The position numbers were made by a program, and so were the translations under genes. From positions 116,932,001-116,996,000 of the forward strand of contig NC_043000.1 in NCBI RefSeq assembly GCF_006345805.1: a stretch of 64,000 bases of DNA, written 5' to 3'. This stretch comes from Octopus sinensis. Its lineage: Eukaryota. This document shows positions 1 through 64,000 of the stretch, piece by piece; positions within the stretch are counted from its first letter, which is position 1, and the number at the start of each line of letters is the position of its first letter. The notes beneath the pieces were generated by a model. It was not told the DNA's origin. It made no database searches and worked only from the letters and a program-made list of their open reading frames with translations.

Positions 1-93
1 CTTAAGAAAGCTATAAATAGCGCGTAAATATTGGGATAAAAGACACAATGGGTAACAAAATTTTTCTACACCATCATATATATATATAGGTGC

Positions 94-125
<32 letters not shown>

Positions 126-230
126 AATAATTAAGATACAGTTGAATTAGGTGCTTGAGTTGAGGTACCAAGTCAGTCCATTATTGTCCGCACAGCTCGA
201 AGTAAGGTAAATAAAAAGTAAATAAGTAAC

Positions 231-346
231 AAGGATGTCCAAGTTTTGGTGCATTATGGCCATTTGAAACTGATATAATGATTGCATTGATCAATTAAAT
301 GGTGCCGCTTGAAACGGCGGTAATGCACTAATACCTGGACATCCTT
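231..346. mobile_element. Small MITE-like hairpin element
   Basis: Termini aaggatgtcca / tggacatcctt are reverse complements, with inner gtgcatta / taatgcac. Confidence 0.4.
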
Positions 347-398
347 ATTACTTATTTGCTTTTTACATGTCAATATGCGTGTTTTGTATATATGTGTA

Positions 399-790
399 TC
401 TCTATATATATAAAACTGAGAATGTGTGCCTGTCTGTCTGTCTGTCTGTGTGTTTCCCTAAAACTTGAGAACTACACAACCAATTTCATTCAAATTTTAC
501 ACATGCCTTACTTAGGGTCCGGCGAGTGTCATCGGCAAAAAATATTTTAACTTTTTGCCTAGGGCGAGCCCACAGCAATATCATATCTTCTCCACTACGA
601 TTCCCTAAAACTTGAGAACTACACAACCAATTTCATTCAAATTTTACACATGCCTTGCTTAGGGTCCATGTAGTTTCATGGGCAAAAGATGTTCAATTTC
701 TTGCCTGGGGCGAGCCCATAGCAATATCATATCTTCTCCACTATTTCAGTATTACGTGTTAAAAGTGAAACAAAAACATTTCTCTATTTT
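399..790 (+). mobile_element. Non-autonomous Helitron-like 5' region with internal ~145-bp duplication
   Basis: Starts A|TC(TC)TATATATATAAAACTG like the other Helitron 5' ends in the window. Segment ccctaaaacttgagaactacac...ctccacta occurs twice (about 457-597 and 602-742). Confidence 0.55.
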
Positions 791-1239
791 ATGTCAGATA
801 CTTTCACTTTAACAATAAAAAATAGAGATAATAATAATTGAATTATATGTAGTAAGTAATAATTAAAATCAAACTAAAGTATAATATAATCGTAACATAA
901 CAAAAGTAAAAATAGCAATTGGTATAAAATTGCATCAATGACTTGAACTTGAATAAGTGGTTTCACATGAATGGGAATAAATTAAATAAAATCAACTGCG
1001 TACTGCTTTTTGATTCACCGTACGGTTTCTTGTTATTATTATTACTGTTTAACTATTGTTATCACATTTGTTGCTTCCTCGTAAGGGAAACGTTGTTGTG
1101 TTGCATTTGTTAAATAATTGTAAACTGTAACCCTCCCCCTTTGGGTGAAGGAGCTTTGGTTATTGTTTAGAAATTGAATTGTGTCCCTGTTTGGGGAAAT
1201 TGATAATATTTTCACCGTTTACACGGAAGCATTTTTGTT

Positions 1240-1790
1240 AGAATGCCTTCGATAGAAGAAAGTCAAAAAATGAATTTCGCTGCAGCCGTCGGCGGGCGCG
1301 AACTCATTAAAATTTAAATGTAAGAAATACAAACCTATTTCGGATTGATCACCGACAAAGACGGTGAATCTAGGATAACACCACCAAACGAAATAAAAAA
1401 TTAAATTAAAAAAAAGGCTATTGTCTATAAAGTATACAATGTAGAGAAAAAAAGATTTGAACAACTGGAGGAAAACACCATCGAAAAGTGTCTTGGTGCG
1501 ACTATGAAAGATATCAAGTATCTAACCAGAGGCGGTTAATTCGCCACAATAGAAGCAAGGTTCGAGTCAACGGAGCGTGCAAGGGAGTACTCGACTCTAA
1601 CCTTGCAAAGTGGAAATATTTTATTTTTACCTTTATATGTGGGACTTAGGACGTCCCGGATAAAAATTTAAAATGTCCCCCCAGAAGTAGAGGTAGGCTG
1701 TATTGTAGCCACACTTCTATACAAGAGGGAGGACAAGATACTATTGATCGAAACTGCAAGAGACGGGCCTACAATTCCAGGCTGTTATAT
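1240..1790 (+). pseudogene. Degenerate L1/Tx1-like retrotransposon ORF1 fragment
   Basis: Hand translation ...IKYLTRGG*FATIEARF...ILFLPLYVGLRTSRIKI*NVPPE... aligns with ISYLARGREYGTVEVQF...VVLLPVYLGR*ASRVKIEDIPPE at 14590-14760. Confidence 0.6.
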
Positions 1791-1984
1791 ATTTTGAGTA
1801 TTGTTATCACTAGCGATATCAAGATATAGCCATGTATTTTGTATTTTATGTGTAGATGTATATATATATAGATGTACATGTAATATGTACACATATATAT
1901 ACACATATATACATGCACTAGCACTATGACCCGGCAACGACGGGTCATAATGCTAGTACATATATATATATTACATGTATATAT

Positions 1985-2021
<37 letters not shown>

Positions 2022-2944
2022 CATATATATATGGATATATATATATATGGATATATATATATGGATATATATATATATATGGATATATATGGAGAAATAT
2101 ATATATATGGATATATATATATATACATATATATATAGAGAGAGGGAGAGCTCTGATCGCCGTAGCGTCGACTGTGGGCCGGTAGCTGTGTACAGTCGAC
2201 CCAATGTCGCCCAGAGCGAGCTCTGGCTGGTCTGAGGCTATAGCTGAAGACACATGCCAAGTTACCACACAGTGGGACTCAACTGAGGACCAAGTGTTTT
2301 GGAACCAAGTTTGTTACTACACAGCCACACCTGCACCTGTGTGTGTGGGGGGGGGTATCAGTATGTGTGTATGGGAGTATATATTTATGCATGTATATAT
2401 GTATGCATGTAACTTCACGAAGTTTTTTAATTCTTACACACACATACACGGCCTTTCGCAAACTTTTTATTTCTTTGTATCTTTCACATCATTAGGTCGG
2501 TAGTAATATTAGCTTCGTTCGAAGTCATCCGTGATAAAGCAGACATATTCGGAACCGCTCCAGCCATGTCCTATCCGTATTTCATTTTCCATTATTATTT
2601 TACCAAACTATATTATCAAAGGTGTTCTGTTTCTTTAAAAGTGTAGAAATGGTTTATTCCGAGGAACATTAGTCTAATAGACTACTCTACTACTGTCGCG
2701 TTGGTACCATTTTACACTAGTCATTGTGAAAATTCTTTTGTTTGGTCTAATACTCTAATATTAATTTGAACAACATCACCTGGCCTTTGGATTCCTTAAG
2801 CACAGTCCAGTCCGTTGAAATAAAGCAAACAAATTTCTAAGTTTCCCGTGTCTGAGGAGAATCTCGATAACGTGATGTGCTTCATCCTGTAAGATCTTCC
2901 ATCGACTATTGCTGCTGTTAATCACATAGATATTATATATTGAA

Positions 2945-3175
2945 AGGCGGTGAGCTGCCAGAACCGTCAGCACGCCGGTCGAAATGCGTAGCCGTATTTT
3001 GTCTGCCGTTACGTTCTGAGTTCAAATTCCGCCGAGGTCGAGTTTGCCTTTCATCCTTTTGGAGTCGAATAAATAAGTACCAGTTACGCACTGGGGTCGA
3101 TAATCGACTTAATCCGTTTGTCTGTCCTTGTTTGTCCTCTCTGTGTTTAGCCCCTTGTGGGTAGTAAAGAAATAG
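2945..3175 (+). mobile_element. tRNA-derived SINE family A
   Basis: A-box-like ggtgagctgccagaa, B-box gagttcaaattcc and shared body/tail ...ttgtgggtagtaaagaaatag, with about 10 copies in the window. Confidence 0.9.
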
Positions 3176-4308
3176 ATATTCTATATTGAAAATGTTTTCC
3201 AGCAGAAGCTAACCGCTATTCACAGTACAGGACCGGTCCCTTGAGAAACCCCAAAGGAAACTTCCACCAGAATCTTATTTGTCAACAAACACGCGTAGTC
3301 ACTGAATACTACGTTACTTGTGTGGATTGCAATGGTGGTTAACGCACATCCCACAAGTCGATGTTTGTTTCGCATTTCCTACCATTAATATCGCATGCTA
3401 AGCAAATGCGATGGGCGCAGCTCTTCCTCATTTCACTAAACCATAGTTTGAATATTTCGGCTACGAGTATCGCTGGGTGGTTAAGAAGTTAGTCTGGTAA
3501 CCATGTGGTCGCTGGTTCCAAATTATAGCATGACATTTAGGGCCAGTGTATTTACCATAGCCTCTGGTTGATCTTGAGTGTGGAAACTGCACGGAAGCCC
3601 TTTATGTGTATTGTTTGCGTTATTTGAAGTTTCAGCTTTGTCACACGTGATGTCCTTGAGAATTACGTTAAGTTTTTGTGAACATATGGAATACTCCGCC
3701 TCTTACACGACTATTAAAAGGGGGTGGGGGTGTAGTTCAGTTAATCAAACAACTACCTAATCAAAAGTTGAAATCGATGCGACCATCATTATTTTCAATA
3801 ATGCGCATTTTCGATATTAAAAAGAAATTGTGTTATATCTCGGGAGGATCAACATGCCAATAATATACACGCGCACTGGTTGCATTATATTTCTTCATTA
3901 TTCTTTAGTCAATTGGTTCATCATTTAATCAATTAACTAGTCGATTCTGTGATAATCACTCGGTTTGTCAATTAATCCATTAGGTTCATCGAAGTCCTTT
4001 CGATGTCATTCGTGACTTCATCGATGATGTGCATTGTCTCTCATTGCAGAGGTTGCGAATAGTAACGAAAGTATTTTGACAAACATAGTAATTGATTGGT
4101 TAACCGAAGGATTAATCAAAGAGTCGGTTTGGTTTATTGGTTAAATAATTCATTAATTTGCAAATAAATAATAAAGAAGTGAAACAGAACCTGTGTACGT
4201 GTATATTTACTGACTTGTAGTGACTCACCGGAGGTAGAACACTATCAGTTTCAACAAACGAGTTCACATCCAGAATCTTGCAAAGCAAAGGAGAAGGCAA
4301 ATTATCAA

Positions 4309-4703
4309 TCTATATATATAAAGCTGAAGTTGTCTCTGTATGGCAGGTTTGGTAGCCTTCAACTAACACTATCTCCTCTGAGACCCTACGGCGCAAGTTG
4401 ACATAAATTGAAAGTATGATAGAAGAAGCTTGCTCTTCCTTCTGTAGAAGAAATATTCAAATCGGACGATGTTAAGACCAAAAATTATTTACATCAAAAA
4501 GGTGCTTTATTTCTATAAAAATCCCTATTTTTTACGATTTCTTTTACTACTGTGTCGCTATTTTTCGGTGTATTCCAACCAGGAAAATGTTCACTTAAAA
4601 AGAATAACAAGCTACATAATGCAAAAGTTTTACTTTTCAAAAATTCCAATTCTAAATGGTCGACAAGAAAACAAACCCGAGCAACGCTGGGCTATACTGC
4701 TAG
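4309..4703 (+). mobile_element. Non-autonomous Helitron (~395 bp)
   Basis: A|TC start, 3' hairpin cccgagcaacgctggg, then CTAG|T end, consistent with insertion into an AT target. The 3' end is shared with the 35096-37818 family. Confidence 0.75.
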
Positions 4704-5276
4704 TTCTTTTACAGATAGATTTGCTCATTATAACCCATGACATTTCCGTCTGGTGGCGAACACCTTTTCTTCTGTACTGAAATGCCGCAAGTTCACGTAA
4801 CCTCATTGGTTGTCAAGACATCACTTTGGAAAGACTTATGTCAATGTGCAGTATTTATGTGTGTTTCCCATAATGAAGTCTATGAATAATGCATATACAA
4901 AGTTATAGTTTAAAAAATAAAAAATACAGCAATCTCCAACTGTTTAGTTGTGCAGTTTTACGATTCTCTGAATATCAAAGCACTTTTTTATATTTAAATA
5001 ACCATGCAATATATTTATTCCCATTGATAGTAGACAACAAAATTATTTACGCAACGAAGTACATATGGCCTTTCTTTACGGTAATTTGTTATTTTCTACT
5101 GGATAAAATAAGTACATTTTCGGTAACATGTTACGAATACTAATATTTTGTATAATGTATTATCAAAATATTTCGCTTTATCGGGATTATAATTCCTGTA
5201 CAAGAGATTATGCTCAGATTTAAGAAGATAAAAGAGTAAGTTCTCGTTAAATTCTATATAGTTTTCCAAAGATGGC

Positions 5277-5277
<1 letters not shown>

Positions 5278-5314
<37 letters not shown>

Positions 5315-5426
5315 TTATATGCGTATTTATCTATCTATCTATCTATCTATCTATTTATATGCGTATCTATCTATCATCTATCTATCTATCTATTAATCTA
5401 TCTATTTATATGCGTATCTATCTATC

Positions 5427-5474
<48 letters not shown>

Positions 5475-5475
5475 A
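5278..5475 (+). repeat. (TATC)n / (GT)n / (AT)n compound microsatellite
   Basis: Direct inspection. Confidence 0.95.
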
Positions 5476-5610
5476 AGAGAGAGAGAGAGAGTGAGAGAAA
5501 GAGAGAGTAAATTTTCAGTAATATGCATTAATATGCATCAATAAAGCACTAACTCTATCTATCTCGCTCTCTCTCTATATATATATGTATATATATATAC
5601 CTATATATAT

Positions 5611-5677
<67 letters not shown>

Positions 5678-5719
5678 GTATGTACATATATGTATATATG
5701 TATATATATATATATATAT

Positions 5720-5752
<33 letters not shown>

Positions 5753-5918
5753 GTATTTATATATAAAGAGAGAGAGAGTGAGACAAAGAGAGATTAAATT
5801 TTCAGTAATATGCATTAATATGCATTAATAAAGCACTAACTCTCATGCTGGTTTACTTAAATACAAAGTCAATACAGACTCACACAAACACACACGCACA
5901 ATGTATATCTACATATGT

Positions 5919-5966
<48 letters not shown>

Positions 5967-6548
5967 TGTATAAATATAAGCGAAAGCGTGGTTGCGTGGA
6001 AAAACGTTTGCTTCCTAACCACATGGTTCTGAGTTCAGTCCCACTTCGTGGAACCTTGGGCAGGTGTCTTCTATACAATCGGGTCGGCGAAAGCCTCGTG
6101 AGCAGATTTGGAAGACGGAAACAGAAATCAATGTTGTCTTTGAGTTCCCGATTGTAGCGTGTATTTTCTTTGTGTCTTTGTTATTTTTTATCTCGGTCTA
6201 TAAAACATACTTGATTGTTCCAAGGAAATTAATCTCGAGTAGAATGCACGAGCATTTCGTGTCCTCTGTTTTGCTTTTTCGCAGCTCAAAAATGTTTTGG
6301 GTGGCAGGTTACACTATCTCTCTGTTTAATACCAGCAACTGGTTCATGACGTATTTATGTAAACAGTTTTGGTGAGACATAATTTCTAAGACACAAAGAC
6401 ATTTCCTGAAGGAAATATATCATGTATTTTTTTTATCAACTATATATATATATATATATACCGTTGTGTCTGGGGAGAGTCATTTTCTTTTTGTGCCTTA
6501 TAATCTAACACACTCACCGGTAAAATTTCCACTTATTTCTTTTTTATC

Positions 6549-6585
6549 CTAAAATTTTCGTTTTGTCTGGCAAACTTTCCAATAG
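6549..6585 (-). ncRNA. Minimal hammerhead-ribozyme-like motif, U3-A8 variant (degenerate)
   Basis: Minus strand: cta TTGGAAA gttt-gccagaca-aaac GAA AATT T|tag. Stem I is 3 bp, stem II 4 bp and stem III is palindromic AATT. A6 is replaced by G. Confidence 0.45.
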
Positions 6586-6665
6586 TCTTGAGTCAAGACA
6601 CAACAGATTATGCTTCAACACACAAACTCATGTAAAGAATCTTGCAAACCAAATCCCAAAACTAA

Positions 6666-6816
<151 letters not shown>

Positions 6817-6817
6817 C

Positions 6818-7225
6818 GTGCAGGCGTGGCTATGTGGTAAGAAGCTTGTTTTCCAACCACATGGTTCCGGGTTCAGTCTCACTGTGTGGCACATTGGGCA
6901 ATTGTCTTCTATTATAACCACGGGCCGACCAAAACCTTGAGAGTACATTTGCTAGATGGAAACTGAAAGAAGCCCGTCCTATATATATATATATGTGTGT
7001 GTATATGCATGTGCGTGTGTGTCTTTGTGTCCGTGCGTGTTTCTATATCCGCCATCGCTTGACAATCGATGATGTTGTGTTTACGTCCATGTAACGTAGC
7101 GGTTCGGCAAAAGAAACCGGAGGATAAGTACCAGGTTTACAAAGAATAAGTCCTTTGGTCGATGTCTTCGACTAAAAGGGATTGACCCACCATGATCACA
7201 GTCAATTAAATGAAATAGATAAAAA
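6818..7225 (+). mobile_element. tRNA-derived SINE family B
   Basis: Head ggcgtggctatgtggtaag...gggttcagtc, core ttgggcaa(g)tgtcttct, internal (AT)/(GT) tract and tail ...cagtcaa..aaatgaaa. Confidence 0.85.
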
Positions 7226-7547
7226 AGGAATTTATATCGATATGTGTGTATGTGTGTGTTTGTGTGTGTTTGTGTGTCTGTATTCCACCCACCCCCGCTA
7301 TCGCTAGACAACCGATGCTGGTGTGTTTACGTCCCCGTAACAAAGCTGTTCGGCAAAGAGGCCGATAGAATAAGTACCAGCCTTTACATAAATAAATACT
7401 CAGGGTGATGTGTTCGACTAATATTCCTCATGTCAGTACCCCAGCATTGCCGCAGTCTAATAACTGAAACAAGTAAAAGATAATATATATATATGTATAT
7501 ATAGGATATAGTTGAAGGATTAAAATTATTCCAAGGACATACTAATT

Positions 7548-7879
7548 ATGCTGGAAATAACAGTGAAAACTCTTATTCAAGTCGCCAAAATACACTGATA
7601 ATAACCGTCCGAAGGATAACTAGCTAAGACAATCTCTCAGCATACATTGTACCTGGACTCGCGCGTACCGGTTTCTGCACGTCAGCCCTAATTCTTGAAT
7701 GTATGTTGGGAGATTGTCTTAGCCCGTTTGCCTACGGGCAGTTGATTTGTGTAGTTATTATCAGTGTATTTTGGCGATTTAAATAAGGGTTTTGACTGTT
7801 ATTTTGGCGATTTAAATCATTTTGGCGATTTAATAATTTTGGCGATTTAAATAAGAGTTTTGACTCTTATTTTCAGCAT
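7548..7879. mobile_element. MITE-like inverted-repeat element
   Basis: atgctggaaataacagtgaaaactcttattcaagtcgccaaaat pairs with the right end. Inner gctaagacaatctctcagcatacatt pairs with aatgtatgttgggagattgtcttagc. Confidence 0.6.
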
Positions 7880-8053
7880 GTAATCATACTTCGTATGTCC
7901 TTCGATTAATTTTAATCCTTCAGCAATTTAATGCTTGTTTGGGGGGCCGCAACCTCCTATATTATTGATTCTGTTATTAGAAAATAACAGAGTCAAAGAT
8001 ATCTTCACAAATTATTTTTTTACTTGAATTATTTTTCTCGTGAATTATTTGCT

Positions 8054-8099
<46 letters not shown>

Positions 8100-9786
8100 T
8101 TATGTATATGTATAATACATATATCTTCGTTACTATTCAATTTTTTTCCGTTGCTAAAGTTCTTCTTTCAAGTTCTGTTTACAACATGGCCAATAATCAG
8201 ATTTAAGATGAAGACAATAATACTCGAACATCGGAAACAGTGTATCTGAACACTGTTTGTTGATACTTCAATCGATAAAAATATGCCTGTGTTTCAACTA
8301 AATTACACTTAGTGAATGTCTTTCTTGTATGTAACAAGATATTTCTGAAAATAGAGATTACAGAAAACAATATATATTAATATATAATTTTCTATTCAGA
8401 AAACTACAATAATGTGTTGTGGACTTCTTTTCTATCTCCATTCGTATTGTTTCCTGAAAAAGCACGTCTGCGTTGAGGAACATATCTTTCTCTGCTAACA
8501 GGAAATCAATTGATACATGTAAACAATATAATGCTGTTTACACCATCTTCATCATCATCGACCGCTGAACATCGCTGCTTCGAGTCCTGCGGCATCGTCC
8601 TTCTTTCGAGTCCTCTCTGGTTTGCACGCCGTATAAGTGATCGAGATCTCAACATTCTCGTTGGTTTGGATTGGTAGGTAATCTTTCGCAGATTTAGTCA
8701 TTTACAGCTGAGTGAAGTGAAGTGCTTTGCTCAACAACAGAACGCATCTTCCGACCTTGGAATTGAAACTATAATTAATTTTGCACTCGTTAGTGCAACA
8801 CCCTAACCACTATGCTACACGGCTTCACATTGTGTTTAATATACATATTTTGTTGTTTATTTTTTATTTTTTATTTTTACCGTTATTGTTTTTACGTTTT
8901 TGTATTCTTATTGGTGTCACGTATTCTGTATTTTTGTTTGTGTACTTCGTTCGTTTTCCGTCCTTTCGTTGTATACATTAGAAGCTTTCTTCCAGGGGAT
9001 CTAATGCGCTTGGCTTAGATTTCCCTTGGCGGGCTGGCCATATCGGAGCAATCTCAAGATTAATCAGCCGAAATTGCTAAGATGATCTGGTTCTTGACTG
9101 ATGACTGAGGGCTTCGAATGTCCCGTCCTGTGGTTCTTGTGTCGTCTCTGTGGTGTTTCATGTTCTTGTCCATGTCTGTAATTATTTTTACTGTTTACCT
9201 ATATATATATATATATATATATTGACATATTTTTCAATCTTATAAATTATATAGACATGCTATATAAACATATAAATTATATAGACAATATTTTTGAATC
9301 TTATAATAATTCTGCTTGTTACTCCGTTATTTTGCCCGTCTCTAACGCCTCCACGTGATTAGTTGAAAGAGAGCGGGAGGAATGGGAGGGGCGAGGGATA
9401 TAGATTAAGGAGAGTTGATGGTGAATGAAACTTGTAATTCGTTTTTTAAAGCTTTTTTTGCCTCATTTACTTAGCCTGTCTGTAAGCTTTCACGTAATTA
9501 GTTGAAGGGAAAGACGAGGAGCGAAAGAAAAAAGGAGAAAGAAAAAGAGGGTACGGCAAAGAGTGAGAGTATTGTTTATTAAGTCTATTTATTTGTGCAT
9601 AATGTATACAAAGTGCATTAAGTAATCATCGTATTTTAATTTCCTTCACTTTTCAATGATTAACAGATAAGCAACTATCTTTTGTTACAGACACAACACA
9701 GGCTACGCTTTCAGTTTTTTTTTGGTGGTGGGGGATAAAGTTTACAGAAATAACCCCAGAAATAACACAATAAGTTAAACATTAAT

Positions 9787-9815
9787 TCCGTGAAATATTC
9801 ACGGGTCCCGCTAGT
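9787..9815 (+). mobile_element. Helitron-like 3' terminus
   Basis: Perfect hairpin ccgtgaa-ata-ttcacgg followed by gtcccg CTAG|T. The 5' end was not confidently located. Confidence 0.5.
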
Positions 9816-9978
9816 AATATTTTAATTTGTTGGCTTGATTGGATATAAAGAAGAGTTGCTCAGTGTAATTGATTGGTTTTTAACCTCTTTTTAAGGGTTT
9901 CGTAGATATGCCTGTATAAACGCCTTCAATATACAGTCTGTTTATAAGTCTTCCATAAAAATTTCACAAAATTTTATA

Positions 9979-10372
9979 GGCGTAGGAGTGGATGTGTGGT
10001 AAGTAGCTTGCTTACGAACCTTATGGTTCCGGGTTCAGTTCCACTGCGTGGCACCTTGGGTAAGTAGCTTCTACTATAGCCTCGGGCCGACCAGAGCCTG
10101 TGAGTGGATCTGGTAGACGGACACTGAAAGAAACCCGTCGTATATATGCATATATGTATATATGTACGTGTGTGTATATGTTTGTGTGTCTGTATTTGTC
10201 CCCACAACATCGATGCTGGTGTGTTTACGTCCCCGTAACTTAGGGGTTCGGCAACAGAGACCGATAGAATAAGAATTTTATTGAATAAGTCCTGGGGTTG
10301 ATTTGCTCGACTAAAGGCAAGCTCCAGCATGGCTACAGTCAAATGAATGAAACAAGTAAAAGAGCAAAAGAC
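9979..10372 (+). mobile_element. tRNA-derived SINE family B
   Basis: Near full-length match to the other family B copies. Confidence 0.9.
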
Positions 10373-10674
10373 TTGAAATTTTTGGTGTAATTACCTGAAG
10401 TAATTCTATGGTAGCGAGCAAGCCGGACAAAATGCTTAGTAGCTTTTCATCTGCATTTAGGTTCAGAGTTCAAATTCAGCCGAGGTCTACTTTGCTTTTC
10501 ATCCAATCGGGACCGATAAAATAAGTACCTGATGAGTACTGGAGTCGATGTATGTTACTTAAATCCGTCCCTCGAAATTGCTGGCCTTGTGTAAAATTTT
10601 GAAACCAACGTTACACGATCATTCTACTGACACATTCTCATTAACACACAAGCTCGCGCGCGCACCCACATATA

Positions 10675-11898
10675 TAGGATTTGGACAAAATAATGGAAAC
10701 CCCTAGCATCATAGTATCATAATTTTGAAATATCTATTAAACTGTCAAAAGCTTGTTTATTTTAAAGTTTTTTTTTTCGATTTGTTATTAGTGCTGCTTA
10801 CTATGTTTTACTAAAATTGCTGTTTCTTTCAGGTATCATCAGAAAAAGGTCATTAAAATTCATTAAAATGACGGCTCTATCGGACTTTCAAAGAGGTCAA
10901 GTTGTTGGTGCTCGTTTGGCAGGCGCTAGCATAACGAAAACAGCCCAAATATTTGGTGTATCAAGAAGTACTGTCTCGAAAGTTACGTCAGCTTTTCAGA
11001 TAGGGACCGTCAGATTCTTACGCAAATTGTAAGAAAGGATCGCAAAAGTACAGCTCTCCAAATTACTGCAGAACGTAATGACCACCTCAAGGACCCCGTT
11101 TCCACAAAAGCTGTTCACTAGGAGCTGCACAAAACCGGATTTCACGGGAGGGATGCAATCAGAAAAACCACCACATTCAAAAACAAACGTTGTAAAGAGT
11201 TTAGAGTGGAGTAAAAACCTACAGAATTGGTCCCTAGAGCAGTGGAAGAATGTCATTTTCTAGGTCGAGTCATACTTTACGTTATTCCCGACCACCGGCC
11301 GAGTATACGTGTGGAGACAGCCAAAAGAACCATTTGATTCAGACTGCCTTCTTCCAACTGTTAAACATGGAGGGAGATCTGTGATAATCTGGGGCGTGGG
11401 TCCTATATCTCAGAAATCCACCGGTCCAATGGTTTCCCTCCAAGGCAGAATTAATAGTCAAGATAGTTTAAGCATTTTATTGAATCAAATTCATCCTATG
11501 GTGGCGGAACTGTTTCCGGGGGAAAACGCAATTTTCAGCGTGATAATGCACCAATTCACACAGCTAAAGTTTTACTGAATGGCACGAGGAACATTCTAGT
11601 GAAGTTGAAGAACTTATCTGGCCACAACAGTCCCCAGATCTCAATATTATTGAACATTCATGGTGTATTTTAGAAAAACATGTAAGGAATCGATATCCAC
11701 CACCATCATCACTACAAGAACTGGAAACTGTTTTTGCTGAAAAATGGAGAAAAATTCCTTTGGAAACAATTCAAACTTTGTAGGAGTCCATAGCTCGTAG
11801 AATTCAAGCTGTAATTACTGCCAAAGGCTGTCCTGCCCCATATTGAAATAAATTTGTTTGAAATTTTAAGGTGCTTCCATTATTTTGTCCAGCCCCTG
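10675..11898 (+). mobile_element. Tc1-family DNA transposon, defective
   Basis: TIRs (t)aggatttggacaaaataatggaaac / gcttccattattttgtccagcccctg with TA on the left. Confidence 0.85.
10868..11846 (+). pseudogene. Tc1 DD34E transposase pseudogene
   Basis: MTALSDFQRGQVVGARLAGASITKTAQIFGVSRSTVSKV (paired-like HTH), PTVKHGGRSVIIWG, DNAPIH, SPDLNIIEH..., AVITAKG. Contains frameshifts and stops. Confidence 0.9.
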
Positions 11899-12191
11899 TG
11901 TATGCGAACGATTTCTGCTTATGCGCTTGTAGTATTACTTGTACATTTGTATGAGAATTGGCGTGCAATTGTCAATGTTTACATCCAGACGTTTAAAGCC
12001 TTAATATCTTCCAGGTTGCCTTACGAGAAGCGACACTAAGCACAGTCCAATCGAAAATATAATGAAGCTGCTATGATGTTCCCCAAAATTTAATTTTCCT
12101 CTACGCCTTTCTATCGTGATACTATTGATAGCACAACAAAATTACCAAAGACCAACTCTCTCAAAGTATTGATCTATCATGTGCTATATTA

Positions 12192-12193
<2 letters not shown>

Positions 12194-12277
<84 letters not shown>
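12194..12277 (+). repeat. (TAC)n microsatellite
   Basis: Direct inspection. Source of the poly-Tyr artefact ORF. Confidence 0.95.
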
Positions 12278-12279
<2 letters not shown>

Positions 12280-12540
12280 AAAATCGGATTTTTTAGCATT
12301 GATAAAGACGAAGTTTTCAACAACTGACTTGAACACAAAAGTTTTATCAAGATTCATTAAAGAGATTCACATGTAAATGTTATAATTCTCTGTTGTTGCT
12401 TTAAAAAAATACATTGTTTTAGAAATTTCTTTGTGATTATCAATTATCTAAATAAATTTGATTTCCTTTTATGTGAAAGGTGAGTATTCCGACTGTTTTG
12501 TAGACTGAAAAGTAAATGGAAACTCGCTACAGGGTAAGTG

Positions 12541-13130
12541 GACACTAATAGAAACACTCAGATGAAGAATTCCTGCCAGTAAGTGGTTTTGCCCCGTTAG
12601 TTCCTGTCACTCTAAAAGAGTGGCTCTTAGGGTCCTCCCGCTGCTTGCGAAAGGCCGCCTTTAGTGGGAATTCATCCCAGGACCTTATGGTCATCTTATT
12701 TCTCTGAACTGTGGTGTATGCCGCTAGGCCACGTAGAACACCGAAAGGACCTGCAACGTGGATCTATTTCACAGGTTTTCCTCTTTAGCGGCTTGCATTA
12801 TTCTATTTCAGTTTCAGCTGTAGCTTCTCTTTGCTCATAGCCACATCGAACTCTTTTCAACCGTCACTGACAAGTATTTCATTGAGCTAACCTGGTTGTT
12901 GGCATAGAGAGACAGCAACAAATCCTCGTGCGCCAGTTTCCACTGCCTGTACTGTGCAGCGGTGTCCTTCTTTTACTAATTCTTTCATAAGCACTATAAA
13001 ACATTATCGGAAAACATTTCAAAGTCACTTCTTTTATATTTATATTGTAAAATACACCATGAAGTGTAGCAGCGAACCGATCTGGCATAAATTTCATTTA
13101 TGTAATAGAGACCATAGGGAACTATGCTGC
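12541..13130 (-). mobile_element. Possible degenerate 3' end of a restriction-like-endonuclease non-LTR element (HERO/NeSL type)
   Basis: Minus-strand translation HRCTVQAVETGARGFVAVS resembles the PVEVGxRGFV motif and is preceded by YSAYERISKR. Short and frameshifted. Confidence 0.4.
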
Positions 13131-13465
13131 AGTTTATCATTCTGAGAGTTTAACTCTTTGAACCATAATAATCATACATTGTATAACTTTAATTTACTAT
13201 AATTTACGAGGTACGAAACGCAATTTAATGCGCTAAGAATATAGTTAGAGAATATTTGATTAATGACTCCTTGAAATAGTTCAGAAAATTTACTAACCAA
13301 ATGCATTGGAGAAACGTCTATTGTATAGGCACACAATTATTTGTATACCTCTATAATTGTACGTATTGAAATGTGTGAGTAATTATTTCATCACCTACTT
13401 TATGTGTATTAATACAGGTAATCATTTCAACATAGACGTGAATTTAAGTATAATAAATGTAAATT

Positions 13466-13645
13466 TTCGTCTGTCGTTACGTTCTGAGTTCAAATTCCGC
13501 CGAGGTCGACTTTGCCTTTCATCCTTTTGGGGGTCGATAAATTAAGTACCAGTTGCGCACTGGGGTCGATGTAATCGACTTAATCCCTTTGTCTGTCCTT
13601 GTTTGTCCCCCCTGTGTTTAGCCCTTTGTGGGTAGTAGAGAAATA
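13466..13645 (+). mobile_element. 5'-truncated SINE family A with 17-bp TSD
   Basis: tataataaatgtaaatt at 13449-13465 and 13646-13662. Confidence 0.85.
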
Positions 13646-14175
13646 TATAATAAATGTAAATTCAATATTAATCTATTTTGTTTTGTAATTTAAGCAGAAA
13701 CGTATCGTTTCTGAAGTCAACAAATTCAAGGACATACTAATGAGGAAATAACAAATAGCCTGCACATTCCTCATTAGACTCATATATTAATTTAGATATT
13801 AAACCAATACCTGTCATTTAGATATTAAATTACTATAAATCATCCTTCGAAATCTCTGAGGTGAACTACCAAAATCATAGCATGGACGAATTAATGCGCA
13901 ACCGCACATGCTTGTTACTTTCCTTGAAAAGGTTTCTTCGTGCCAAACAGGAAAAGATATTTTGAAGATCGACTCCACTCCGTGTTTTAGATTTGTCCCA
14001 TCTGAAAACTTAATCTTATCGCATTGCGATACCTGTGTTAGCGAGTTCAGTGAGAGCGTTGAACTTTTCCGTACTAGTGACTTGTATGATACGCAGATGA
14101 ACCTGCGGTGAAATTTGGGGAAAATATCAATCTATAGAGGCAGGCATGGCTGTGTGGTAAGACGCCTGCTTCCGG

Positions 14176-15480
14176 TATAGCGTTTGTTAGTTGGATTGTT
14201 GGTTTTGTTTGGTACACACTTTTTTTTTGCTGACTTGGTGGTGCGACGTCTTTCCTCTGGTTTAATGGAGAGGCGTCGTGTGATGAGTTGTGAGGATTTG
14301 AACTATTTTTTTTCAGAATTTGTGTCGTCGGAGGAAGAAATTGTGAAATGCTTGAACAAGACTGACGCAGCAATAGAAACGAGGAATTACGCTGCAGCGG
14401 CAAAGGGAAAAATTGAAGTCTGGAAGAGCTGGGCAGGTTCAAAGAAATAATCGAAAGGGAGGGCAACGATGTGAAAGTGTCAACCCCACCTCCCAAAGGA
14501 GTGTTAAAGGGTAAGGAAGAGAGAACATGGTGGCAACAAGAAAAATTGAAGTGGTGTCGGTGGCACAAGTTGAAAAGGTGTGGCAAGAGATATCCTACCT
14601 TGCGAGGGGAAGAGAGTACGGAACAGTGGAAGTGCAGTTTCGGGAGATAGCTACCACCAGACTGCACTCAGCTCCACCATTAAAAACCGAAGAAGTGGTG
14701 CTTCTACCCGTATACCTTGGGAGATGAGCGTCCAGGGTTAAGATAGAAGATATACCACCAGAGATGAGAATGTAGCCTGGCTGGTGGCTGCCATACGGCT
14801 AGGCATGGAAGAAAAGATGGTTGTCCTGCAAGGCCACCAGAACACCCTACAGAAACTGGCAAGGATAAATTCTGGACATGGTGGTACAGATTAACGCAGA
14901 AGATATTGAAAGTATGGTGGAGACAATCACGTTCGCAGACATGACGCCGAAAGTCAGACGGGAAGGGAGGATACCGCGGTGCTATAAATGTGGCCTGAGA
15001 GGCCACATTAGAGTGAATTGTACTCCACCATCACTGAAGACTAAAGAAAGGCAAAACAGTGAGAAAGTGGTTGTGCTCCACTGCTCGTGGACTCTGAGGA
15101 AAAGCACGAGAAGGAGAGCGAAGCAGCACCACAGACATAGACCAGTACCAACGCCTAGGAAGAGGGCTTAAACACCAGATGGGAAACGTCGGGAAAAAAA
15201 GAGGAAGAGGAGAAAGCGGGCACAGGTGCTAAAGACGACTCCCAACCCACACCTACCAGGCTCTCACCCACAATGGTAGTTTAAATTAATGTTTTTCTTT
15301 AAAAAAAAGGTTGTATTAACAGGTTCAGTGGAGTCATTCGGAGGTGGGGCCGAACGGCTCCATTACACTTTTTCATTATATTCAATTCATCTTTTCCATT
15401 CGTTTTTTTTGCCCTTCGCCCTTGTGCTGACCCCACCCTTGTGTTGACCCCGCCCTTGTGCTGCGCTCCCTATGCACAGC
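14176..15480 (+). mobile_element. L1/Tx1-like element carrying only a degenerate ORF1 (CCHC zinc knuckle)
   Basis: Track ORFs 14184, 14527 and 14878 form one frameshifted ORF1 with RCYKCGLRGHIRVNC (CX2CX4HX4C). No ORF2 follows. Flanked by the head and the body of a family B SINE. Confidence 0.7.
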
Positions 15481-15574
15481 CTCCAAGGCAAGTATCTTCT
15501 GCTACTGTCACGAGCCAACCAATTCCTTGTGAGTGGATTTGGAGACGGAAACTGAAAGAAGCTCGTCGTAAATG

Positions 15575-15607
<33 letters not shown>

Positions 15608-16445
15608 TTGTCCCCATCACCACTTGACTACCGGTCTTGGAGAGTTTCCGTCCCCGTAAAAAACACTGATAGAATAAATGCCTGGTTTAACAAAAAGATA
15701 TTTATTGGGGTCGATTCGCCCGACCGAAGATTCTTCATGGCAGTGCCCCAGTATGACCGCAGACCTGTGTCTATTAAAAGACAGAATATAACGAGCTGCA
15801 ATCTTGTAATGATCTCATTCTTCATTGGTTTTTGCTAATCGTCAAACAAGTTAATCTATTGGGTTGTCAAATGGATTTGTTCGTTTTGATTTTTCCCTAC
15901 TTTGCATTCCATCGTTATTTTTCTGAAAAGAGTTAAAATTTATTCAAGTTTCAAAAACAATAAGCGAAAATTGTACAGGGAAAATGGAGCCAAATATAAC
16001 AATAAACCTTAGAATAGACATATTTTTCGCGTAATTTCAATATCATTGGCGAATATCAAAATGAATGGAAAACGAACGAATTTATGTGGCAACTCAACAG
16101 AATACAAAATAATATGTAATATTAGGGTGGCGACCTGGCGGAACGGTTAGCAACCCCGGACGAAATATTTAGCAGCACTTCGTCCATTTGTACGTTCTGA
16201 GCTCAAATTCCCATGAGGTCGACTGTGCATTTAATCCTTTCGAAATCGATAAAATATATATCAGTTGATCACCGGGGTCAATGTCATCGACTCCCCCGCA
16301 ATTTCTGGCGTTGTGCCAAAATTTGAAATCAGCGCGTATTCCAAATCTGTTGCCTTTTTAGCTAGGCTTACAATTTAACAAATGAAAAATATTTTATAAT
16401 TGACAAATAATAAGGATTTTGCAATACATGTTTATGCATATTTCC

Positions 16446-16451
16446 TTTATT
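16446..16451 (-). terminator. Candidate AATAAA polyadenylation signal of the neuropeptide gene
   Basis: TTTATT on + strand about 85 nt downstream of the stop codon. The motif is common in AT-rich DNA. Confidence 0.3.
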
Positions 16452-16536
16452 TTCCCATTCAACAAAATTGGCAATATTTAAGTTTACAGTATATTGTTAG
16501 AGAACCGGTCTTATTCGTCTTATGAAAATCTCAGAA

Positions 16537-16857
16537 CTATTTACCAAGGTCTTTGAGTTTACTGTTCCATGCATCAGACTGCTGTTTATCAACTATGTTT
16601 TTCATTTTATCTAAGAGAAGCAAATAATCGCTGTTGTATGCCACGCCAGCACGTTTTCTCAACATTCTTTGGAGCTTCAAGTTCGTGAGCAACTGACGCA
16701 TACGAGACGCATCGTAATCATCCTCGATGCTTCTTTGTCTATTTCCGTCTATTTCCAGTGGAACATGCTGCATGGTTTGTGTCCCGCGAAACCGCATACT
16801 TTGGCAAAGAAGAACAGCACAGCACAACATGATCAGCGAAGCAGGAATCAAATTCAT
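16537..16857 (-). CDS. Secreted neuropeptide precursor (106 aa), ELH/CRF-DH44-like amidated peptide
   Basis: ORF from M43 of track ORF 16537..16983: MNLIPASLIMLCCAVLLCQS (hydrophobic signal peptide), then ...LQRML-RKR-AGVAYNSDYLLLLDKMKNIVDKQQSDAWNSKLKDL-GK-stop(TAG). It has a tribasic cleavage site and a Gly-Lys amidation signal at the stop. The ATG lies 4 nt after a polypyrimidine/CAG acceptor. Family assignment rests on recalled motif similarity only. Confidence 0.85.
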   Translation of the reverse strand: MNLIPASLIMLCCAVLLCQSMRFRGTQTMQHVPLEIDGNRQRSIEDDYDASRMRQLLTNLKLQRMLRKRAGVAYNSDYLLLLDKMKNIVDKQQSDAWNSKLKDLGK

Positions 16858-16861
16858 CCTC

Positions 16862-16915
16862 CTGTAAAATGAAGGAGGAAAGAAATTAGAACAAAGAAAT
16901 AAAAAAAAACGTAAA
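16862..16915 (-). promoter_or_regulatory. Splice acceptor (polypyrimidine tract + CAG) of the neuropeptide coding exon
   Basis: Minus strand reads ...tttatttctttgttctaatttctttcctccttcattttacAG|gaggATG. The AG is at 16863-16862 and the exon starts at 16861. Confidence 0.75.
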
Positions 16916-17016
16916 TAAAGATTAGTTGGAATAAGAGTAAAAAGAAAAATTGGATTGAAGGACTCGGTCCCGGTGAGAACCAAATGAATAATGGTGGCAT
17001 ATAATGAGAAGCAATA

Positions 17017-17691
17017 GGATTTTTACCTTTTCACCTACAGGTTTAAAAAGTAATTTTTTGTAACTAAACACGTTAAAACTTCGGACACTGGTAGAATGTT
17101 TCATATAAAACATCTTTTACTCTTAGCACTTTTGAGAAAAGCTTATATTTACGAAGTTATTTCACGTTAAAGTTGTCCTATTTCGGTAATTTCAACCAAT
17201 CAATGACGTGCATTCAGCTGAATTATATTTCTGCCGTTGTATGTCAACAACAACTATCGGCAGTCTATATTTCGTTTGTCACTGTTATCTATGACATCGT
17301 TCGTACGTTTTTACTGGTTTTAAGGTTTTAGGGTTAGAGAAAGGGTTTTAGGGTTAGGGTTAGGATTTTAGGGCTAGGGTTAGGGTTTTAGGGTTAGGGT
17401 TAAGGTTTTAGGATTAGGTTTAGGGTTGTTATAAATAACAGTGACAAACGAAATATACACCAACGGAAGTTCTTGTTGACAAACAATAGCAGTAATTTTA
17501 TTCAGCTGAATACACGTCATTGGTTGAAATTACTGAAATACGAAAAATTTAACTTCGTAAGTATAAGTTTTTCTCAAAAATGCTAAGAGTAAAAGATATT
17601 TTATATGACATATTCTACCAGTGTCCGAAGTTTGAAAGTGTTTAGTTACAAAAAAATATTTTTAAATCTGTCGGTCAAAAGGTAAAGATCC
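17017..17691. mobile_element. Long-TIR MITE with (TTAGGG)-like core and 8-bp TSD
   Basis: About 270-bp imperfect inverted arms starting ggatttttacctttt / aaaaggtaaagatcc. Flanks are aagcaata (17009-17016) and aagcaatg (17692-17699). Centre 17320-17427 is degenerate ttaggg repeats. Confidence 0.8.
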
Positions 17692-18209
17692 AAGCAATGT
17701 TAAAGGAAATCTTTTGATGACTTACTTATTTATATTTCAGCTTGCTTACTTTTATTGATGTAAACAATCCTGTGGCATATGTATATTATTTTAAACACAT
17801 TTTACATGAAATATATACTTGTATAAATCCGTTTTAACAGTTGAACTCGAAGTAAAAGTGCTATAAATAACTGTGTGTAAATACTGAATTAAAACAAAAA
17901 ATCGAAGACTGCTTTCGACTTTTATTTTATCTAATATTTTCTGGCTATTATTTACAGCTTTCTACTTCGAGTTTAGCCATTGAAAGCGGATTATTTGATG
18001 TTTTCTCGTATTGCCTAATTTTTTTGTTTAAAATCAGCAGCGTATACTTTTATATTTTTACAGAATCGCTCACGCATAACACGTTGATAAACAATAAATG
18101 CAAATTTGGTTCCAGTAAGAAATGATTATTATATTAACTAAAAAAAAATCACTCAGGATACTGAGGGCAAAATATGCCTTCATTACGTGTACATGCATAT
18201 ATATTTACA

Positions 18210-18538
18210 CTGGCTTAAAAGCCGTCCGATAGGGCGGCTTCTAAGCTAGTAAGTAGCTTTTAAGCAACTGACCCCGAATGGGAAGATCTGAAAACAGATC
18301 TGTGATTGTTTTGGAGAATTCATTGCAAATGCTTCCTCCAGAGTCATATCCCAATGATGATCACATTCGTCGCTAAAAAATCATGTAAGAAAAAAATCGC
18401 AGTAATGAAAACATAGGAATCCAATATTTCAGGATTGCAGATCCGGATTTGCCCCGGAATACTTCCAAGTTACTCACGGAGTAAAGTTGAAAAGGTGTGA
18501 CACACTGACACACTGACATTCACATTTATTATATTAGA
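18210..18538 (-). mobile_element. Non-autonomous Helitron-like element
   Basis: Minus 5' end A|TCTAATATAATAAATG. The 3' end is a 42-bp imperfect palindrome ending CCAG|T. A similar 5' end is at 19457. Confidence 0.55.
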
Positions 18539-18593
18539 TATGATTAATTTTGGAAAACTGTATTTCAATTCAAGTGTATTATATATATCTATA

Positions 18594-18637
<44 letters not shown>

Positions 18638-18750
18638 CGTGCGTGTGTATTTATATGTATATATGTACACACACACACAGATATATGTATGTATATACAT
18701 ATATATATATATATATATATAATATATATATATATAATATATATATATAT

Positions 18751-18914
18751 AATTCGAGACAAAACCACTATTTTAAAATCAAACAAGGAAAGACTTAATC
18801 AATACATAAAATTTATTTTATTTTATTGGCGGTTTATTTAATTTATATTAAAATTTTATGTATTGATTAAGTCTTTCCTTGTTTGATTTTAAAATAGTGG
18901 TTTTGTTTCGAATT
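18751..18914. repeat. Inverted repeat (~63-bp arms, AT-rich spacer) next to an (AT)n tract
   Basis: aattcgagacaaaaccact...atacataaaattt and its reverse complement, 1 mismatch. Confidence 0.85.
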
Positions 18915-19004
18915 ATATTATATAATATTTTACTATAAAATTGGATTTAACCCTAAATCTGATTTTTCCCTGTAAATTTGGATTCATTCCCTAATATATA
19001 TTAT

Positions 19005-19035
<31 letters not shown>

Positions 19036-19546
19036 GTATTAAAGAACGAAAAAAAACCCCAAAATGATAGTGTTCAGTTGTTGGTTCAGTAAGCTGGACA
19101 CAAGAATAACTGTGCAGGGAAGTTGTACATCATCTCTCTCTTTCTATCACATATTCCCCCTCTCTCTTTTATTATTACTTCCATTGTCACCACCAACGCT
19201 ACTACTTTTAATAAAACATCATCAACTCTCTCTAAATTTCTTTGTCTTTCGTTCAATCCCTCTATTTTTCTTTCTTTCTGTTTTTCTTTCTTTATTTCTC
19301 TCTCTCTCTCCTTCTGTCTTCGCCATCGCCCTCACCGTCTCGGTGCCTACTATTACTCTCATCCCAGCACGAGGAAATGTGATTGAATAGAGAAAAAGGA
19401 AGTCAAAGTGTGACACACTGAGACACAGAAATCAGTTTTCGTATTTATTATATTAGATGATATGAATATAATACATAATATATAAGTATTAATGCGAAAT
19501 GTCCAATTGAGAAATGTCCACGAAATGTCCAATATATGATGTGATT

Positions 19547-19950
19547 AGGCGACGAGATGGCAGAATCGTTAGCACGCCGGGTGAAATGCTTAGCGGTATT
19601 TCGTCTGTCTTTACGATCTGAGTTCAAATTCTGCAGAGGTCGACTTTACCTTTCATCCTTTCGGGGTCGATAAATTAAGTGCCAGTTACGCACTGGGGTC
19701 GATATAATCGACTTAATCCGTTTGTCTGTCCTTGTTTGTCCCCTCTGTGTTTAGCCCCTTGTGGGTAGTAAAGAAATAGGGTATTTCGTCTGCCGCCACG
19801 TTCTGAGTTCAAATTCCGCCGAGGTCGACTTTGCCTTTCATCCTTTCGGGGTCGATGAATTAAGTACCAGTTGTATACTCTGGTCGATCTAATTGACTGG
19901 CCCTCTAGCCCAAAATTTCGGGCCCTGTACCTAGAGTAGAAAGGAATGTA
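19547..19950 (+). mobile_element. SINE family A with internal tandem duplication
   Basis: Body repeated after tail ...gaaatagggtatttcgtctgcc. Confidence 0.85.
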
Positions 19951-20465
19951 TGAAGTGATTAATTGACTCAGGCATCCAAATTTTAGGTCTTGTTCCAACA
20001 GTAGAAAGGACCATTACATTAGAAAAACATGCTTAGCGACATTTCTTCTGACTCATTAAATGCTACCACCAGGGTAGACATCATCTTTGCTCCTTTCGGG
20101 GTCGAGAAATTAATAACGAGTAGAGCCATTCGGGTTCATATAAGCGGCTATCTTTCTAGACTGAAATTGCTGGTCTTGTGAAAAATCTGAAACCATTATC
20201 GCATTAGAATATTATTGAAATGGCATCATTTCGTCTTTTTTCTTTCTGTGCGAGGAATTTTGAACATGACATTGACTTGAATAATCATTTGTAGTATGTT
20301 TCGGTCGAATCGGACGCGAATATGCAAATCTCTGCTGTCTTTCGTCATATTAGAACGACTTCTCTCCTTATAAGAATGTGTAGTTATAATACACTCGATT
20401 CACTAGAGTAATGTGTGTGTGTGTGTGTGTGTGTGTGTATACATAGATATAATGTGTATATATTC

Positions 20466-20689
20466 TTTTATTCTTTTATTTGTTTCAGTCATTTAACTAC
20501 GGCCATGCTGGAGCACCGCCACTAGTCGAGCAAATCAACCCCAGGGCTTATTCTTTGTAAGCCGAGTACTTCTATCGGTCTCTGCTGCCGAACTAAGTGG
20601 AGACGTAAACACACCAGCATCAGTTGTCAAGCGATGTTGGGGGAACAAACACAGACACACGCACACACACACACCACACACACACACAC

Positions 20690-20759
<70 letters not shown>

Positions 20760-20845
20760 GACGAGCTTCTTTCAGTTTCCGTCTACCAAATGCACTCAGA
20801 AGTCTTTGGTCAGCCCGAGGTTATAGTAGAAGACACTTGCCCACA
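20466..20845 (-). mobile_element. SINE family B
   Basis: Reverse-complement match to the family B tail and body. Confidence 0.8.
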
Positions 20846-21577
20846 TAAACAGTTTAATTCTACTCTTTACCGACATATTCATAGCGTTGTTCAATGCATA
20901 CATGCATACGTACATACAGACACACACACATACACACAAACACACACACCCAGATACACAGACACACACACGCGGCACCCTGTCGCTTACGACGAAGAGG
21001 GTTCCAGTTGATCCAATCAACGGAACAGCCTGCACGAGATATTAACGTGTACAGTAGGTGATTACCCAACAGGGAGATTCAGGTGTATTACAGAGTGTTG
21101 CAAGACTGGCCCTTTCAAATTTAGGTCCTACTAATGTTCTAAACTAAATTCTTAAATACTATGGGGGGATGGCAGAAACCTATATTAATATAGCTAAGTC
21201 TATCGTTGGGCTTACTGTATGTATATATGTGTGTTTGTATATATATTTAAACGCGTGTGTGAGTATGTATATAGATATATATATATATACATACATGTGT
21301 GTGTGTGCGCACGTGTATGTGTGTGTATATGTATGCATATACGGATTCTATGAACGAATTTTTAGGTTTCTCATACCTATTGGAGTCATTTCCCTTTCTT
21401 CAACGTTATGTTTTCTTCAAATCGCTTTTGTTTGTCCTAATAATTGATGAGATGCCGAAGAAAACTTCAGCTTTGGCATCCGGAGTTTTTATTATGACAA
21501 CCAACTAATTGTCACATATTATATTTAAACATAAATACGAGGTCTCATTCATTCTTTTGTTGTCATATTATTATCAT

Positions 21578-21610
<33 letters not shown>

Positions 21611-22436
21611 TATACGACGAGCTTCTTTCAGTTTCCGTCTACCAAATGCACTCAGAAGTCTTTGGTCAGCCCGAGGTTATAGTAGAAGACACTTGCCCAC
21701 ATAACAGTTTAATTCTACTCGTTACCGACATATTCATAGCGTTGTTCAATGCATACATGCATACGTACATACAGACACACACACATACACACAAACACAC
21801 ACACCCAGATACACAGACACACACACGCGGCACCCTGTCGCTTACGACGAAGAGGGTTCCAGTTGATCCAATCAACGGAACAGCCTGCACGAGATATTAA
21901 CGTGTACAGTAGGTGATTACCCAACAGGGAGATTCAGGTGTATCACAGAGTGTTGCAAGACTGGCCCTTTCAAATTTAGGTCCTACTAATGTCTAAACTA
22001 ATTCTTAAATACTATGGGGGGATGGCAGAAACCTATATTAATATAGCTAAGTCTATCGTTGGGCTTACTGTATGTATATATGTGTGTTTGTATATATATT
22101 TAAACGCGTGTGTGAGTATGTATATAGATATATATATATATATATACATACATGTGTGTGTGTGCGTACGTGTATGTGTGTGTATATGTATGCATATACG
22201 GATTCTATGAACGAATTTTTAGGTTTCTCATACCTATTGGAGTCATTTCCCTTTCTTCAACGTTATGTTTTCTTCAAATCGCTTTTGTTTGTCCTAATAA
22301 TTGATGAGATGCCGAAGAAAACTTCAGCTTTGGCATCCGGAGTTTTTATTATGACAACCAACTAATTGTCACATATTATATTTAAACATAAATACGAGGT
22401 CTCATTCATTCTTTTGTTGTCATATTATTATCATTA
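20757..22436 (+). repeat. Tandem duplication, 2 x ~855 bp
   Basis: 20757-21579 is repeated at 21613-22436 with few substitutions and single-base indels. The junctions lie in (AT)n. Confidence 0.95.
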
Positions 22437-23518
22437 ATATATATATATATATATATATATACGTTAGTGTGTGCGTATAAAGCATTAGTGACTTGGGGAG
22501 CCTGATTATATGAAGGAAATGATATGAATTCGCTTCTTGAATGCATAAAGTATTGTGTAGAACGGAACGATAAAACTCAGCTTGAAGCAATTTTAAAAAG
22601 GAAACCTGTTACTTTGGAATAATTGTGAATGGAACTGTTTTGATCAATCCAAAAATGTATCAGCTACTGTGTTTTAAATAGACTACAAACTTTATTATTT
22701 TGCTACTATGACATACCTTCTTTGAAAAACAATGCAATATTCAAATTGGTATAGGTTTCTCTTTAGGTATTTACCGTGGTGGCTTTTAGTATCACCCATA
22801 TACTTTCTTTTCAGCTCAGTTTCAATACATTTATTCAAACATGTATGTGAATACCAGGTCACACTGCTGTATTTTCATGCATAATAACCCAAAGGTTTCT
22901 AATTCTTTTCTGCTATTTTATAACTTTTAATAAAATGAAATAATTAGATACGCAAATTGCATTATTGATTTCAAGACAAACTTCTTTCATAAAATGCCTT
23001 GAAACTAAATAAATCCCTGCTATCTGAATTTAAAACATACATTGAAATTGCGGAAAGAAAAAGAAAAAAATTAAAATCAATTCTAAAAAGAGAAAATTAT
23101 TGTTAAGAATGTGAAGTTGTATTTTATGTGTATGTATACTTAGGAACAGTACAAGTTATTCTCTCGTAAAATTTCAGAAAAATTATGTAGAAGCCAGCAT
23201 AAGGGTTCTAAACTTTCTAGAATACCATGCCTTTCTTTTATTTCAGTCATTAGACTCTCCCCGCGGAGTTTTTATCCGAACAATTCGATGTCAGTATTTA
23301 TTTTAAAGCTTGGTATTTATCCTATGTTATCTTTTGCCGAACCGCTAAGGTACGGGGAAATACATAAGCCAACCGTGGTTGCAAATCGGTAGAGAGATAC
23401 ACATTTCCATTTTGGAAACGTGTACCAAGATTCCAACGTAGAGAACTTGAAAATTTGTGAGGAACTTCTCCATATGACACTATTGGTTACCTTGTTAATC
23501 TACAAACCAAGTGTGTCA

Positions 23519-23577
<59 letters not shown>

Positions 23578-23584
23578 ATATATA

Positions 23585-23748
23585 CTTTATTTAAAAGCAT
23601 CAGAAATTCAACAAAACCTGTTACTCGGAGTTTCACGTTCCCGTTCGTCGGACAGTTTTGTTAAAATTTTAACAAAACTGTCCGACGAACGGGAACGTGA
23701 AACTCCGAGTAACAGGTTTTGTTGAATTTCTGATGCTTTTAAATAAAG
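23585..23748. repeat. Perfect 164-bp palindrome with no spacer
   Basis: Arms checked base by base. Centre ttaaaa|ttttaa lies between 23666 and 23667. Confidence 0.95.
23674..23720 (+). ncRNA. Type I hammerhead-ribozyme-like motif (mirror copy on - strand at 23613-23659)
   Basis: ctgt CCGACGA acg-ggaa-cgt GAA ACTCCGAGT A|acag. Stems I, II and III all pair, the triplet is GUA, and the core has U4->C. Confidence 0.7.
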
Positions 23749-23969
23749 CATATTACTCTACCCCTGGTATCTGAGTACTCTTTTTTTCGACCTTGTTTCA
23801 CATTTATGTGTTTACTCCGGTATATATATATATATTATATATATATATATACACGCACACACATTGATTATGTGCATAGAACGTTTTAGCTCATATTTCT
23901 AGCAATGTAGGTGTTCAAATATCCTATTCCTATTTAGCGACAATTATAATTTTCCAATATATATAGTGG

Positions 23970-24075
23970 TTAGTGGTTAGATCATTCGGCTTATGATCGT
24001 GAGTTCAATTCCCGGCAACGCGTTGTGTCCTTGAGCAAGACACTTTATTTCACGTTGCTCCAGTCCACTCAGTTG
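23970..24075 (+). mobile_element. tRNA-derived SINE head with gtgtccttgagcaagacactt core (Meta/V-SINE-like)
   Basis: B-box gagttcaattcc followed by the conserved core motif. Superfamily label is from memory. Confidence 0.55.
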
Positions 24076-25257
24076 AAAAAAATGGTTCAGTTTTAATTTA
24101 TTAGTCTTGTTTATCAATTATGAAATCTAAGACTAGAGGATTGTGTCTGTCAGGAATATAGTTGATAGAATATAGTGGATACGGTCATAAAAATTGTCAA
24201 GATTATTTTGAAGTAGTATACGGTAACTGTCTATAAGGAGGTTGGGTAGTTGAAGACCTAAAATCAAGATGTTAATTACCAGTTAAAAGGGCAAGACGCT
24301 AATAAGGCCAATGATATTAATACAGAGGAAATTGTATCATTGGGTACAATAGGTGATTGATTATAAACAATATTGTTATGTTGTATAAAGATAAAATTTA
24401 GGATTATCAAGAAAGATATCATATATATAAAGCACGCTGGGAGAATTGTTGCCGAGCCGGACGGAGTGACATTTCTTCCGACTTTACGTTCTAAGTTCAA
24501 ACGCGGCCCGAGTCAACTTTGTCTTTCATTCGTTCGGGGTCGATAAAATGAGTAGCATTTGAGCACTGGGTTTAATGTAATCGACTACCTGCTCCTTCGG
24601 AAACGCTGGCCTTGGGCAAAAATTTGAAACCAATATATGCATGTATGTACGTATTTGTTTGTATATGTGTATGAGTGAGCTTCTCTTGTATTCCTATTTA
24701 GTTTTCAAAAGAGCTACCTTGGAGATATTTCAAGGTGATATAAAAATTGTTAATATTACCTTTTAGTTTAAGTATTAGTGGTAGATATTTCATTTTGTAT
24801 GCACCGTTAATCCCGTCAGAATAATCGTTCAAATATTTACTCCCAGAGTATAAGCAATCTCTCAAGTGGTAAATATATTGTTAATTTTTAAAAAATCAGA
24901 GCAACAGGAATGATTTTTATCGATAATATTTTATTAATAGGGAATAAGTTTCGGAAGTGAACAATTGATATTTGTATGAAATGATTTCAATTATCCGGAT
25001 GACTTGTACCATAAAAGAACTGAACCAAAAACTATATTAAATATTTGATGATACGGGATACAACAGAAATTGAACAAGAGAGGATGTATTGTTTCTTGTG
25101 AAAAGGTTGCCAAGAAAATCTATAGTAACACAATCCGCTCTTTTTAGACTAAAGATTATCATATATAATGAGACTCGACAGTTGACCTTGTTTATCAGTT
25201 TATGAGTGATTATGAATTTATGATAAGCACTAGAGCTAGCGTATATCCGAAAAGCAT

Positions 25258-25296
<39 letters not shown>

Positions 25297-25360
25297 TCGC
25301 CATGATAGATCGGTAGCCACTACACACATGTTTTTTCTCTCTTTGTTTCTTTCTGTGTTC

Positions 25361-25396
25361 CTTTCTGTGGAAGAGCGTAGGTTCGAAACGTAATAG
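25361..25396 (+). ncRNA. Hammerhead-like motif (position-6 variant) within a Penelope-like repeat
   Basis: cttt CTGTGGA a gagc-gtag-gttc GAA ACGT A|atag. Same family as 29790 and 60519. Confidence 0.45.
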
Positions 25397-25488
25397 ACTT
25401 TTTCAATTCCTGAGCGTTATACTAATATATCTGTTTGTTTTCTACACCAAGTGTCTTCGTCTTTTGTTTTTTTCGTGAACTCTCCCCC

Positions 25489-25538
<50 letters not shown>

Positions 25539-25604
25539 CATCATTGATAGAAATGGTGACAACAAAAGAATGAAAGAGACCGATATTATGTAAAAAGATG
25601 AATT

Positions 25605-25799
25605 TATCTGTAAATGTAATATGTGACAATTATTCGGTAGCCATGAAAAAACTCCGAGTTTCGGATGTCAGGGTTGAAATCCACGCCGCCATCTCTTCAG
25701 TTATCCGTCCAAAGAGATGGCGGCGTGGATTTCCACCCCGACATCCGAAACTCGGAGTTTTATCATGGCTACCGAATAATTGTCACATATTACATTTAC

Positions 25800-25804
<5 letters not shown>
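25605..25804. repeat. Inverted repeat (93-bp arms, 14-nt spacer) containing a decayed hammerhead-like motif
   Basis: Right arm: CCAAAGA gatggc...gacatc c GAA ACTCGGAGT T. Homologous to the TTGATGA gatgcc...ggcatc copy at 21438-21494. Confidence 0.8.
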
Positions 25805-25839
<35 letters not shown>

Positions 25840-26523
25840 ATATTCCAAAGAATATATTTCTATTACAGGTAGAAGCGTGGAAAATTTGGGGGAGGTGGCA
25901 AGTCGTTTACATGGCCCCAGTGCTCAGCACGTACTCATTTCATCGATTTCAAAAGGTTAATTTTTAAATGGAAATAGACATATGAAAATTTTATAAAATA
26001 TGAGATTTCTAAGGGCCGCTTTAGTTAATTCTAATGTAAGATCGTGGAACTGGACATCGAAATCCACAATTTGTAGACGTTTTACTGTCAGAACGAGATC
26101 TACAATTTCTAAAAGTGCCACGTGATTATTCCCTGTAAACAAGGTTCATGTGAGAAAAAAGTCGTGTAAATTGTCCTAAAAGTTAATTAGAATTTGAAAT
26201 CGTTCAAAGCGTAAGAAACAAGTATATAATAAATTAATGGGCTTCGTGAAATGAATCAAATACTGGCACACGACCTGCTCAATTATATCGATCAAAGTAC
26301 TGAGCTGGTACTTTATTTTGTGGATTCCGGGATAATGAAATGTAAATTTGATCTTGACAGGATTTGAACTTGAAATAAAAAAAAAGATGCAATGAAAAAC
26401 CGCAAGGTATTCTGTCCGATAGCCTGATAGTTCTGCAAATCCTATAATGTTAGGTATTACACCTGCAATATAAATTTTCAGGTTTTTCCACATTGATATT
26501 TGTTTAGCAGCAGTTATTACTAT

Positions 26524-27104
26524 ACCTATTTCTTTACTACCCACAAGGGGCTAAACATAGAGGGGACAAACAAGGACAGGCAAACGAATTACGTCGATTA
26601 TATTGACCCAGTGCGTAATTGGTACTTATTTAATCGACCACGAAAGGATGAAAGGCAAAGTCGACCTCGGCGGAATTTGAACTCAGAACGTAGCGGCAGA
26701 CGAAATACCTATTTCTTTACTACCCACAAGGGGCTAAACACAGAGAGGACAAACAAGGACAGACAAACGGATTAAGTCGATTATATCGCCCCCAGTGCGT
26801 AACTGGTACTTATTTAATCGACCCCGAAAGGATGAAAGGCAAAGTCGACCTCGGTGGAATTTGAACTCAGAACGTAACGGCAGACGAAATACCTATTTCT
26901 TTACTACCCACAAGGAGCTAAACAGAGAAAGGACAAACAAGGACAGACAAACGGATTAAGTCTATTACATCGACCCCAGTGCATAACTGGTACTTATTTA
27001 ATCGACCCCGAAAGGATGAAAGGCAAAGTCGACCTCGGTGAGAACATAGAGACGGTCGAAATGCCGCAAAGCATTTCGTCCGGCGTGCTAACGTTTCTGC
27101 CAGC
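26524..27104 (-). mobile_element. SINE family A with three tandem body units
   Basis: Repeats of tatttctttactacccacaagggg...gaactcagaacg at about 26527, 26710 and 26897. Confidence 0.9.
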
Positions 27105-29789
27105 CTGCCGCCTTGCAGCAGTTATTATTATACCATCAACTGATTTCAAGAATTATTTTATTACACAGCAATGAACAGCTCTTTTGATTTTCCATATTTT
27201 ACTCACTTAAATGAAAATCAAAAGAAAATGCGTCGCAAGAACTCTTTAATGATAATGGAAATACACATTTCTAATATAAGCATGTTTTCATATAGATAAG
27301 GTAATAACAAAATAAAAATGACAAAGACTGTTCAATAGAAGCACTCAACCCTTTTACCTCTCATTAGTATGTCCTAAACGTTACAGATTTTTAGTTCACC
27401 TATTTTTCATACGTTCTGAGTAAGGTAAAGCTTTCCTATCATGAATCATACTTTATTCTGGAGGTTGAAAAGATTTCAAATACTAAGGTGTTGAAAAGTT
27501 CCTCGCTTTAAAGGTATCGCGAAAGGCCTGGTTGGAGGCCTTCTTTTACAGGGCTTAGAAAAACTGAAAGGCCACTGCAATAAGTGTGAGAGTGGTATAT
27601 GTTGAGTAAAGTTATAATTTACTGATCCTCTTGTGTTTTCTTTTAACCAAAGCGAGGAACTTTTCAGCACCCATCTCGTATGTATCTTTTCTAGGTCATT
27701 TGGTGATCCAGGGACTTTGGAATGGTTAGCCAGACACTGGTTGATTAGAAACATTTCCGTATATTTTGTATCTGATGTACCACGTGGTGTAGTTAATTAA
27801 ATATGCTGGTTAGGAAGACAAACACAGGTGGTTGCAAAAACAGGAACTCCGTAAGACTGGAATCGTTCTCAACCAAAGCTAAACTAAACCTGTTGAAGTA
27901 ACTTTATTTACAGGATGCTGCTGAGAGAATAGCACTTATTAGTTTTCCAACTGCTTTCGGTACATATTTACTTATGTAATGGTGACTAGCTTGGCAACCG
28001 ATGCTGGTGTGTTTACGCCCCAGTAACGTAGCAGTTTGGCAAAAGACACCGATAGAATGAGTACTAGGTTTTCAAAGAATAAGTCCTGGAGTTGATTTGT
28101 TCGATGTATGATGCATGGACGCCTAGGAAATATATCTTCGGTATGATTTAATATTAAAGAGAGGTAAAGGGCTAAATAATACAGTGTTGTTCGTCTTTAT
28201 TTCCATGCTTAATAATTCATTGGTTCTTAAATATTTTCTGCAGAATTTGCGTCAACAAAAGGAAACGAACAGAGTTCTGAAATACAAGCAGATACTTTAG
28301 TTTACCTCGTAACTACTTCTGCATTCTTTTTATCCTGGGTCATATTTTCGCCCTGGGTAAAGTGGTCTATTTTAGTGTTGACTATATAGAATATAAACTG
28401 AATTCAAGCAGGTCATAGGATACTAACTGCCGATGTCTGATATAGAAAACATTTTGATGAAAATTTCGTAAAACTTACAACCACAGACCTACATCAATTT
28501 CAGATTTTAGCACAAGACCTGCAATTCCGGGGAAGGGACTAAGTTTGTTGCATCGAACCCAGTGTTCAACAAATAGTTATTTTATCGAGTCCGGAAGGAT
28601 GAAAAACAAAGTCAACCTCAGCGGCATTTGAACTCAGAACGTAAAGTCGGAAGGATGAAAGGAAATACGACCACGTCGGTTTATATTTAGTTTCAAGGCA
28701 TTTTTTGAAAGAAGTTTGTCTTGAAATTAATAATTCAATTTGCGTGTCTAATTATTTTATTTTATTAAAAGTTATAAAATAGCAGAAAAGAATTAGAAAC
28801 CTTTGGACCAAAATGCACAAAAATGCAGCAGTGTGAACTGGTATTGACATACATATTTTTAATAAAAGCCAGAAGAAATACCGTTATGTATTTAGGCTGG
28901 CGTACTAACGAGTCTGCCAGCCCACCCACTACAGCCGTGTGCTTCAATTCGAAACAATTACCTGTATTATTCTTTAGCATGCAATTTTAAATTCAAGCTG
29001 TCCTGTACTCTTGTTCTATTCCCCATCACCTAGATTCAACTGAAATGAATTTTTTAGTCACTCTCACCGATATAACAAAAGAGGTACTCCGGGCCAATTA
29101 GATTCAACAACAACACCAAATAAACAATTCAGACAAGTTCTGTGAACTTTTATTTCTTCATACGATGCACTATTGGATATCCGAGATATTAATAACAGAC
29201 AATCAAAACATACTTTCAATAGTATCATAAATAATTATATATACTTAGACGCATGCGCAGATTCGTACACATACATACCTGCATACACGCACATGCACAC
29301 GTACACATATATTTATACATATTTTATATATCTTATACTAATATATATGTATATATAAATATATAATATACATGTAATTAATAAATAATTATATAAACAT
29401 ATAGTTCTGATTTCCAGAAGCGTTGTCGGATACACACACACACACACATACATACATAAGGCTTCTACTTCACATGCCAGCTTAACACACCTTGTCCTCT
29501 TAGTCGAAAGACACTTGTTATTCTTCTTGTTTGTATTTGTAATCGTGTATAAGGCCGAAACTGTAATGATGATTGGAAGCTTGACTGAAGAATAGAAAAC
29601 CACAAATGTTCCATCCTGGTTTTCCTGTCTGTCTTTGTACTGCCCATCTGTTCGTATGTTTTTATTGTCATCCGTTATGTTCTTCTGATATATTATTTAT
29701 ATATGTATATATGAGTCGCCATGATAGATCGGTAGCCACTACACGCATTTTTTGTCTCCTTCTTTCTCTCCTTGTATCTTTCTATGTTC

Positions 29790-29825
29790 CTTTCTGCGGA
29801 AGAGCGTAGGCTCGAAACGTAAAAG
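29790..29825 (+). ncRNA. Hammerhead-like motif (position-6 variant) within a Penelope-like repeat (29712-29918)
   Basis: cttt CTGCGGA a gagc-gtag-gctc GAA ACGT A|aaag. Perfect stems I and II and palindromic stem III ACGT. Confidence 0.55.
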
Positions 29826-29912
29826 ACGTTTTCAATTCCCGAGCGTTATACTAGTACATCTGTTTGTTTTCCACAACACCTGTCTTCGTCTTTTGTTTTT
29901 TTCGTGAATTCT

Positions 29913-29970
<58 letters not shown>

Positions 29971-30703
29971 GTTTTAATATTTTATAATGTAAAAGACTTT
30001 CTTACTTTCTCGAGTTTCAAACTAATACACCTGCTTGTTGTTCATACACCTGTCTTGGTCTTTTGTTTTTCTGTTAATTTCAGCTATGTGTTTTTGAGAA
30101 TACAGACATACATACACATCCATGCTACTGTATTCGCGTGCAAATGCGAGTGTGTGAAATAATCATCAGAGATTGTTATTTCACGAAGAAACTGCAAGTT
30201 CTATTTAAAGATATCGCAAGCTCCGCTATTGATGGTGACTAAATCTATTTTAATTTTGAAAACACTTCAGAGCCCTCAGCAGATGTCTCAGAGCCACTCA
30301 CGTTTTCGACTCTTCGAATGTACTTTTCGCTTGAGTGCAGCAATAAAGACGTGAATTAATATAGGCCTACGGAACGATTCCACCGTAGCCCTTTATCACA
30401 GATCCCAGATGCCATTGCTTTTCAGATTGATGCCTCGTTTTCTTCAGTTGTTTGGGTTCAAAATTAATGAACTGGAGAAAATTGCGGATTGATTTTGCTG
30501 AGAAACAACAACAGGTGACTTCAGTAGGATTGACATGAAAGCAAAATATCAGTACTTGATTTAGGAACTCCTTGTCATAGATGGTGATATAAAAACTAAC
30601 GAGATATTTGCGCATGTGAGGTTTTCGTAGGTATCTCATAGCGCTTTGTGTCCTTTTGTATCTCACATCATCCAAACAATGCCACATAGTATACTATTTT
30701 ACT

Positions 30704-31070
30704 CTTTTATTTTTTCAGTCATTTGACAAGGCCATGCTGGAGCACCGCCGTTAGTTGGACAAATCAACTCCAGGACTTATTCTTTGAAAACCTAGTACTA
30801 ATTCTATCGTTGTCTTTTGCCAAACCGCTAAGTTACGTGGACTTAAACACACCAGTATCGGTTATCAAGCAATGGTGGAGGGACAAACACATACACACAC
30901 GCACATATATATATATGTATGTATACGACGGGCTTCTTTCCGTTTCCGTCTACCAAATCCAATCAGAAGGCTTTGGTCGGCCCGCGGCTATAGTAAGACA
31001 TGTGCCTAAGGTGCTATGCAGTGCGACTGAACCTGGTACCATGTGGATGGTAAGCAAGGTACACAGCCAT
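30704..31070 (-). mobile_element. SINE family B
   Basis: Reverse-complement match. Confidence 0.85.
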
Positions 31071-31225
31071 TCAAAATGCAGTATTCTCTGATGGTATCTA
31101 ATTTTGGCACAAGGCCTGCAATTTTGCAGAGGGTGTGAATATAATTACATCAACCCCAGTACTTCACTAATATTTGTTTACCTCGATCCCGATATAATAA
31201 AAGGTATAGCAGACCCCGGCGCTAT

Positions 31226-31611
31226 TTTACTTGTTTCAGTCATTTGACTGCGGCCATGCTGGAGCAGCGCCTTTAGTCGAGCAAATCGACCCCGGGACTT
31301 ATTCTTTGTAAGCCCAGTACTTATTCTATCGGTCTCTTTTTCCGAACCGCTAAGTGACGGGGACGTAAACACACCAGCATCGGTTGTCAAGCAATGCTAG
31401 GGGGACAAACACAGACACACAAACACACATACATATATATATATACGACAGGTTTCTTTCAGTTTCCGTCTACCAAATCCACTCACAAGGCATTGGTCGG
31501 CCCGGGGCTATAGCAGAAGACACTTGCCCAAGGTGCCACGCAGTGGGACTGAACCTGCAACCATGTGGTTGGTTAGCAAGCTACTTACCACACAGCCACT
31601 CCTGCGCCTAT
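31226..31611 (-). mobile_element. SINE family B (full length)
   Basis: Reverse-complement match, ending ...cacagccactcctgcgcct. Confidence 0.9.
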
Positions 31612-32197
31612 CGGTGGTATATAAATAATGCTCTCATTAATCTATATTACAGCGTGTAATTTGTGTCAAGGGTTAATTAAATTTATGGTTGAAAAATTCA
31701 CTTTACTTAAACGCACATAGGCGCGGGAATAAATAAAAAAAATGTTTTCCGCGATAATCTCGAATCGTTTCAAGCCTTGTGAAAAAAATGTCTGTGATGT
31801 GTATCTATGATTAAATACATTTTTAAATATACATATTTATTCTTAACGTTTGTTACACATTTCCTACGGTAGCATATAGCATCTGAATATCCATTTATAT
31901 AAAAAAACATTATTTATATTCTGAATGTAAATGTCACCATTAGATACATATTGTACAGTTTAAGAGAACGTGTTTTTCAGTTATTGACTTTATTTATCTT
32001 GTAGCTGTAAGCCTTTAGGCACGAATCTCTTCTGAGAGTGTGAAGTCTTAATATTGGGATTGGCATACTCGATGCTTAGTTTTATATAGTGAAAGTTTCA
32101 GCCCAGTGAATCGTTAGAAGATCGATAGTTCGCATCCCGTTGCCCTGACAATGTGTCCAAGGCTCGGCCAGTGAATTTAGCTTTACTCTTTCACTCT

Positions 32198-32390
32198 CTT
32201 CTACTTGTTTCAGTCAGTTGACTGTGGCCATGCTGGGACACCGCCTTTTAGTCGAGCAAATCGACCCCATGACTTATTCTTTGTAAGCCTAGTACTTATT
32301 CTATCGGTCTCTTTTACCGAACCGCTAAGTTACGGGGATTTAAACACACCAGTATCGGTTGTCAAGTGATGTTGGGGGGACAAACACACA

Positions 32391-32427
<37 letters not shown>

Positions 32428-32606
32428 ATATATATATATATATACATATATACGACGGGCTTCTTTCAGTTTCCGTCTACCAAATCCACTCACAAGGCTT
32501 TGGTCGGCCCGAGGGCATAATAGAAGCCACTTGCCCAAGGTGCCACGCAGTGGGACTGAACCCGGAACCATGTGGTTCGTAAGCAAGTTACTTACCATAC
32601 AGCCGT
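32198..32606 (-). mobile_element. SINE family B
   Basis: Reverse-complement match. Confidence 0.9.
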
Positions 32607-33009
32607 AAAATTTCAATTCACATAAATGCAGATGAACTTAAGTAAGTACTTTCTACGGGTCAGGTTAAGCCTTGTAGAACTGTGTGGACAGAAAGTTTGT
32701 AGAAACTCCAAAGTGTCTGAACCTGTTCTTGGTTACTACACATCATTTTGAGCCTTATCAAACATCTGAACACGCTGACTGGAGGTGTTTAGCAGACGAC
32801 CTTAGAACTAAGTTAGCGGTAGGACGACAACTCATTACTTCAATTTGTATTTGCTACTGTACTTATGCTTTCTTCACTTTCCTCAACGATAAGACATAAC
32901 TTTGCAACTGCAAGCGGGAACGTTACTGCAAAATTAATATTTTCTGATTTTTCTGGTCAATTCTTGGAAATGATGGAAACTTCAATTGTAACACAATTAC
33001 GGCTGCAAC

Positions 33010-33039
33010 CGTCACCGCCGAAACTGATAGAAGCCTGTC

Positions 33040-33107
<68 letters not shown>

Positions 33108-33335
33108 TTGTGTGTCTGTGTTTGTCCCCCTAGCATTGCTTGACAACCGATGCTGGTTGGTTTCCAAATTTAATTCCCCGTCACTTAGCTGTTCGGCAAA
33201 AGAGACCGATAGAATAAGTACTGGGCTTACAAAAGAATAAGTCCCGGGGTCGAGTTGCTCGATTAAATGTGGTGCTCCAGCATGGCCGCAGTCAAATGAC
33301 TGAAACAAGTAAAAGAGTAAAGAGTAAAGAGAGTA
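33010..33335 (+). mobile_element. SINE family B, 3' half
   Basis: gaaactga..gaagcctgtcg-(AT)n to tail aagtaaaagag. Confidence 0.85.
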
Positions 33336-35095
33336 TTTGAAGAGTATTTTTCGCCACGGATAAGTGAATTTTGGAAGTCTAAAAAAAAAGAACTTTGTTT
33401 ATCTCAATACTGAAAAATAAGTATTAAAAAACACATTATTTATGGGATAACCCAATATATATGTGTGTGCGTGAGAGAGAGAGAGAGAGAGAGAGAGTGT
33501 GTGTGAGAGAGAGAGAGAGAGAGAGGGTATGTGTGTATTAGTTTGTGTGCGTGTTTGTGCCGAGAACTTCTAAGTCCCTATCTTAATCATGGTTTAAAGA
33601 ATGCATTTCGGTCCTAGGTGTTATTAGCCGGATGCCACCACTTACCAAAGGCTTACCACTTATAATCACATACGCCCTTGTTTTTTTTTTTTACCTATGC
33701 TTTTCGTGTGCAGTGAACTCAGGATCCGAACTTTTACTTTGCCCTTTTTAAAGACTGTTTTGATCATCTGACTCGAGAAATAATTGGCTGCCATTTCAAG
33801 CTAATCGATTAACGTTAAAATTACGCAAGGAACTATGGAGTATAAAGTTACAAACAACATTATATGAAAATTTCAAGTGAATCTATCACGGTATAACGTA
33901 ATTATTCCTGTGTTACAGAATATAATTTTGAAATGAATTATATCGTATTACATCTCAAAAACCAGACCGACTAACTCGTAACTTGGTGTAATTGTACATG
34001 TTATATTTGATCTCATACACCTTCTAATGTGTTCTGGTACGAAACCACGGTGTAAAACAACAATTATTCAATCAATCATTAATTCCATATTCTAATTGTA
34101 GATATTCATCTAACTGTTGCAAGTGTTGTGTATTTTCCAAATACGCTATTCTGTAATTAATTAATTAATAACAAATCCCCCCGGTCTCAAACATCAGTCG
34201 ATCAGCCATCGTTTATCATCTTAAACAAGTCAATATGGACAGAACAAGTGACAAAGCATTGGCCATAAGTGACATCAATTTTCTTTTATCATTGCCACGC
34301 TACAAAATAATTGTTCTACGTAATTGTATAATTTCGTACTATTATCATTCCGCACCTTCACTTCGAAAATCACCCTACACTACAACAACAACAACAACAA
34401 TAATAACAGCAGCAGTAGCAGCATCAACCAAAGCCATATGTAGCTTTAGACTGAAATAAATGATACCTTTCACTTTCTGTATGGAAAACATATCAGAGAT
34501 GAAGAATGATAAATATTTATTTCGTTTCGAGAGTTCAAACAAAAGTTATTGTATCTTAAGAGTGATTAAGCAAGCAATATTGATTAGTTACTTGCTTAAA
34601 TAATTAACCAATCGACTAATAATAAAGAAGTGAAACTGAACCACCGCGTGTGAATATTACTGGTGTGATGACCCTCCCAAGATACACCAACGTTTACTTA
34701 CTTCATGCTTAGATACTATAGATGGAATGAATTGCCGTATCTTTGCTGATTAGTTGTATCAACACGTGATCAGCGTTTTGACATGTTTCTAGAACATTTA
34801 GTGCGTTGGCGTTTGCTTGGGCCATGTGTTCTCAACCACTTTTCCCCTACGGAGCACTTTGATTCCTGTTTTATTCAGAATGACCCCCATAGTCATTTCT
34901 ATGTTTAAATAATCCTATTATATTTTTATAATTAATTATGATCAGGAATTTTATGTTTTTAAAAATCGTTAAGATGCGCAGGTGTGGCTGTGTGGTAAGA
35001 AGTATGCTTCTCAACCACATGGTTCCGGGTTCAGTCGCACTGCGTGTCGCCTTGGACAAGTGTCTTCTACTATAGCCTCTAGCTTTATATATATA

Positions 35096-37662
35096 CTAGC
35101 AGTATCGCCCGGCGTTGTTCGGGTTTGTAAGGGAAATAACTATATAAGCATTTTTAGAGAGTTACTTCCTTTATAGATGTCAATTCGGGCTTTCTTAGCC
35201 ATTTCTGTTTTGGTGTCTTCAAGCCATGAAGTCGTTGTTCTAAAAGAACGCTGGTCTCCTTGACAACGCATTACGACTTTAATTTCCTTACACTCCCTTC
35301 CCCACAGCTTCACGAGGGAGGGAAGAAGGGGGAGAAGCAACACAGGTGCAGGTGTTTGAGCGTGGACGCCAACTCCGCCGCCATCGACACACGAAAAATT
35401 ATGCATTAAAATGGAATAAAAAATGATGTTAAATTATTTTTAAAATCGTAGACTCATCGTAGACGCGCGCTAATAGCCAGACGGGCTCGATATTAATCAC
35501 GACTATACGATACCCGAATTTGGTTAAACTGCACCGCAAAATGTGGGAGGAGTTAGGAATCTAAATCGTAGGAGACAGACACTCACACAACTACAGTTTT
35601 ATATCTATACTAGCAGTATCGCCCGGCGTTGCTCGGGTTTGTAAGGGAAATAACTATATAAGCATTTTTAGAGAGTTACTTCCTTTATAGATGCCAATTC
35701 GGGCTTTCTTAGCCATTTCTGTTTTGGTGTCATCAAGCCATGAAGTCGTTGTTCTAAAAGAACGCTGGTCTCCTTGACAACGCATTACGACTTTAATTTC
35801 CTTACACTCCCTTCCCCACAGCTTCACGAGGGAGGGAAGAAGGGGGAGAAGCAACACAGGTGCAGGTGTTTGAGCGTGGACGCCAACTCCGCCGCCATCG
35901 ACACACGAAAAATTATGCATTAAAATGGAATAAAAAATGATGTTAAATTATTTTTAAAATCGTAGACTCATCGTAGACGCGCGCTAATAGCCAGACGGGC
36001 TCGATATTAATCACGACTATACGATACCCGAATTTGGTTAAACTGCACCGCAAAATGTGGGAGGAGTTAGGAATCTAAATCGTAGGAGACAGACACTCAC
36101 ACAACTACAGTTTTATATCTATACTAGCAGTATCGCCCGGCGTTGCTCGGGTTTGTAAGGGAAATAACTATATAAGCATTTTTAGAGAGTTACTTCCTTT
36201 ATAGATGCCAATTCGGGCTTTCTTAGCCATTTCTGTTTTGGTGTCATCAAGCCATGAAGTCGTTGTTCTAAAAGAACGCTGGTCTCCTTGACAACGCATT
36301 ACGACTTTAATTTCCTTACACTCCCTTCCCCACAGCTTCACGAGGGAGGGAAGAAGGGGGAGAAGCAACACAGGTGCAGGTGTTTGAGCGTGGACGCCAA
36401 CTCCGCCGCCATCGACACACGAAAAATTATGCATTAAAATGGAATAAAAAATGATGTTAAATTATTTTTAAAATCGTAGACTCATCGTAGACGCGCGTTA
36501 ATAGCCAGACGGGCTCAATATTAATCACGACTATAAGATACCCGAATTTGGTTAAACTGCACCGCAAAATGTGGGAGGAGTTAGGAATCTAAATCGTAGG
36601 AGACAGACACTCACACAACTACAGTTTTATATCTATACTAGCAGTATCGCCCGGCGTTGCTCGGGTTTGTAAGGGAAATAACTATATAAGCATTTTTAGA
36701 GAGTTACTTCCTTTATAGATGCCAATTCGGGCTTTCTTAGCCATTTCTGTTTTGGTGTCATCAAGCCATGAAGTCGTTGTTCTAAAAGAACGCTGGTCTC
36801 CTTGACAACGCATTACGACTTTAATTTCCTTACACTCCCTTCCCCACAGCTTCACGAGGGAGGGAAGAAGGGGGAGAAGCAACACAGGTGCAGGTGTTTG
36901 AGCGTGGACGCCAACTCCGCCGCCATCGACACACGAAAAATTATGCATTAAAATGGAATAAAAAATGATGTTAAATATTTTTAAAATCGTAGACTCATCG
37001 TAGACGCGCGCTAATAGCCAGACGGGCTCGATATTAATCACGACTATACGATACCCGAATTTGGTTAAACTGCACCGCAAAATGTGGAGGAGTTAGGAAT
37101 CTAAATCGTAGGAGACAGACACTCACACAACTACAGTTTTATATCTATACTAGCAGTATCGCCCGGCGTTGCTCGGGTTTGTAAGGGAAATAACTATATA
37201 AGCATTTTTAGAGAGTTACTTCCTTTATAGATGCCAATTCGGGCTTTCTTAGCCATTTCTGTTTTGGTGTCATCAAGCCATGAAGTCGTTGTTCTAAAAG
37301 AACGCTGGTCTCCTTGACAACGCATTACGACTTAATTTCCTTACACTCCTTCCCACAGCTTCACGAGGGAGGGAAGAAGGGGGAGAAGCAACACAGGTGC
37401 AGGTGTTTGAGCGTGGACGCCAACTCCGCCGCCATCGACACACGAAAAATTATGCATTAAAATGGAATAAAAAATGATGTTAAATTATTTTTAAAATCGT
37501 AGACTCATCGTAGACGCGCGTTAATAGCCAGACGGGCTCAATATTAATCACGACTATAAGATACCCGAATTTGGTTAAACTGCACCGCAAAATGTGGGAG
37601 GAGTTAGGAATCTAAATCGTAGGAGACAGACACTCACACAACTACAGTTTTATATATATAGA
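35096..37662 (-). mobile_element. Head-to-tail array of five ~514-bp non-autonomous Helitron units
   Basis: CTAG ends at 35096, 35610, 36124, 36638 and 37150, each with hairpin cccg-agcaacgc-cggg. The 5' TC is at 37662-37661 and the array is flanked by A and T. Confidence 0.9.
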
Positions 37663-37818
37663 TATATATAAAACTGAGTCAACTGAGTCAACGATTTAAA
37701 AAAAAATTATCATCATTTTTTATTCCATTTTTAATGCATTTTTTTGCTATAACTCTCTAAAAATGCTTATATAGTTATTTCCCTTACAAACCCGAGCAAC
37801 GCCGGGCGATACTGCTAG
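37663..37818 (+). mobile_element. Internally deleted inverted copy of the same Helitron
   Basis: Shares catcattttttattccatttt and the ~75-bp 3' end ...cccgagcaacgccgggcgatactgCTAG|T. Confidence 0.85.
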
Positions 37819-37835
37819 TATATAGATATATATAT

Positions 37836-38182
37836 ATTCTTTTATTTGTTTCAGTCATTTGACTGCGGCCAAGCTGGAGCATCGCCTTTTAGTCGAAGAA
37901 ATCGACTCACTGGATTTGTAAGCCTAATACTTATTCTATCGGTCTCTTTTGCCGAACCACTATGTTACGTGAATATAAATACGCCAACATCAGTTGTCAA
38001 GTGATTGTAGGGGGGGGGACAACACAGACAAATAAACACACACACACATATATACGACGGGCTTCCTTCAGTTTCCGTCTATCAAATCCACTCACAAGGC
38101 TTTGGTCGGTCCCAGGCTATAGTAGAAGACACTTGCACAAGGTGCCACGCAGTGGGACTGAACCCGTAACCATGTGGTTGGG
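37836..38182 (-). mobile_element. SINE family B
   Basis: Reverse-complement match. Confidence 0.85.
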
Positions 38183-38694
38183 TGGGTACTCGGCCTATAT
38201 TATTCAATGACTTCTTATTTAAGACGGCTGGAAAGTTTCAGATAGAGTTGGCTTATATTTCTAGCAAGTTGAACGGCCGCACATTTGTGACGTATTGGGC
38301 AATTTGGTTTGTTTCTTCAAAATTCATGGGAACGGTACGATGCAGAATATTATAACCTGCTCATAAATACAACAAACATAAAGTAGTGTAAGTCCACAAT
38401 CTATGAGCTTGTACGCGAATAAATTATTCAGTATATACGGTTTGAAAAGGTACTAAAATTTCGTTACACCATTTTAATAAAATTAGTATAAAAAATTAAG
38501 AGACAAACTAGTGACTGTCGACATGAAGCGTGTAAGAATTAATCGAATGTACGACCTGTTTCAAATTTTGCTTACGTCAGTAATGTTATTATAAGGTTAT
38601 GAACGTCAAAATTTTGCAATAAATATTTAGAATGCATTTAAAATTTCAGGAATATGCTAGTATATCTGAATGCAATAAAAAGGAGTGGCATATA

Positions 38695-39110
38695 TATTTC
38701 TTTACTGCCCACAAGGGGCTAAATTAGAGGGGACAAACAAGGACGGACAAACGGATTAAGTCGATTACATCGACCCCAGTGCGAAACTGGTACTTTATTT
38801 ATCGACCCCGAAAGGATGAAAGGCAAAGTCGACCTCGGCGGAATTTGAACTCAGAACTTAACGACAGACGAAATACCTATTTCTTTACTACCCACAAGCG
38901 GCTAAACACAGAGAGGACAAACAAGGACAGACAGACGGATTGAGTCAATTACATCGACCCCAGTGCGTAAATGGTACTTAATTTATCGACCCCGAAAGGA
39001 TGAAAGGCAAAGTCGACCTCGGCGGAATTTGAACTCAGAACGTAGCGGCAGACGAATTACCGCTAAGCATTTCACCCGGCGTGCTAACTTTTCTGCCAGC
39101 TCGCCGCCTT
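38695..39110 (-). mobile_element. SINE family A dimer with 15-bp TSD
   Basis: aaggagtggcatata at 38680-38694 and 39111-39125. Confidence 0.9.
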
Positions 39111-41098
39111 AAGGAGTGGCATATAGACTGAAATCCGCTATTAATATTTCCGCTAGATACACAAATTTCATCTGTATTCTAGGCACACTATGATTGATCT
39201 TAAACTCAGTTTTCATTGGCATAATTGACCAATGGAGGGTGTCAAAAAGAAATTAATATGTTCTTGGTGAGGAAAGATACATTTTTCTCTCAAAAGTTTA
39301 GACGCCCTGTGGTTAAGACTTTTGATTCGAAGCCACGAGATATCAAGTTCGTTTTTATTGTGCAACCGTCAAGTTTTTTTTGCCACACGTTCTGTGACCC
39401 TACTCAATGATTATTTGTTCTTTTTGGCCTTATTCTGTTTTCAGTCTTTACGTTTGTTAATGGCGGAATTCGTGTTTTCTGTTGCGGTTCGGTCTATTTT
39501 CCATTATGACTGTGGTCTCCATAATCTGAGTGCTGTATCAGTTCTATGTGTGGATAGGACGTTAGTTTGTATATCCTCTATCGAGCCCTTATGTTCTGGT
39601 TTGGCATATTGGTGTAACACTGACGAGCTTTTCTCCTTGAGCTTTCGCCAGTCTTATTTTATCCCTTTTCCTATGCTACGGGCAGTCCATCCGATATTTT
39701 TTCATTCTTTGAGATATGTTACTCGAGGATATCATGGGTTAGTCGATCAAATCAACTTCAATGCTCAAATGTCACGCTATTTTCTGATCTGAGGAGGATA
39801 AAATGCAAAGCCGATCTTAGAGCGATTTGAAATCAAAACGCAAATAACTGTAACTAAATATTGCAATGCATTTTGTCTAACGAATTCGCCAATACACACC
39901 TCTCTATAATGGAGGATATAATATTCTTACGAATTTTAGCACAAGGCCAAAAGTTTCGAGTGGAAGCGGTAAGTCAATTGAGTCGACCAAAGTGCTCAGT
40001 TAGCTTTTATTTTATCGACCCCGGAAGGATAAAAGGCAAAGTCAAACATCGCGGAATTTGAACTCAGAGCGTAAGGAGCAACAATCATTTCATTCAATGT
40101 ATTAGCGAGTCTGCATGTTTGCTGCGTTCACGGAAGTTATAGTATGTAAATATGAGCGATGGCAATATATAATATATTTTGTAACCTACATGATAAGTTA
40201 TTTAGTTTAAAATGTTTGAGCTCATCCGTCGATATTTCTAGTGAGTCAAATGTAATTCACAGACCTACGATCAAAAGCATCACCGCCGTGATTGATAAGT
40301 CTCTTTGTTTTGAAGCAACATATGATTTAAGAGAAAACTGGGTGATTTTTCTATCCGTCGAACGACGATCTGAGATTTCTTTGTTGCTTGACGAGTTAAC
40401 TGCGGAGGCGACATTTTCTTTATACTCGAGGAAAACATATATTTCGGGCTGTGCATAGATACATAAAAAAAAATAAATGCGTACAAACACTTACGGTTAG
40501 GTTCATGCACACTCACAGGCACACATATACATATGCTTACGTAATGTACATTTACATACACAAGCACAGAAATGTATACTGACGCACATGTACATACGCG
40601 CACATACACATATTTATCAGAAGCAGACGTAGCAGATAGGGTCAATGCAAAAGGCATTCGTTGAGGAATTTTATTCCAAAATTCATATAGACTTAGAACC
40701 GAGCTCCACGTGACATCAGGAGACCAGGAGACACAGTGTTTCTGCGTGTTTTCGCCTCTTCCGTGGTAGATACCGGAACTACTTTTCAAATATATATAAC
40801 AAACTACAAAAATACAGTAACTTTTATAAAAAGACAAAATACCGCAGTGAAACCGATTCGTGTTCTAGTATGTAAAGACGTCTGAAATATAAATGTACAT
40901 AATCTTTCATATTGGTTCTCGCTGTCCCATATGTTAGGACTAAATTACTTCTAACCTTGTAAACCTCAACAAATGCTGGCATATGTATGCTTTTCCGTTT
41001 CCTATATTTAAGATCAAAAGTTCCAGCTTAGGTCTATCTGACCGAAACGGTATATACCATTTGATGATCAAAATCACGCCGAAGTATCCATTATTTAA

Positions 41099-41335
41099 AG
41101 GCGGCGAGCTGGCAGAAACGTTAGCGCGCCGGGTGAAATGCTTAGCGGTATTTCGTCTGCCGCTACGTTCTGAGTTCAAATTCCGCCGAGGTCGACTTTG
41201 CCTTTCATCCTTTCGGGGTCGATAAATTAAGTACCATTTACGCACTGGGGTCGATATAATCGACTTAATCCGTTTGTCTGTCCTTGTTTGTCCTCTCTGT
41301 GTTTAACTCCTTGTGGGTAGTAAAGAAATAGGTAT
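41099..41335 (+). mobile_element. SINE family A (full length)
   Basis: Near-consensus copy. Confidence 0.9.
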
Positions 41336-42204
41336 TCATTATTTTAAGCACATTAGAATGTGAAAGGCATATAATACGGGATTTTGTCCAAAACAATAAA
41401 CTTTTTAATAGACATTCCGTGTAAAAAATAGTCGTCGACCTTCCTTCATTAGAATTCCTTTACCAGCTATAATGATGACACATAATATCAGAAACTGAAT
41501 ATCAATAAAGATATCACAAATATTAAATATAAAATGTAATGAATGTTTTATTAGATTCTTTGTTGCAAAGATTATTTGAAAAGAAAAAAAGATGCAAAAT
41601 CCTACTTCCGTCTTGCATGAATAATACATGAATTACTAAGCTGCTTAGAAAGCTTAGTTGTCAAAAGCAAGCGAGGGCCACCTAGTTAGCTTCCAACACG
41701 TTTTTGTAAATATTTTAGGCGTCTAGATAGTTTATAAGCGGACATAGACGCCATCGGGACGCTCCTACCTTTGGCCCATCGATGATGTGATAGCTGGGGA
41801 GAAAGAGAGACGAGCAGACGTAGAATGAAGCAACGTAGAGCCAAGTTACTTTGCACAAGGACACATTACATTGCTTGGTTCAGAATTCGAACCCACGACC
41901 TTACACGCAGATATTGCACATTCTAACCACTAGGCCACATGCATTCTTTGGACACACGCACACATACACAGAAAGACATACATAGATACATACATCATTT
42001 AAATATATATGAGCATGTCTATATATACAACTATATGCATGAGAAGACACACATAAAACAAACCATACAAATATGCACATATACATACATACATACATAA
42101 AACAGACAAAACAACAAGCGCCTGGAGGAGATACTGCTGCCCTGGGTCAAAATGTGGCTGCTGCAATACCCTATGTCTGACAACAGGACTCTGCATCATG
42201 CCAC

Positions 42205-42618
42205 ACTAGCAGGATAACCCGTCAACCGTTGTCAGGCAATTTCTGTGATCCCATCATCCCTCACATCTGGACACCTAACTCTCCAGACTGCAACGCCCTT
42301 GATTATCATGTGCTGGGCGCAGTAGAGCGAGGGACCAACAAAACATTTTGTAACACCAAGGATCAACTAAAGTCAAGGATTATGGCAGCATTCACAAAGT
42401 TTAACAAGGAAACAGCCCAGAAGAGTTTCAGGAGATTCCGATGTCATCTGGAGACTGGGGTTGAAGACAATGGCGATTTTATCGAATAAATTTACTCTTT
42501 AGCATTCCAAGATACTTTTCTGCATTTTTGGTATATATATATATATCTGTTAGAATTAGAGAGCAGTGTTATTTTCATTTTTGAGTAATTTAGACGACTG
42601 TTTATTCACTGCACCCTG
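42205..42618 (+). mobile_element. Mariner/maT-like (DDxD) transposase C-terminal remnant with right TIR
   Basis: HIWTPNSPDCNALDYHVLGAVE...DNGDFIE*, ending ...gcaccctg|TA. Confidence 0.7.
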
Positions 42619-42887
42619 TACACACGCATACGCACACACACACACACATACACACACACACACACACACACGTGGTCGACATGCCACGCACTTGGAAACT
42701 GAACCCAGAACAATGCGGCCAAGAAGCAAACTTCTTACCTCACAACCACGCCTGCACCTATTGACTGATATACATACATACAACACCCCACACTCACACA
42801 TACGCATAATTATGTATACATTGTTTAATATCTTGGATATTGTTTACTTTGTAATTAAAGTTGTTTTTAGCTTTTACTTGCTTCAGT

Positions 42888-42906
42888 CATATATATATAT
42901 ATATAT

Positions 42907-42964
<58 letters not shown>

Positions 42965-43305
42965 GTATGTATATATATGTATATATATATATATGTATAT
43001 ATATGTATATATATATGTATGTATATATATATGTATGTATATATATGTATATATGTATGTATATATATGTATATATATATATATGTATATATATATACAT
43101 ATATATGTATATATATATGTACATATATATGTATATATATATTTATATGTATATATATATGTACATATATATGTATATATATATATTTATATGTATATAT
43201 ATGTATATATATACATATATATATACATATATATACATATATATATATACATATATATACATATATATATGTATATACATATATATACATACATACATAC
43301 ATATG
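42888..43305 (+). repeat. Long compound (AT)n/(ATGT)n microsatellite
   Basis: Direct inspection. Source of the 318-aa artefact ORF. Confidence 0.95.
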
Positions 43306-43982
43306 CATAGATTATGTTCTTTTTACAACAGATACGAGTATAGATTACTTTAATCTCCTTCTCCGTTGTTCTTCTTCAAAATCACTACGTAACATGTATT
43401 TCCAGGTCATTACATTTTCCTTTTTTGCACACATTTTTCGTATGTATTGGCTTTTTTTTCCCCTTTTTATACATATCTCTAGTTCAAAGCGATTCGTTTT
43501 TTTTCCTTTCACAAACACATGATACGACTTCCATCTCTTCTGTTAATATTCATTGTCTTCCACATTTTCCTTTATTATTCATTCTTCCTGTAATATTCAA
43601 CGTATTGTGACAGTTTGTTCTCATTTAACTAATCTCGATAACTTTTTCACCAAAATTAGTTGCCTTTTTCTCACAACCCGACAAATTATTCTGCTCGAAA
43701 CGTCAGCCTTCTGCCCTTTTTCACGGCGTAAAATATATTTCCTTGTGTGAACTCGCATTATAATTTGTCGGCGCAGATTTAACTGTTTTCTTAAATAATA
43801 TGTATATAACAAGAACACTTTTTAAAATTATATATAGTATTTTTACAGGGGAGATATGACTATCCGCAACTGTTGCTTTCTTTCTGACGTCACTTAGCAA
43901 CCATCACGATCTCGTGTACGATGATGTGTATATGGGGGGAGACACACAAATATACATTTGCATTTTATACATATTATATATA

Positions 43983-44065
<83 letters not shown>

Positions 44066-44522
44066 CGAGATAAAGACGCACACATACACATAAATAATGA
44101 TATAATTTATATTGACGATAGACGGTATGAAATATTCTTCATGTTATAAAATACAATTTGGTTCTAAAAACAGCAGAAAGGAAAAAAAAATGACTGAGAA
44201 ATCAATATCTGTAAAACAAATTAATGAGAATATTCGAAATATATATCAGCAGAATATTTCGCTGGTGTATCAGAACAATTAATAACTTTTAAAGTTATTT
44301 CACGAGGAAAGTCCTTGCCTTTACCTTTTATTTATTTTATTTATTTATTTGTCATTGGCCGCGCCCGTGCTGGGGCACCGCCTGGAACAATTGTAGTCGA
44401 ATGAATTGTTGCCTCGATTTATCTTTCTTCTAAACCTGGTAATAATTCTAGCGGCTGTCTTTTGCCGAACCGCTAAGTTACGGTGACGTAAACACACCAA
44501 CACCGGTGGCCAAGTTGTGGTA

Positions 44523-44562
<40 letters not shown>

Positions 44563-44571
44563 ATTCTTTTA

Positions 44572-44979
44572 TTCTGTTACTTGTTTCAGTCATTTAACTG
44601 TGGCCATGCTAGAGCACCGCCTCTAGTCGAACAAATCGACTCCAGGACTTATTCTTTGTAAGCCTAGTAGTTATTCTATCGGTCACTTTTGCCAAACCGC
44701 TAAGTTACAGTGACGTAAACGCACCAACATCGGTTGTCAAGAGATGGGAGTGGTTGACAAACACACACAGGCATGCACCCATACAGGCACACACACACAT
44801 ATATATATATATACGACGGGCTTCTTTCAGTTTCTGTCTACCAAATCCAATCACAGGGTTTTGGTAAGCCCGAGGCTATAGTACAAGACGCTTGTCCAAG
44901 GTGCCACGCAGTAGGACTGAACCCGGAACCATGTGGTTGGTAAGCAAGCTACTTACCACACAGCCACTCCTGCGCCTAT
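44572..44979 (-). mobile_element. SINE family B (full length)
   Basis: Reverse-complement match. A partial copy lies at 44340-44540. Confidence 0.9.
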
Positions 44980-44988
44980 GTACGTATA

Positions 44989-45024
<36 letters not shown>

Positions 45025-46161
45025 TGTATGTATGTATGTATGTATGTATGTATGTATGTATGTATACATGATACCTTGTTTTGTCCGCGGTGGAATGACT
45101 AATAGAATTTACAAACGTTAAAATATATACGTTTGTTTGTCAGAATGTGTGGTTGTGTATACATCAATGTGCGATTTTATTCATGAGTAAATAAATCGGG
45201 TTGGGAGTAGCTATTCACAGTCCCCGATACAATGATGTAATGGAAAATTATATTTGTTTCTATGCTCAGAATTTTGCTCTTGGTGCAGTAAATTTAATAA
45301 CTGCAATAGCTGGAACATTAACACCTCCCTCAGAATTATCATAAATACGCACATCTACGGATCTTTGGCAGTGAATTAACATCAGAAACTATTATGCAGT
45401 TAATAAGTTTTATCTGTAATTTGGATTATTTCTGCAGACGCAGACATGGCTGTGTGGTAAGAAGCTTGCTTCCCAACCATACAATTTCGGGTTATGCGTC
45501 GCTGCATGACACTTTGGGTAGCTGATGAACAAAGTTTCCAGGGTGAAATTAGTAGAGGGAAACTGAAAGGATTCCATCGTATGGATGTGTGTATATTTAT
45601 GTATATGTGTGTCTTGACAACCCAACCGGTTTCGGAGAAAAAACCGTTGGAATAAGTAATGGAGTCGATTTGTTCGACTAAAATCCTTCAGTGTGGTACT
45701 CTAGTATGGTTGCATTTCAATGACTGAAGCATGGAGAAAATATAAGGTTATAAGAGGAATGTAGATTTTCCGGAATTGGGAGAGTGTCGGATAACATATT
45801 TTGCGGCATATAGTTCTAAGTTAAAATCCATTATGTTCTGAGTTAAAATCACACCATAGCCGTCTTTGTCCTTTACAATCTTAGTACCGTTATTATAGGT
45901 TATCAGTAGACTCCATTGAAGATCTCCATTTCAAACCAAAGTGAAATCCCAAATTAAGTATATGGCATCCTGCTACGGTCCCATGCACTTATAGCTCTCT
46001 GCGAGACAAACAATGCGTTAGGTGATATCTCCATGCTGGTTTTTTATAGAACAAAGATTTCCAGACATTTTCTCCACCACGGATGGTTTCAGGCAAGACA
46101 ATTTCTCCGCAGACCGGAAGACCACAAGCATAACAAAAGACAATGAAGTGTATAATATATA

Positions 46162-46217
<56 letters not shown>

Positions 46218-47460
46218 ATATATATATAATATATATATATATAAAGTGTATATAATTGATAAGAAGAATGACCACTAAACTGGAATCCTATACGCTAGAA
46301 ATAGACGTCAAATTGCCTTACGACAAAGAGGTAAAATGAACGCCAAAATGTAAAAAAAAGTGTATATATATAATATATAATTTATAATTATTACGTATAT
46401 AAGGCAAATATAAATCAAAACCACCCTCTAGATTGCTATAGTCAATAAAAGAGGAATAAAATTCTAAACATTTATTCTTTCTATGCGTCCCGGTACGAAA
46501 TGACCCAAATGGTCGGTAGCGCAGTGGTTGACGACTTTTAGTATAAAAGGTTAGTGTTGAGGAAAACGAAATCTTCAGACAAAATCTAAACGCTGCTGAG
46601 GAGTATCAAATGACTGGTCTATTTCGGAGGATTCTTCAGCGAAGTGATTATGAATAGCTATGAAATTCCTAGCCTGGCAGTGCTCGTGGGAGAATTTTTC
46701 CATTTGTGATAAACTCTAGAGATTCAAAAGTTAGGTGGACATACATGAAATACGAGCAGATGATGATACTGTCCTTCACATGTTCTGTGCCCGAGCATTA
46801 TTCACTTCGGCAGTTCTTTCTACAAAAAGTAATTGTCGCGTGTAAAGTGTATCTATCTATTGCTGACGAGTCCATCATTAAGTAGGAAAGGCCACATTTC
46901 TTTAGTGATAGATTCATGGCTGAAAAATCATCCAGAACAGACCAGCGCTCAGAACTATGTTAGAGAACATGATCGCTCTATCATACCACTACTTCTCAAT
47001 AGAATATCAACATAGACGCTCCTCTAAACAGACTGCTCGACTTGTAGGGAGATAAAAATTAATAACGCCATTCCATATTGTGGATGCTTAGTTTTGATTT
47101 TCAAAAGAGAAAGGCCACCAGTTTTATTCTATATTGTAGCGATGACTACTAACCTCAAGGTTGTAGTGCTTAGCGTTATTTTTTAAAGAGGGTTAAACAG
47201 AGAATTAAATATTTTATGTACGATAACGCTTCTCAAAGTAAACCCAGCAGTTTTATCACCAACTCCGATCATATTAACATAATCAACGTCATTTGAAGAA
47301 CATAATAACGTTATACAAATGAAAATAAAAAGTCGATAGATGTGAAAATTACACGAGTAGCTACAACAGTGATAGCGATAATCATGTCAACATAAAATAT
47401 TAAAGTAATGAAAATGTAACAGTGGAGGAAAATTAAATATGTTTGTTACAAATAGTTTTG

Positions 47461-47624
47461 GTGCGTAGGGTAGGCTGTGTGGTAAGTAGCTTGCTTACTA
47501 ACCACATGGTTCCGGGTTCATTCCCACTGCGTGGCACCTTGGGCAAGTGTCTTCTACTATAGCCTCGGGCCGACCAAAGCCTTGTGAGTAAATTTGGTAG
47601 ACGGAAACAGAAAGAAGCCCGTCG

Positions 47625-47681
<57 letters not shown>

Positions 47682-47885
47682 CTGTGTTTGTCCCCCCAAC
47701 ATCACTTGACAACCGATGCTGCCGTGTTTATGTCCCCGTAACTTAGCGGTTCGGCAAAAGAGACCGATAGAATAAGTACTAGACTTACAAAGAATAAGTC
47801 CTGGGGTCGATTTGCTCGACTAAAGGCGGTGCTGCAGCATGGCCACAGTCAAATGATTGAAACAAGTAAAAGAATAAAGAAAAGA
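47461..47885 (+). mobile_element. SINE family B (full length)
   Basis: Near-consensus copy. Confidence 0.9.
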
Positions 47886-48182
47886 ATGATTAACGAGAAG
47901 AGCTGAGAACAATGTCGACGATAATAATTCTTCAGGGCATTGTACCAACATGGCTGCAGTTTTATGACTGAAACAAATAAATGAGTAAAAGATTATATGT
48001 CAGGTGGAGAAAAAGGAAATACAACTTTTTCTGGTTTTGTCAGAAAGAAAAATTGCAAACATTTAGGTGTATACACAAAAGAAGGCAGCAGGATGAATTC
48101 AAAAGAGATATCGACAGAACTGAGGCAATATAATAACCACTCAAGAAAGACTGTCTCTTTTTTGCTTATTATCTCTCACAGT

Positions 48183-48570
48183 GGGGGCGAAATGGCCCAG
48201 TAGTTAGGGCAGTGGACTCGCGGTCGTAGGATCGCGGTTTCGATTCCTAGACCGGGCGTTGTGAGTGTTTATGGAACGAAAACACCTAAAGATTCACAAG
48301 GCTCCTGCAGTGGATGGTGGCGAATCCTGCTGTGCTTTTTCACCACAACTTTCTCTCACTCTTTCTTCCTATTTCTGTTTTTCTGTATTTCCTGTATTTC
48401 AAAGGGCCAGCCTTGACACACTCTGTGCCACTCGCAATCTCCCCGGGAACTACGTTAAGGGTACACGCGACTGTGGAGTGCTCAGCCACTTGCAGGTTAA
48501 TTTCATGAGCAGGTTGTTCCGTTGATCGGACCGACTGGAACTTTCGTCGTCGTAGCTGACTGAGCACCAC
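48183..48570 (+). mobile_element. tRNA-derived SINE family C
   Basis: Head tggcccagtagttagggcag...ggtttcgattcc. Matches 51691-52072. Confidence 0.85.
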
Positions 48571-48840
48571 TATTAGCTCTCATTTTCCTGCTGGTGAGGC
48601 AAACGTTTAGCTCTTAAACTGTAAAACTTTTTTAAGAGCTAAACGCTAGGATCTGTTATCAGAAGTGAACATTTCGAAAACGTTAAGGCGACGGTAATAT
48701 CGTCTGACATGACCATTTGGTTTAGCATATCTTTCATCAATAAGATCTTTCTGCTGTCCAGCATCGGGTAAATGTGAAGATTGAATCAAGGTACGACTGT
48801 ATGTCTACATGATGATCTACATGATGGTGACGTCATATAT

Positions 48841-49522
48841 GCACGTGGTCAATAAATATCCGGAATGTTCCCATAGTAATGAAGCTAAAGCACACAGAGT
48901 AAAGCCGCTCAGAACAAATTGACCTTAAACTCTGCTGTGCATGCGCACTAAGTGCTAATGTTCTAGCTCACTTCCGCTGTTTACAACAGTGCTTGGAAGG
49001 AAGCTATGTAGCATGTTATCGCTGCATGACAGATGACCATGACAGAGAAAGTTGAGCAGAGAATCTACATAAAATTTTGCCAAAAGCTTGGCGATACCTG
49101 CTCGGAGGCCTACGCGAAGTTTTTAAAAAGTTTTCATCGTTCTTGTCACAATCAAGGAGATCTTGTGCAACTGAAATCTGAGTGACTTTTTGGTCAGTTG
49201 AAAGCAGTTTGGGCACAAACAAGGCAGACATGCGTCTCATGCCCCAATCTTCAGTGATAATGGACTGAACTGCACCGTAACGAATTTGCACACCCTCTGA
49301 TAACTCACGGATGGTGATTCGACGATTTCCCTTCACAGCTGAACGCACATCTGCGATGTTTTATGTTTTTCTCAATTCTGCTGGTTGTGGGCCTCCCAGA
49401 ACGTTTTTTAATATCGACAGTTTTTCGGCCATCTTGAAAACGTCTGAACCACTCATACACTTGTGTGCGGCTCATGCACTCCTCTCCAAACACTTTCCGT
49501 AACTTTACGTAGCCTCTGAGCA
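48841..49522. mobile_element. Mariner transposon remnant with inverted internal segment
   Basis: + strand MTEKVEQRIYIKFCQKLGDTCSEAYAK from 49039. The continuation KVFGEECMSRTQVYEWFRRFQDGR...RSGRP...FVPKLL...DENFLK is on the - strand at 49522-49131. Confidence 0.8.
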
Positions 49523-51538
49523 GATATTGCCATGAGAACTTTGTCTGTCATGGTCAAAACGCTGGCTGAGAAATTTAATGACATACTAGGAGAACTAGAG
49601 ACAATACCTGAATGATTCACAGAAGGGAAAACTATCCCAAACCTACTGAAACGACAAACACTCAAACCCTACAAACCCTACAATTTACAAAGCCTTTACT
49701 GCAATAATATCGCAAAGAATGAACAACCATCTAGAAGAAACCAGCCTGCTTCCAGAAGAGCCGAAGGGATGCTACAAGGGCTCATACGGCTGTAAAGATC
49801 AACTAATGGTTTATAAAGCTATAGCTGAAGACAGCCACAGAAAGAAGAAGAAAGGTGTTAATATGGTCTCGATTGATTCCCGAAAGGCTTTTGATAGTAT
49901 TCCTCATATATGAATTCTGGAAACACTAGCCATGAACAAGGTAGCACCACTTATTATAAAATATATAACACATTCCATAAATAAATGGCAGACAGTGCTA
50001 CAACACCAGACAAAAGAGGGACTCATAAAAACGAAAGCCATCCCCATTAGAAGAGGAATATTCGAGAGCGACACGCTCTCTCGACTCCGTTTCTGCTTGG
50101 TACTGACACCTTTATCTGATATGCTACACAGAACTGGATGTGGATACAAATGTTAAGGCAAAACAACCAGCCACCTCTTATATACGGATGTCCTGAAACT
50201 ATGCTATAAATGATAAACAGTTGGACATGTTACTAAAGACAGTACATGGATTTACCAAAGAAATAAACATGAAATTTGGATTAGAAAAATGTGCCAAAGC
50301 AACCATGAAAAGAGGAAAACTAGTTAAGAGTAGCAACATCACACTAGATAAAGCAAATGAAATGAGAGAATTAGACCAAAGCCAGACATACAAATCAATG
50401 AATTAGATACGATTCAACACACACAAAAGAAAGAGAAAATAAATAAAGAATACTCTAGACGTGTTAGATAAATACCGAAAAGAGTGCTCAATATGCAAAA
50501 CAAGATAATAGGTATAGCTGACCCAGTCATAAGTTACAGCTACAATATCCTTAACTGGACGCTAAATGAAATAGACAGGAAAACAAGAAAAATATTAGGA
50601 TGCACCACCAAAAGAAAAACCTGACGTGGAAAGTTTATATATACAACGTATAGAAGATGGTAGAGGCCTTATACAGCTAGAAAACAGTTACAAGATAATC
50701 ACTATAGCACTACAAAAATACCTATTTCAGAAGCAAGGAAAACTAATACAATAGTCCTAAAACACGAACAAAACAAAATACTGTTTTCACTCTTTCAGGA
50801 AGCTGAAAAATACAAACAAGAAGTCATAGTACCTAACAACTATGAAGAAATAGAAACAACGACAAAAGGTATAGAACAACTGAAATCCAAACTAAAACTG
50901 GAACAGCAATAGATCATGATAAAACGATGGTAAGAAAAGCTCCTTCATAGCAAATACTGGGTTAAATTAAACGCAAAAGAAATGGACAAAGCAAAATCCC
51001 AACAATGGCTGAGAAGCTCAGGACTCAAAGTGGAGACCGAAGGAGTTTTAACTGCAGCCGAATTACCAAAAACATAATGAAAAGGAACATAACAAGTAAC
51101 TGCAGAATAAGTGGAGATGGACAAGAAACAATAAACCATATTGTCTTAGGCTAAGAATGAATATATTCAAAGACGAGTTGGGACCTACATATATTGGATG
51201 CTATGCCAACTCTATGCAATTACAACAGAAAAAAGACGGTAGAGGCACACGCCAGAAAAGGTCACAGAAAATGAGAAAGCAACCATACTATGGGATATGC
51301 CAAAACACACAGATAGAAAAATTAAGGCCAATAGGCCAGAGATAGTTGTCAGAAATAATCAAGAAAAAAATGCTTTCTAATTGATGTATCAATACCAACA
51401 GATGACAGTGTTTCTTTAAAATAAATGGAGAAACTTTCAAAATACAAAGACCTGCAAATAGAGGTAACACGAATGAGGAGTAAAATAATATTCAGACAAA
51501 TACATAACAAAAACACTGGGACTAACAAATATATATAA

Positions 51539-52741
51539 CAGGGGTGGGCAAACTACGGCCCGCGGGCTGCATGCGGCCCGCCATAGGTTTTCATGCGGCC
51601 CGCCGAGAGATTTATGAATCCCAATTCCAAAATCTAAAAAAATTTGCAAGAAAGATGTTTGTGTTGTTTGCATCAACTTACATATGTGAGTGGAGGCGCA
51701 ATGGCCCAGTGGTTAGGGCAGCGGACTTGCGGTAGTAGGAACGCGGTTTCGATTCCCAGACCGGGCATTGTGAGTGTTTATTGAGCGAAAACACCTAAAG
51801 CTCCACGAGGCTCCGGCAGGGATGGTGGTGATCCCTGCTGTACACTTTCACCACAACTTTCTCTCACTCTTACTTCCTGTTTCTGTTGTACCTGTATTTC
51901 AAAAGGGCCGGCCTTGTCACTCTCTGTGTCATGCTGAATATCCCCGAGAACTACGTTAAGGATACACGTGTCTGTGGAGTGCTCAGCCACTTACACGTTA
52001 ATTTCACAAGCAGGCTGTTCCGTTGATCGGATCAACAGGAACCCTCGTCGTCGTAACCGACGGAGTGCTTCCACATATGTGAGCAGACTTCCTCCATCAT
52101 GAAAATTAACAAGGGGAAGAATCGATCACTTCTCACAGACTCAAATCTTCAGTCAGTGTTAAGAATCAGCACAAGCAACTTGACACCTAATTTTGACAAA
52201 CTGGTAAATGACAGTAGACAGCTGCATTATTCTCATTGACATTGTTATTTACAGAGCCGCTTTGTTTTTCAAATAAATGTTTCAGGTGACGTTTCTAATT
52301 TCAGATATCAATTCATATTAATAAACTGTAATTTCTCTTTAAAATCTTTTATTTTGGGTATCCTAGAATTTAAGTATAATATTCATCATGGTTGTCCATA
52401 ATATTAAGAGGTGGTTGTCCACAATTAGTGCAGATTTTACTAGGAAAATTCCGTTCCTGGCAATTTGTAAGCAATAACAGGCTGTCCAAAATAACCGAGG
52501 TTCCTGTAATAATTTCAACTATAGGAGCAAATAACCGAAAAACATGAACCCGATACTCTAAAAAATAAATTAAATCACTTAAACCAGGAATATTTCACAA
52601 AATTTCCTTTCAATCAATTGTGTGTTTATAGGTCTATAACCGCCTTTAAAAATATTTTCACTTGATTTTTATAAATGATGCCCGCCAAGGTTCCAAAGAT
52701 GCACTGTGCGGCCCGCGATCAAAAACGTTCGCCCACCCCTG
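51539..52741 (+). mobile_element. Non-autonomous hAT (Charlie-like) element with perfect 8-bp TSD
   Basis: TIRs caggggtgggcaaac / gttcgcccacccctg and TSD atatataa at 51531-51538 and 52742-52749. Retains transposase C-terminus FASTYICE|QTSSIMKINKGKNRSLLTDSNLQSVLRIST. Confidence 0.9.
51691..52072 (+). mobile_element. SINE family C with 11-bp TSD, inserted in the hAT remnant
   Basis: acatatgtgag at 51680-51690 and 52073-52083. Confidence 0.9.
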
Positions 52742-53644
52742 ATATATAACATACAGAAAATAAAACTATTAGGCACCGCATACATCCTACGTAAAACAAA
52801 ACTCTTTCAATACAGCGAAAATAAGAGCATCACAACAAACCACAGCACATACCCAAGTCACACTGAGCTGCGCTTGGTAGTGCAATGAAAGCACGTGATA
52901 AAAATAAGACTACTGAAAGATAATAATAATAATAATAATATTAATGGAAAGAATGTGGAGAAGAAGCGGGTGAGCTGTTATATGGTTAAGATCATTTCAA
53001 AAAAAATATTCCAATCATTAAATTGTTTTAAACATGAATGTTAAATATCTTCTTTCGTATTTGGCCTCAATCGACGCTGCATATTTTTGAATAAATTGTG
53101 TGGGAACAAAAAATCGTTCGCCATTTTCATGTTCATTATTTCACAATCAAATCAAGTTTTGTGAATGAATGGAGAAAACAAGCAGTTTATTGACACAAAA
53201 TGTTGTTTTGGCAAATTTGAAACATGGACTAGCATAATATTTTCTGGGCGGAACAAAAGTCAAACATCTTTAATTCTCATACAAAATATGTGTTATTTTC
53301 ACATGCCACGGGTCGTCAACAGTGACTTCGTAAATTTTTCGTTAATTTTTAAAATCTATTTTATCATTTCGAAACAAAACTTTTGAAATCTTCATTAATT
53401 TGTAAAGGGATGTACTTGAGTTTACGTTACATGTTTGCAAAAGTATACGAGAAAAAGCTGCCCTACTTTTGAGTGCGTTGATGTGTCGTTAAGAAGTTCA
53501 CTTTACCTAGTTGCGGGTTCAGTACCGAGGTGCGGCGTCTTTAATATACGTATGCTACAATAGCTCCGTGTCCATGCCTAGTGAGTGTGAATTGCGTAGA
53601 AGGAATGGAAAACTTGCGCAATAAGCCGGTCGTCCATATATATA

Positions 53645-53712
<68 letters not shown>

Positions 53713-53717
53713 ACAAG

Positions 53718-53990
53718 TGCAGCGTGGAAGGTGTTTATAAGCCATTTAAGAAACACACAAAACTGTTAGATTCACTTCAACATTAAAATTTAATTTGTCA
53801 AAATATTTTCGTCGCTTTGAGACCGCGACATGTTCACTGACAAAACTTCGTGCTGCATGATGTTTTGTCAGTGAACAGGTCGCGGTCTCAAAGCAACGAA
53901 AATATTTTGACAAATTAGATTTAAGTGTTGAAGTGAATCTAACGGTTTTGTGTGTTTCTTAAATGGCTTATAAACACCTTCCACGCTGCA
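53718..53990. repeat. 273-bp near-perfect palindrome
   Basis: tgcagcgtggaaggtg...gacaaaac is mirrored around about 53854 with no net indel. Confidence 0.95.
53864..53914 (+). ncRNA. Type I hammerhead-like motif, G3-C8 variant (mirror on - strand at 53794-53844)
   Basis: tttgtca GTGAACA n gtcgc-ggtctcaaa-gc(g/a)ac GAA AATATT T|tgacaaa. Stem I is 7 bp, stem II 5 bp and stem III is palindromic. Confidence 0.75.
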
Positions 53991-54061
53991 ATTGTTTTCG
54001 TTCGAGCACACGATTTCAGATCAAGTCACTCGCTATGCAAGTACACCTATGCAAGTAACAC

Positions 54062-54116
<55 letters not shown>

Positions 54117-54319
54117 GACGGTATGTATATATGACTTCCTGTATTTCCCATATTGCTTGATAATCAGCGTTTCTGTTCCCGTAAATTAGTGTTTTGGCAA
54201 GACAGTAGATAGAATAAGTACTGGGGTTGATCTATTCGACTAAAACCCTTCAGGACTCTGGCCCAGCATGGCCACAGTCCAATAACTCAAACAAGATGTA
54301 CATGCACACACACACACAC

Positions 54320-54470
<151 letters not shown>

Positions 54471-55032
54471 TATCTATATAGAATATGTAGAATAGGGAAG
54501 GAACAGATAATAGTTGATGATGGAAGACAAAGCTAACGATGACTTCTGCTTATTTGCATGGCTTGGCAGTGTTCTGTGCGATGAAGGACATATTTAAATG
54601 AATGCCAAATGCAGAACTAACTGCAAAGGTGACAGCAGAATTTCGTTGCATTTGTGAAATATGGCCGATCAAACATCACGATATCAACATGAAGAATCAC
54701 GTGTAAAATACTATCGTACTTCCAAATGTAAGTTGGAAAAAGCTGTGAAATTCAACAAAAGTTATGTGTCATAATGAAATCCTGAAAAGTTTGTATCATA
54801 TTCTATTTGTGATACCACAAATAGTAGGCTGAGCATCGTTGCGAAAACTCCACAACGCAGTAATACAACGAAGAAAACTAGTCGATATCCATGCAAAATC
54901 TTTATTAAGATGGACACCAGTATAAAAACGAGGAGTCAATATCGCACATTGTGTTGAATAATTGTACCTAAAATCTACATTATTTACTTTATTTACAGTC
55001 GACGATATTTGTCCTCATCTTCTTTGTTATTA

Positions 55033-55076
55033 ACACAACGTTTCGGCTGATATACCCTCCAGCTTTCATCAGGTGT
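55033..55076 (-). ncRNA. Minimal type I hammerhead ribozyme with canonical core
   Basis: acac CTGATGA a agctg-gagggtatat-cagcc GAA ACGT T|gtgt. Confidence 0.8.
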
Positions 55077-55149
55077 CTTGGGAAAATTTCGAACCTGTGT
55101 TCTCATTCCTAAGGTATTCTTCGATATTATTTTTATTATTATTATTATT

Positions 55150-55214
55150 CGCTGCTTGGAATCGAACTTGGAATCTTGGGGTTAGTAGCGCTCTTAACTA
55201 CTACGCCATATGCC
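55150..55214 (-). promoter_or_regulatory. tRNA-derived Pol III promoter (A and B boxes) upstream of the hammerhead
   Basis: A-box TGGCGTAGTAG (55208-55198) and B-box GTTCGATTC (55167-55159). Confidence 0.7.
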
Positions 55215-56619
55215 TGTGGGCAATTTTGGAGTGAATTTTAGGGCTTATAAATCTAATATTTTTCTATCCTTCCTTAATACCGGTTCTCATATGCTGCCCA
55301 TATGTAAATAATGTACATAATTCCTCATCTCTTAAAAATAGAACTGTAGAACCTAAAATCTGTTGTGCGGAATACTGAAACTAGCAATCAAATATACTTG
55401 ATAACTACCGCAGATGGATGGAAGGCAATAACGCCTACATATATATGCACATACACACAAATATTCACGCACATGTGCGTATGCATATACACGTACGCAT
55501 GCACACATACACACACTGAAATACAAATACACACATATTGGGATTATAAGAGTAGCGAAATATGCGAACGAACGAAGGAAACAAATCCATCGTATTAAGA
55601 CAGTGTGGATAACAATCTTTAGATAATAATAATTGAATGGGACATATACATACATAAATACATACACACATACACACATACGTACGCCCACAACACACAC
55701 ATACACACACACACATATATGTATATATATATATATATGAAGATATAAATGACTAGAGAGATAGATTTCAAGGCCTAGTGATAGAAGTGTAATTTCTTCA
55801 GCTTGCTAATTATAGAATATTTCAATATTTCTGATTTTTCAGAGATGAAGTGGAATTTTAAATTTAGAAATGATCTTAAATAAATTTAACATAAAATTAT
55901 AATGAAAGCTCAGAGAGAAAGAGAGAGAGAGAGAGGGGGGAGAGGGAGAGGGAGAAAGAGAAAGATGGTAAAAATGAAATAGGCAAGACAACAAGAGACA
56001 CATGGGACATAGAATCGTTGAAGATGTCACATAATATAAGACGAAATAACTTTGACAACTTAAATAATATACTGAAAATAATAATAATTATAAAACTAAA
56101 GATACAATGAATAGTGCCATCTGTTTCATTGGAAAAAGATGACCATTCTCAAGTATAATTACACACACGCACACACACATGTCAATTTTGCCCTGAAGAG
56201 ATTTTTACCTTTTAAATTCAGAATGCAATTTCAGTTGTAAAATATGAATGGAGGTAAGAAATTGAAACGTGCGTAGGCGATATGAAATTGAATATTATAT
56301 AAGGGAGGGAGATGACAAAGGAATACACGATTAGCTTATGAAATTCATTAGCTTACATCTGTTTCCACTTTAAGATACGGTGAACTCATATTTGAGTGCT
56401 TAACAGTTTCATCAGAGCTTCAAAAATGTGAAGTGCAATTTATCTGGAAAAACGTACATGTAAGCATATATACAGGAGAGTAACAACATCAAAAATTACT
56501 GAAAATACGGTAAGTCAAATGTCGTGGCACAATGAAATGTGAAACAGAACTTACAATCCATGGAACCGTGTTGCTGTTGTTTGTTCCTTCTCGAGCCATG
56601 CCTGGCTCATTAGGGCCGG

Positions 56620-57115
56620 TTTCGAACCCACTGCTCTAACCACTAGGCACATAAGGGCCGGTTTCTCGGTTTCCTTGGCGTATAGGTTCCCCACCTGGAC
56701 CGGACGCCGGTCTGTCACAGGTGAGCTGCAAGATGCAGGAAAGAGTGAGAGAAAGTTGTGGCGAAAGAGTCAGCAGGAGTTCGCCATTACATCCTGCCAG
56801 AGCCGCGTGGAGCTTAGGTGTTTCGCTCATAAACACTTATCGTCCGGTCTGAGATTCGAACCCGCTGCTCTAACTACTAGGCTCATAAGGGCCGGTTTCC
56901 TTGGCGAATAGGTTCCCTACCTGGCGGGATGCCAGTCAGTGAGCTGCTAGGTGCCGAAGGAAAGAATGAGAGAAAGTTGTGGCGAAAGAGTCAGCAAAAG
57001 TTCACCATTACCTTCTGCCAGAGCCGCGTAGAGCTTAGATGTTTCGCTCATAAACACACTCATCGCCCGAGCTGAGATTCGAACCCGCTGCTCTAACCAC
57101 TAGGCCATGTGCCCT
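56620..57115 (-). mobile_element. Rearranged/duplicated SINE family C fragments
   Basis: gagagaaagttgtggcgaaagagtcagca...gagattcgaacccgctgctctaac occurs twice. Confidence 0.75.
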
Positions 57116-57479
57116 CAACATAGGACCGTGTAGGGTATGTTTTTATATCAACCGCTCAGCTACTACAGTTCATTTATCACATAGACAAACATTTTCATCG
57201 TTGACAAAGATATTTTGTAGCTGACGGCATTAAAATGTTTATTCCTTTTAGAAGAGAGAATATTTAGGTTTTCCTTATATTTCAATAAATAAATTAATCA
57301 ATTATTTAAAATGTTTGTTTGGTGCATTTACTCTTTGAAATTATCGTCACGTTAGATAAATTTCATTAAATATCTCTTTAGGCTATAAGCTGGAAACATT
57401 TATTATATTAGAAATAGAAATATAACATTAGAGTTGCTGACACTAGCGTTAATTCCACCGCTATCACGACCATCGCCAC

Positions 57480-57930
57480 TGCTGCCACAAAAGAAGAAGG
57501 AGGAGGAGGAGGAGAAGTAGAAGAACGTAAAAAGAGAAGAAGAAGAAGAAGAAGAAGAAGAACGCAGAAAGAGAAGAAGAAGAAGAAGAAGAGAGGAACG
57601 TAGAAAGAGAAGAAGAAGGAGGAGGAGGAGGAGAAGTAGAAGAACGTTGATAGAAAAGGAGAGGAAGGAAAAGAAGACGAACGTAAAAAGAAAAGAAGAG
57701 GAAGAAGGGGAAGATGAAGAAACACAACGTAGAAAGAGAAGGTGAAAAAGAAGAAGAACGTAGAGAGAAGAGAACAGGTAGAAGGAAAAAACAGAAGGGA
57801 AGAGGAAAAGAAAACTGAATAAAAAGAAGGAAGAGGAGTAAGGGGATAAGAAGATGGATGAGAAGGGAGAAGACGAATTAGTGAAGTAGAAGGGAAGCAG
57901 CGACGGAAAAGCAAAGAAGGAGAATAGGCG
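57480..57930 (+). repeat. Polypurine (GAA/GGA)n tract with recurring GAACGTAGAAAGAGA-like motif
   Basis: Direct inspection. Confidence 0.85.
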
Positions 57931-58046
57931 GAGGAAAATAATGATGGTTTCAAATTTTAGTAAGAGCGCCATCAATTTTAAGGGAAGGGAGTAAATCGAT
58001 TATATTGACCCCAGTGTTTAACTGGTATTATTTTATCGACTCCCCA

Positions 58047-58280
58047 AGGCGGCGAGCTGGCAGAAACGTTAGCACGCCGGGCGAAATGCATAGCCGTATT
58101 TCTCGTCTGTCTTTACGTTCTGAGTTCAAATTCCGCTGAGGTCGACTTTGCCTTTCATCCTTTCGGGGTCGATAAATTAAGTACCAGTTACGCACTGGGA
58201 TCGATGTAATCGACTTAATCCGTTTGTCTGTCCTTGTTTGCCCTCTCTGTGTTTAGCCCCTTGTGGGTAGTAAAGAAATA
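58047..58280 (+). mobile_element. SINE family A nested in an opposite-orientation related SINE
   Basis: ggtattattttatcgac(t/c)ccc flanks both sides (about 58024 and 58281). Confidence 0.85.
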
Positions 58281-58891
58281 GGTATTATTTTATCGACCCC
58301 CAAAAAGACGAACGAGAAAGTCGGCCTTCGCGAAATTTGAACTCAGAACGTAAAACCGGAAAGAAATAACGTTACATTTTGTCCGGCATGCTAACAATTC
58401 TGTCATTTTGCCGCATCAAAAATAGGTAGCATCATATAATGATAATAATAATCAATGGAAAGCTGATAATGATGATAAAGAAACGAGGGAAGTGGGTTTA
58501 TAGAAAGGTATTGATGTTGACAAGGAAAGCTGATGAAAGCAGTTGTTAGACAGTGATGCCTTAGCGAAAAGCCAATACATTCTTTTTTAAACAATGACCT
58601 ATATAGTGTTACTTACATCTCTGTGTATTATTAATTTTGAACCTAGATATGTAAAGAAGAAACGAGGCCAGGTGTTCAGATTTATGGGCGTAGTTTGACA
58701 CACCTGCCAATCAAATAGGCGTCCGCTAAAATTATGACTTCGTTTCTAAGAAACTTATTTGTTTTCGTTTCTTGAAGCGCAAATACTGGTGAGACGAGAT
58801 TAGTTTTAACCCTTTTAACTGACCTGTGCATCATAAGTAATACATAGAACATATTTCTCTGTCGTGCATGTACCATATGTGATGTGATATG

Positions 58892-58925
<34 letters not shown>

Positions 58926-58932
58926 CACACAC

Positions 58933-59007
<75 letters not shown>

Positions 59008-59027
59008 ATATATATATATGTATGTAG

Positions 59028-59345
59028 CTGGCAGAAACGTTAGCACGCCGGGCGAAATGCGTAGCCGTATTTCGTCTGCCGTTACGTTCTGGGTTCAAAT
59101 TCCGCCGAGGTCGACTTCGCTTCTCATCCTTTCGGGGTCGATAAATTAAGTACCAGTTGCCCACTGGGGTCGATGTAGTCGACTTAGTCCGTTTGTCTAT
59201 CCTTGTTTGTCCTCTCTGTGTTTAGCCCCTTGTCGGTAGTAAAGAAATAGATATTTTGTCTGTTTTTACGTTTTAGGTTCAAATTCCGCCGAGGTTGACT
59301 TTGCCTTTCATCCTTTCGGGTCGATAAATTAAGTACCAGTTGCGT
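59028..59345 (+). mobile_element. SINE family A with partial tandem second unit
   Basis: Match to consensus. Confidence 0.85.
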
Positions 59346-59775
59346 ACTGGGTTTGATCTAATGCCTTGTGCTTAATGTGAAAAATAATATTTGTCTTCGA
59401 CAATCAGTTTCATAAATTATACAATACAGAAACTACAAGTTTTACATACTATCATGTATAAAATATTTTAATTACGTCGCCATGACAGATGAATTAAGAC
59501 ATTTTACATGAAGGCGATTTCGCCATTTCATTGATATAGTAACATAGTTCCAGACGAAGTACGCCGAACGAAATAATCAACAAAAACCTATTGAACGCGC
59601 TGCGATAGGATGGCCTTTGTTTAATCTGACTGTTGCCAGTTAAAGAATAAATAAATATGTAATCTCGCTACTGATTATGGTGTTGTGTTCATTGACATTG
59701 CGTAGCAGCTTCGGCAAGTCGCTTCTACTGTAGTCCTGGCTCTATCAATGTTTTATGAGTCAATCTCTTTTGACG

Positions 59776-60287
59776 TTTTATACTCTAGGCGCAAGGCCCG
59801 AAATTTTGGGGGAGGGGACCAGTCGATTAGATCGACCCCTGTATGCAACTGGTACTTAATTTATCGACTCCAAAAGGATGAAAGGCAGAGACGACATCGG
59901 CGGAATTTGAACTCAGAACCTAACGGCAGACGAAATACGGCTACTCATTTCGCCAGGCGTCTTAACGTTTCTGTCAGCTCGCCGCCTTTAAAGGATGAAA
60001 GGCAAAGTCGACCTCAGCGGAATTTGAACTCAGAACGTAAAGACAGACGAAATACCTATTTCTTTACTACCCACAAGGGGCTAAACACAGAGGGAACAAA
60101 CAAGGACAGCCACACGGACTAAGTCGATTACATCGACCCCAGTGCGCAACTGGTACTTATTTAATCGACCCCGAAGGATGAAAGGCAAAGTCGTCCTCGG
60201 CAGAATGTGAGCTCAGAACGTAGCGGCAGACGAAATACCGCTGAGCATTTCGCCCGGCGTGCTAACGTTTCTACCAGCTCGCCGCCT
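59776..60287 (-). mobile_element. Tandem SINE family A pieces
   Basis: Repeated ggatgaaaggca...gaactcagaa units. Confidence 0.85.
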
Positions 60288-60333
60288 CAAACTTTGAAAT
60301 ACCGTCATATCTGTATATCTGCATGTACGCACT

Positions 60334-60379
<46 letters not shown>

Positions 60380-60518
60380 TGTGCATGTATGTATATATGT
60401 ATGTATGTATGTATGTGTGTATGTATGTAGTTGAAACTTACAGAAAAACAAAGGACGAAGACAGGTGTATAAACAACGAATAGGTGCATTAGTTTAACGC
60501 TCGGGAAGGTGAGAAAAT

Positions 60519-60554
60519 CGTTTACGTTTCGAGCCTACGCTCTTCAACAGAAAA
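60519..60554 (-). ncRNA. Hammerhead-like motif (position-6 variant), third copy of family
   Basis: ttt CTGTTGA a gagc-gtag-gctc GAA ACGT A|aac. Confidence 0.45.
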
Positions 60555-61114
60555 AAAACAGACAGAGAATATAAAAAAAAAAAGCTAGCGATCAATTCGT
60601 ACATGCATGCATGTAGGTAGGTAGATATATATACGTGCAAATATATATATGCATATATGTGTGTCTATGTATTTATGTTTGTTCCCAGCACCAGCACCAG
60701 CACCACCGCTTGAAAAGCGGTGTTGGTTTGTTTACGTTCCCGTCGTAAGCTAACAATCTAGTGAAAGAGACGGATAGTAGAAGATGAACTGCAATGTGTC
60801 GTCTATTCGTGTCAATGTTTCTTCTCTGTCTCATTATACACCTTATGTAACACATTCAACGGTTCGAATTCCTTCTGGTGGAGGCTTCTAGTTGGGGAAT
60901 ATCATCCACCGATACACATCAGCAAATTCTTGCACAGCACAGCAATATCTGCAAGATCAACATTTGAACTACAAGGGATGTCTTTTAGCATAGTACAACA
61001 CATAGTCTCTCTTTCTCTTACACTGTAAATTAAATCAGATCCTAGGTTAACATTGGACTCTTTGACTTCATTTTTCTCATTGTAGACAGGGTGTTTTTGT
61101 TGTTGTTGTACTTC

Positions 61115-61146
<32 letters not shown>

Positions 61147-62075
61147 CTTTTCTTCTTCTTCTTCTTCATTTTGCTACTGCTGCTCCTGTTGCTGCCTCTG
61201 CTGCTGTTACTATGCAGAACATCGTCCTGTTAGAATAATTTTCCTGAAAATGATTCACGTGCAGTCATCGACGTGTAAATATTCGAGAGAGAAATTAAGG
61301 ACACCGATATTATCAGTGCCGTGGAGCCTATGAAGGTTATGGTCACAGCCCATCTGTCTCCAGAACAAACCAATAAAACATAATAAACAATTATAATTCG
61401 CGTATCTTTGAGTTATCATAACAAAACCGTTGAGCTTTTATTTCTTTTTGTTTTACTTGGCGTTCCATCGTCATGTTTGCGGAGAGGTAAAATCCATTTA
61501 AATTTCAGAAAACGATAAAGAAAGGTTGTGCGAAAAAAGAGCAGTAAAAAATTTTCAAAAATAAAAAGTAGAAAAAGACAATAAAAAATTACGATCAAAA
61601 TATTGTTCGTGTTAATTTAAATAACACTGGAAAGGAATAGAATAAATGGAAGAAAAATACATTAATCGAATAATTGGCCGTATCGGCCAAAGAAAATGAT
61701 TGCGGTATTTAATAGCGATCATTTACAAACTAAGCCTCTCCTCTCTACGTCACCGATGTTATCCAAGGGAAAGGCAAAGGGGCCGATACAGCTTGGCACC
61801 AGTGACATCGCAACTCATTCCTGCAGCTGAGTGAACTGGAGCAAACTGAAATAAAGTGTTTTTGCTCATGAACACAACACACAGCCCGGCCTGGGAATTG
61901 AACTCACAGCGTAACTACATTTTAATTACAGAGCCATGCCCATTGACACTCACATACACACACACACATATATACACATACACACACCTGTACATAAATA
62001 TTATATATACATGTACATGTATATAATGAGGGCATGAGTGTATATACACAGACACTCTAATACTACGAGGTTCTA

Positions 62076-62111
<36 letters not shown>

Positions 62112-62113
<2 letters not shown>

Positions 62114-62322
62114 CCTACAAGGGGCTAAACACAGAGGGACAAACAAGGACAGGCAAGCGGATTAAGTTCATTACATCGATCCCAGGGCGAAACTGGTACT
62201 TTATTTATCGACCCCGAAAGGATGAAAGGCAAAGTCGACCTCGGCGGAATTTGAACTCAGAACGTAACGGCAGACGAAATACAGCCCAGCATTTCGCCCG
62301 GCGTGCTAACGATTCTACCAGC
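62112..62322 (-). mobile_element. SINE family A
   Basis: Reverse-complement match. Confidence 0.85.
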
Positions 62323-62354
<32 letters not shown>

Positions 62355-62462
62355 TGTATGTATGCATGTATGTATGTATGCATGTATGCATGTATGTATG
62401 CATGTATGTATGTATGTATGTATGTATGTATGTATACACACAAATACACACACACATATATA

Positions 62463-62920
62463 CGGGAGAACCTCGCAGTACGAGTGCACCATTGTACGAG
62501 TTATTTGCTGTACGAGCTGAGACTCGAATGAATTTTGGTCATACAAGCGACTGCTAGTCGGTACCGAGCTCGTACGCGCTCTCCCAACAAGCACAGCTTC
62601 CGCTTGCTCAGATCACGTGTTTATCTCGTTGTCGTAGCATCCCTATTGTGTTTTTCCCAGTGTTTTTCTTTTTTAGTTTTGTGCGTTTTTTTTGTTGTTA
62701 TTTTATAATAATAAGTTGTGTTGACCATGAGCCCTAAGAAGGTTAGTGCGAAGGACAGTGCTGAGAAGAAGAAAAAGCTGGTTACCATAGAATTCAAGAA
62801 TGAAATCGTTGATAAACATGGAAGAGGAGTGCATGTATTATGCTTTTATAATCGTAATTTTCCTTGTAAAACGCCATAAATTATTTTGTGTGATTTTGCG
62901 GGGCTGGAACGGATAAATTA
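62463..62920 (+). mobile_element. Internally deleted Tigger/pogo-like DNA transposon
   Basis: TA|cgggagaacctcgcagtacg start. ORF from 62727 MSPKKVSAKDSAEKKKKLVTIEFKNEIVDKHGRGVHV resembles the CENP-B-type HTH N-terminus. Confidence 0.7.
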
Positions 62921-62939
62921 CTGCTAATAATAAGCCACT

Positions 62940-64000
62940 GCTTTCTTCCCCCATATCGCCATCTCAATCCTACTGTCAGAACCCCTAAAATATGACGTTA
63001 TTCACTACGTCACAGGCTCTGCACACGCAGTGACTGCATTTTCACACATTTATCTGATACCAGACACATGATGCAGACAAACACTACCACAGAAGGCCAA
63101 AGAACGTATCGCACAATAGCATCAACGGCAAACCACCAAGTAGTAAATTGACTGTTAAAACACGCATAAGTCGGAATCCCAAAATCTACGGGTGTTCCAA
63201 CTGCGAGAAACTATGTCTGCTTGCATGACTGTCCCTTCACTCATCTTTCAGGGACCCGACGCACTAATAGAAACGGGGCTCCAAGCTAACACACAATCCA
63301 CAGTAAAAACACCCCCTGCTGCTGTAATGCTGGTCCAGTCTTTTCACAAAGACACAAAAACATCATCAAAAGTCACAGCAAAAGCGGAAACGACAACCCT
63401 ATCCAACAATGCAACCACACCTCTAGTCAAAAGCTGCTCCCCTAACAAGAAAATTCTTTTTTTAGACATGTTGAGCCTTGCAAAAGAGATACAAATACCT
63501 TTTAGCCCTCACTCAACACCATCCTTTGCTATGACCTCAGTTCACTCCCATATTGCTGTCACTAACACAATCACAAAAAAGCCCCCTACAACAGTAAAAA
63601 CCTGCCACTACGCTAGCCTCCACATTTCTACACAATGCAGAAGGTATCGGCCTTTCCATCAATGTACATAAATGGAATATCCAATTCATTGAGGATTGGG
63701 TTGGTAACCATCTGCACCACATCCCTTTCTTCATTCATACTGAGATCCACCTTGGCAACTTTCACTTGGAAGCCAACGAGGAGAAAGTGAGGAATTACAC
63801 AACCATCCACCCTAATCGTGTCGACAGAAAAATGGGTGGAATTGCCATTTTTCTGCATGATTATTTTACGGCAGAGGCCACTGTGAATCAGTCACCGTGC
63901 ACAACAAACCCAATAACCTGATAGTAGTTGGGCTCTATAGGCTATCAAACACCCATACTATGTTTTAAGGAATGCCTCAACAGTATCAAGCGTTTATTCA
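62940..64000 (+). mobile_element. Degenerate LINE (APE endonuclease N-terminus, CR1/L2/Jockey-like), running off the window
   Basis: FIHTEIHL...VRNYTTIHPNRVDRKMGGIAIFLHD resembles APE motifs (xTETHL, DRxxRxGGGVAIF). Frameshifted. Confidence 0.6.

What the first reader, a model, noticed from the sequence alone, without database searches (positions are those of the whole stretch)
16537..16861. Candidate ELH/CRF-like neuropeptide gene isolated in a repeat desert
Seen: signal peptide, RKR, then AGVAYNSDYLLLLDKMKNIVDKQQSDAWNSKLKDL-GK-stop, predicting a 35-aa C-amidated helical peptide (16650-16546). Established: molluscan egg-laying hormones are ~36-aa amidated peptides, such as Aplysia ELH ISINQDLKAITDMLL..., related to CRF/DH44. 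The N-x-D-h-x-x-h-x-D spacing and the L-x-D/E-L-amide end fit. Inference: a divergent cephalopod ELH/CRF-family hormone that may be annotated only as uncharacterised.
Basis: partly seen in the sequence, partly recalled or inferred. Interest (0 to 1): 0.8.

Follow-up and report, generated by a model that had tools for sequence, protein, structure and literature searches.

The report
Orphan amidated-peptide precursor candidate in octopus
A short octopus gene model really does have the layout of a hormone precursor (export signal, cutting site, 35-residue peptide with an amidation signal), but it does not measurably resemble egg-laying hormone or CRF, and neither its translation nor its conservation could be checked here.

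Summary
On the minus strand, 16857-16537 is a 106-codon ORF. It has a hydrophobic N-terminus, an RKR site, a 35-residue peptide (16650-16546) and then Gly-Lys-stop. A strong splice acceptor lies 4 nt before the ATG and an AATAAA lies 86 nt after the stop. The exon sits in a unique, GC-richer island between repeats.

It is identical to the C-terminal 106 residues of Octopus vulgaris CAI9720977.1, annotated "hypothetical predicted protein". That model's first exon is about 124 kb away, outside the window.

The ELH/CRF interpretation is not supported:
- Pfam gave no hit.
- A profile built from 29 published lophotrochozoan DH44/ELH peptides scored -1.4 bits.
- hhalign gave 0.2% probability.
- The motif score was about 1.5 bits, against 13-39 bits for true members.
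- Only a model anchored at both peptide ends gave a faint hint (p about 0.01 against shuffles).

No homologue appeared among 5.8 billion proteins, although other octopus proteins in that collection cluster with their O. sinensis and O. bimaculoides orthologues.

Octopods do keep two CRHR/DH44R-type receptors, and no ligand has been reported for them. The "missing ligand" reading therefore stays open but is unlikely (about 6%).

Best reading: an orphan, possibly octopus-restricted, secreted amidated-peptide precursor (about 45%). The main rival is a chance ORF in a spliced non-coding transcript (about 43%).

The parts
16862..16910 (-). 3' splice site: polypyrimidine tract, a possible branch point (ttctaat) and CAG acceptor (AG at 16863-16862)
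   Evidence: Sequence. The 25-nt tract is 84% pyrimidine, top 0.8% of the 3272 AGs on this strand. The annotated protein CAI9720977.1 joins an upstream exon exactly here (...AVNL|RMNLIP).
16537..16861 (-). Coding part of the terminal exon, from the exon start (GAGG) through the ATG to the TAG stop
   Evidence: 100% identical to residues 33-138 of P0001/CAI9720977.1.
16855..16857 (-). Proposed start codon. It is the first ATG of the exon, with A at -3.
16798..16857 (-). Predicted signal peptide MNLIPASLIMLCCAVLLCQS, with likely cleavage after C-Q-S
   Evidence: Read from the sequence: a 16-residue uncharged hydrophobic core and small residues at -3 and -1. AlphaFold models a helix at residues 6-24. 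No SignalP was available.
16660..16797 (-). Propeptide, residues 21-66 (acidic/helical spacer)
   Evidence: Helix 45-70. No DH44/ELH-like motif in this region.
16651..16659 (-). RKR prohormone-convertase site (context R-M-L-R-K-R)
   Evidence: That it is cleaved is inferred from the known specificity of PC1/3 and PC2.
16546..16650 (-). Predicted mature 35-residue peptide AGVAYNSDYLLLLDKMKNIVDKQQSDAWNSKLKDL (Leu-amide after processing)
   Evidence: Modelled as a helix over precursor residues 76-104, block-mean pLDDT 64-77. Calculated monoisotopic mass when amidated: 3995.083 Da.
16537..16545 (-). Gly-Lys-stop: amidation donor Gly, a basic residue for carboxypeptidase to remove, then TAG
   Evidence: Processing is inferred from established carboxypeptidase E and PAM chemistry.
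16446..16451 (-). AATAAA polyadenylation signal, 86 nt after the stop codon

Best explanation
This is the single coding (terminal) exon of a small Octopus vulgaris gene that encodes a secretory prepropeptide with no recognisable family.

Proposed mechanism:
1. Translation starts at the first ATG of the exon.
2. The 20-residue hydrophobic N-terminus directs the chain into the ER and is removed.
3. A prohormone convertase cuts after R-K-R.
4. A carboxypeptidase removes the terminal Lys.
5. Peptidylglycine alpha-amidating monooxygenase (PAM) converts the Gly into a C-terminal amide.
6. The product is a roughly 4.0 kDa, 35-residue helical Leu-amide peptide that would act as an extracellular signal, most plausibly through a GPCR.

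What is shown: the ORF, the motifs, the splice and poly(A) signals, the identity to an annotated model, and the lack of homologues.

What is inferred: transcription, translation, processing and signalling.

It is not demonstrably an ELH/DH44/CRF family member.
For: - The ORF and its motifs are as described.
- A strong acceptor lies 4 nt before the first ATG, in good start context, and an AATAAA lies 86 nt after the stop. The ORF therefore fills about three quarters of a compact terminal exon.
- The CDS is a GC-richer island of unique sequence between repeats.
- Its amino-acid composition is more protein-like than 91 of the 98 other ORFs of 60 aa or more in the window.
- The feature combination is expected 0.012 times per Markov-simulated window, and appeared in 0 of 200 simulated windows.
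- The published O. vulgaris annotation calls it protein-coding and splices into exactly this acceptor from an exon about 124 kb upstream. That pipeline used Iso-Seq/RNA-seq PASA assemblies and TransDecoder (PMC10700109). An intron that long points to transcript evidence rather than ab initio prediction; this is inference.
- The mature region is modelled as one continuous helix.
Against: - No relative was found in 5.8 billion clustered proteins or in 1.84 billion representatives.
- The collection holds O. sinensis and O. bimaculoides RefSeq proteins, which cluster with their O. vulgaris orthologues for other genes. This protein's cluster has one member.
- It has no Logan (SRA-assembly) source, although molluscan transcripts from Logan are present in the collection.
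- It was not found in the text of two large spiralian neuropeptide catalogues or anywhere in the paper library.
- The annotated CDS starts at an in-frame ATG 32 codons upstream, in the distant exon. If that start is used, the hydrophobic segment becomes internal.
- TransDecoder will call any ORF of 100 aa or more, so a coding annotation is not proof of translation.
- With the real window's own marginals, the crude feature combination is not very rare (about 0.25 per window).
- The helical-amphipathicity test was uninformative: real family members also fail it.
Confidence: 0.45

Rival explanations
1. A chance open reading frame in the last exon of a spliced, polyadenylated non-coding transcript, or a weakly supported gene model. 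The exon may be real, but the ORF is not translated into a functional peptide, and the signal-like, dibasic and Gly-Lys features are coincidental.
For: - There is a single-member cluster and no annotated orthologue in O. sinensis or O. bimaculoides, even though these cluster with O. vulgaris for other genes.
- No family signal of any kind was found.
- Long ORFs are common in this window (17 of 106 aa or more).
- A quarter of the window's ORFs have a hydrophobic N-terminus under my crude rule.
- TransDecoder/EVM promote any ORF of 100 aa or more.
- Genome-wide, a handful to dozens of chance cases with these features are expected.
Against: - Given a real exon starting at 16861, an ORF that begins at its first ATG (+4) and stays open for 107 codons is improbable: about 10^-3 to 10^-4 by my own estimate from stop-codon frequency, not a computed result.
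- It also ends in the canonical Gly-Lys and has RKR 35 residues upstream. The joint features appeared in 0 of 200 simulated windows.
- The CDS has elevated GC and protein-like composition.
Confidence: 0.43
2. One reading: a highly diverged cephalopod orthologue of the ELH/DH44/CRF family. It would be the ligand of the CRHR/DH44R-type class B receptors that octopods retain.
For: - Octopods have two CRHR/DH44R-type receptor genes. One is 46% identical to mussel CRHR, 39% to Aplysia CRFR1 and only 21% to mussel PDFR. The two genes and their O. bimaculoides and O. sinensis orthologues are listed.
- No ligand has been found in any cephalopod (PMC6425005), so a diverged ligand is expected.
- The architecture matches: a peptide of about 35 residues at the very C-terminus of the precursor, followed by G-K-stop, as in the oyster DH44 precursor.
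- The best motif register in the whole precursor lies 2 residues after the RKR site.
- The C-terminus K-L-x-x-L-amide fits the family's [RK]-L-x-x-L-amide.
- The end-anchored model gives p = 0.012 against shuffles and 0.001-0.002 against random peptides.
Against: - Pfam ELH and CRF: no hit.
- Family HMM: -1.4 bits, and -1.1 bits on the whole precursor.
- hhalign: 0.2%.
- Smith-Waterman z-score: 0.73, against 7-11 for true members.
- N-motif: 1.5 bits, against 12.7-38.7 for members. The near-invariant Ser and Leu of the motif are replaced.
- The anchored test was designed after seeing the sequence and would not survive correction for the dozens of families a reader could have proposed.
- The receptors are well conserved, which argues against a ligand that has lost nearly all family residues.
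Confidence: 0.06
3. The hydrophobic segment is an internal signal-anchor of the 138-residue annotated protein, which starts in the distant upstream exon. The product would be a small type II membrane or secreted protein rather than a classical neuropeptide precursor. Alternatively, it is a secreted peptide of a non-neural gland, such as salivary gland or skin.
For: - The annotated CDS begins MGKRTLMVVKAQAKRTRNFF..., a basic 32-residue extension in frame with the ORF.
- Octopus salivary glands express many short secreted proteins with no homologues outside cephalopods (bioRxiv 10.64898/2026.02.02.703354).
Against: - The upstream exon is about 124 kb away and outside the window. The extension is just as well explained by a longest-ORF rule applied to a 5' UTR.
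- There is no similarity to any described family.
Confidence: 0.06

Closest known systems
Lophotrochozoan DH44/ELH precursors (for example Crassostrea gigas DH44; Aplysia ELH; Lymnaea CDCH; Pfam PF02323)
   Same: - Signal peptide, spacer, a dibasic site and a helical peptide of about 31-42 residues ending in a hydrophobic amide.
- The oyster precursor also ends ...L-G-K-stop.
- N, D, L and D fall at the family's N-x-D...L-x-D positions, and the C-terminus fits [KR]-L-x-x-L-amide.
   Different: - It lacks the family core LS[IV]N..L.SLA[DN]ML. The motif scores about 1.5 bits against 13-39 bits for members, including annelid and nemertean ones.
- HMM, hhalign and pairwise statistics are indistinguishable from shuffles.
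- It has one peptide copy rather than the 2-16 typical of non-gastropod spiralians.
Vertebrate CRH/urocortin precursors (Pfam PF00473)
   Same: From established knowledge, not tested here: the whole prepropeptide lies in the last exon with the intron in the 5' UTR, and the bioactive amidated peptide sits at the extreme C-terminus followed by Gly-Lys-stop.
   Different: - No sequence similarity: no Pfam hit.
- This layout is shared by many unrelated peptide genes, so it is not diagnostic.
PDF/PDH precursors and other class B GPCR ligands (Pfam Pigment_DH, Hormone_2, calcitonin and PTH families)
   Same: A precursor of about 100 residues carrying a single C-terminal amidated helical peptide after a basic site. 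The layout of these precursors is recalled from established knowledge; only the absence of a Pfam match was tested here. Octopus has PDFR and PDFR-related receptors (PMC7200681).
   Different: - The peptide is 35 residues rather than about 18-20.
- No Pfam match to any of these families at E <= 10.
Taxonomically restricted short secreted proteins of octopus (the 27 salivary-gland superfamilies of unknown function, bioRxiv 2026)
   Same: Short, secreted and without homologues outside cephalopods.
   Different: Those families were defined from highly expressed transcripts and have members in several species. This ORF has no detected relative even within Octopus.

Membership tests
ELH/DH44/CRF peptide family | Conserved N-terminal receptor-activating motif (LS[IV]N-x-x-L-x-[SA]-[LI]-[AT]-[DN]-M-L in spiralians) | tested here: not met
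   The best register is VAYNSDYLLLLDKM. It scores 1.4 bits with the background-pseudocount PSSM (27% of shuffles score at least as high) and 1.56 bits with BLOSUM pseudocounts. Members scored leave-one-out reach 12.7-38.7 bits.
ELH/DH44/CRF peptide family | Statistically significant profile or sequence similarity to family members | tested here: not met
   Pfam ELH and CRF gave no hit. The custom HMM scored -1.4 bits on the peptide and -1.1 bits on the precursor. hhalign gave 0.2%. The Smith-Waterman z-score was 0.73, against 7-11 for members. The post-hoc end-anchored model gave p = 0.012, which is a hint only.
ELH/DH44/CRF peptide family | Peptide of about 30-45 residues released at dibasic sites, with a C-terminal Gly amidation signal and a hydrophobic amidated end | tested here: met
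   RKR, then 35 residues, then G-K-stop, giving Leu-amide. This feature is not specific to the family.
ELH/DH44/CRF peptide family | A cognate CRHR/DH44R-type class B receptor is present in the same genome | tested here: met
   O. vulgaris has CAI9735959.1 and CAI9726726.1, with orthologues in O. bimaculoides and O. sinensis and one receptor in Argonauta. One receptor is 46% identical to mussel CRHR, 39% to Aplysia CRFR1 and 21% to mussel PDFR.
ELH/DH44/CRF peptide family | The peptide activates that receptor | not testable with these tools
   This needs a receptor assay with synthetic amidated peptide.
ELH/DH44/CRF peptide family | Orthologues in related species that link it to the family (conservation concentrated on the mature peptide) | tested here: inconclusive
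   No protein relative was found in 5.8 billion or 1.84 billion sequence sets, and the cluster has a single member. No cephalopod genome DNA is available in these tools, and the metagenome scan was empty.
Secretory neuropeptide / peptide-hormone precursor (generic) | Cleavable N-terminal signal peptide | tested here: inconclusive
   There is a 16-residue uncharged hydrophobic core with C-Q-S at positions -3 to -1 (sequence), modelled as a helix. SignalP was not available. The n-region has no positive charge. The annotated model places 32 residues in front of it.
Secretory neuropeptide / peptide-hormone precursor (generic) | Transcribed, translated and processed in neurons or endocrine cells | not testable with these tools
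   The only evidence is indirect: an annotated spliced model from a pipeline that used Iso-Seq and RNA-seq.
PDF / glucagon-PACAP / calcitonin-DH31 / PTH ligand families | Match to the family profile | tested here: not met
   hmmscan against Pfam-A at E <= 10 returned no peptide-hormone family for the peptide, the propeptide plus peptide, or the whole precursor.

The most novel reading that the evidence does not exclude
The 35-residue Leu-amide peptide is the long-missing, extremely diverged DH44/ELH/CRF-type ligand of cephalopods. It would act on one or both of the CRHR/DH44R-type receptors that octopods retain. The family would then not have been lost in cephalopods, as was proposed in 2019, but would have diverged beyond the reach of homology searches.
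Probability: 0.06. Interest if true: 0.8.

Novelty: new member of a known kind. Interest (0 to 1): 0.35.

Why it matters
A 2019 survey reported cephalopods as the one molluscan class with no ELH/DH44 peptide and proposed a likely loss (PMC6425005). One or more ligands are therefore unaccounted for.

A genomic candidate with the right size, position in its precursor and amidated end can be tested directly with a synthetic peptide and two cloned receptors.

Even if it is not that ligand, a genuine octopus-restricted amidated peptide would add to a neuropeptide repertoire that the same survey found had no lineage-specific expansions in cephalopods. If it is a chance ORF, it shows that prepropeptide-like features plus a coding annotation are not enough in a repeat-rich, AT-rich genome.

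Tried and rejected
- **Homology searches.** The word-indexed search of 5.8 billion proteins and the full HMMER search of 1.84 billion representatives returned only the self-hit.
- **Pfam.** Scans of the precursor, of the propeptide plus peptide, and of the peptide alone found nothing relevant. The one hit was a 14-bit cadherin fragment, which is noise.
- **Annotated exon 1.** It is not in the window. The gene range is about 124 kb, so no DNA was returned.
- **Family tests.** HMM, PSSM, hhalign and Smith-Waterman against shuffles were all negative.
- **Helical hydrophobic moment.** It was not above shuffles, but real DH44/ELH peptides fail the same test (median p = 0.39). The test has no power and I dropped it.
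- **Profile search for a canonical cephalopod DH44.** The second returned only 3 hits, none from a cephalopod, because of the word index. It is uninformative.
- **Metagenome scan for host-derived cephalopod contigs.** Nothing found.
- **Octopus coding DNA for a codon-usage model.** I tried to fetch it through the receptor gene, but the gene was too long and no DNA was returned.
- **Text searches for peptide fragments.** Nothing in the paper library or in the supplements of two neuropeptide catalogues.
- **Non-coding RNA.** Rfam and tRNA scans of the window were empty.
- **Bacterial promoter/terminator scan.** Irrelevant for a eukaryote.
- **Second DH44-like copy in the propeptide (SIEDDYDA...).** Considered and rejected: -7.2 bits.
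- **Paralogues in the window.** None.

Full report
**1. What is in the sequence**

On the minus strand, 16857-16537 translates without interruption to a 106-residue product:

MNLIPASLIMLCCAVLLCQSMRFRGTQTMQHVPLEIDGNRQRSIEDDYDASRMRQLLTNLKLQRMLRKRAGVAYNSDYLLLLDKMKNIVDKQQSDAWNSKLKDLGK-stop

- It is preceded by R-K-R (16659-16651) and followed by Gly-Lys-TAG (16545-16537).
- Residues 1-20 form an uncharged hydrophobic stretch ending C-Q-S. This fits the -3/-1 rule for signal peptidase. I read this from the sequence; SignalP was not available.

- A CAG acceptor with its G at 16862 follows a 25-nt tract that is 84% pyrimidine. That places it in the top 0.8% of the 3272 AG dinucleotides on this strand. 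It lies 4 nt before the ATG, which is the first ATG of the exon and has A at -3.
- An AATAAA lies 86 nt after the stop.
- The CDS is 42% GC against 34-35% in both flanks. The block 16332-17016 is the only stretch around it that has no other copy in the window, and it is bracketed by dispersed repeats.

**2. Where it comes from and what is annotated**

The ORF is 100% identical to residues 33-138 of CAI9720977.1, "Hypothetical predicted protein [Octopus vulgaris]".
- The first 32 residues of that model (MGKRTLMVVKAQAKRTRNFFTVQLPFLAVNL-R) are not encoded anywhere in the window.
- The gene spans about 124 kb on a 177-Mb chromosome. The model therefore splices from a far upstream exon into exactly the acceptor at 16862/16861.
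- The published annotation combined Iso-Seq/RNA-seq PASA assemblies, TransDecoder, protein alignments and ab initio predictors through EVM (PMC10700109).
- I infer that a 124-kb intron comes from transcript evidence. I also infer that the N-terminal extension is a longest-ORF artefact of a 5' UTR. Neither inference could be checked here.

**3. Is it more than chance?**

- ORF length alone is not informative. The window holds 17 ATG-ORFs of 106 aa or more, mostly in simple repeats.
- I counted ORFs of 60 aa or more that combine a hydrophobic N-terminus, a dibasic site 15-45 residues before the end, and G[KR]-stop. This ORF is the only one of 99 in the window.
- The same combination appeared in none of 200 windows simulated from a second-order Markov model. 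The expectation from marginal frequencies is 0.012 per window.
- Using the real window's own marginals, which are inflated by repeats, the expectation is about 0.25.
- A top-0.8% acceptor within 10 nt of the ATG adds a factor of about 0.004.

For one window this is well beyond chance. Across roughly 43,000 windows of a genome of about 2.8 Gb, between a few and a few dozen coincidences would remain, so orthogonal evidence is needed.

**4. Test of the ELH/CRF interpretation**

Pfam-A, which contains the ELH and CRF models, reported no relevant family at E <= 10 for the precursor, the propeptide plus peptide, or the peptide alone.

I took 29 mature DH44/ELH peptides from Supplementary Note S2 of De Oliveira et al. 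2019 (PMC6425005). They come from bivalves, scaphopods, a chiton, gastropods, Platynereis and nemerteans.

| Test | Candidate peptide | True family members |
|---|---|---|
| HMMER profile | -1.4 bits; 87% of own shuffles score at least as high | not scored |
| HMMER profile, whole precursor | -1.1 bits | not scored |
| hhalign against the family alignment | 0.2% probability | not scored |
| 14-column motif matrix, background pseudocounts | 1.4 bits; 27% of shuffles match it | 22-38 bits |
| 14-column motif matrix, BLOSUM pseudocounts | 1.56 bits | 12.7-38.7 bits (leave-one-out) |

- N, D, L and D coincide with the family. The near-invariant Ser and Leu and the A-D-M-L core do not.
- I then built a post-hoc model that anchors a C-terminal 9-mer at the amidated end and restricts the N-motif to the first nine offsets. 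It gives 3.6 bits in total, with p = 0.012 against own-composition shuffles and 0.001-0.002 against random peptides.
- I treat that as a faint hint. It would not survive correction for the number of families a reader could have proposed.
- Helical amphipathicity was not above shuffles, but genuine family members fail that test as well, so it says nothing.
- AlphaFold, run without an alignment, models the mature region as a single helix at moderate confidence: precursor residues 76-104, block-mean pLDDT 64-77.

**5. Context that keeps the idea alive**

- De Oliveira et al. reported that no ELH/DH44 sequence could be retrieved from any cephalopod data set. They proposed a likely loss in the lineage.
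- I found no later report of a cephalopod DH44/ELH in the library.
- A search with mussel CRHR returned clear octopod orthologues. O. vulgaris CAI9735959.1 is 46% identical to it (347 bits), ranking with annelid and brachiopod CRHRs and above vertebrate ones.
- That same octopus protein is 39% identical to Aplysia CRFR1 but only 21% identical to mussel PDFR.
- Cluster listings show two distinct receptor genes in O. vulgaris, O. bimaculoides and O. sinensis, and one in Argonauta.
- A transcript annotated as CRHR2 has been measured in O. maya (PMC6522055). CRF-like immunoreactivity in the O. vulgaris optic lobe is cited in the literature.
- A ligand is therefore expected and unidentified. The candidate has the right length, position in its precursor and amidated end. 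The oyster DH44 precursor also ends ...L-G-K-stop.

**6. Evidence against a conserved coding gene**

- The same listings show that O. vulgaris proteins normally share a 90% cluster with their O. bimaculoides and O. sinensis RefSeq orthologues. The candidate's cluster has one member and only ENA-derived sources.
- Neither the 5.8-billion word-indexed search nor the 1.84-billion full HMMER search found any relative.
- Fragments of the sequence do not occur in the paper library or in two large neuropeptide catalogues.
A metagenome scan for stray host contigs was empty.

**7. Verdict**

- Most likely (about 45%): a genuine but orphan, possibly octopus-restricted, secretory precursor. It would be processed by signal peptidase, a prohormone convertase at RKR, a carboxypeptidase and PAM into a 35-residue helical Leu-amide peptide of 3995.08 Da, acting as an extracellular signal.
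- Almost as likely (about 43%): a coincidental ORF in a spliced non-coding transcript that an ORF-based pipeline promoted to "protein".
- About 6%: membership of ELH/DH44/CRF. That family failed the tests of its defining motif and of profile similarity. I keep it as the most novel reading not excluded, because the receptors exist without a known ligand.
- About 6%: the 138-residue form with an internal signal-anchor, or a product of a non-neural gland.

The decisive work is cheap: cross-cephalopod alignment of this exon, read mapping at the 16861 junction, a targeted mass search, and a two-receptor cAMP assay.

Noticed in passing
window 17320-17427: An interstitial telomere-like array, (TTAGGG)n of about 15 units (also read as a 20-nt period). 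It lies in the intron about 460 nt upstream of the candidate exon.
   Followed up: no
window 12192-12278: A perfect (ACT)29 trinucleotide microsatellite with 100% matches.
   Followed up: no
window 15500-15762, 16122-16331, 17017-17691: Dispersed SINE-like repeats and (CA)n/(TA)n tracts bracket the exon. The first block has up to 116 matches elsewhere in the window and the second has 14. ARAGORN and Rfam recognise no tRNA or RNA family in them.
   Followed up: partly
window 14000-15500 (ORF 14074-14667, minus strand): A GC-richer block (45% GC in 14001-16000) holds a 197-aa ORF rich in Ser, Pro and Leu. It has no Pfam match and may be a transposon remnant.
   Followed up: partly
window 42566-43522 and 57403-57975: Long open frames created by imperfect TA/TG-rich and CT-rich simple repeats (YIYIYI... 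and SSSLLLFFF... translations). They show that ORF length alone is not evidence of coding in this window.
   Followed up: no
outside the window: O. vulgaris CAI9735959.1 and CAI9726726.1: Octopods carry two CRHR/DH44R-type class B receptor genes, with orthologues in O. bimaculoides and O. sinensis and one receptor in Argonauta hians. No DH44/ELH/CRF-type ligand has been reported in any cephalopod.
   Followed up: partly
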